IMG/VR virus record: IMGVR_UViG_2671180577_000022
Coordinates: 1-8,399 of that record
Length of the DNA stretch: 8,399 nt
Source of the DNA: a virus
Taxonomy: Duplodnaviria > Heunggongvirae > Uroviricota > Caudoviricetes
Strand: one strand, 5' to 3'
Under the pieces are notes generated by a model that did not search any database, was not told the origin of the DNA, and was given only the letters and a program-made list of their open reading frames with translations. Shown one piece after another: positions 1-8,399 of the stretch. How positions within the stretch are numbered: position 1 is the first letter of the stretch; the number at the start of each line of letters is the position of its first letter. Both the position numbers and the translations under genes were made by a program.

Positions 1-27
1 CATTCCAGCAACGGATCTGGAGGTAAT

Positions 28-1077
28 GTGCGGGTATTACTTCGACCTGTTCTGGTACCGGAACTCGGTCTGGTTATCGTTAAGCCAGGCCGTGAATCAA
101 TGTCAGCATTCCATAACGGCAGAATACTGGTGGAGCCGGAACCAAAAAGCATGCGAGCTCTGCCGTCCGGGGTTGTACCTGCCGTTCACCAGCCGCTGGC
201 GGAAGATAAATCACTACTGCCATTTTTCAGCGATGAGCGGGTGATCCGTGCTGCGGGTGGCGCTGGTGCACTGTCTGACTGGTTATTACGTCACGTGAAA
301 TCCTGCCAGTGGCTACACGGTGATTATCATCACAGCGAAACCGTCATTCACCGTTACGGTACCGGCGCGATGGTGTTGTGCTGGCACTGCGACAACCAGC
401 TGCGGGAGCAGACATCTGATTCACTGGATCAACTTGCTCAACAGAATCTGGCCGCCTGGATGATTGACATCATCCGTCACGCAATGAATGGCGCACAGGA
501 GCGTGAATTATCTCTGGCTGAATTATCCTGGTGGGCGGTCCGCAATCAGGTGGCGGACGCGCTACCGGAAGCGGTATTACGTCTTTCGCTGGGGTTGCGT
601 GCGGAAAAAATCCGCTCCGTATACCGTGAAAGCGACATCATACCGGGAGAACAGACCGCCACCAGCATACTGAAGCAGCGCACAAAAAATATTGCGCTAC
701 CGTCTCACACCCACCAGCAACAGAACCCACCACAGGAAAAGACGGTGGTCAGCATTGCCGTTGATCCGGAGTCTCCGGAATCCTTCATGAAACGACCTAA
801 ACGTCGCCTCTGGGTAAATGAGAAATACACACGCTGGGTAAAGACACAGCCGTGTGCGTGTTGTGGTAAGCCAGCGGACGATCCTCATCATCTGATTGGT
901 CATGGTCAGGGCGGAATGGGAACAAAATCCCACGATATTTTCACGCTACCGCTGTGTCGGGAGCATCACAACGAGCTTCATGCGGATCCGCTGGCGTTCG
1001 AAGAAAAGCATGGTTCCCAGGTTGATTTAATTTTTCGTTTTCTTGATCACGCTTTTGCAACCGGCGTGCTCGGGTAA
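28..1077 (+). CDS. DUF968/YdfU-like prophage protein (349 aa) with Cys/His-rich C-terminus
   Basis: Long ORF starting at GTG 28 with GGAGG at 20-24; frame is open to the window start so the true start could lie upstream or at ATG 100. Length matches the 349-aa Qin prophage YdfU as I recall it. C-terminus shows PCACCGKP ... DDPHHLIGHG ... LCREHHNELH, an HNH/zinc-finger-like cluster. Stop TAA 1075-1077 lies 12 nt before rusA. Confidence 0.75.
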   Translation: MRVLLRPVLVPELGLVIVKPGRESMSAFHNGRILVEPEPKSMRALPSGVVPAVHQPLAEDKSLLPFFSDERVIRAAGGAGALSDWLLRHVKSCQWLHGDYHHSETVIHRYGTGAMVLCWHCDNQLREQTSDSLDQLAQQNLAAWMIDIIRHAMNGAQERELSLAELSWWAVRNQVADALPEAVLRLSLGLRAEKIRSVYRESDIIPGEQTATSILKQRTKNIALPSHTHQQQNPPQEKTVVSIAVDPESPESFMKRPKRRLWVNEKYTRWVKTQPCACCGKPADDPHHLIGHGQGGMGTKSHDIFTLPLCREHHNELHADPLAFEEKHGSQVDLIFRFLDHAFATGVLG

Positions 1078-1089
1078 AAGAGGTTACTG

Positions 1090-1461
1090 ATGCGTATAGA
1101 GTTTGTTTTGCCTTACCCGCCGACGGTGAACACCTACTGGCGACGTCGTGGCAGCACATATTTTGTATCAAAAGCCGGTGAGCGTTATCGCCGGGCTGTG
1201 GCGCTTATTGTTCGCCAGCAGCGGCTGAAATTAAGCCTGTCCGGACGGCTGGCAATAAAAATTATTGCAGAACCACCGGATAAGCGCCGCCGTGACCTGG
1301 ACAACATTCTGAAAGCACCGCTGGATGCGCTGACGCATGCGGAAGTGCTCATTGATGACGAGCAGTTTGATGAAATCAATATTGTGCGCGGTCAGCCTGT
1401 GCCAGGTGGACGGCTGGGCGTGAAGATTTACGAAATCAGAGGTGGTAACGATGGCGCGTGA
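1090..1461 (+). CDS. rusA: RusA-family Holliday junction resolvase
   Basis: 123-aa ORF with AAGAGG 7 nt upstream of ATG 1090. Protein carries the RusA-type acidic catalytic core ([20 protein letters not shown]) and is the size of RusA (~120 aa). It sits immediately upstream of Q as in DLP12 and phage 82. Confidence 0.9.
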
Positions 1462-1822
1462 TATCCAGATGGTTCTTGAGCGATGGGGGGCATGGGCAGC
1501 AAATAATCATGAAGATGTAACATGGCCCTCGATAGCTGCTGGTTTTAAAGGATTAATCCCGACTAAAGTGAAATCACGTCCTCAGTGTTCTGATGATGAC
1601 GCCATGATAATTTGTGGTTGTATGGCACGATTAAACAAGAATAATCAGTATTTGCACGATTTGTTGGTGGATTATTACGTAGGTGGAATGACATTTATGG
1701 CTCTTGCACGTAAGCATAGATGTTCTGATGGGCTTATTGGTAAAAGGCTTTATAAAGCGGAAGGTATTATTGAAGGAATGCTTATGGCTCTGAATGTCCG
1801 GTTAGATATGGATATGCGGTAG
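1451..1822 (+). CDS. Q: Late-gene antiterminator Q (phage 82 / QuuD type)
   Basis: ATG 1451 ([23 protein letters not shown]...) preceded by GAGGTGG and overlapping the rusA stop (ATGGCGCGTGA), consistent with translational coupling. The ORF track starts at GTG 1442 in the same frame. Protein resembles E. coli QuuD as I recall it ([21 protein letters not shown]...), ~125 aa. Confidence 0.85.
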
Positions 1823-1913
1823 GGATATATAGTGATGAGGGTTATGTTTTCCGTGTTTATAATTAACATGTTTATTTTTTGATGGTCATGTATTGTGGAA
1901 GGTAGATAAAATG

Positions 1914-1942
1914 TTGCCTGGTGAATTGAAAATATTGATAAT
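1914..1942 (+). promoter_or_regulatory. Candidate sigma70 promoter (possible pR'-like late promoter) upstream of the CPBP gene
   Basis: TTGCCT (1914-1919), 17-nt spacer, GATAAT (1937-1942), about 30 nt upstream of the CPBP start. A second candidate has a perfect -10 TATAAT at 1858-1863 with a weak -35. Position just downstream of Q matches where pR'/qut lie in lambdoid phages. Not verified. Confidence 0.35.
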
Positions 1943-1973
1943 CAATCTTCATCATTAAATAAAAGGAGTGCTT

Positions 1974-2792
1974 ATGTGGATTGTGTTAGTACTGTCACTG
2001 TCAACTCTCAGTTGGCATAAGGTAGTGGCTTTTTCATTGTTGACGGTGTCTGTTGTCCTGGCTGTGCTTAATGATATTATTGATTGGTCGGTGTTATTTT
2101 TTGTTGCTACAATCGTTTTTTTTATTATTTTGAAGTTCAACTGGAAATATAACGCCTGGGCTAAATCTATATATGAAGTTGGCATAGTTTTATCAGCCAT
2201 AGCATTATCTTTCCATCTATGGCCAGGGTTTCACAATCCTGTAGTGCTAAATTCTGTTACTGTTGGCCCTCAAAGTACTCCCTATACAATGTATTTTAAT
2301 TTTGATAAAGCGCTGGTGCCATTTTTGTTAGTCCTGTGTACATCTTCTTTGTTTAAAAAAGAAGTAAAATCAGAAGTGTCTTTGTGGAAGTGGGGGGCTC
2401 TGTCGCTCTCTGTTCCTCTTATCCTGTTTTTGGCTGTTTTTTTTGGTGGATTAAAGCCAGAGATTCATTTTCCTGAGTGGTTGCCAGAGTTTATATTGGC
2501 TAATTTGTTTTTTGTGTCTCTGGCAGAGGAATCATTATTTAGAGGGTATATTCAATCACGGCTATCAGAAGTAACGTCTCCATTGGTTGCATTAATTGTG
2601 GCGGCTTTGTTGTTTGGTTTTTATCACTATTCAGGTGGTGCTTTACTTGTATTATTTGCCACGTTATCTGGTGTTGTGTATGGATTGTCATGGATGTGGA
2701 GTGGGCGTTTGTGGGTTGCCACCCTTTTCCATTTTGGTTTGAATCTGTGTCACTTGTTATTCTTTACCTATCCATTTTTAAAACATAATTGA
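1974..2792 (+). CDS. CPBP-family (CAAX protease / Abi-type) intramembrane protease, polytopic membrane protein
   Basis: ATG 1974 with GGAG 5 nt upstream (ORF track starts at in-frame GTG 1968). Highly hydrophobic multi-TM sequence. All three CPBP/PF02517 signature motifs are present: EExxxR (AEESLFRGY), FxxxH (LFGFYHY) and HxxxN (FHFGLNLCH). Visibly AT-rich compared with flanking core genes. Confidence 0.8.
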   Translation: MWIVLVLSLSTLSWHKVVAFSLLTVSVVLAVLNDIIDWSVLFFVATIVFFIILKFNWKYNAWAKSIYEVGIVLSAIALSFHLWPGFHNPVVLNSVTVGPQSTPYTMYFNFDKALVPFLLVLCTSSLFKKEVKSEVSLWKWGALSLSVPLILFLAVFFGGLKPEIHFPEWLPEFILANLFFVSLAEESLFRGYIQSRLSEVTSPLVALIVAALLFGFYHYSGGALLVLFATLSGVVYGLSWMWSGRLWVATLFHFGLNLCHLLFFTYPFLKHN

Positions 2793-2933
2793 TTTTTTCT
2801 ATGGTTTTAAATTTATAAGACTGAAAAATAGCAGGACGTGACATTTGCATGAAAAATATGCACGGCAAAGCATTTACGTACGTAAAAAATCAGGTATGCT
2901 GTTAAGAGTGGTTATTTCGCCGCATAGCTTGAC

Positions 2934-2956
2934 CCCGCCTCTGAGCGGGTTTTTTG
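2934..2956 (+). terminator. Candidate Rho-independent terminator downstream of the CPBP gene
   Basis: Stem CCCGC (2934-2938) / GCGGG (2945-2949), 6-nt loop, followed by TTTTTT (2950-2955). Short GC stem, so moderate strength. Confidence 0.5.
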
Positions 2957-3078
2957 TGCCCGCAAAGTAGCGCAGTGCGTTAAATGTGCTGGTAGTTATT
3001 AATACAGGTCTTTCAGCTTGCTGGCTTTTTCGGCAAGAGTTATTGGTGTGTCACGTTAACCGGAAAGGGTAAAAAGAC

Positions 3079-3276
3079 ATGCTGAAACAGCAGGATATGA
3101 CAGAAACCGCCAGAGTTGTGTTTGATGAATTAAGCGTCACCGAACCGGCGACAGTCGGGGAGATTGCGCAGAATACTTACCTTTCACGCGAACGCTGCCA
3201 GTTAATACTGACCCAGCTTGTTATGGCGGGTCTGGCAGACTATCAGTGCGGTTGTTACAGACGCCTTCAGTCCTGA
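3079..3276 (+). CDS. Small winged-helix DNA-binding protein, PapI/FaeA-like (65 aa)
   Basis: ATG 3079 with GGAAAGGG upstream. Central segment TVGEIAQNTYLSRERCQLILTQLVMAGLA follows the PapI/FaeA-type pattern (T-x-EIA ... S ... L-x-x-L-x-x-AG). Stop overlaps an intrinsic terminator. Confidence 0.6.
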   Translation: MLKQQDMTETARVVFDELSVTEPATVGEIAQNTYLSRERCQLILTQLVMAGLADYQCGCYRRLQS

Positions 3277-3288
3277 AGGCTTTTTTAT
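3263..3288 (+). terminator. Candidate Rho-independent terminator after the small wHTH gene
   Basis: Stem GCCTTCA (3263-3269) / TGAAGGC (3274-3280), loop GTCC, followed by TTTTTTATTT. Confidence 0.55.
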
Positions 3289-3413
3289 TTGTGGTAAATG
3301 GGCGGCTGGTGGGTGTTAGCGGCACCTGTCAGTCCTTTGCTTATGTGTTGATGATAATTTACCTTTTGGGGCTATAATTGAACTAACCAATTGCTAATGA
3401 AAGTAAAATTATA

Positions 3414-4127
3414 ATGGTTGTTGTCTGTTCAGTTATCATGGTTTGCTCCCCAATTAATATTTTTCTTGAAAAGGATACGTTGTCACTTAAGCCCGGCTCA
3501 GTCGTTCTGGCCACCAAATGCATCAGGGCGCTTTTCCTTATGCATTATGGCAAAGTTAAAATTTTCGATATAAACCATTCCATAGTAAGTCAATATCTGG
3601 AAATTCAGCATAAGCTGACAAGAACTCATCTGACTGACGTTCCGCTTTATCTGTCACTGGAACCCAACAACCCTGCGTTGGCTGAGGCTTTAATTACCAG
3701 CCAGAGATTTTCCGGAGATACCACGGATATGTTTCTTATGATGGCATGCCTGTCGCTGTTTGAATCAGATGAACGGATATTATTATTTTTAAGTGGATGT
3801 TTATCCAGTATAAGTGCCAAAGTCAGGGCGATAATTCAGACAGATATATCAGCAAGCTGGACGCTTGGTGCGATTGCGTTACGCCTGCATATGAGTGAGA
3901 GTTTGTTAAAGATAAAACTGAAAAATGAAGGGCACATGTTCAGTCGCTTGTTGCTGGAAGAGCGGATGCGTGTTGCTGTGAATATGTTATGTTCCCGGCA
4001 TGGATATGGACAGGCTGTAGCAGAAAAATGCGGTTATTCAAGCTGGTCCTACTTTATTTCTGTATTTCACCGCTATTATGGCTTCCCGCCAGACAGATAT
4101 GTATCCAGGCAAGGGCTTGATTATTGA
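3414..4127 (+). CDS. AraC/XylS-family transcriptional regulator (prophage-encoded; start uncertain)
   Basis: C-terminal ~100 aa form a typical AraC-type double HTH (WTLGAIALRLHMSESLLKIKLKNEGHMFSRLLLEERMRVAVNMLCS ... CGYSSWSYFISVFHRYYGFPPDRY). No good SD precedes any candidate start (3414, 3438, 3540), so the N-terminus is uncertain. AT-rich, as is usual for H-NS-silenced AppY/YdeO/GadX-like regulators. Confidence 0.75.
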   Translation: MVVVCSVIMVCSPINIFLEKDTLSLKPGSVVLATKCIRALFLMHYGKVKIFDINHSIVSQYLEIQHKLTRTHLTDVPLYLSLEPNNPALAEALITSQRFSGDTTDMFLMMACLSLFESDERILLFLSGCLSSISAKVRAIIQTDISASWTLGAIALRLHMSESLLKIKLKNEGHMFSRLLLEERMRVAVNMLCSRHGYGQAVAEKCGYSSWSYFISVFHRYYGFPPDRYVSRQGLDY

Positions 4128-4155
4128 TTTTCATCTGATTATTATTTTTTGACCC

Positions 4156-4231
4156 GGCCCTTTAGCTCAGTGGTGAGAGCGAGCGACTCATAATCGCCAG
4201 GTCGCTGGTTCAAATCCAGCAAGGGCCACCA
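4156..4231 (+). tRNA. ileZ: tRNA-Ile2 (anticodon CAU, lysidine-type; formally also Met-like)
   Basis: Manual cloverleaf: acceptor GGCCCTT/AAGGGCC, D-stem GCTC/GAGC, anticodon loop CTCATAA, T-loop TTCAAAT, encoded CCA. Close to E. coli ileX as I recall it. One A-C mispair at 27-43. Confidence 0.85.
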
Positions 4232-4238
4232 TCACATA

Positions 4239-4315
4239 CCGCCATTAGCTCATCAGGAAAGAGCGCCAGCTTTCGAAGCTGGTTGCGCGGAGTTCGGGTC
4301 CCCGAAGGCGGTCCA
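4239..4315 (+). tRNA. argN: tRNA-Arg (anticodon UCG), non-canonical; possibly degenerate
   Basis: Manual fold: D-stem GCTC/GAGC, anticodon stem CCAGC/GCTGG with loop TTTCGAA (anticodon TCG), encoded CCA. Has an A-A mismatch at acceptor 6-67, an A-C mismatch in the T-stem, and T-loop TTCGGGT (G at the normally A58 position). Position between ileZ and argO matches the Stx-phage tRNA cluster. Confidence 0.5.
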
Positions 4316-4328
4316 TTATCTGTATCCT

Positions 4329-4405
4329 GCGTTGTTAGCTCAGCCGGACAGAGCAATTGCCTTCTAAGCAATCGGTCACTGGTTCGAATCCAGTACAACG
4401 CGCCA
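4329..4405 (+). tRNA. argO: tRNA-Arg (anticodon UCU), reads AGA/AGG rare codons
   Basis: Perfect cloverleaf: acceptor GCGTTGT/ACAACGC, D-stem GCTC/GAGC, anticodon stem ATTGC/GCAAT with loop CTTCTAA, T-arm ACTGG-TTCGAAT-CCAGT, encoded CCA. Confidence 0.85.
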
Positions 4406-4419
4406 CACTTATTTTCCCT

Positions 4420-4445
4420 GGCTCGCTTTTGTGGGCCTTTTTTTT
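4420..4445 (+). terminator. Candidate Rho-independent terminator following the tRNA cluster
   Basis: Stem GGCUCGC / GUGGGCC (7 bp including two G-U wobbles), loop TTTT, followed by a run of 8 T (4438-4445). Confidence 0.5.
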
Positions 4446-4499
4446 AAATGTCTCACAATTCAGGCGGTTGACTGTTGTCTGGTTTGCGGGGAGTTTGTT

Positions 4500-4676
4500 A
4501 AAAGAAACTGGCATGGTGAATCCCCCTGTGCGGAGGGGCAATCAGCGAGTAGGTATATGGGATAATCGCGGATTCAGGTGCTGGTACTGAATTCACCGGG
4601 AGGCACCCGGCACCATGCAATGGCACATAGCGCCACTCTCCAGCCCCTCTCCGGAGGGGCTGTTTATATTGATTTT
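4500..4676 (+). ncRNA. Candidate structured small RNA or multi-hairpin regulatory element ending in an intrinsic terminator
   Basis: Four consecutive stem-loops with no ORF: CCCCT/AGGGG (4522-4537); GGATTCAG/CTGAATTC (4570-4594); CCGGG/CCCGG (4596-4610); AGCCCCTC/GAGGGGCT (4642-4661) followed by a T-rich tail GTTTATATTGATTTT. The first and last hairpins share a CGGAGGGGC core. Confidence 0.3.
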
Positions 4677-4696
4677 GTCAGATGTGAGTAAACTCC

Positions 4697-5032
4697 TTAT
4701 GGACTTTGTTGTTTTAGCCCATAAGGACATATTTGCAGAGTGCAACGGTTATTAAAGCATTCATTCAATACGTTATCTGTATTTGTAGGGCATTCCTGGC
4801 TGTTTTTGATTAAATTCCAGAATGTTTTATTGAATGGTACTACGTTGTAAATGGTTACAGGTAGCACTTTGTTATTGAGCATGATGCCTGTGTGAGTCAG
4901 TGTAAATATACTTTCAGGAGGTAAGAAAGCATCCGATTGATACCAGATTATTAATTTTATTTTACTCCATATGACTGAAAAAGATATTCCGCATGATGGC
5001 TGGATAACTGTATCAATCACAATCCACTTCAT
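4697..5032 (-). CDS. Hypothetical orphan protein (111 aa), only minus-strand gene candidate in the window
   Basis: 111-codon ORF in very AT-rich DNA, where stop codons are frequent by chance. Minus-strand start context AAGGAAACTAAATG gives a plausible SD with ~5-nt spacing. No recognisable motif, signal peptide or lipobox. Confidence 0.4.
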
Positions 5033-5052
5033 TTAGTTTCCTTGTTTATGCC

Positions 5053-5080
5053 TTGCTGGTGATGTTCTGAAAAGTATAAA
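5053..5080 (+). promoter_or_regulatory. Candidate sigma70 promoter upstream of nanS-p
   Basis: TTGCTG (5053-5058), 16-nt spacer, TATAAA (5075-5080) in the AT-rich intergenic region; a divergent promoter for the minus-strand ORF may share this region. Unverified. Confidence 0.3.
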
Positions 5081-5277
5081 TGATATTTTTGATTGTAAAC
5101 CATAGAGCAGAATTATTTTTCTGATGTTGTTTATTGTTTATTTAAATGCAGGGTGGTTTATATCTCGTCTTGTAGTTTATCCATGCATATCTGCTTGATG
5201 ATGAGGTTTTTATTTAAGGTATGGTTTTGTGTTTTTTCTGTATTACATGTCAGGTATTTTAAAGAATCATTTTTCAG

Positions 5278-7146
5278 ATGGTGGAAAGAACCATGGCATT
5301 TAAACACTATGATGTTGTCAGGGCGGCGTCGCCGTCAGATCTTGCGGAAAAGCTGACACATAAACTGAAAGAGGGCTGGCAGCCGTTTGGTAGTCCGGTG
5401 GCCATAACCCCTTATACCCTGATGCAGGCGATTGCAGCAGAAGGTGATGTGGTGGTCAGTGGTGCAACTGAGCCGGATTGGTACTACGTCATCGTACTGG
5501 CCGGGCAGTCCAATGCCATGGCTTACGGTGAAGGGCTTCCGCTGCCGGATTCATACGATGCGCCCCATCCGCGCATTAAGCAACTGGCCCGTCGTAACAC
5601 AGTGACTCCCGGTGGTGAAGTATGCGTATTTAACGACATCATTCCTGCTGACCATTGTCTGCATGATGTTCAGGATATGAGTACGATTAACCATCCCCGG
5701 GCTGACCTGAGCAAAGGGCAGTACGGCTGTGTCGGACAGGGCTTACATATTGCCAAAAAACTGCTTCCGTATATCCCTAATAACGCGGGGATCCTGCTGG
5801 TACCATGCTGTCGTGGTGGTTCGGCATTCACCCAGGGCACGGAGGGGACATTCAGCGAGTCCACGGGGGCCAGTCAGGATTCGGCTCGCTGGGGAGTGGG
5901 TAAGCCGTTATATCAGGATCTGCTTTTCCGCACGAAGGCAGCATTGCAGAAAAACCCGAAAAACGTTTTGCTGGCGATATGCTGGATGCAGGGGGAATTC
6001 GATATGACGAATGCCAGTTACGCCCAGCAGCCAGCAGCATTTCTTGCAATGGTACAGCAGTTCCGTGCTGACCTTGCCGGGCTGGCGGCGCAGTGTCACG
6101 GTGGAAGTCCGGCATCAGTCCCCTGGATTTGTGGCGACACGACATACGCGTGGAAACAAGAACACGGTACGCAATATGAAGTGGTATATGGTGCATATAA
6201 AGGTAAAGAATCCCAGCAGATTTATTTTGTTCCCTTTATGACCGATGGTAGCGGAGTTAATACACCGACAAACAACCCGTCAGAAGATCCTGATATTGTC
6301 GGGTCTGGTTATTACGGTTCGGCATCCCGAACGAACAAAAACTGGGTATCATCAAATCGCCCGACGCATTTCAGCTCATGGGCGCGTCGTGGCATTATTC
6401 CCGATCGTATGGCAACTGCTATTCTGAACGTAGCCGGTCGCACCTTAGCCTTCATTAGTGGTAAGGCACCGGAAATCAAACCCTCGCCCGGCGGCGACAC
6501 GCCATCGGGGCCGTCTGAAGATGCATCCATACGCACAATCTCCCTGTTGCCGACAGCCGGAGACGCTGCTGCGCAGGGCTGGAGCATTAAGAATGGCGGA
6601 ATTCAGTTGTCGGGTGGTGTATTTAAGATCGCCAAGCAGAGCAATAAAACCTGGTCCCTGACGCGCCCGGTGGATGACGCAGTCTCCCTGCTGACACGGG
6701 GTGGCAGACTGAGCTGTAAGTTTCGACTGTCAGGCGCACTGACCAACAACCAGTTCGGTCTGGGAATTTATCTGTATACCGATGTAGCGTTACCTGACGT
6801 CGTGGCGATGACCGGGACTGGTAACCCGTTCCTGATGTCGTTCTTCACCCAGACCACAGACGGCAAACTGAATCTGATGCATCACAAGAAAGCCGGAAAC
6901 ACAAAGTTGGGCGAGTTCGGGAATTACAGTAACGACTGGCAGACGCTGGAGCTGGTGTTCACCGCCGGCAGTGCCACGGTTACTCCGAAACTGAATGGAG
7001 TGGCTGGCCCGGCATTCCAGGTCATAAAAGACAGTCTGACAGTGGGACTAAATGCACTGACGCTGACGGATATTACCAAAAATGCAACGTATGGCGTTGA
7101 GATAGAAAGTCTGGTGCTGGAGATAAATGCACCGGCATCATCATAA
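5278..7146 (+). CDS. nanS-p: Prophage sialate O-acetylesterase NanS-p (N-terminal DUF1737, SGNH/SASA esterase domain, C-terminal extension)
   Basis: 622-aa ORF; alternative start ATG 5293 (MAFKHYDVV...) has the better SD (GGAAAG). SGNH/SASA active-site block [16 protein letters not shown] is present. Location just upstream of the holin matches NanS-p genes of Stx and non-Stx lambdoid prophages. Confidence 0.9.
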
Positions 7147-7231
7147 AAAGTGAGCCAGCCAAATGGAAGGTATCGTTAAACTCACCGGTAGTGTCAGTGG
7201 GTCGTCTGAGACGCCTGCATGAGTTATCAGA

Positions 7232-7262
7232 GCCATCAGTACTTAACTGGTGGCTTTTTTAT
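7232..7262 (+). terminator. Candidate Rho-independent terminator between nanS-p and the holin gene
   Basis: Stem GCCAUCAG (7232-7239) / CUGGUGGC (7247-7254) with one G-U pair, loop TACTTAA, followed by TTTTTTATTG. Confidence 0.5.
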
Positions 7263-7295
7263 TGTTGTCAGCTTCCGGATAACGGGAGACGGGGT

Positions 7296-7511
7296 ATGTA
7301 CCAGATGGAAAAAATCACAACAGGTGTGTCATACACCACGTCAGCGGTGGGAACGGGCTACTGGTTCCTGCAGTTGCTGGACAGGGTTTCCCCGTCTCAG
7401 TGGGCGGCAATAGGCGTGCTGGGGAGTCTGCTGTTTGGGCTGCTGACATATCTGACTAACCTGTATTTCAAAATCAGAGAGGACCGTCGTAAGGCGGCAC
7501 GGGGAGAGTAA
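7296..7511 (+). CDS. S: Class II holin, S21/EssQ-like pinholin (71 aa) with dual-start motif
   Basis: ATG 7296 with GGGAG 7 nt upstream. Protein [71 protein letters not shown] is near-identical to phage 21 / Qin / 933W S as I recall them. Met1 and Met4 form the classic antiholin/holin dual start. The ORF-track start at 7191 is an upstream in-frame extension. Confidence 0.9.
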
Positions 7512-7515
7512 TTCA

Positions 7516-7866
7516 ATGACTCAAAACTATGAACTGATTGTGAAAGGGATCCGCAATTTTGAGAATAAAGTTACGGTAACTTTAGCGTTACGGGACAAAA
7601 AACGCTTTGACGGTGAAATTTTTGACCTGGACATCTCGCTGGACCGTGTTGAAGGTGCCGCGCTGGAGTTTTATGAGGCAGCAGCCAGAAGGAGCATCAG
7701 ACAGGTCTTCCTGGATGTTGCTGCCGGGTTATGTGAAGGGGATGAGCAGTCGCCGGAAAAGCGCCCCGTAATTTTAGAGGCGCAGAATGTGTGGATAACC
7801 TACAAAGGAAAGCTACCAGGAAGAATTACTGGTTCTCTGAAGACTCCTCCGGAATCACAACCTTAA
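7516..7866 (+). CDS. Hypothetical phage protein (116 aa) between holin and endolysin (YdfR-like position)
   Basis: ATG 7516 lies 4 nt after the holin stop with GGGGAGAG upstream; same strand and tightly packed within the lysis cassette. Qin-type cassettes carry a small gene (ydfR) in this slot; similarity not verified. Confidence 0.6.
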   Translation: MTQNYELIVKGIRNFENKVTVTLALRDKKRFDGEIFDLDISLDRVEGAALEFYEAAARRSIRQVFLDVAAGLCEGDEQSPEKRPVILEAQNVWITYKGKLPGRITGSLKTPPESQP

Positions 7867-7929
7867 GTCACTGACCAGAACAGATAAACCTGTCCGTGGG
7901 CAGAAACCGATAAATCCTGATAAATATCC

Positions 7930-8399
7930 ATGAACGCAAAAATCAGATACGGCCTGTCGGCTGCCGTTCTGGCACTGATTGCCGTCGGTGCGCCCGCGCC
8001 TGATATTCTCGACCAGTTTCTGGATGAAAAAGAGGGTAACCACACTACGGCATACCGCGATGGTTCCGGCATCTGGACCATCTGTCGGGGGGCCACGATG
8101 GTGGATGGAAAACCCGTTTTTCCCGGTATGAAACTGTCGAAGGAAAAATGCGACCAGGTCAACGCCATTGAGCGTGATAAGGCGCTGGCATGGGTGGAGA
8201 AAAACATCAAAGTGCCATTGAGCGAACCCCAGAAAGCGGGGATCGCGTCATTCTGTCCGTACAACATTGGTCCCGGTAAGTGTTTCCCGTCGACGTTTTA
8301 TAAACGAATTAATGCAGGTGATCGCAGGGGAGCGTGTGAGGCGATTCGCTGGTGGATTAAGGACGGTGGCAGAGACTGCCGTATTCGTTCAAACAACTG
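7930..8399 (+). CDS. R: SAR endolysin (phage lysozyme R, GH24 family), 3' end truncated by window
   Basis: ATG 7930; the ORF track omits it because no stop is reached. Translation MNAKIRYGLSAAVLALIAVGAPAPDILDQFLDEKEGNHTTAYRDGSGIWTICRGAT... has a Gly/Ala-rich N-terminal SAR segment followed by a T4-lysozyme-like catalytic region. Near-identical to 933W/Qin-type R as I recall it; the SAR type pairs with the pinholin. Confidence 0.9.
   Translation, partial: MNAKIRYGLSAAVLALIAVGAPAPDILDQFLDEKEGNHTTAYRDGSGIWTICRGATMVDGKPVFPGMKLSKEKCDQVNAIERDKALAWVEKNIKVPLSEPQKAGIASFCPYNIGPGKCFPSTFYKRINAGDRRGACEAIRWWIKDGGRDCRIRSNN

Follow-up and report, generated by a model that had tools for sequence, protein, structure and literature searches.

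Antitermination by the Q protein of phage 21 has been described structurally (PDB 6P18, 6JNX; PMC6606751), and the Q21-binding element, a direct repeat of TGAGCA, sits between the -35 and -10 hexamers (PMC6606751). A second point of reference is the pR'-tR' leader of Stx phages, the source of the small RNA StxS (Sy, Lan and Tree 2020, PMC7547250). In the Sakai Stx2a prophage Sp5, whose Q belongs to the QuuD/Q933 group and whose pR' transcribes stx2, dRNA-seq placed the pR' start at 1,266,203 of NC_002695.1; tR' as published there is a second terminator, located at +258, so the first hairpin is passed by the 258-nt StxS precursor (PMC7547250). On the protein side, the CPBP family (PF02517, formerly 'Abi') comprises multi-helix membrane proteins with three motifs, among them Rce1, S. 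aureus SpdC/LyrA, MroQ and bacteriocin-immunity proteins such as PlnI and SkkI.

The window analysed here, the whole 8,399-nucleotide stretch of IMG/VR virus record IMGVR_UViG_2671180577_000022, covers the late-regulatory region of a lambdoid prophage that corresponds to Sp4 of E. coli O157:H7 Sakai, and carries a CPBP gene between its Q gene and its putative late promoter (Table 1). Taken as a whole, the evidence makes it probable that this is a cargo gene lying upstream of pR', outside Q antitermination, with a probable role in host conversion.

Table 1. Features of the Q-to-pR' region, in window coordinates, with the basis of each call
Feature	Position	Strand	Basis and details
Q antiterminator gene, Q21/Q933W family, QuuD-like	1451-1822	+	PF06530, E 4.9e-52; 123 aa from annotated ATG
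CPBP cassette, AT-rich, ~1.05 kb, from where Q homology ends to the putative late promoter	1816-2870	+	Homology breaks; GC
P1, sigma70-like promoter candidate	1914-1942	+	TTGCCT-17-GATAAT; 9/12 consensus; predicted start ~1949-1951
Shine-Dalgarno AAGGAG of the CPBP gene	1963-1968	+	Read from sequence; 5 nt before ATG 1974
CPBP (Rce1-like/Abi) intramembrane glutamic endopeptidase gene	1974-2792	+	272 aa; Sakai ECs1085; RefSeq WP_000265267
P2, putative late promoter pR'	2873-2900	+	-35 TTTACG 2873-2878, 16-nt spacer, -10 TATGCT 2895-2900; homology
Palindrome TTACGTACGTAA, candidate Q-binding element	2874-2885	+	Co-varies with Q recognition helix
Predicted pR' start A2905 and -10-like hexamer AAGAGT, candidate sigma-dependent pause element	2904-2909	+	Homology to mapped Sp5 start, L014:743
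First pR'-proximal intrinsic terminator, putative tR'	2934-2955	+	CCCGC-CTCTGA-GCGGG + T6; 5 GC pairs, 6-nt loop (scan)
65-aa ORF, phrog_331	3079-3276	+	phrog_331, E 6e-37
Second intrinsic terminator downstream of pR'	3263-3290	+	GCCTTCAGTCCTGAAGGC then TTTTTTATTT (scan)

Like the phage 21 protein, the Q of the window falls within PF06530; its match to the solved structure of that protein, 6P18, is distant, and its closer relatives are the Q of phage 4A7 (87% identity) and the Q933 of Sakai Sp5 (79%). Two features set this type apart from phage 21: the proteins are shorter (123-126 aa versus 162), and the element that co-varies with Q is a 12-bp palindrome overlapping the -35 hexamer, whereas phage 21 Q has a direct repeat as its site. 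The recognition helix CSDG(L/Y)IGK(R/K)L(Y/Q)KAEG recurs in five loci, and all five carry the palindrome TTACGTACGTAA. Other Q alleles come with other versions of it, namely TTACGATCGTAA with Q933, TTACAATCGTAA in PhiR40 and TGCGGTCCGCA in EH2201, whose Q is 47% identical. The palindrome over the P2 -35 hexamer thus co-varies with the DNA-recognition helix of Q, while the transcribed leader (TAAGAGTGGTTA...hairpin) remains conserved across all loci compared, despite their differing recognition helices.

Based on homology and this co-variation, we place pR' and the Q-loading site most likely at P2, downstream of the CPBP gene, and not at P1 upstream of it. The segment 2873-2955 is homologous to the pR', start region and first hairpin of the Stx-phage leader. 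In Sakai Sp5, the counterpart of P2 (TTTACG-16-TATCAT) overlaps the end of Q, and the mapped pR' start, carried over to NC_002695.2 with an offset of +140, falls 5 nt after the TATCAT -10; under the same offset the published tR' 3' end lies within a terminator T-run, which served as a check on the conversion. P2 and its leader match 295 phage records. A P2-like element is found just upstream of the holin gene in phages 4A7 and 434 (in 4A7 as TTTACGTACGTAAAAAAT..TATGCTGTTAAGAGTGGTTAC..hairpin and T run, ~190 nt before holin), and the same element occurs in the PA-2 porin (lc) record J02580. The palindrome, searched as TTACGNNCGTAA, occurs once in the window, at 2874-2885 only, and once downstream of Q in most of the loci fetched with a QuuD/Q933-type Q. 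Around the predicted start, nine aligned cassettes, some of which go with a different Q, all keep T2903, A2904, A2905, A2907 and T2909, and the hexamer AAGAGT at 2904-2909 may act as a sigma-dependent pause element.

The window departs from Sp5 in two respects: two central bases of its -35-region palindrome are changed, in keeping with its different Q allele, and it lacks the ~200-nt StxS core and the +258 terminator, both of which its relatives C311 and L012 have. The C311 Stx1d prophage is arranged as Q, CPBP, P2, StxS-like leader, tR', stx1d and holin. A first-pass annotation of the window had noted that the promoter at 1914-1942 stands where pR' and qut are expected and that, if it is pR', the CPBP gene would be the first Q-antiterminated late gene. 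Neither assignment is supported by this comparison: the site at 1914-1942 has neither the palindrome nor a conserved -10-like pause element, and the pR' cassette most likely lies instead at 2873-2955, beyond the CPBP stop codon at 2792, so the gene would not be a Q-antiterminated late gene.

Since pR' is best placed at P2, we read the hairpin at 2934-2955 as the first pR'-proximal terminator, tR', rather than as a terminator private to the CPBP gene, whose transcripts it would nevertheless also stop. It lies 142 nt after the CPBP stop codon, occupies about +30 to +51 of the predicted pR' transcript, and is conserved together with pR' in 4A7, 434, PhiR40, Sp5 and EH2201. The earlier description of a gene followed by an intrinsic terminator therefore stands as regards the hairpin and T-run themselves, but not as regards their ownership. 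The pR' leader folds no more stably than its shuffles (z = -1.1), so the terminator call depends on form and conservation, and the passage of the Sp5 StxS precursor through the first hairpin leaves its termination efficiency uncertain. In 4A7, reading the sequence by eye from pR' to holin revealed no further terminator-like hairpin. Farther downstream in the window, the 65-aa phrog_331 ORF has counterparts after the pR'-tR' cassette in Stx2_EH2201, L006, L012 and PhiR40. An Rfam search returned no family covering 1823-3078.

The position of the CPBP gene becomes clearer when the gap between Q and pR' is compared across relatives. Homology among Q 3' ends stops at ~1815, and homology to other phages resumes near 2873, at the TTTACG -35 hexamer; the intervening DNA has a GC content of 0.35-0.39, and the early genes before it reach 0.50-0.56. 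In Sp5 the promoter overlaps Q; in the window 1.05 kb separates the two. The occupants of the gap differ: a reverse porin gene in 4A7 and 434, a reverse ORF in PhiR40, a forward 197-aa ORF in POCJ13 and none in Sp5. Elements that are adjacent in relatives are thus split here by AT-rich DNA, as expected of a cargo ('moron') insertion, and the CPBP gene appears to be such cargo inserted between Q and pR'. It has a promoter-like sequence upstream (P1) that is conserved but not above chance, and the first terminator downstream of it is tR'. The closest parallel is the porin cargo of 4A7 and 434, which lies in the same gap, from a QuuD-type Q to the same pR'-tR' cassette, and likewise consists of foreign AT-rich DNA with its own promoter-like sequence; the porin gene is known as lc/nmpC in PA-2 and DLP12. 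The porin, however, is read opposite to Q, whereas the CPBP gene shares the direction of Q, has no private terminator and leads into pR'-tR'.

The first-pass annotation was right that the CPBP gene is the first ORF after Q. Its ATG start at 1974 agrees with RefSeq, and the locus had previously been annotated in Sakai as ECs1085; a literature search found nothing on ECs1085 or its protein. The product scores 70.6 bits against the Pfam Rce1-like profile PF02517 (cut-off 22.4; E 1.4e-19; residues 169-258) and matches phrog_13291 over its full length in PHROGs (E 1e-182). All three family motifs are present, as EESLFR (E185, E186, R190), FGFYH (F214, H218) and HFGLN (H253, N257). An alignment of 37 homologues at 48-84% identity shows no change at E185, E186, R190, F214, H218 or H253; at least 90% of the sequences have N257, and one has D there. 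This is in line with the proposal of a probably active enzyme and answers the concern, raised along with it, that the motifs might not be conserved among homologues; the protein is probably an intact glutamic intramembrane protease and likely active. The N-terminal MW is also kept among homologues, W2 being invariant, and a conserved segment specific to the subfamily, PGFHN...MYxNFDKAxxPF (residues 84-117), precedes the catalytic core outside the Pfam coverage. Between CPBP alleles, 53 of the 96 substitutions fall at third codon positions.

Structure prediction, which had been suggested as a check, gave a confident AlphaFold model (pLDDT 94.9, pTM 0.91) that is largely helical with a short strand segment at 90-107. 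Its top Foldseek matches in the PDB are the family members Rce1 (4CAD) and SpdC (6U0O), although these matches are weak (E ~0.04-0.05; TM 0.37-0.45). A sequence search of the PDB with the protease gave no match, and an NCBIfam search gave sub-threshold matches only, to myxosortase-type CPBP models.

With regard to expression, Q acts only on RNA polymerase that starts at pR', and the CPBP gene would accordingly lie outside Q antitermination in this prophage. Transcription most likely reaches it by one or both of two routes that are not mutually exclusive: from its own sigma70-like promoter P1, possibly in the lysogen, and by read-through of early-right transcripts out of Q after induction. The latter is expected because no terminator separates the two genes, a scan from Q to the CPBP gene having found no terminator-like site. 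Transcripts from both routes would end at tR'.

The first-pass annotation described a good sigma70 promoter about 30 nt before the gene. A site is indeed present 31 nt upstream, with nine of the twelve consensus positions, but it does not stand out statistically: 16 sites of the P1 grade were found in 4 kb against 10.0 +/- 3.7 expected from shuffles, so P1 by itself is not above chance in AT-rich DNA. Conservation speaks more in its favor. The TTGCC and GATAAT of P1 are invariant in three alleles, and in two diverged alleles P1 is 84% and 98% identical, compared with 76% and 78% for the intergenic DNA upstream. Furthermore, in a 62%-identical CPBP allele whose upstream region is unrelated, another promoter-like sequence, TTGCAT-17/18-TATAAA, precedes the gene. 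On these grounds P1 may serve as the CPBP promoter.

These observations also bear on the strongest competing explanation, in which the CPBP gene has no working promoter and simply closes the early-right (pR) operon, sharing a transcript with Q after induction; it would be silent in the lysogen and its product lytic in role, for instance by acting on a host or phage membrane protein that affects lysis or superinfection. The gene has the orientation of Q and begins 151 nt downstream of it with no terminator between, P1 is statistically unremarkable, and relatives carry their CPBP genes in the interval from Q to the lysis genes. H-NS often silences AT-rich prophage DNA, and the cassette would be prone to such silencing. 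We nonetheless consider this explanation unlikely in view of the invariant P1 hexamers in diverged alleles and the recurrence of a promoter-like sequence before the 62%-identical allele; in addition, other occupants of the slot, such as the porin, read against Q and cannot be transcribed from pR.

The distribution of the gene was surveyed for both the locus and the protein. Of 5,426 complete E. coli genomes, 572 carry the Q-CPBP-pR' segment, with the Shiga-toxin-producing (STEC) serotypes O157, O145, O111 and O103 well represented among the carriers. The intergenic DNA between Q and CPBP was likewise found in 572 genomes; copies of it without the gene were sought as a guide to pR', but among the matches listed it always lay between Q and CPBP, and this approach was set aside. 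A tblastn search of 50,697 phage records recovered no CPBP homologue in isolated phages. In Enterobacter, Dickeya and Salmonella, homologues of ~50% identity stand alone on the chromosome among unrelated neighbors, and the CPBP protein thus appears to need no phage partner.

Such chromosomal homologues in other genera would also suit an inert cargo: a copy of an Enterobacterales chromosomal gene that hitch-hikes, is silenced or is decaying, and plays no role in E. coli or the phage. Our survey found no phenotype, partner gene or literature for it, and Sp4-type prophages are often defective. Yet the frame is full length and identical or nearly so in the 572 genomes, the catalytic residues are invariant, substitutions favor third codon positions, and the pairing of Q with CPBP persists in alleles down to 59-62% protein identity, all of which make an inert gene very improbable.

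P1 was also examined as a Q-loading site in its own right. A Q21-style arrangement was considered, consisting of the tandem repeat ATTGAAAAT/ATTGATAAT (1925-1942) and the hexamer CATCAT (1950-1955); it was rejected, as CATCAT is unconserved and reads AGTTGT in the C311 allele. More generally, P1 was discarded in this capacity, having nothing in common with the cassette that co-varies with Q, which was located downstream. pR' is constitutive in lysogens, so any gene between pR' and tR' would be Q-independent regardless. The weakest alternative, that P1 is pR'/qut, the CPBP gene the first late gene under Q antitermination, with strong expression during lytic growth, and 2934-2955 its terminator, can draw on the position of P1, ~90 nt beyond the Q stop codon as for pR' in lambda and 933W, on a tandem 9-bp repeat recalling the direct-repeat Q21 element, and on two relatives in which the CPBP gene follows a putative pR'-tR' pair, but it is very improbable given that the conserved pR'-tR' cassette of this Q type is 2873-2955, that the Sp5 homologue of this cassette holds the mapped start, that P1 shares no sequence with it and the palindrome occurs there only, that CATCAT, the sole -10-like hexamer after P1, is unconserved, and that no terminator stands between P1 and the gene, which would be made without Q even were P1 pR'.

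Returning to the favored reading, in which the gene is cargo upstream of pR', its product would be an inner-membrane glutamic endopeptidase with the intact catalytic set E185/E186, R190, H218, H253 and N257. By analogy with other cargo of the slot and with CPBP immunity proteins, its most likely role is host conversion: the protease would protect the envelope of the lysogen from a membrane-acting peptide or an incoming phage, by cleaving or binding a membrane-embedded substrate. It differs from the known CPBP systems in that no bacteriocin gene, prenylated substrate or two-component partner is adjacent, and in belonging to an Enterobacterales subfamily of ~272 aa carried on a lambdoid prophage. 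Neither the window nor the homologue loci inspected had a bacteriocin or peptide-toxin gene called next to the CPBP gene, and the PADLOC defence models gave no family match at E <= 0.01. With the gene outside the Q-controlled late unit, a phenotype would be expected in the lysogen or early after induction, rather than late in the lytic cycle.

The gene is present in about one-tenth of complete E. coli genomes, many of them STEC, and in one relative it lies directly upstream of stx1d. For the QuuD/Q933 antiterminator group, the comparison also locates pR' and a palindrome that is a candidate for Q binding. Only tentatively, we suggest that prophage CPBP proteases might form a clade of recurrent Q-to-lysis cargo, perhaps envelope-protecting or superinfection-excluding, that is common in the STEC serotypes named above. 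Prophage CPBP genes accompany two unrelated Q families and can stand before or after pR'-tR'. L018 and L019, prophages of a different lineage with a lambda-type Q and a 55%-identical CPBP protein, have the gene between a putative pR'-tR' pair and holin, a layout under which late CPBP expression is possible in some relatives.

The window, 8.4 kb long, corresponds to the late-regulatory region of a lambdoid prophage. Its stretch from 1400 to 3100 shows 99.9% identity to O111, O145 and other E. coli chromosomes. Of 5,426 complete E. coli genomes, 572 contain this stretch at nearly full length, with the CPBP gene annotated as 'CPBP family intramembrane glutamic endopeptidase'. The O157:H7 Sakai counterpart is prophage Sp4, with ECs1084 as Q and ECs1087 as psrA (PMC13502914); its CPBP gene, ECs1085, is annotated 'CAAX amino terminal protease family protein', and we found no mention of ECs1085 in the literature.

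Features of the window
Feature	Position	Strand	Remarks
DUF968/NinG-like gene	28-1077		
RusA gene	1090-1461		
Q antiterminator gene	1451-1822		Q21/Q933W family, PF06530
CPBP cassette	about 1816-2870		~1.05 kb
P1, candidate promoter	1914-1942		TTGCCT-17-GATAAT
CPBP gene	1974-2792		
Small inverted repeat	2846-2862		TGCAT-gaaaaat-ATGCA
pR'	2873-2900		-35 TTTACG, -10 TATGCT
Palindrome over -35	2874-2885		
Motif TTACRNNYGTAAA	2874-2886		single copy in window
Hairpin + T6	2934-2955		
65-aa ORF	3079-3276		
AraC-type regulator gene	3414-4127	+	
Three tRNAs	4156-4405	+	
sRNA STnc100	4482-4671	+	RF02076, full-length Rfam match, 132 bits
iraM-like ORF	4697-5032	-	111 aa, phrog_4407
Sialate esterase gene	5278-7146	+	622 aa
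Holin gene	7296-7511		
DUF1327 gene	7516-7866	+	between holin and lysozyme
Likely lysozyme ORF	start ~7931		read off sequence; counterpart annotated lysozyme in O111 strain 11128

The first clue to the position of pR' came from Stx2 phages, which match the window only at 2900-3100; in Stx2_EH2201, the matching sequence lies directly after the Q gene. The decisive comparison was with phage 4A7, whose Q is 87% identical to the window Q: a reverse-orientation porin gene comes next after Q, and TTTACGTACGTAAAAAATTGGTTATGCTGTTAAGAGTGGTTAC...CCCGCCGTCGAGCGGGTTTTT, homologous to window 2873-2955, lies ~190 nt upstream of holin. Phage 434 likewise has this element ahead of its holin, and the PA-2 record J02580 contains it too. 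It is matched by 295 phage records in all, among which Stx1a- and Stx2a-converting phages are numerous. In Sakai Sp5, it reads TTTACG-16-TATCAT and overlaps the end of Q933. For Sp5, dRNA-seq places the pR' start at 1,266,203 and the StxS 3' end at 1,266,460 of NC_002695.1 (Sy et al., PMC7547250). These coordinates were moved to NC_002695.2 by a +140 offset, which is validated because the StxS 3' end then falls inside a terminator T-run; the pR' start thereby lies 5 nt past TATCAT, homologous to A2905 of the window. The mapped Sp5 transcript also carries a canonical hairpin with T7 at about +20 to +45 (758-787 of the Sp5 locus; compare the window hairpin), which is included in the 258-nt StxS precursor that ends at the published tR' at +258.

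The first-pass annotation had read P1 as a possible pR'/qut and, on that condition, the CPBP gene as the first Q-antiterminated late gene, followed by an intrinsic terminator. The P1 sequence does exist, with hexamers identical in three alleles and conservation slightly above that of the preceding DNA, but it is a 9/12 match of a kind not enriched over shuffles in this AT-rich DNA. Likewise, the hairpin with T6 is confirmed in the sequence; it is the putative first pR'-proximal terminator rather than one private to the gene. Q-loading-site features are absent from P1, and a conserved pR' cassette of promoter, leader and first hairpin lies at 2873-2955, with the CPBP gene 5' of it. Given this gene order, the pR'-proximal hairpin and the lack of Q-loading features at P1, Q should not control the CPBP gene, and for this window the proposed regulation is refuted. 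Even with its premise granted, any gene that pR' reads before its terminator is reached would be constitutive, since pR' is active in lysogens (PMC7547250). A scan found no terminator between Q and the CPBP gene, so early-right transcripts would enter the gene after induction; such read-through would drive its transcription, with P1 possibly contributing in the lysogen. A promoter-like site, TTGCAT-17/18-TATAAA, also precedes a 62%-identical CPBP allele whose upstream region is unrelated. The small inverted repeat lies just 5' of pR', in a segment 89-95% conserved between alleles.

A separate arrangement occurs in two prophages, L018 (4741-6268) and L019, which carry, in this order, a lambda-type Q (PF03589), the promoter TTGATT-18-TATGCT, a strong terminator (4831-4856 in L018), a 55%-identical CPBP gene and holin. 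In this lineage CPBP may be a true late gene, and the first-pass model may hold there.

In the window, the CPBP cassette lies upstream of pR', shows homology breaks at both ends and has a GC content of 35-39%, against 50-56% in the upstream early genes. Insertions recur in the Q-pR' gap: 4A7 and 434 have a reverse porin gene, PhiR40 has a reverse 148-aa ORF, POCJ13 a forward 197-aa ORF, the window and alleles with protein identity as low as 59% (L012, L017) the CPBP gene, and Sp5 is empty. The CPBP gene, annotated before but uncharacterised, is thus cargo in a slot of known kind. The Stx1d prophage of E. coli C311 (L005, 3137-6495) has the same Q-CPBP module, in the order Q, CPBP, pR', StxS-like leader with terminator, stx1dAB and holin; its first hairpin is degenerate. 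In L012, the prophage with the 62%-identical allele, a perfect 24-bp palindrome at 5862-5885, CTAGATATTGCATGCAATATCTAG, overlaps the Q stop codon, with no T-run after it.

As a by-product, the analysis usefully locates pR' and offers a palindrome as a candidate for Q binding in the QuuD/Q933 group. In an alignment of nine pR' cassettes with their Q proteins, the element over -35 co-varies with the Q recognition helix, while the stretch from -10 onward, TAAGAGTGGTTA...hairpin, is conserved across all Q types.

Q proteins and the element over -35
Q protein	Source	Element
Helix CSDG(L/Y)IGK(R/K)L(Y/Q)KAEG	window, L005, L006, L012, 4A7	TTACGTACGTAA
Q933, recognition helix CSDTCIGKRLHKAEG	Sp5	TTACGATCGTAA
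PhiR40 Q	PhiR40_1	TTACAATCGTAA
EH2201 Q (47% identical)	Stx2_EH2201	TGCGGTCCGCA

Around the predicted start, AAGAGT keeps its key A and T positions in 9/9 cassettes; as the lambda pause element AACGAT lies at about +1 to +6, we regard AAGAGT as a candidate sigma-dependent pause element. Most fetched loci with this Q group have a single copy of TTACRNNYGTAAA downstream of Q; where a CPBP gene is present, the motif always follows it. A variable -35 region with a constant leader is the pattern expected if Q is bound between -35 and -10, the arrangement known from phage 21 (PMC6606751). The co-varying element is a palindrome (also at 712-723 in Sp5, about 1502-1513 in L015 and about 3975-3985 in L002), whereas a direct repeat makes up the binding site of the solved Q21. 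The QuuD/Q933 group, with its short Q proteins, may therefore bind DNA differently from Q21.

At the protein level, the first-pass description of an ORF with three catalytic motifs stands. The ORF starts at an ATG with AAGGAG 5 nt upstream, and its Pfam match is well over threshold. Across 37 homologues (48-84% identity) there is no variation at E185, E186, R190, F214, H218 or H253 and almost none at N257; 53 of 96 inter-allele differences fall at third codon positions. AlphaFold gives a confident model (pLDDT 94.9), with Rce1 (4CAD) and SpdC (6U0O) as its best, though weak, PDB matches. Taken together, these features make an intact, probably active protease a fair reading. Residues 84-117 (nt about 2223-2324), PGFHN...S..Y.MYxNFDKAxxPF, are strongly conserved across the subfamily; this segment follows the N-terminal helices and precedes the catalytic core, is not part of the Pfam domain, and takes the form of short strands in the model.

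In Enterobacter, Dickeya, Salmonella and others, homologues of ~50% identity occur as stand-alone genes on the chromosome, and in a neighbour-joining tree without support values the prophage copies cluster with one chromosomal sequence. The protein has no defence-system match, no bacteriocin gene adjoins the gene, tblastn recovered no homologue in the isolated-phage collection, and PHROGs enters the family as unknown. By analogy with other slot cargo and with CPBP immunity proteins, our best guess is a role in host conversion in the inner membrane.

Downstream, the AraC-type regulator corresponds to psrA (588 nt in Sakai, a shorter ORF), a prophage-encoded regulator that targets type 3 secretion and the GAD acid-resistance system. 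By Sakai annotation the tRNAs are ileZ-argN-argO, the first being Met (anticodon CAT) by ARAGORN versus Ile in genome records. The STnc100 match ends at a strong terminator (4641-4662). The iraM-like ORF, in very AT-rich DNA (30-37% GC), is 75% identical to a Stx2_EH2201 gene annotated iraM (RpoS stabiliser), and the esterase before holin is a NanS-p-type sialate O-acetylesterase (DUF1737 + SASA + DUF6645).

Follow-up and report, generated by a model that had tools for sequence, protein, structure and literature searches.

We analysed an 8,399-nt stretch of DNA from a virus of the Caudoviricetes (the window), in which a 65-codon ORF is followed on the same strand by psrA, a gene for an AraC-like regulator. 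The psrA gene lies on a lambdoid prophage between the genes for Q (PF06530) and holin (PF04971), and it adjoins phage tRNA genes and a NanS-p-type esterase gene. The two ORFs and the signals around them are listed in Table 1. The tRNA genes begin 28 nt past the psrA stop codon, are annotated as tRNA-Ile/Arg/Arg in RefSeq records and are followed by a terminator-like site (4420-4437, with T8). Positions 1-4667 of the window are 98.8% identical to prophage Sp4 of the Sakai strain of Escherichia coli O157:H7.

Table 1. Genes and candidate signals at the psrA locus (positions in the window)
Feature	Position	Strand	Description or basis
Candidate late promoter pR'	2873..2900	+	-35 TTTACG 2873-2878, -10 TATGCT 2895-2900
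Candidate tR' intrinsic terminator	2934..2958	+	CCCGC-CTCTGA-GCGGG plus T6; terminator scan, hairpin fold
65-aa conserved phage protein (phrog_331)	3079..3276	+	First ORF 3' of tR'
Intrinsic terminator over small-ORF stop codon	3263..3288	+	GCCTTCAG-TCCT-GAAGGC plus T-run
Conserved stem-loop with Chi in 5' arm	3297..3341	+	Alignment and consensus fold
Candidate sigma-70 promoter of psrA	3351..3378	+	ATGATA-16-TATAAT, 10/12 consensus positions
psrA	3414..4127	+	AraC/XylS-family, YdeO-like regulator, 237 aa
Three tRNA genes (ileZ-type CAT anticodon, Arg-TCG, Arg-TCT)	4156..4405	+	ARAGORN, Rfam

The AraC-like gene had been assigned in a first-pass annotation to the PatE/PsrA/PsrB class of prophage regulators, and we found that its predicted product matches that of Sakai ECs1087 at 237 of 237 residues when the latter is read from the upstream ATG. 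Because ECs1087 was named psrA by the laboratory that described PsrA (PMC13502914), the gene encodes an already known regulator; judged by this identity, it is PsrA, a prophage-encoded regulator of pathogenic E. coli already studied for its control of acid resistance and type III secretion. The function of PsrA has been reviewed (PMC10877973, PMC8565820), and the gene of the window belongs to the Psr family. The ORF is intact and thus not a pseudogene. The double helix-turn-helix (HTH) noted earlier at the C-terminus was recovered by two Pfam models above their cut-offs, HTH_18 (residues 155-230, 36.6 bits, cut-off 33.6) and HTH_AraC (35.3 bits, cut-off 26.6); with two such motifs in a domain of about 100 residues at this end, the product falls in the AraC/XylS family. 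The gene is moderately AT-rich, in line with the first description, with a GC content of 0.42 compared with 0.52-0.55 in the flanking phage genes. Clusters of psr homologs at 88-90% identity fit the 90% identity reported for PsrA and PsrB. The AraC-like gene therefore calls for no new hypothesis, and the value of the present analysis lies mainly in clarification.

A comparison with YdeO and GadX had been suggested, and the product proved homologous to both while scoring far below their equivalog cut-offs. The NCBIfam YdeO model (NF007407) aligned along the full length of the protein, over residues 1-229 (E = 9e-30, 104.1 bits, cut-off 348), and by these scores the product is a YdeO homolog, not an equivalog. 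Similarity to the GadX model was C-terminal (E = 4e-25, 88.5 bits, cut-off 500). YdeO and GadX belong to the core genome, whereas PsrA is prophage-borne, and according to the literature PsrA acts on the pathway that they target, gadE. [quoted passage not shown] Since the protein is identical, we expect activation of gadE and yhiF and repression of the LEE to carry over to the PsrA of the window. An identical protein is also encoded in the non-O157 STEC serogroups O26, O103, O111 and O145, to which the PsrA-GadE-LEE circuit of O157:H7 probably applies.

The start codon of psrA had been considered uncertain, since no Shine-Dalgarno sequence preceded any candidate. We likewise detected no strong Shine-Dalgarno sequence upstream of the start in the window; homologs elsewhere have one of the AGG type at the equivalent place. 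The 42 N-terminal residues are retained in homologs down to 39% identity, with an M-x-V-x-CSVI N-terminus kept across the alignment, and the YdeO alignment begins at residue 1; this conservation settles the start at the ATG at 3414. It also rules out a start at Met43, the one used in the Sakai annotation, in which ECs1087 has 195 aa and begins 42 codons too late. A five-codon upstream ORF overlapping the psrA start (ATG at 3397) was found in the window and at one other locus (L031) but is absent from another (L033), and it was dropped because it is not conserved.

The candidate psrA promoter is the best promoter-like site within positions 1700-5400. Its -10 element lies about 36 nt upstream of the gene, and a TATA(A/C)T hexamer is invariant ahead of 7 of 7 aligned psr homologs, including homologs with 39-63% protein identity and ones with different upstream genes. 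Consensus and conservation thus both point to a promoter that would serve psrA itself. When the region upstream of the small gene was compared with the psrA promoter for shared operators or repeats, only short weak repeats appeared, none of them convincing.

Next, we considered the small ORF. Its product matched the profile of phrog_331 over residues 1-64 (E = 6e-37, 126.7 bits) and thus belongs to this phage protein family, which has no assigned function. We found 300 homologs of the small ORF across the Enterobacterales. Its very high nucleotide conservation, the terminators that flank it and the structured Chi element that follows could in principle mean that the 65 codons are untranslated, the conserved feature being the late transcript's RNA leader or else signals in the DNA, for instance the terminators and Chi. 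Against this, pairwise differences pile up at the third codon position (8962, compared with 3639 at the first and 2838 at the second), and the reading frame stays uninterrupted at each of the 24 loci examined, which come from about 20 species. In addition, homologs in other phages have the same length at 47-57% protein identity, and an SD-like AAGGG stands 9 nt 5' of the ATG. We regard an untranslated element as most improbable. Going by this codon pattern and open frame, the small ORF is a conserved gene encoding a protein of 63-65 aa, so the earlier call of a genuine 65-aa ORF stands, and it is intact in the window.

The protein had been described as a PapI/FaeA-like winged-helix protein, and only the general part of that description held. 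The winged-helix signal is generic and stays below threshold in every Pfam match: TrmB reached 17.8 bits (cut-off 25.6), and for DprA_WH the lowest E-value among members of the small-protein family was 6.8e-6, also below the Pfam cut-off. An AlphaFold2 (AF2) model of moderate quality (pLDDT 66.5) has a three-helix core (helices 5-19, 26-32 and 37-49), with the C-terminal 'wing' modelled as a low-confidence helix. When this model was searched against the PDB with Foldseek, the 50 matches listed were generic winged-helix domains (Z-alpha, MarR, ArsR and IclR), all with E > 1, and 2HTJ (PapI) was not among them. Likewise, no Pfam model of the PapI/FaeA family was among the matches of any of 22 family members at E <= 10, and a PDB sequence profile search with the small protein at E <= 10 did not retrieve PapI. 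Furthermore, hhalign of the small-protein profile against PapI, with the PapI sequence verified against PDB 2HTJ, gave a probability of 1.5%. A PapI/FaeA relationship was therefore negative by all four approaches. The PapI/FaeA proteins, which are Lrp- and Dam-dependent co-regulators of fimbrial phase variation, resemble the small protein in size and in a probable helix-turn-helix core, but there is no match in sequence, profile or fold and no fimbrial context at the small gene. The sub-threshold matches and the model suggest that the protein is probably a small winged-helix nucleic-acid binder; this biochemical role is one that we infer.

The small gene is the first ORF past pR'/tR' in lambdoid prophages, where it occurs downstream of three different Q types. 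The candidate pR' of the window is followed by a conserved early-transcribed motif, GTTAAGAGTGG. In most aligned prophages with the same Q family, this block stands directly 5' of the terminator at any distance to Q, with a TAnnnT hexamer in the same alignment column, and on consensus and conservation we assign it as the probable late promoter. The candidate tR' is kept at the same position in prophages of E. coli and Salmonella that have different Q types. The small gene had been credited with a terminator of its own, and the hairpin over its stop codon was indeed found by the terminator scan, folds as a hairpin and is kept in all aligned loci.

Past this terminator lies the conserved stem-loop, whose 5' arm contains the Chi octamer GCTGGTGG at 3305-3312; this offset of Chi is shared by 27 of 30 loci. 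In the window, most pairs formed by the 3' arm are G-U wobbles, and this speaks for a structure acting as RNA rather than as DNA. In the Proteus loci the hairpin is retained with a different stem sequence, whereas the putative recognition helix of the small protein is nearly unchanged, so the stem-loop is unlikely to be a DNA operator for this protein.

We also examined whether the two genes travel together. The small gene was found in 2140 of 5426 E. coli genomes, at 4059 places, and psr in 726 of 5426, at 1324 places, which makes the small gene about three times more widespread in this species. It is also present in about 20 other species and in sequenced phages, including phiP27, SfV, Stx2a phages and mEp460. 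At 24 other loci with the small gene (3 in E. coli and 21 in other species), no Psr homolog lay within about 5 kb. At L030 and L032 a psr homolog is present but the small gene is not, and at two further loci (L027 and L028) a methyltransferase gene stands between the small gene and psr.

These data bear on the earlier proposal that the AraC-like protein has the small winged-helix protein as its PapI-like cofactor or co-regulator, the two forming a new prophage pair with perhaps a phase-variable output. Such a pair would be consistent with the weak winged-helix signals and with the adjacency of the genes on one strand, an arrangement kept in E. coli: in all 726 genomes with a close psr allele, the 1401-nt query of small gene plus psrA was matched over 80% or more of its length at one place or more, which indicates tight co-inheritance, and a lineage-specific functional link within E. 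coli is conceivable. However, the PapI/FaeA signal is absent, the small gene is far commoner than psr and usually has a methyltransferase gene as its partner, psr homologs exist without it, and the two genes have a terminator between them as well as a distinct, conserved promoter element. Moreover, the small ORF is frameshifted next to psrA in O157:H7. We consider a PapI-like pair very improbable, and the proposed functional pairing is not upheld. By sequence, the two genes are independent in distribution and in transcription signals. It is highly probable that the interval consists of two independent units, a small late-operon gene and a psrA moron, which are adjacent through genome layout, the small gene not being a partner of PsrA.

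According to this two-unit arrangement, the genes would be neighbours because of the way lambdoid late regions are constructed. The small ORF, directly 3' of the candidate pR' and tR', would be the first gene of a Q-dependent late operon and would be expressed only late. In the prophage lineage of the window the methyltransferase gene would be missing, its slot having been filled by psrA. The latter would be a self-contained moron, that is, a prophage cargo gene expressed on its own, which has its own -10 element, runs into ileZ-argN-argO and encodes PsrA as a YdeO-like AraC/XylS activator.

The usual 3' neighbour of the small gene is a gene for a 349-aa M.EcoGII-like DNA adenine methyltransferase at fixed spacing, starting about 340 nt past the small-gene start in 20 of 24 loci from Escherichia to Proteus. 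In the window psrA takes this slot, and a search for a methyltransferase remnant in the window found none. The small protein might serve the promiscuous M.EcoGII-type methyltransferase that normally follows it, as a Com- or C-protein-like controller or as a specificity or anti-toxicity factor, perhaps by way of the stem-loop, and would then be an orphan in the window after replacement by psrA. Besides the fixed spacing and the conserved stem-loop between the two genes, this reading is favoured by an Aeromonas phage (H183) with a homologous methyltransferase, in which a 'Com-like translational regulator' is annotated at the matched place, and by the decay of the small ORF in O157:H7, where the methyltransferase is missing. 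It is also favoured by the reported behaviour of M.EcoGII, which does harm under constitutive expression and stays silent in lysogens (PMC5778455). On the other hand, the methyltransferase does not need the small gene, as homologous methyltransferases occur in 96 phage records compared with 55 for the small gene. The small ORF is also intact beside psr in the O26, O104:H4 and STEC409 lineages and in the window, and it is intact in ATCC 25922, which has neither methyltransferase nor psr. We judge a role in the service of the methyltransferase to be unlikely.

Somewhat less likely still is the specific possibility that the phrog_331 protein works with an M.EcoGII-type methyltransferase as, for example, a Com-like gate, transcriptional or post-transcriptional, on the Chi-bearing stem-loop. 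Such a gate would hold the toxic methyltransferase off until late in infection, and the small gene of the window would be an orphan of this module. Co-option of the small protein as a co-regulator of PsrA in E. coli is much less likely than a methyltransferase gate. M.EcoGII-type enzymes are toxic and are widely used as tools, and we know of no description of how phages control them. For these reasons the module of small ORF and methyltransferase, with its Chi stem-loop at the start of a lambdoid late operon, may merit a modest separate follow-up.

The Sakai prophage Sp4 offers the closest comparison. Its genes run DUF968, RusA, Q, CAAX protease, ECs1086, ECs1087, three tRNAs and esterase, and the window has the same gene order (from Q onwards: Q, CAAX protease, small ORF, psrA, ileZ-argN-argO, esterase). 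Unlike the intact ORF of the window, the Sakai allele of the small ORF (ECs1086) is frameshifted by a 1-nt deletion beside psrA, and this frameshifted allele was present on at least 1000 contigs. It was in this O157:H7 lineage that PsrA was characterised. The frameshift is nevertheless no proof that PsrA works without such a protein, because intact paralogous copies exist in other prophages of O157:H7, with 2 to 4 places per record among the O157 records listed; in some genomes the small gene has up to 7 places. Two annotation points follow: the label ECs1086 covers a conserved phage gene that is frameshifted in this copy, and the true start of PsrA is 42 codons upstream of the one annotated in Sakai. 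The DNA 3' of the tRNAs also differs between Sakai and the window, with 84% identity in the esterase. The window does not come from O157:H7, and no complete genome in the collection matched the whole of it at 99% or better. The placement of psrA differs between sources: reviews give it as z1789 in island OI-50 of EDL933, and the Tree laboratory as ecs1087 in Sakai Sp4. A second psr copy was sought in Sakai Sp6, which has no AraC gene; among the O157:H7 genomes listed, most have psr at two places and some at one.

The window also shares its backbone with the late-operon start of Stx-type and other lambdoid phages (Q, pR'/tR', small ORF, M.EcoGII-like methyltransferase, tRNAs, stx, nanS-p and lysis genes). 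It differs in having psrA in place of the methyltransferase gene, in having a CPBP protease gene between Q and the candidate pR', and in being free of toxin genes; Stx phages carry stx in the interval where the window carries cargo genes. In one prophage (L033), the small ORF, psr and the tRNAs are followed in turn by stx2.

The window (8.4 kb) covers the beginning of a lambdoid prophage's late region (table below), and no complete genome of the collection searched contained it whole at ≥99% identity. The interval 2957-4127 spans a 65-aa ORF and an AraC-like ORF. Both were present as the first-pass annotation had described them, and its observation was largely right as far as ORFs and signals are concerned.

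Annotated features of the window
Feature	Position	Strand	Remarks
DUF968 protein	28-1077	+	
RusA	1090-1461	+	
Q antiterminator, PF06530 type	1442-1822	+	
CPBP/CAAX-type intramembrane protease	1968-2792	+	GC 0.38
65-aa ORF	3079-3276	+	
237-aa AraC-like ORF	3414-4127	+	
Three tRNA genes	4156-4405	+	
STnc100-family sRNA	4482-4671	+	Rfam, 132 bits against a cut-off of 47
IraM-like ORF, 111 aa	4697-5032	-	NCBIfam IraM subfamily, 158 bits against a cut-off of 121
NanS-p-type sialate esterase	5278-7146	+	
Holin	about 7308-7511	+	

The AraC-like ORF carries the C-terminal double HTH that had been noted; both of its Pfam models exceed their cut-offs, and its GC content is 0.42 compared with 0.52-0.55 in the flanking phage genes. 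Window positions 1-4667 are 98.8% identical to prophage Sp4 of O157:H7 Sakai, and the 237-aa protein matches the ECs1087 product residue for residue when ECs1087 is read from an upstream ATG. Because the group who described the Psr regulators call ECs1087 of Sp4 psrA (PMC13502914), the AraC-like gene is the already characterised psrA, and the PatE/PsrA/PsrB class proposed for it was correct.

[quoted passage not shown] Since the proteins are identical, these functions are applicable to the window's protein, which would thus act as a YdeO-like activator of GAD island regulators and so lower LEE expression. The NCBIfam YdeO model aligns to PsrA residues 1-229 (E=9e-30, far below the equivalog cut-off), and the GadX model aligns to its C-terminal half. 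No such AraC gene was found in Sakai Sp6, and among the O157:H7 genomes listed, most have two psr places and some have one; this pattern fits one psrA and one psrB. The 1401 bases of window 2800-4200, holding the small ORF and psrA, recur, 100% identical, in the genomes of many STEC of serogroups O26, O103, O111 and O145. AraC-like proteins 37-40% identical to PsrA also occur in lambda-like phage records (H189-H204; Lambda_ev phages, mEp332, ev099), within the last 2-3 kb of 46-48-kb records and mid-genome in ev099; Psr-like cargo therefore extends well beyond prophages of pathogenic E. coli.

The start of psrA had been called uncertain for want of a Shine-Dalgarno sequence. The first 42 residues, starting M-x-V-x-C-S-V-I, are kept in homologs down to 39% identity, the YdeO alignment begins at residue 1, and an AGG-type Shine-Dalgarno sequence lies at the equivalent place 5' of the ATG in other psr homologs. 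These features point to ATG 3414 as the start and settle the doubt. The 195-aa Sakai annotation is therefore truncated: ECs1087 (28803-29390 of the Sakai locus) is annotated from Met43, and the conserved coding region begins 42 codons upstream. The best promoter-like site within 1700-5400 is ATGATA-16-TATAAT at 3351-3378. Its -10 hexamer, TATA[A/C]T, is invariant 5' of all seven aligned psr homologs irrespective of the gene further upstream, so psrA has the appearance of a self-contained moron (cargo that brings a promoter of its own) and may be expressed in the lysogen from this candidate site. Only 28 nt separate the psrA stop from the first tRNA gene, and no further terminator-like site occurs until past the third tRNA gene, making co-transcription with the tRNAs possible.

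The small ORF matches phrog_331, a family of unknown function (E=6e-37), and has 300 homologs at E≤0.01. Sources among the 120 homologs listed include Escherichia, Shigella, Salmonella, Klebsiella, Citrobacter and Buttiauxella, and a locus scan added Kluyvera, Enterobacter, Proteus and others. Its reading frame stays open in 24 of 24 further loci, most pairwise differences fall at the third codon position (8962, compared with 3639 at the first and 2838 at the second), and sequenced phages carrying it include phiP27, SfV, Stx2a phages, 1720a-02, mEp460 and the cdtI phage. Together, these results indicate that it is a real gene. As had been noted, it has its own predicted terminator: its end falls within the hairpin GCCTTCAG/CTGAAGGC, and a T-run comes next (3263-3288), a good intrinsic-terminator pattern.

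The description of its product as PapI/FaeA-like was not borne out. The window protein gave one Pfam match, TrmB, below threshold (17.8 bits; cut-off 25.6), and the weak matches recurring among 22 family members were to the generic winged-helix models DprA_WH, TrmB and MarR_2; no PapI/FaeA-family model was among the matches of any of the 22. A PDB profile search (E≤10) did not recover PapI, and comparison of the family profile with the PapI sequence, checked against PDB 2HTJ, gave a probability of 1.5%. The AlphaFold model has a three-helix core (pLDDT 66.5); its best Foldseek matches were assorted winged-helix domains, every one at E>1, and PapI was not among the 50 matches listed.

The small gene holds a constant position as the first ORF 3' of a strong terminator (2934-2958), and three different antiterminator families precede it across loci. 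Directly 5' of this terminator is a promoter-like block, in which the motif GTTAAGAGTGG comes after a TAnnnT hexamer, that is conserved in prophages sharing the window's Q family regardless of the distance to Q. From this conservation we read the block and terminator as candidate pR' and tR'. If this is right, the small ORF would be the first late gene, transcribed mainly on induction, once Q allows RNA polymerase past tR', and the CPBP gene would lie between Q and pR'. In the window that AT-rich gene sits between Q and the candidate block (2873-2958); the gap is filled by different cargo genes in other prophages of the same Q family, and in some of these (L006, L031) they face the opposite way.

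The proposed new pairing of this gene with psrA was not supported. Among 5426 complete E. coli genomes, 2140 carry the small gene (4059 places), compared with 726 (1324 places) for psr. In the 24 loci, three of them from E. coli and 21 from other species, the 5 kb or so around the small gene contain no Psr homolog. More distant psr homologs are located elsewhere in the Q-to-lysis interval: in L027 a methyltransferase gene precedes psr, in L028 a methyltransferase gene and one further gene do, and in L030 and L032 psr comes straight after Q and the small gene is missing. A terminator separates psrA from the small ORF. Furthermore, the Sakai small ORF (ECs1086, 28343-28582 of its locus) is frameshifted after residue 49 by a 1-nt deletion; the resulting 79-aa allele is on at least 1000 contigs, with the UniRef label O157:H7, and it was in this lineage that PsrA was characterised. 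The evidence thus says that the small gene is not PsrA's partner. A lineage-specific functional link keeps a very slim chance because O157:H7 has intact extra copies of the small gene in other prophages and close psr alleles within E. coli always travel with the small gene.

The best lead to the small protein's role is instead its fixed association with a methyltransferase. A 349-aa beta-class DNA methyltransferase starts 339-349 nt after the small-gene start in 20 of the 24 loci, from Escherichia to Proteus (L004-L005, L007-L021, L023, L025, L026); of the four remaining contigs, two break off before this could be judged. It shares its length and DPPY catalytic motif with M.EcoGII, and it has a 95% identity match to phage 1720a-02, which encodes a methyltransferase very similar to M.EcoGII (PMC5778455). 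By these sequence criteria it is of the M.EcoGII type. In the window psrA fills the methyltransferase slot, and no methyltransferase remnant is left there. The two-gene module appears to be previously undescribed and is a modest lead on its own, apart from the question of PsrA pairing.

Just 3' of the small-gene terminator is a conserved stem-loop (3297-3341, +), found at the same position in L001-L028, L031 and L033; the Proteus loci retain a hairpin whose stem differs in sequence. The window's 3'-arm mismatches are all G-U wobbles, which points to a putative RNA structure; covariation support is modest, with two of 15 predicted pairs altered on both sides. The Chi octamer GCTGGTGG (3305-3312, +) lies in the 5' arm, and 27 of 30 loci have it at an identical offset. 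Other Chi sites are at 659-666 (-), 711-718 (-) and 8348-8355 (+), giving four compared with 0.26 expected by shuffling, a count reached in 0 of 200 shuffles.

The IraM-like ORF is AT-rich (GC 0.35) and recurs in the same interval of the other prophages L003, L004, L007 and L033. IraM is an anti-adapter that stabilises RpoS. In the Stx2 prophage of STEC409 (L033, 3167-5824), the small ORF is followed in a row by a psr allele with 89% protein identity, the three tRNAs and stx2AB, and after these by an IraM-like gene; a Psr regulator is therefore directly upstream of the toxin genes. ARAGORN calls the tRNA gene at 4156-4231 tRNA-Met (anticodon CAT), and the identical gene in RefSeq is tRNA-Ile (ileZ), a label expected if the CAT anticodon is lysidine-modified. 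ATA codons are comparatively rich in psrA (7/238) and the IraM-like ORF (6/112). The STnc100 match ends at a terminator (4641-4662) between the tRNAs and the esterase gene. An LEE-regulating sRNA, EvrS (Esr023, 154 nt), was mapped to this place in EDL933, where z1789 lies on one side and the esterase gene z1793 on the other (PMC11774850).

Follow-up and report, generated by a model that had tools for sequence, protein, structure and literature searches.

A degenerate argN allele between two intact tRNA genes in the operon of an stx-less lambdoid prophage

Does a prophage tRNA operon whose middle gene has a broken cloverleaf still encode three decoders? We address this question for the window, an 8,399-nucleotide stretch of DNA from a caudovirus (IMG/VR record IMGVR_UViG_2671180577_000022). 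Positions 4117–4445 form a self-contained tRNA operon of an stx-less lambdoid prophage, made up of a promoter-like site, the genes ileZ, argN and argO, and a terminator. The tRNA genes span about 250 bp of one strand, and ARAGORN reads their anticodons as CAU, UCG and UCU from 5′ to 3′. An earlier, sequence-only reading of the window had placed three tRNAs with these anticodons here, and its limits agree exactly with those of the plus-strand tRNAs found by ARAGORN and by the Rfam tRNA model (RF00005, gathering score 29). The features are as follows.

1442–1822: Q-family ORF (antiterminator)
4117–4145, plus strand: promoter-like site (TTGATT, 17-nt spacer, TATTAT), from a consensus scan; its end lies 11 nt before ileZ
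4156–4231, plus strand: ileZ, tRNA-Ile2, anticodon CAU, intact (ARAGORN; Rfam tRNA model, 72.5 bits)
4239–4315, plus strand: argN, tRNA-Arg(UCG), degenerate allele (ARAGORN; Rfam tRNA model, 42.9 bits)
4329–4405, plus strand: argO, tRNA-Arg(UCU), reads AGA/AGG, intact (ARAGORN; Rfam tRNA model, 70.1 bits)
4420–4445, plus strand: intrinsic-terminator-like hairpin (GGCTCGC-TTTT-GTGGGCC, then T8) that closes the tRNA operon, from a terminator scan
4482–4671: STnc100-type sRNA, 3′ of the tRNAs (Rfam match)
from about 7190 on: holin-type ORFs

The operon is located downstream of Q and upstream of the lysis cassette, and the collinear annotation of E. coli O145:H28 agrees with this placement. Its neighbours are the cargo genes and Q at one end and a nanS-p-type esterase gene and the lysis genes at the other. 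Three cargo ORFs, encoding a CPBP protease, a TrmB-like protein and an AraC-like HTH protein, lie between Q and the tRNAs. In related loci, a TATTAT or TATCAT box is found at a constant distance from ileZ in all 32 distinct upstream sequences, and the 20 nt upstream are otherwise highly variable (π 0.30) around this conserved −10 box of the operon. Judged by its sequence, the segment 4117–4145 is promoter-like and may drive the operon.

To place the operon, we compared it with those of deposited phages. The tRNA cluster is matched by 297 phage records, many of which use the names ileZ, argN and argO. The assignment to this gene type is borne out by phage 933W (EDL933-Stx), whose ileZ is identical to that of the window (76/76) and whose argO differs by a single base (76/77); argN is identical at 69 of 77 positions. 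Gene order, strand and spacing are identical to those of the window in the Stx-converting lambdoid phages (933W, VT2-Sakai/Sp5, Stx2a phages), and these phages share the position of the tRNAs downstream of Q and upstream of the lysis genes. The same terminator follows argO in 933W, where it directly precedes the stx2A gene. The Stx-phage arrangement proposed earlier thus holds for the gene trio but not for its surroundings: the window contains no stx ORF, stxA and stxB are not found 3′ of argO, and the tRNAs are directly followed by the STnc100-type sRNA, where stx sits in Stx phages, and by the nanS-p-type esterase gene. The window also differs from the Stx phages in the three cargo ORFs, which are inserted between Q and the tRNAs. 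In phiSTEC1575-Stx2k, which has the tRNA layout and spacing of the window, the tRNAs are separated from the STnc100 homologue by stx2AB.

A non-Stx lambdoid prophage of E. coli O145:H28 RM12761 contains a tRNA stretch that is 100% identical to that of the window. In O145:H28 RM12761 and in O157:H7 this prophage sits near 1.08–1.17 Mb and has the gene order of the window (hokD, DUF968, RusA, Q, CPBP, TrmB-like, HTH, the three tRNAs, SASA esterase, holin, lysozyme). The prophage module of O157:H7 PV15-279 carries the argN allele of the window, along with a frameshifted regulator gene and a lysozyme gene truncated by an insertion sequence. Over its whole length, the window matches the best complete genome at only about 93% identity, so the O145:H28/O157:H7 prophage is a mosaic relative of the window and not the same prophage.

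All three genes are recognized as tRNAs. The RF00005 E-values are 8e-15 for ileZ, about 1e-6 (1.2e-6) for argN and 4e-14 for argO, and none of the three can therefore be a chance match. PGAP, whose tRNA calls come from tRNAscan-SE, annotates the trio in O145:H28 RM12761 and O157:H7 as tRNA-Ile, tRNA-Arg and tRNA-Arg, the ileZ copies in these strains being identical to that of the window. ARAGORN calls the CAU gene tRNA-Met/Ile2(cat) and by itself would give Met. ileZ has a tRNA-Ile2-type body with a CAU anticodon, and its product would read AUA via a predicted lysidine modification by TilS. That the flanking tRNAs fold cleanly, as had been stated, is confirmed for both: a check of base pairs and invariant positions returned zero defects in ileZ and argO, and an A27·C43 mismatch, the sole one in ileZ, is flagged by cmscan.

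The argN allele of the window scores 42.9 bits, above the gathering score of 29, compared with 54.8–55.1 bits for clean argN alleles (54.8 for 933W). The acceptor stem, CCGCCAU/AAGGCGG, contains an A6·A67 mismatch; the T stem, CGGAG/CCCCG, contains an A52·C62 mismatch; and the T loop, UUCGGGU, has G58 in place of A58. These three oddities had all been noted from the letters alone, and they are the only argN defects in the pair and invariant check; the cmscan alignment flags the two non-standard pairs. The molecule consequently lacks a fully paired 7-bp acceptor stem and 5-bp T stem, and with G at position 58 it lacks the invariant T loop U54 U55 C56 R57 A58, which provides the T54–A58 reverse-Hoogsteen pair. 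It keeps U8, A14, G18, G19, A21, U33, the G53–C61 pair, U54, U55, C56 and an encoded CCA. The anticodon arm (CCAGC/UUUCGAA/GCUGG), the D arm with A20, and U73 are intact. In the D loop, AUCAGGAAA, position 20 is occupied by an A, and the anticodon reads U34 C35 G36. The identity elements of E. coli ArgRS are A20, C35 and G36 or U36, and the window allele has A20, C35 and G36. Given the intact anticodon arm, A20, C35, G36, D arm and CCA, argN may still be charged by ArgRS. The discriminator is U73 in all argN alleles, compared with A or G in host tRNA-Arg.

Are these lesions a feature of argN in general? An alignment of homologues answers in the negative: the lesions arose secondarily and occur together in a single clade, and they are not a family trait. 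G52, A58 and U67 are common to 933W argN, to 33 of 63 sampled 77-nt copies and to the Lys-type and 'X' relatives in other genera. Because 933W argN and the same fraction of sampled copies (33/63) have A58 and a cloverleaf without defects, the oddity is a property of one allele clade and not of argN as such, and the idea that homologues might conserve the odd positions is not upheld. The window allele and that of 933W differ at 8 of 77 positions, and three of these differences disrupt the cloverleaf. A58 is found in 933W argN and in all aligned X- and Lys-type relatives, and is missing in a decayed 80-nt allele of E. coli. Among 17 superfamily representatives, pair 6–67 is unpaired only in the window allele. 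An A·C mismatch at T-stem pair 51–63 occurs in 7 of the 17, and since such pairs are found in the T stems of relatives with a constrained-looking scaffold, the family may tolerate them. Within argN, no pair has changed on both sides among 34 distinct 77-nt alleles, whose divergence is too shallow to speak for or against a conserved structure, and the pair changes that do occur are either G·U-tolerated or disruptive. Compensatory changes are seen at the superfamily level only, at pairs 4–69 and 7–66.

The constraint on the argN slot is relaxed relative to the neighbouring tRNA genes. In the 63 loci whose argN is 77 nt long, nucleotide diversity amounts to 0.073 in argN, 0.015 in argO and 0.020 in ileZ, making argN about 4–5 times as diverse as either neighbour across prophages. 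The spacers and flanks of the same loci reach 0.19–0.31; the 77-nt argN alleles are less diverse than the spacers, and the family as a whole is therefore not neutral. According to ARAGORN, the middle tRNA is missing in 28 loci that have the Met and Arg(tct) genes, compared with 61 loci that have all three. The middle gene is changed in length in 30 of 93 loci, by replacement or deletion of the anticodon arm, by 1-nt deletions and in one form by an argN/argO fusion, and about 30% of loci have a middle gene that is either rearranged or not recognized as a tRNA any more.

Further damage segregates within the clade of the window allele, for which we sampled 114 loci, picked without regard to their argN sequence and strongly clonal. 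C74U, which destroys the encoded CCA, is found in 21 of the 114; G50A, which creates a second A·C in the T stem, in 5/114; and G10U in 4/114. No compensating change at position 6 or 62 was seen in these 114 loci. ileZ is identical in 103 of 106 copies of the window's allele clade, and the argO of the window is the majority allele (96/114 copies), with a damaged argO allele in 15/114 loci. The numbers of variable sites within the clade (8 in 77 nt for argN versus 7 in 138 nt for ileZ and argO together) do not differ significantly when taken alone, and the case for relaxed constraint is built on variant frequencies and the comparison across the family instead of on site counts. The within-clade excess of argN variants is modest, which is a counterpoint to decay.

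Codon usage separates the three genes in a similar manner. In the three AT-rich neighbour genes, AUA accounts for 17 of 44 Ile codons and AGA plus AGG for 7 of 17 Arg codons, in agreement with the heavy use of these codons pointed out earlier. The corresponding values in stx2A are 15/20 for AUA and 8/24 for AGA plus AGG, with CGA at 2/24. CGA makes up 0 of the 17 Arg codons of the AT-rich neighbours and 8 of 111 across the window. The suggestion that the cluster boosts cargo translation is therefore supported by this argument for ileZ and argO, but the lack of CGA in the three neighbours means that the argument fails for argN.

The exact argN allele is present in at least 560 of 5,426 complete E. 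coli genomes, where it is annotated as tRNA-Arg, and the 77-nt sequence is also identical in dozens of IMG/VR contigs. It is found in none of about 280 matching deposited phage genomes. The closest phage record is 92.3% identical over a 91-nt query of the gene and adjacent spacer (best of 269 matching records) and 90.4% identical over a query of the T arm and spacer (best of 281). This distribution fits a resident prophage. A search of genome contigs with a 16-nt pattern from the 5′ end of argN gave at least 120 matches, mostly to unrelated tRNAs across bacteria; the true relatives among the matches listed amount to about 10 Enterobacteriaceae loci, a sample that under-represents the taxonomic breadth. 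Both the operon and its exact sequence are already known from the annotation of hundreds of E. coli genomes, and ours is a genuine but ordinary finding. A full-text literature search on the gene names ileZ, argN and argO found no relevant paper. Sequencing or assembly error as the source of the odd bases has a negligible probability and is ruled out by the identical 77 nt in at least 560 independently assembled complete genomes.

Of the options raised by the sequence-only reading, decay is the one that the comparative data favour. The anatomy of argN, its derived lesions, the relaxed constraint and the allele distribution are direct observations, and we consider it probable that the gene is here a decaying, dispensable allele between two conserved, useful tRNAs. 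ileZ and argO plausibly supplement scarce host decoders of AUA and AGA/AGG, codons that are heavily used in AT-rich prophage genes. One lineage of argN would have gained three uncompensated substitutions (G52A, A58G and U67A), which are expected to weaken the acceptor stem, the T arm and the T54–A58 tertiary pair. Transcription of the RNA from the promoter-like site and its excision from the precursor together with ileZ and argO probably still occur, and its decoding of CGA/CGG is likely to be weak or absent owing to poor folding or charging. The gene may be dispensable because host tRNA-Arg(ICG) reads CGA and local genes hardly use this codon, and it may have survived because of its position between two useful genes. 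With the pseudogenized and decaying tRNA genes of cryptic prophages, argN shares uncompensated derived stem mismatches and the loss of an invariant T-loop base; like them, it is more diverse than the neighbouring tRNAs, has further damage segregating and is not found in deposited phages. Unlike such pseudogenes, it scores above tRNA detection thresholds and is not flagged by the annotation pipeline, and its loss of function is what we infer. As a counterpoint to decay, PGAP labels the identical sequence tRNA-Arg, not pseudogene.

It is conceivable, albeit unlikely, that argN is still a working tRNA-Arg(UCG) whose mismatches are tolerated, as in many phage tRNAs, and which, charged by ArgRS, reads CGA/CGG. 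It would then give the prophage a Watson–Crick decoder for a codon poorly read by host inosine wobble. The score above the Rfam gathering threshold and the PGAP call agree with a working gene, as do the intact anticodon stem-loop, A20, C35, G36, the D arm, G53–C61, U54, U55, C56 and CCA, and T-stem A·C pairs are common in relatives with conserved scaffolds. However, the window allele carries three uncompensated derived lesions, including the loss of the near-universal A58, and its clade accumulates further damage at appreciable frequency (CCA loss in 21/114, G50A, G10U). The exact allele is unchanged in hundreds of genomes, but this conservation in 560 genomes largely reflects clonal lineages such as O157:H7. 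A working decoder is also difficult to reconcile with neighbouring cargo genes that lack CGA and with a slot that about 30% of related loci have lost or scrambled while keeping ileZ and argO.

Alternatively, the middle gene could encode a tRNA-shaped RNA kept for a purpose other than decoding. It might serve as a decoy or antidote to host anticodon nucleases, in the processing or spacing of the neighbouring tRNAs, or as a source of tRNA-derived small RNA, and the lesions would then reflect that different constraint. We regard this as improbable for argN. The idea draws on the homologous X slot of other Enterobacteriaceae prophages, which holds a tRNA-like gene with a near-invariant acceptor, D and T scaffold and a hypervariable 5–6-nt 'anticodon' loop. 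Identity of the X gene between genera is 91%, compared with 90% for the neighbouring Met/Ile2 tRNA and 48% for the flanks, and the element has no Rfam match even at E-values up to 1. With a hypervariable loop of only 5–6 nt, the predicted X product cannot be an ordinary decoder. In sister lambdoid tRNA operons, the same genomic position is occupied by genes of the Lys(UUU) type and by Thr(UGU) genes, and one middle-slot scaffold interchangeably carries Arg(UCG), Lys(UUU) or loop-variant forms. The anticodons Lys(UUU) and Thr(UGU) are shared with phage tRNAs that counter nucleases: phage tRNA-Lys(UUU) counters the anticodon nuclease AriB of PARIS (PMC12445682, PMC10264068), and tRNA-Thr(UGU) of lambdoid phage 21 rescues cells from P2 Old (PMC12445682). 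The published resistance mutations lie in the anticodon arm, whereas the argN changes of the window lie in the acceptor and T arms. They affect the scaffold, which is exactly what the X family conserves, and leave an ordinary anticodon loop. Nor do our results tie a tRNA-Arg-targeting nuclease to the locus or reveal a nuclease that targets the tRNA that argN would replace; E. coli K-12 is not known to have a UCG isoacceptor. Deletion, fusion and scrambled alleles show, in addition, that the neighbours do not need the slot.

A structural argument for a separate role comes from G58 and A67, which create a 5-bp hairpin (54–58/63–67) with a pair probability of about 0.8 in the thermodynamic model. 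However, modelled T-stem probabilities are low in bona fide tRNAs as well (0.03 in 933W argN, 0.13 in argO), which makes the alternative hairpin weak evidence, and the 58/63 base combinations of other alleles fail to maintain it. The minimum-free-energy fold misses the cloverleaf even for ileZ, argO and the clean argN of 933W (z-scores −1 to −4). Since folding fails on bona fide tRNAs, folding energies were not used to judge argN function. In a broader version, the middle slot as such would encode a tRNA-shaped RNA with a role beyond simple decoding, for example that of a decoy or antidote to defence nucleases that target tRNAs, and diversifying pressure would act on its anticodon arm; the window allele would be one state of this RNA, possibly refolded via the 54–58/63–67 hairpin, and not a dying gene. 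We consider this version very improbable. For argN itself, a non-decoding role is improbable, and our results lend no support to the function as a processing signal or tRNA fragment that the sequence-only reading had put forward.

Returning to the decaying argN allele, the consequence for annotation is that the argN copies of non-Stx lambdoid prophages, which pipelines label tRNA-Arg, comprise a widespread allele with three cloverleaf-breaking changes. Unless evidence shows otherwise, this allele should not be taken as additional capacity to decode CGA. The codon-supplementation explanation for such operons is sharpened: ileZ and argO are conserved and in demand (AUA, AGA/AGG), and argN is expendable. 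The X slot, which lies outside the window, fits neither decoding nor simple decay and could matter more than argN.

The tRNA stretch is a known, widely annotated prophage operon whose middle gene, argN, a tRNA-Arg(UCG), is a degenerate allele. ARAGORN delimits three tRNA genes in the window, which are followed by a small RNA; the gathering score of the Rfam tRNA covariance model is 29.

4156-4231, + strand: tRNA, anticodon CAT (ileZ); ARAGORN, Rfam tRNA model 72.5 bits
4239-4315, + strand: tRNA, anticodon TCG (argN); ARAGORN, Rfam tRNA model 42.9 bits
4329-4405, + strand: tRNA, anticodon TCT (argO); ARAGORN, Rfam tRNA model 70.1 bits
4482-4671, + strand: full-length match to an STnc100-family sRNA (RF02076), Rfam 132 bits, beginning 77 nt past argO

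The Stx-phage arrangement ileZ-argN-argO proposed by the sequence-only reading is well founded: 297 phage records match the cluster, mostly Stx2-converting phages and many with these gene names annotated. Compared with the EDL933 Stx2 phage, ileZ is identical, argO has one difference (A37G) and argN has eight. The window ORFs, together with the annotated genes of a collinear E. coli O145:H28 RM12761 prophage, show that the tRNAs are preceded by DUF968, RusA, the Q antiterminator, a CPBP-family protease, a small TrmB-like ORF and an AraC-like HTH protein, and followed by a SASA-family esterase (nanS-p type), a holin, a YdfR-family protein and a lysozyme. The tRNA stretch of RM12761 is 100% identical to that of the window. 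Across its whole length, the window reaches only ~93% identity (93% coverage) with the best complete E. coli genome and is therefore a mosaic relative; as judged from sequence, this is the pattern typical of lambdoid prophages. O157:H7 PV15-279 shares the module, but its TrmB-like gene is frameshifted and its lysozyme gene is truncated beside an IS3 element.

The window contains no stx gene. In phage phiSTEC1575-Stx2k, stx2AB comes after the tRNAs and before the STnc100 homologue, which is found past stx2B (L002 5620-5814), in agreement with the published position of STnc100, 75 nt downstream of stx2 (PMC12370729). It appears that stx was inserted between the tRNAs and the sRNA in that phage. 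With STnc100 directly after argO, the window thus represents the same late-region module lacking stx. A strong terminator hairpin (4641-4662) closes the STnc100 match, and recent papers relate STnc100 to PasD sRNAs. A 111-aa ORF on the minus strand (4697-5032), between the sRNA and the esterase gene, is very AT-rich (35% GC) and uses AUA for 6 of its 13 Ile codons.

Upstream of ileZ, a promoter-like site with TTGATT and TATTAT boxes and a 17-nt spacer ends 11 nt before the gene, and a hairpin followed by T8 lies downstream of argO (4420-4445). TATTAT or TATCAT occurs at the same distance from ileZ in 32 of 32 distinct upstream sequences of related loci, in flanks that are otherwise highly variable (pi 0.30). 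We infer an autonomous tRNA operon that may be expressible without late transcription.

The sequence-only reading had described argN as non-canonical, and every detail of that description was borne out, from the limits of the three tRNAs to the odd bases. The Rfam alignment marks two non-standard pairs, A6.A67 in the acceptor stem (CCGCCAU/AAGGCGG) and A52.C62 in the T stem (CGGAG/CCCCG), and the T loop UUCGGGU places G at position 58. When all 21 cloverleaf pairs and 15 invariant positions were checked by script, only these three defects came up. U8, A14, G18, G19, A21, U33, G53-C61, U54, U55, C56 and an encoded CCA are retained, and U73 serves as discriminator base. E. coli ArgRS recognizes its tRNAs mainly by A20, C35 and G36; with A at position 20 of the D loop (AUCAGGAAA) and the anticodon UCG, these are in place.

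To place the defects within the family, we gathered 116 IMG/VR loci with the 3' end of ileZ as search pattern, without conditioning on argN. ARAGORN assigned the architecture Met-Arg(tcg)-Arg(tct) to 61 loci, Lys(ttt) as middle gene to 16 and a few other architectures, and left the middle gene uncalled in 28. A full argO is present in 93 loci; argN is 77 nt long in 63 of them, and the other 30 have a middle gene of altered length, including 80-81-nt alleles whose anticodon arm is replaced and whose T loop is broken, 66-nt alleles lacking the anticodon arm, and 76-nt alleles. The odd positions are not conserved, and we rejected them as a family trait: 33 of the 63 copies of 77 nt, the 933W form (CGGGG/UUCGAGU/CCUCG, AUGGCGG) included, are free of pair or invariant defects. 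The window's three defects are shared by 18 of the 63, and an allele with only G58 among them also exists. All outgroup forms, namely the Lys type and the X type (a tRNA-like gene of Enterobacter, Pseudescherichia, Rosenbergiella and Salmonella), have G52, A58 and U67, indicating that the window states are derived. Clean alleles score 54.8-55.1 bits with the Rfam model versus 42.9 for the window allele. Two loci among L003-L122 carry a fusion of the argN 5' half to the argO 3' half, joined at CCTTC. In several of L003-L122, argO is broken just past the anticodon loop, CCTTCTAAGCA being followed by unrelated sequence starting GCTGTGGTTGCACTCC, which suggests an insertion or rearrangement breakpoint.

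Nucleotide diversity across the 63 loci is 0.073 for argN, 0.015 for argO, 0.020 for ileZ outside the search pattern and 0.19-0.31 for spacer 2 and the flanks. By these sequence measures, constraint on the argN family is weaker rather than absent, and the gene has been lost in several lineages. At the superfamily level, pairs 4-69 and 7-66 alternate between C-G and U-A, showing that tRNA-like pairing constrained the evolution of the scaffold; an alignment of 34 distinct 77-nt argN alleles contains no compensatory double changes. We sampled the window's own clade by scanning IMG/VR with the clade-specific spacer and the first bases of argO. A52, G58 and A67 occur together in 113 of 114 complete loci, none of which has a pairing-restoring change at 6-67 or 52-62. 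Further changes in the clade argN are as follows.

C32 instead of U32: loop polymorphism, 72/113 loci
C74U: encoded CCA destroyed, 21 loci
G50A: second T-stem A.C mismatch, 5 loci
G10U: D-stem pair broken, 4 loci
G59A: T-loop change, 2 loci

Within the clade, 103 of 106 ileZ copies are identical, as are 96 of 114 argO copies. A damaged argO allele (C61A, which breaks G53-C61, and C67G) is found in 15 of 114, revealing that the flanking tRNAs also decay in some resident prophages. The clade has 8 variable sites in the 77 nt of argN versus 7 in 138 nt of ileZ and argO combined, a difference that is not significant alone in a clonal sample; this variation appears supportive of argN decay, not decisive.

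The cluster had been proposed to boost translation of nearby cargo. We counted codons in three AT-rich ORFs near the tRNAs (1968-2792, 3414-4127 and, on the minus strand, 4697-5032; 35-42% GC), in all listed window ORFs and in stx2A.

Three AT-rich ORFs: AUA 17/44 Ile codons; AGA+AGG 7/17 Arg codons; CGA 0/17 Arg codons
All listed window ORFs: CGA 8/111 Arg codons
stx2A of the EDL933 phage: AUA 15/20 Ile codons; AGA+AGG 8/24 Arg codons; CGA 2/24 Arg codons

The proposal suits ileZ and argO but not argN: codon supplementation would fit the two flanking genes and would offer no reason to keep the middle one. The E. coli host also reads CGA with tRNA-Arg(ICG) and is not known to have a UCG isoacceptor.

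We consider argN to be probably a decaying allele kept by linkage between two useful tRNAs. Transcription from the operon's own promoter-like site, probably with read-through, would yield processed ileZ and argO, both conserved and useful. In the argN product the acceptor stem is weakened, only four standard pairs are left in the T stem and the T54-A58 pair is lost; this RNA would be expected to fold poorly, to bind EF-Tu poorly or to undergo rapid quality-control decay. The gene would persist through its position between two selected neighbours. That argN is still a functional, non-canonical tRNA-Arg(UCG) seems unlikely. Its exact 77-nt sequence is present in at least 560 of 5426 complete E. 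coli genomes, O157:H7 and O111:H8 included, and always annotated tRNA-Arg; PGAP tRNA calls come from tRNAscan-SE, so argN passes that program without a pseudogene flag. No record of the phage collection has the allele. The best of 269 phage records shows 92.3% identity to a 91-nt query (gene plus adjacent spacer bases), the best of 281 shows 90.4% over the T arm, 3' acceptor strand and spacer, and the phage records have the clean 933W-type allele. The window allele thus characterizes resident chromosomal prophages rather than isolated or induced phages.

While decay, one of the two interpretations in the sequence-only reading, is the one we favour, the other, a non-standard role, fared poorly, and a non-decoding function is quite improbable. 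Two observations speak for it. In a thermodynamic model, G58 and A67 give rise to an alternative 5-bp hairpin (U54-G58/C63-A67, pair probability ~0.8), and in silico reversion of the three bases brings the T arm back; however, the same model gives real tRNAs low T-stem probabilities, and other argN alleles do not maintain the hairpin. The second observation is that the homologous slot in other genera holds X, but the window allele is damaged in its scaffold and has an ordinary loop, the opposite of the X pattern.

X occupies the argN-homologous slot in prophages of Pseudescherichia, Enterobacter, Rosenbergiella and Salmonella diarizonae, and is present in 39 IMG/VR contigs (L345-L383). Examples of this tRNA-like gene are:

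L150 1474-1547
L193 5436-5509
L166 421-493
L175 2762-2835

X shows almost no variation in its acceptor, D and T scaffold, and the 5-6-nt loop between ACAAC/GUUGU arms is hypervariable, in length as well as sequence (TAAAT, TTAAT, CACGAT, CAGGAT, CTTGGT and CATAGT, among others). The gene is labelled tRNA-??? by ARAGORN, which gives it a two-base anticodon, and it has no match to the Rfam tRNA model at E up to 1. Between genera, identity is 91% for X, 90% for the adjacent Met/Ile2 tRNA, 97% for tRNA-Thr and 48% (unalignable) for the upstream flanks. In Enterobacter mori (L193), the ileZ homologue upstream of X (~5355-5433) is heavily degenerate and uncalled by ARAGORN and Rfam; X and the subsequent tRNA-Thr(UGU) are intact.

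A Lys(UUU) anticodon arm is found on the same scaffold (L208 1403-1479, L385 4002-4077 and several of L003-L122), revealing that the middle slot switched its anticodon arm and kept the rest of the gene. One form is canonical, with loop CUUUUAU and a clean T stem; the other form, which is commoner, combines the loop CCUUUAA, with C at position 33, and a mismatched A51.C63 pair. Like argN, the gene lies downstream of Q, and Thr(UGU) and Gly(UCC) usually follow it instead of argO. In published work (PMC12445682), cells were rescued from the tRNA nucleases AriB and P2 Old by phage tRNAs with Lys(UUU) and Thr(UGU) anticodons, among them the tRNA-Thr(UGU) encoded by lambdoid phage 21. Since Lys(UUU)-type and Thr(UGU) genes occupy the equivalent position downstream of Q in sister operons, an anti-defence role for the slot is conceivable by analogy. 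The window itself offers little novelty; the interesting loose end lies in these related loci.

Follow-up and report, generated by a model that had tools for sequence, protein, structure and literature searches.

An STnc100-family sRNA gene and a convergent iraL anti-adaptor gene between the tRNA block and nanS-p of a lambdoid prophage

IraL is an experimentally characterized anti-adaptor of RssB that stabilizes RpoS in log phase (PMC4045071); its gene, previously 'ycgW', was described in the potB prophage or island of CFT073 (Hryckowian 2014, mBio; PMC4045071). [quoted passage not shown] IraL levels are increased in a CFT073 fur mutant. The related K-12 protein, IraM, is the anti-adaptor of Mg2+ starvation, and its structure with RssB (8TWD) displays a PmrD-like fold (PMC10844676); the published identity between IraL and IraM is 58.9% by ClustalW (PMC4045071). 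In Stx phages, a moron site with convergent sRNA genes has been described 3' of stx2B; AsxR, antisense to stx2AB, lies 282 bp to the 3' side of this operon (PMC4104026, Tree et al. 2014).

The window analyzed here is the whole 8,399-nt stretch covering positions 1 to 8,399 of IMG/VR record IMGVR_UViG_2671180577_000022, and it represents the part of a lambdoid prophage that holds the late-regulatory genes, written in the direction of late transcription. It encodes a DUF968 protein (28-1077), RusA (1090-1461), a Q-like antiterminator (phrog_79; 1442-1822), and a low-GC block (1968-4127) with a CPBP/Rce1-like membrane protease, a small winged-helix protein, and an AraC-family regulator. ARAGORN and Rfam tRNA matches then delineate a plus-strand three-tRNA block of the ileZ/argN/argO type (4156..4405)—tRNA(cat) at 4156-4231, tRNA-Arg(tcg) at 4239-4315, and tRNA-Arg(tct) at 4329-4405—which is 92.9% identical to ileZ-argN-argO of 933W. 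On the far side of the interval, nanS-p (5293..7146, plus strand) codes for a SASA-family sialate O-acetylesterase with DUF1737 and DUF6645 domains (Pfam), and the holin and lysis genes follow downstream. The interval under study, between the tRNAs and nanS-p, had been delimited as 4406-5277 in an earlier sequence-only reading. Its left border is sound, as the tRNAs end at 4405, but the right border has to be moved: both the RefSeq annotation of a 100%-identical locus and homology place the start of nanS-p at 5292/5293, whereas 5278 is a mechanical ORF start. Likewise, the statement that the plus strand has no ORF above 60 aa holds for frames wholly inside the interval, but two ORFs with alternative start codons straddle its edges, one of 77 aa with a TTG start on the left (4357..4590) and one of 67 aa with a GTG start on the right (5153..5356).

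The plus strand of the interval opens with a terminator-like hairpin at 4420-4437 followed by a T8 run (feature 4420..4445; terminator scan), which, by the 933W annotation and our alignment, is homologous to the 'possible rho-independent terminator upstream of the stx genes' of that phage. Beyond it lies a hairpin-rich segment that had already been noticed from the letters of the DNA, and this segment is a known sRNA gene of the STnc100 family (PasD-related; EcOnc27-type), located at 4482..4671 on the plus strand. The assignment comes from a full-length match to the Rfam covariance model RF02076, which spans model positions 1-206 of 206 and scores 132.4 bits (gathering score, 47; E = 9e-30), and the segment folds with a minimum free energy of -74.6 kcal/mol (z = -2.26 against shuffles). 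The terminator scan and the Rfam structure line define an intrinsic terminator at 4641..4677, with its stem at 4641-4662 and a U-rich tail; no consensus promoter for the sRNA was recovered. The STnc_100 qPCR primers of an earlier study have exact matches at 4512-4604, and STnc_100 RNA has been detected in STEC outer-membrane vesicles with those primer sites (PMC12370729). PasD prophage sRNAs, which are encoded upstream of the esterase gene, have been linked to STnc100 in a 2026 preprint. A 42-aa minus-strand ORF that RefSeq lists as a pseudogene lies inside STnc100 in antisense and is probably an annotation artifact.

On the opposite strand, the AT-rich 111-aa ORF with a plausible Shine-Dalgarno motif that the sequence-only reading had described is indeed present at 4697..5032, with an ATG start, a GC content of 0.348 (versus 0.472 for the whole window), and an AAGGA motif 7-11 nt 5' of the start codon. 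The protein, which had been left without any recognized motif, can be named: the ORF is iraL, and its product belongs to the IraM/IraL/RssC family of RssB anti-adaptors. It is identical to CFT073 IraL (WP_000871291.1) at 111 of 111 aa, where the membership threshold was at least 95%, and at the DNA level the two genes are 99.7% identical, with 1 synonymous difference in 336 nt; WP_000871291.1 is encoded at the equivalent position in the CFT073 potB prophage. The product scores 162 bits against NCBIfam NF007393 (IraM subfamily), above the family cut-off of 121, in an alignment of protein residues 1-110 with profile positions 1-113 of 114, and in a sequence comparison residues 1-78, a putative PmrD-like beta-barrel region, align with the solved IraM domain of PDB 8TWD (E = 9e-32). 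Its identity to K-12 IraM (b1160) is 62% at the amino acid level, and the comparison with iraM gives a dN/dS of 0.17 at a dS of ~1.5, so that the synonymous/nonsynonymous pattern by which the coding status of the ORF was to be judged is present. Variation among 92 iraL alleles (8 synonymous sites, 0 nonsynonymous) was discarded as evidence because it is circular, the loci having been chosen by protein identity.

The identification has to be weighed against the names that the protein carries elsewhere. RefSeq/PGAP calls its 100%-identical copies 'anti-adapter protein IraM', and this name, the common NCBIfam subfamily, and the identity to b1160 would all suit an ortholog of K-12 iraM, that is, a PhoP/PhoQ-dependent gene induced by Mg2+ starvation whose product contacts both RssB domains. 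We consider such orthology very unlikely, given that the product is identical to IraL and not to IraM and that DNA similarity to the K-12 locus is limited to the coding region (window 4713-5034, 70.9%), which also means that the promoter regions of iraL and K-12 iraM are unrelated. The contexts differ as well, with a lambdoid late region here versus the edge of e14 in K-12, where no STnc100 is found near iraM. The literature, for its part, describes two non-overlapping allele groups with different inducing conditions and RssB contacts, those of IraL involving the N-terminal domain only (PMC4045071), and CFT073 iraL has already been reported as constitutive in log phase and PhoP-independent. 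IraM proper, for which we asked for at least 95% identity, a shared promoter, and a locus beside e14, was rejected as a candidate at 62% aa and 70.9% nt identity. The name 'IraM' is right at the family level only: similarity to the K-12 locus ends at the ends of the coding region and the literature treats the two as distinct alleles under different regulation.

A precomputed Pfam table labels the protein PF11183 PmrD and, together with the PmrD-like fold of IraM (PMC10844676), would invite its interpretation as a connector of the PmrD type acting mainly on some other response regulator than RssB, e.g., PmrA. This is most improbable in view of the published direct IraL-RssB interaction and RpoS stabilization (PMC4045071); nothing points to a different target, and our local Pfam search returned no PmrD match for IraL or IraM. 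In that search, IraL matched nothing even at E <= 10, and neither did authentic K-12 IraM, so the missing match is a property of the library copy and not of the protein. A toxin or phage-resistance role had also been raised for the ORF. Lysogen-expressed morons typically share its position and antisense orientation, and the label 'unknown function' on phrog_4407, the PHROGs family of the iraL product, would leave room for a toxin, for abortive infection, or for an anti-phage moron that acts by superinfection exclusion. Nothing supports such a role, however: IraL has no match among the PADLOC defense models at E <= 0.01, the identical protein has a different demonstrated activity, and K-12 tolerates the native-promoter clone (PMC4045071), which makes this reading exceedingly unlikely. 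The PADLOC models also gave no meaningful match to the upstream CPBP, wHTH, and AraC-like proteins. As for a chance frame in an AT-rich spacer, with the hairpins as mere phage terminators, the small size and a GC of 0.33 are what one would expect of it, but the low dN/dS against iraM, the score above a curated family cut-off, the occurrence of the exact protein in 34,862 index blocks of an assembly collection, and the published genetics (PMC4045071) all speak against it, as does the full-length, high-scoring covariance-model match for the sRNA; we give it practically no weight, and these results already refute it.

The regulatory region of iraL can be aligned with the experimentally mapped one. 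[quoted passage not shown] Upstream of it, at 5073..5099 on the same strand, we assign putative promoter hexamers from the sequence: a -10 element TATACT at 5078->5073, 7 nt upstream of the TSS, and a -35-like TTTACA at 5099->5094, separated by a 15-nt spacer. The region from -100 to -1 shows 98% identity with CFT073 (regulatory-region threshold, at least 96%), and three substitutions distinguish the promoter and UTR from those of CFT073 iraL, located at -1, at +31, and at the base adjoining the TTTACA -35-like hexamer. Four alleles of the polymorphic -35 region occur among 92 loci (TTTACAATC, TTTACATTC, TTTA-ATTC, and TTTATATTC), and the allele of the window is the commonest (58/92). A '-35 point-mutation' iraL allele whose activity was not established has been noted in JJ1886 iraL2 (PMC4045071); the promoter allele of the window is probably active. 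The independent regulation and expression in the lysogen that the earlier reading had deduced from the antisense orientation are on record for the identical gene, on the basis of 5' RACE and promoter data (PMC4045071). At the other end of the gene, the terminator scan identified no canonical iraL terminator on the minus strand, and since the hairpin past the stop codon lacks a U-tract, the iraL transcript may overlap STnc100 in antisense at its 3' end.

The ORF had further been assigned to the place where Stx phages carry stxAB, in an interval said to be devoid of any stx remnant. The absence of a remnant was confirmed: tblastn searches of the window with Stx1A/B and Stx2A/B gave chance-level matches only (E >= 0.16) without any resemblance to Stx, and sensitive word-7 blastn with both stx cassettes retrieved nothing in the interval and no significant match elsewhere in the window. 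The equivalence of place was not, as pairwise alignments and Rfam scans of 933W and Shigella phage 75/02 indicate that the argO-nanS-p interval comprises two insertion sites parted by a conserved sRNA. Site A, the stx or first moron site, lies at 4446..4449 between the tRNA terminator and the sRNA and is empty here; site B lies between the STnc100 terminator and nanS-p and holds iraL in antisense here and AsxR/AgvB, also in antisense, in Stx phages. In 933W, the tRNA block with its terminator (3118-3412 of locus L007) aligns with window 4153-4446, and stxA2-stxB2 (~1.33 kb) is inserted between sequences homologous to window ~4446 and ~4449. STnc100 starts 75 nt past stxB2, AsxR is encoded on the opposite strand 2 nt past the end of STnc100, and nanS-p comes next; these 933W coordinates reproduce the published 282-bp distance of AsxR exactly. 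Shigella phage 75/02 has the order stx1AB, STnc100, AgvB (antisense), and esterase. STnc100 elsewhere in lambdoid late regions is found after stxB (933W, Stx1 phages) and upstream of nanS-p, a position shared here, although in the window it directly follows the tRNA terminator, without a toxin operon upstream. In CFT073, site A carries a ~640-bp DUF3927 insert between the equivalents of window 4417 and 4441. CFT073 also differs from the window in its left arm (Q-CPBP-wHTH-AraC-like in the window) and in a truncated nanS-p, which is intact here, while the two are alike in that STnc100 lies 25 nt from the iraL stop codon and nanS-p starts 260 nt upstream of the iraL ATG. With the stx site (~4446/4449) empty and iraL in the downstream site B, iraL is not a replacement of stxAB.

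AsxR and AgvB, known from EHEC prophages (PMC4104026), lie like iraL in site B on the antisense strand, converge with the plus-strand sRNA, and act as lysogen-expressed regulators of host physiology. They differ from the protein gene iraL in being RNAs, 51-60 nt long, which act as sponges of host sRNAs. The stxAB moron shares the argO-nanS-p neighborhood with iraL but is inserted upstream of the sRNA, in sense orientation, and depends on late transcription. Neither AsxR (RF02703) nor AgvB (RF02702) had an Rfam match at E <= 10 in 4400-5300, while the same method detected them in 933W and Shigella phage 75/02. AsxR, AgvB, and other Rfam families were also absent from the iraL cassette, from the 232-bp spacer of strain RM12761 described below, and from the vicinity of K-12 iraM.

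The limits of the iraL cassette emerge from comparison with E. coli O145:H28 RM12761, which lacks iraL but is 98.4% identical to the window over positions 1-4661. This shared left arm covers Q, CPBP, the AraC-like gene, the tRNAs, and the sRNA. Identity stops at 4661/4662, where the terminator stem of the sRNA has its 3' foot, and similarity restarts at 5292, at 84% identity only, with an unrelated 232-bp spacer in place of the iraL cassette. These two breakpoints define the cassette as 4662-5291 (630 bp, GC 0.327), and the window as a whole is a mosaic with a crossover in or at the sRNA.

With a coverage of >=80%, the interval occurs in 1,428 of 5,426 complete E. coli genomes, and the exact iraL protein was also found in 252 IMG/VR contigs and in the E. 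albertii type strain. Among 50,697 GenBank phage records, iraL occurs in 4, none of which is an Stx phage, and in the Stx phages of that collection only the sRNA part of the interval was matched. The arrangement itself is strongly conserved. In all 92 surveyed iraL loci an invariant 26 nt separates STnc100 from the iraL 3' end, and none of the 92 carries stx. nanS-p was found in 90 of them, and in 87 of these its 5' end is 260-261 nt away from the iraL ATG. Site A is the only variable part: its gap measures 75-79 nt (empty and window-like) in 16 loci, ~214 nt in 12 (most of them with another copy of the sRNA), and 682-699 nt, corresponding to the DUF3927 insert, in 46. The combination with the AraC-like regulator is rare, recovered in 6 of 5,426 genomes (best identity 97.3%) and in 0 of the 92 surveyed loci.

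Taking these lines together, it is very probable that the interval holds two known lysogenic-conversion regulators tail to tail, the STnc100 sRNA and iraL, the latter with its own promoter, and no toxin. Our own data contribute sequence identity, promoter/TSS correspondence, cassette boundaries, and the conserved convergent architecture, while RssB binding, RpoS stabilization, and promoter activity come from the literature on the identical protein. On the plus strand, the STnc100 gene with its own intrinsic terminator stands directly behind the tRNA terminator; on the minus strand, iraL would be transcribed convergently from its own sigma70-type promoter, with the TSS at 5065, and because of this promoter its expression in the lysogen would not depend on Q antitermination. 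By binding to the N-terminal receiver domain of RssB, IraL is then expected to keep this adaptor from delivering RpoS (sigma-S) to ClpXP, so that RpoS would be stabilized during exponential growth and the general stress regulon raised. After induction, we infer that Q-modified polymerase would pass the tRNA and sRNA terminators and collide head-on with iraL transcription, which would make iraL a lysogen-time function.

A more far-reaching proposal is that site B is a dedicated antisense-regulator moron site whose occupants, iraL or anti-sRNAs of the AsxR/AgvB type, are mutually exclusive, and that iraL and STnc100 are perhaps functionally coupled; we regard it as unlikely. Under such coupling, the iraL transcript, having no recognizable terminator, would read antisense through STnc100, and in the opposite direction read-through from the sRNA or from late transcription would enter iraL in antisense. 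The invariant spacing across the 92 loci is compatible with this, but the recent spread of one recombinant block explains it equally well. Pairing in trans between STnc100 and the 5'-terminal 81 nt of the iraL mRNA was considered and rejected, since the predicted duplex is less stable than the average for 500 dinucleotide shuffles. If true, coupling would tie RpoS stabilization to the transcriptional state of the prophage.

Both iraL and STnc100 are already known, and experiments have established the mechanism of iraL. What is mildly new is comparative only, namely the two-site layout, iraL and AsxR/AgvB as alternative occupants of site B, and the strict linkage of the sRNA to iraL. The RefSeq label 'IraM' and the PHROGs label 'unknown function' mask the fact that a widespread prophage gene is IraL, and the argO-nanS-p interval is better read as two moron sites flanking a conserved sRNA than as a single 'stx slot'. 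iraL has been reported as under-represented in STEC, and the alternative use of the antisense site, by iraL on the one hand and AsxR/AgvB on the other, may help explain this distribution.

By sequence similarity, the window is a recombinant, with breakpoints at positions 4661/4662 and 5292. Its left portion (1–4661) is 98.4% RM12761-like, RM12761 being an E. coli O145:H28 relative that lacks iraL, while positions 4441–5512 are 98.4% CFT073-like and positions 4138–5600 are 99% DLI.5a-like. The crossover point is likely the shared prophage sRNA STnc100 (Rfam RF02076). Among the complete E. coli genomes of the collection, none matches the window closely along its entire length; the highest-ranking one covers 93% of it, at 93% identity. 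At the right-hand junction, the longest open reading frame of the esterase gene nanS-p begins at 5278; RefSeq starts the gene at 5293, and similarity to its counterparts elsewhere sets in at 5292. The nanS-p ribosome-binding region is therefore supplied by the iraL cassette.

STnc100 itself wholly contains, in antisense orientation, a 42-aa ORF (4498–4626, minus strand). Older Stx1-phage records entered it as ORF b70, and RefSeq gives it pseudogene status under the label "hypothetical protein, missing C-terminus"; it is probably an annotation artefact. In some iraL prophages the sRNA is present in duplicate upstream of iraL, as two diverged copies in tandem (~73% identical); phage vB_EcoS-640R1 and the prophage of the E. 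albertii type strain are examples. This arrangement occurs in three compared loci, L006 (copies at 4562–4755 and 5031–5219 of that locus), L010 and L019, and in about 10 further ones.

Comparison of the iraL promoter across loci L008–L104 identified its -35-like region (window 5094–5099) as a hotspot of polymorphism. Four alleles occur there (TTTACAATC, TTTACATTC, TTTA-ATTC and TTTATATTC), alongside an invariant -10 hexamer and a nearly invariant transcription start region. This pattern suggests that iraL expression levels differ by promoter allele. The gene also turns up in other settings. One compared locus, L017 (CP055124.1, 2657051–2669386), is a decayed prophage remnant that keeps iraL and a DUF1737 stub and adjoins an IS element, a Lom-like gene and an IpaH-type (LRR-NEL) effector gene, suggesting that iraL has outlasted the decay of its prophage in this Shigella-like genome. 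Three PLSDB "plasmid" records from E. coli (CP088590.1, CP088669.1 and CP054248.1), all large (175–730 kb) and non-mobilizable, contain the cassette at 99.7–99.8% identity and may represent prophage-bearing or mis-assigned replicons.

Annotation of IraL is inconsistent across Pfam, PHROGs and RefSeq. A precomputed table assigns it to PF11183 (PmrD), and neither IraL nor K-12 IraM matched the local Pfam copy, even at E <= 10. PHROGs v4 places the family in phrog_4407 with the label "unknown function", and RefSeq names the protein IraM, not IraL.

Downstream, the nanS-p/holin intergenic region (7147–7295) includes a terminator-like hairpin at ~7231–7255 (GCCATCAG...CTGGTGGC), followed by a T-run (TTTTTTATT). 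It occupies the same position as the PasA and PasC sRNAs, which the Pas preprint located between esterase and holin genes; an Rfam scan of the whole window returned no match in this intergenic region.

Upstream, between Q and the tRNAs, lies a moron block with a low GC content of 0.40 (1823–4127), encoding a CPBP/Rce1-like intramembrane protease (1968–2792), a 65-aa winged-helix-like (wHTH) protein (3079–3276) and an AraC-family regulator (3414–4127). The nearest NCBIfam models to the latter are YdeO and GadX, each scoring below its cut-off. By family and position, this AraC-like protein may be likened to the Psr/PatE acid-resistance regulators of EHEC prophages. The prophage would touch the RpoS/GAD stress network via two regulators, the AraC-like protein and iraL.

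Follow-up and report, generated by a model that had tools for sequence, protein, structure and literature searches.

The hairpin-rich segment in the late region of this phage DNA is a full-length copy of STnc100, an RNA family that has been described, catalogued and detected experimentally, and in that sense the element is already known. A covariance-model search places Rfam RF02076 (STnc100) at 4482-4671 of the window (the whole 8,399-nt stretch of DNA analysed here), with 132.4 bits against a gathering score of 47 and E = 9.2e-30. The match is specific to the plus strand and spans model positions 1-206 of 206 without truncation, taking in the closing helix, the internal hairpins and the terminator; other members of the family score 48-208 bits. 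The earlier note had read 4500-4676 as a structured small RNA ending in an intrinsic terminator in the late region of an EHEC-type prophage and had suggested an Rfam scan. That scan bears the reading out, as do the transcripts reported for homologues at the same position, and the proposed extent is better bounded at 4511 and about 4670. Between these positions the plus strand is likely to be an independent small-RNA gene of the STnc100 family, with EcOnc27/sRNA103 of EHEC and PasD1/PasD2 of EPEC as its relatives. The copy has the helices, the terminator module and the prophage late-region position of the family, and its short variable insert and interrupted U tail do not disqualify it from membership.

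4511-4671, plus strand: predicted STnc100-family sRNA of about 160 nt (RF02076 match; 5' end placed from PasD2; fold z = -2.96)

What surrounds this gene? The element lies in the late region of a lambdoid prophage, with the following neighbours.

28-1077: DUF968 gene
1090-1461: RusA gene
1442-1822: Q antiterminator (PF06530)
1968-2792: CAAX-protease-like moron gene
Between the CAAX-protease-like gene and the AraC-type regulator: small HTH moron gene
3414-4127: AraC-type regulator moron
4156-4445, plus strand: tRNA operon (Ile/Met-CAU 4156-4231, Arg-UCG 4239-4315, Arg-UCU 4329-4405; ARAGORN and the Rfam tRNA model)
4697-5032, minus strand: convergent iraM-like gene, 111 aa (RefSeq 'anti-adapter protein IraM'; 62% identical to K-12 IraM)
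5278-7146, plus strand: NanS-p-type sialate O-acetylesterase gene (Pfam DUF1737, SASA and DUF6645), the conserved ORF downstream of STnc100/PasD
About 7296-7511: class II holin

The same synteny, with Q, morons and STnc100 followed by nanS-p and the lysis genes, is also found in Stx1 and Stx2 phages, in PhiR12_2 and in EPEC. A 261-nt query occurs in 2860 of 5426 complete E. coli genomes, in up to 12 places per genome, and in 285 phage records, mostly Stx-converting phages. The iraM-like gene occupies the side where related phages carry an antisense anti-sRNA (AsxR in Stx2 phage II), and no STnc100 remnant adjoins iraM in K-12. In the window, no PasA or PasC homologue is present between esterase and holin.

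Is the RNA a product of the tRNA operon, either read through or, as the earlier note also suggested, processed from the 3' end of its transcript? The element lies 106 nt downstream of three tRNA genes on the same strand, and a tRNA is found within 1 kb in 14 of 132 copies, always on the same strand and, at loci L088 and L079, 9-12 nt after the core. However, the operon, which has a promoter-like site at 4117-4145, is closed by a strong intrinsic terminator at 4420-4437 (7-bp stem, then eight T's) that stands between the tRNAs and the element. The element also has its own conserved promoter, the 5' end of PasD2 falls at the closing helix, and in most phages the element follows the stx genes (stx1, stx2) or Q and not tRNAs. 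ARAGORN and the Rfam tRNA model return nothing in 4482-4671, even at E <= 10, and their only hits are the three tRNAs at 4156-4405. The intervening terminator, the promoter and the different neighbours elsewhere thus disfavour this origin: the element is probably not a tRNA 3' fragment, and descent from the operon transcript by either route is quite improbable. An obligatory association with tRNAs, or mimicry of a tRNA, was rejected on the same count of copies and on the lack of a tRNA-model match.

The late region of lambdoid phages produces other small RNAs, which raises the question of whether the element is a Q-dependent pR'-tR' leader (lambda 6S, StxS) or an AsxR/AgvB anti-sRNA. It is, like these, a short terminated RNA downstream of Q, in the same neighbourhood, and StxS and lambda 6S RNA are likewise constitutively made. 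But the leaders start at pR' right after Q, whereas the window element is a separate unit far downstream: three morons and the tRNAs occupy the 2.7 kb that separate it from the end of Q at 1822. Moreover, STnc100 coexists with a pR' leader unit in the same related phages. In PhiR12_2, a promoter-terminator unit adjoins the end of Q and is followed by STnc100 about 220 nt later. In Stx2 phage II, the tRNAs and stx genes separate an annotated pR' and terminator from STnc100, which lies downstream of them. AsxR and AgvB (RF02703, RF02702) share the lambdoid 'moron site' and are Hfq-associated, but they are 51-60 nt long and encoded on the other strand, and neither their sequence nor their structure is related to that of the element. 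Neither model matches at its gathering threshold anywhere in the window, nor at E <= 10 in 4100-5300, while AsxR was detected as a positive control in Stx2 phage II (locus L002). The element is therefore neither an AsxR/AgvB anti-sRNA nor a StxS-type pR' leader, an identification that keeps hardly any probability. Of the kinship to regulatory RNAs of this region that the earlier note had proposed, the general kind, a regulatory sRNA, stands, and descent from the AsxR, AgvB or StxS lines falls. STnc100 and AsxR instead form a convergent sRNA pair, in which STnc100 is the sense member. Such pairs, located between a moron and a conserved downstream ORF, were described by Tree et al. in eight Sakai prophages, EcOnc27 being the sense and AsxR the antisense RNA (PMC4104026), and in Stx2 phage II an STnc100 copy of 207.7 bits is immediately followed by convergent AsxR (88.1 bits; L002 3241-3293, minus strand). 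An identity of STnc100 with IpeX of DLP12 was also considered and rejected. IpeX is a prophage late-region RNA between Q and the lysis genes too, but it is reported as derived from a porin transcript, and NC_000913 572000-580000 (the quuD-nmpC-essD region) contains no STnc100 match.

Where would the transcript begin?

4475-4504, plus strand: predicted sigma-70 promoter of the sRNA (-35 TTGTCT 4475-4480, 18-nt spacer, extended -10 TG-T-TAAAAG 4496-4504)

The -10 region of the window reads TGTTAAAAG (4496-4504), its hexamer TAAAAG is without the usual final T, and a strict consensus promoter scan did not flag 4475-4504. Eight E. coli, Shigella and phage homologues largely keep the block TTTGTTAAAA(A/G) and, 18 nt upstream of it, a hexamer TTG(A/T/C)C(T/C), which gives a common layout of TTG(A/T/C)C(T/C), 18 nt and TTTGT-TAAAA(A/G). 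PasD2 has been assigned to NC_011601 741157-741328 by RNA-seq and Northern blots (PMC8550237), and position 741157 is the first G of its closing helix GCAUGGUG, 7 nt past TAAAAA. From this estimated 5' end and from the promoter layout conserved in homologues, an sRNA of about 160 nt is predicted, which starts at G4511 and has its 3' end in the U-rich tail beyond 4662.

The four hairpins listed by the earlier note (4522-4537, 4570-4594, 4596-4610 and 4641-4662) are all present, and an 8-bp closing helix that was absent from its description encloses the three 5' ones. Folding is more stable than that of shuffled sequence over 4500-4676 (z = -2.57) and over 4511-4671, for which the minimum free energy (MFE) is -69.5 kcal/mol. 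The core is predicted to fold as follows.

4511-4518, plus strand: H1 closing helix, 5' strand GCAUGGUG, pairing with 4611-4618
4522-4537, plus strand: H2 hairpin CCCCC/GGGG (C4522-C4526 with G4532-G4533 and G4535-G4537; bulged A4534; loop UGUGC 4527-4531)
4538-4569, plus strand: H3, around a length-variable insert (G4538-C4569, C4539-G4568; A4540-C4567 mismatched in the window copy)
4541-4546, plus strand: pseudoknot 5' strand AUCAGC, pairing with GCUGGU 4580-4585 in the H4 loop
4570-4594, plus strand: H4 hairpin GGAUUCAG/CUGAAUUC (4570-4577 with 4587-4594); its loop GUGCUGGUA holds the pseudoknot 3' strand
4596-4610, plus strand: H5 hairpin CCGGG-AGGCA-CCCGG (4596-4600 with 4606-4610), directly abutting the H1 3' strand
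4611-4618, plus strand: H1 closing helix, 3' strand CACCAUGC, pairing with 4511-4518

Are these helices maintained in evolution? Homologues were taken from phage records at 69-100% identity, from the EPEC genome and from a scan of species-representative genomes with the 21-mer CACCGGGAGGCACCCGGCACC, which occurs in at least 120 stretches from many Enterobacterales genera; 60 diverse cores were aligned with MAFFT. The variable helices covary strongly among them, where the earlier note had held that helices without covariation would speak against a structured RNA. In H1, H2 and H4, 90-100% of the cells are paired and 15 of the 22 pairs show compensatory (double) changes. By helix, H1 is paired in 90% of cells with compensatory changes in four of its eight pairs (variants GCAUGGUG/CACCAUGC, GUGUGGUG/CACCACAC and UGCGGUG/CACCGCA), H2 in 100% with four such pairs (for example CCUUUC/GAAAGG and CCUACC/GGUAGG), and H4 in 91% with seven of eight. 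The covariation score of the 60 cores is 0.338 compared with 0.141 for shuffles, none of 500 shuffles reaching it, and the named structure is 84% paired overall compared with 73% in shuffles and 40-48% in slid controls. RNAalifold independently recovers H1, H2 and H4 and adds the short H3, pairing columns 31-33 with 80-82; the third of these pairs shows 24 double changes among the 60 sequences. Covariation also moved the register of H2 by one base, to the 5-bp stem with bulged A4534 and loop UGUGC, and RNAalifold concurs. H5 lies within the 21-mer by which the set was selected, and for this reason it is invariant and uninformative in the 60-core alignment; copies in which the 21-mer is not exact retain the stem as CCGG/CCGG and vary in the loop (GUAGCGA, UUAGCGC).

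The same data bear on a coding origin. On the strand opposite the element, PGAP annotates a 'hypothetical protein, incomplete' in O55:H7 and EPEC, and the window has a GTG-started 42-aa ORF on the minus strand at 4498-4626, which could make the element the remnant of a minus-strand protein-coding gene. But covariation preserves helices and not codons, core length ranges from about 96 to 150 nt with a variable insert that ignores the reading frame, and the covariance model matches the plus strand only, so that such a remnant is scarcely credible.

A weak hairpin of the MFE fold (4545-4548/4566-4569) is not conserved, and the RF02076 consensus line draws two small hairpins in this part of the model; homologues instead support H3 (4538-4540/4567-4569) together with the pseudoknot. 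How well is the pseudoknot supported? At least six contiguous pairs can form in 61% of 119 cores compared with 12-17% in shuffled and cross-sequence controls, and the cores contain 69 distinct helix sequences of at least 5 bp. This is a per-sequence test with controls, used in place of fixed alignment columns, on which pairing reaches merely 41.5% because the register of the loop shifts between sequences; an earlier test on whole flanks was too noisy. The pseudoknot is present in PasD2 as well (AAUGAUC/GAUCAUU), and the single published structural treatment found used RNAalifold, which cannot predict pseudoknots. On this comparative evidence the 5' domain is predicted to be a compact five-helix junction locked by a covarying pseudoknot (4541-4546/4580-4585). 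The junction has almost no unpaired bases, and its loop and junction nucleotides (GGUGAAUC, a UNNGC loop, GCG and UCACCGGGAGGCACCCGGCACC) are near-invariant.

The remainder of the RNA is organised differently.

4619-4640, plus strand: linker between core and terminator, AAUGGCACAUAGCGCCACUCUC; candidate seed region, with a 4-bp hairpin at 4621-4635 in the MFE fold
4641-4676, plus strand: intrinsic terminator CAGCCCCUC/GAGGGGCUG (9-bp stem 4641-4649/4654-4662, loop CCGG, tail UUUAUAUUGAUUUU)

The terminator is backed by a terminator scan, by the MFE folds and by RF02076 model positions 175-206, and its tail is the T-rich run that the earlier note had seen after the last hairpin. Because the run of U's is broken (UUUAUAUU), the window copy may be modest both in terminating transcription and in binding Hfq. 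The modules are mosaic: despite different cores, the window, the Stx1 phage and PhiR12_2 have linker and terminator in common, and Stx2 phage II carries another 3' module. Homology to the phages that bear anti-sRNAs stops inside the terminator, at about 4661. The earlier note had also pointed to a core shared by the first and last hairpins, and CGGAGGGGC does occur exactly twice in the window, at 4531-4539 and 4652-4660, where 0.05 matches would be expected and none of 200 shuffles had two or more copies. Only one subset of the E. coli prophage variants has this repeat; as other family members carry unrelated terminators, it is probably not essential. Through CGGAGGGGC the 3' arm of H2 could pair with the 5' arm of the terminator, in the manner of a riboswitch, in some E. 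coli variants; as a conserved expression platform, this switch is ruled out because terminators are unrelated or absent in other genera.

The core is found across Enterobacterales, well beyond EHEC prophages, with linkers and terminators swapped or absent. Among 95 copies from other genera, the first downstream ORF on the same strand belongs to a holin family in 28 and to the KdgM porin family in 16. The porin loci are chromosomal kdgM-pelX (pectate lyase) loci of Kosakonia, Klebsiella, Raoultella and Enterobacter, in which the core lies about 200 nt upstream and scores 78-86 bits to STnc100. A link to sialic acid, combining the NanS-p esterase with a KdgM/NanC-type porin, was considered and is without support, since these loci carry pectin genes. 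Tandem arrays of the core also occur: a Pantoea plasmid has four copies in 1.1 kb, and copies are interleaved with tRNAs in Citrobacter braakii.

What, then, is the core for? A large conserved pseudoknotted domain exceeds the needs of a simple seed-pairing sRNA, and the main function could reside there; the strong conservation of the junction, independent of the 3' module, suggests a core function that has gone unrecognised. Tentatively, and with somewhat less than even confidence, the domain of about 108 nt at the 5' end of STnc100/PasD may be a distinct structured-RNA module. Its specific function, be it to bind a protein or a ligand or to act at the RNA level in conflicts between phage and host, would have been overlooked because the family has been filed as ordinary Hfq sRNAs. 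A related proposal, which is compatible with the sRNA gene favoured here and a little more doubtful than the preceding one, makes the 5' domain the functional unit, binding a protein such as CsrA or a small ligand, with Hfq and seed activity secondary or specific to variants. It would fit the near-invariant nucleotides and covarying pseudoknot, the persistence of the core where 3' modules change, and its copies upstream of kdgM-pelX genes and in arrays; PasD2 is also the most abundant RNA in CsrA ternary complexes (bioRxiv 10.64898/2026.08.12.744399). Yet GGA motifs are not conserved across the STnc100 family, as shown by the H5 loops GUAGCGA and UUAGCGC and by the variable H2 bulge, PasD has a degenerate H5 and is nevertheless abundant and active in RIL-seq, and no Rfam riboswitch or ribozyme family matches the element region.

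Alternatively, the element might act mainly in cis, with the short RNA as a by-product: in lysogens it would shield the esterase and lysis genes against transcription arriving from upstream morons, tRNAs and stx, or else it would process or stabilise the late mRNA. Its constant position, between the morons and the first late genes, agrees with this, as do the holin-family ORFs directly downstream in 28 of the 95 loci, the Q antiterminator families (PF03589, PF06530, DUF1133) among the upstream ORFs in 9 of 88, and the terminator of the window and of many other copies. But a strong terminator already follows the tRNAs, some copies have none (at L088 the core abuts a tRNA), and a terminator would suffice for insulation, which calls for neither a conserved pseudoknotted fold of 110 nt nor a separate promoter. 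A barrier role of the terminator alone cannot explain that fold, and a mainly cis-acting element is unlikely.

Work on homologues offers clues to how such an sRNA may behave. EDL933 has 11 annotated STnc100 copies, all with transcriptome reads and mostly with low ribosome coverage, and STnc100_4 of this strain is Northern-blot positive (PMC5331693). The copy downstream of stx2B overlaps EcOnc27/sRNA103, which is reported as Hfq-bound (PMC12711010, PMC4104026, PMC7873438) and whose over-expression raised fimZ and espA transcript levels (PMC12711010; PMC7873438); variants of the Stx2-phage copy are among HUS-predictive features, a statistical link to HUS outcome (PMC12711010). STnc100 has also been detected in STEC outer-membrane vesicles. 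EcOnc27/sRNA103 belongs to the same family and sits in the same slot, between a moron and the nanS-p ORF, its Stx2-phage copy being the one of 207.7 bits. The window is about 71% identical to it, over the core only, and differs in linker and terminator; in Stx2 phages this RNA is paired with convergent AsxR, whereas the window has the iraM homologue in the partner's place.

PasD1 and PasD2 are abundant and Northern-validated, and Hfq-dependent stability is reported for Pas sRNAs (PMC8550237), which sits uneasily beside the lack of a significant change of pasD1/2 in the authors' differential-expression Table S2 (PMC8550237). A common ancestor of PasD and STnc100 has been proposed by Zhu et al. 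(2026 preprint). PasD1/PasD2 share with the window copy the closing helix, H2, the pseudoknot, H4, a linker and a terminator, as well as a similar promoter layout, and they too lie directly upstream of a SASA esterase gene, the esterase genes being 85% identical. PasD2 differs in scoring 41.4 bits to the STnc100 model, below the gathering score, in its degenerate H5 and in its 3' module. For PasD, PMC8550237 also gives targets and a predicted seed, UGUGAG; like most of the RIL-seq chimera coordinates, this seed maps to the linker and 3' part. This seed is PasD's own: it does not occur in the window linker, which has no similarity to it, and for this reason no target can be named for the window copy.

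How might the parts work together in the sRNA gene favoured here? A sigma-70 promoter that looks constitutive and has an extended -10 would start transcription where the closing helix begins, at its first base. The first 108 nt or so would fold into the five-helix junction H1-H5, locked by pairing of the segment after H3 with the H4 loop, and would be followed by a linker of about 22 nt and then by the intrinsic terminator and its U-rich tail. If it behaves like its homologues, the window copy would yield a discrete RNA that accumulates in lysogens, Hfq would bind the 3' module, and the linker, here a candidate seed region, would base-pair with host and island mRNAs. The RNA would thus act in trans, with the variable 3' module (linker 4619-4640 and terminator) setting target specificity and the conserved 5' domain most likely serving stability or protein binding. 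Because of the position of the element, the terminator may in addition form a barrier ahead of the esterase and lysis genes, stopping transcription from the moron, tRNA and sRNA promoters in lysogens, which Q-modified polymerase would read through during lytic growth.

For annotation, the region should carry an STnc100-family sRNA gene in place of the antisense pseudo-CDS given by RefSeq. The element marks a prophage slot that gathers virulence morons (stx, AraC-like regulators, tRNAs, iraM) and regulatory RNAs. STnc100 is a very common and highly expressed family, for which the pseudoknotted core offers concrete mutants.

The 5' domain of the STnc100-family sRNA (window 4511-4618; loci L008-L127 among the DNA compared with it) forms a junction of five helices and contains a pseudoknot that covaries among homologues, in which 4541-4546 pairs with 4580-4585, a pairing that is absent from the Rfam consensus line. 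How widely is this domain distributed? At least 120 stretches of DNA from species-representative genomes, spread over Enterobacterales, contain the 21-mer covering helix H5 (window 4594-4614). Some of its matches lie in genomes labelled Prolixibacteraceae, Mucilaginibacter, Vagococcus and Streptomyces (loci L020, L050, L057 and L076). For the first three labels, contamination is the probable explanation, because the DNA around these matches is of enterobacterial type and two of them lie on contigs shorter than 2 kb. At the Streptomyces match (L050) the 21-mer is present and a recognisable core was not found upstream.

A subgroup of STnc100-like cores is chromosomal and lies about 200 nt upstream of kdgM, encoding an oligogalacturonate porin, and pelX, encoding a periplasmic pectate lyase. 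These cores occur at about 16 loci in Kosakonia, Klebsiella, Raoultella and Enterobacter, in a non-prophage context, and are followed 3' by only weak terminator-like hairpins. Examples are:

L015 786-995, kdgM-pelX-linked core, with ORFs 1131-1832 and 1902-3611 at the same locus
L054 1822-2030, kdgM-pelX-linked core

STnc100 cores also form tandem arrays or adjoin tRNA genes (L042 894-2010, L079 3717-5512, L127 223-798 and L088 4776-5127). The Pantoea plasmid pAPP145_2 carries four cores inside 1.1 kb, tRNA genes are interspersed with STnc100 copies in Citrobacter braakii, and at L088 a terminator-less core abuts a tRNA array. In an Enterobacter prophage region (L025 6864-7657), Rfam isrI matches adjoin STnc100 copies and a tRNA, which suggests that further sRNA genes cluster at this site.

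RefSeq (PGAP) does not annotate the ncRNA and instead places a 'hypothetical protein' pseudogene antisense to it. The pseudogene probably belongs to a spurious ORF family spread through homology, with antisense ORFs or pseudogenes at:

window 4498-4626, minus strand
L001 5062-5187
L129 298-539

Directly 5' of the predicted -35 element lies TCTCACAATTCAGGCGGTTGACTG (window 4451-4474), a block kept in five of the eight homologues aligned over the promoter region. It could be an operator or, given TTGACT at 4468-4473, a second promoter.

Between Q and the tRNAs (window 1968-4127) there are three moron-type genes:

1968-2792, CAAX-protease/Rce1-like membrane protein
3079-3276, HTH-like ORF of 65 aa
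3414-4127, AraC-family regulator, probably resembling the EHEC prophage-encoded AraC-like regulators

Further downstream, the interval from the esterase stop codon to the holin start (7147-7295) contains an intrinsic terminator-like hairpin (7232-7254) with a T-run (7255-7260). In EPEC the sRNA PasA occupies this same slot, but no sequence homology to PasA was found in the window interval.

Convergent to the sRNA, the window carries a prophage-borne IraM homologue of 111 aa (4697-5032, minus strand), which shares 62% identity with the anti-adaptor IraM of K-12; in Stx phages this slot holds the anti-sRNA AsxR. Window 3300-5400 is covered to at least 80% in six complete E. coli genomes, and the AraC-like/tRNA/STnc100/iraM/esterase mosaic is thus rare in its exact form.
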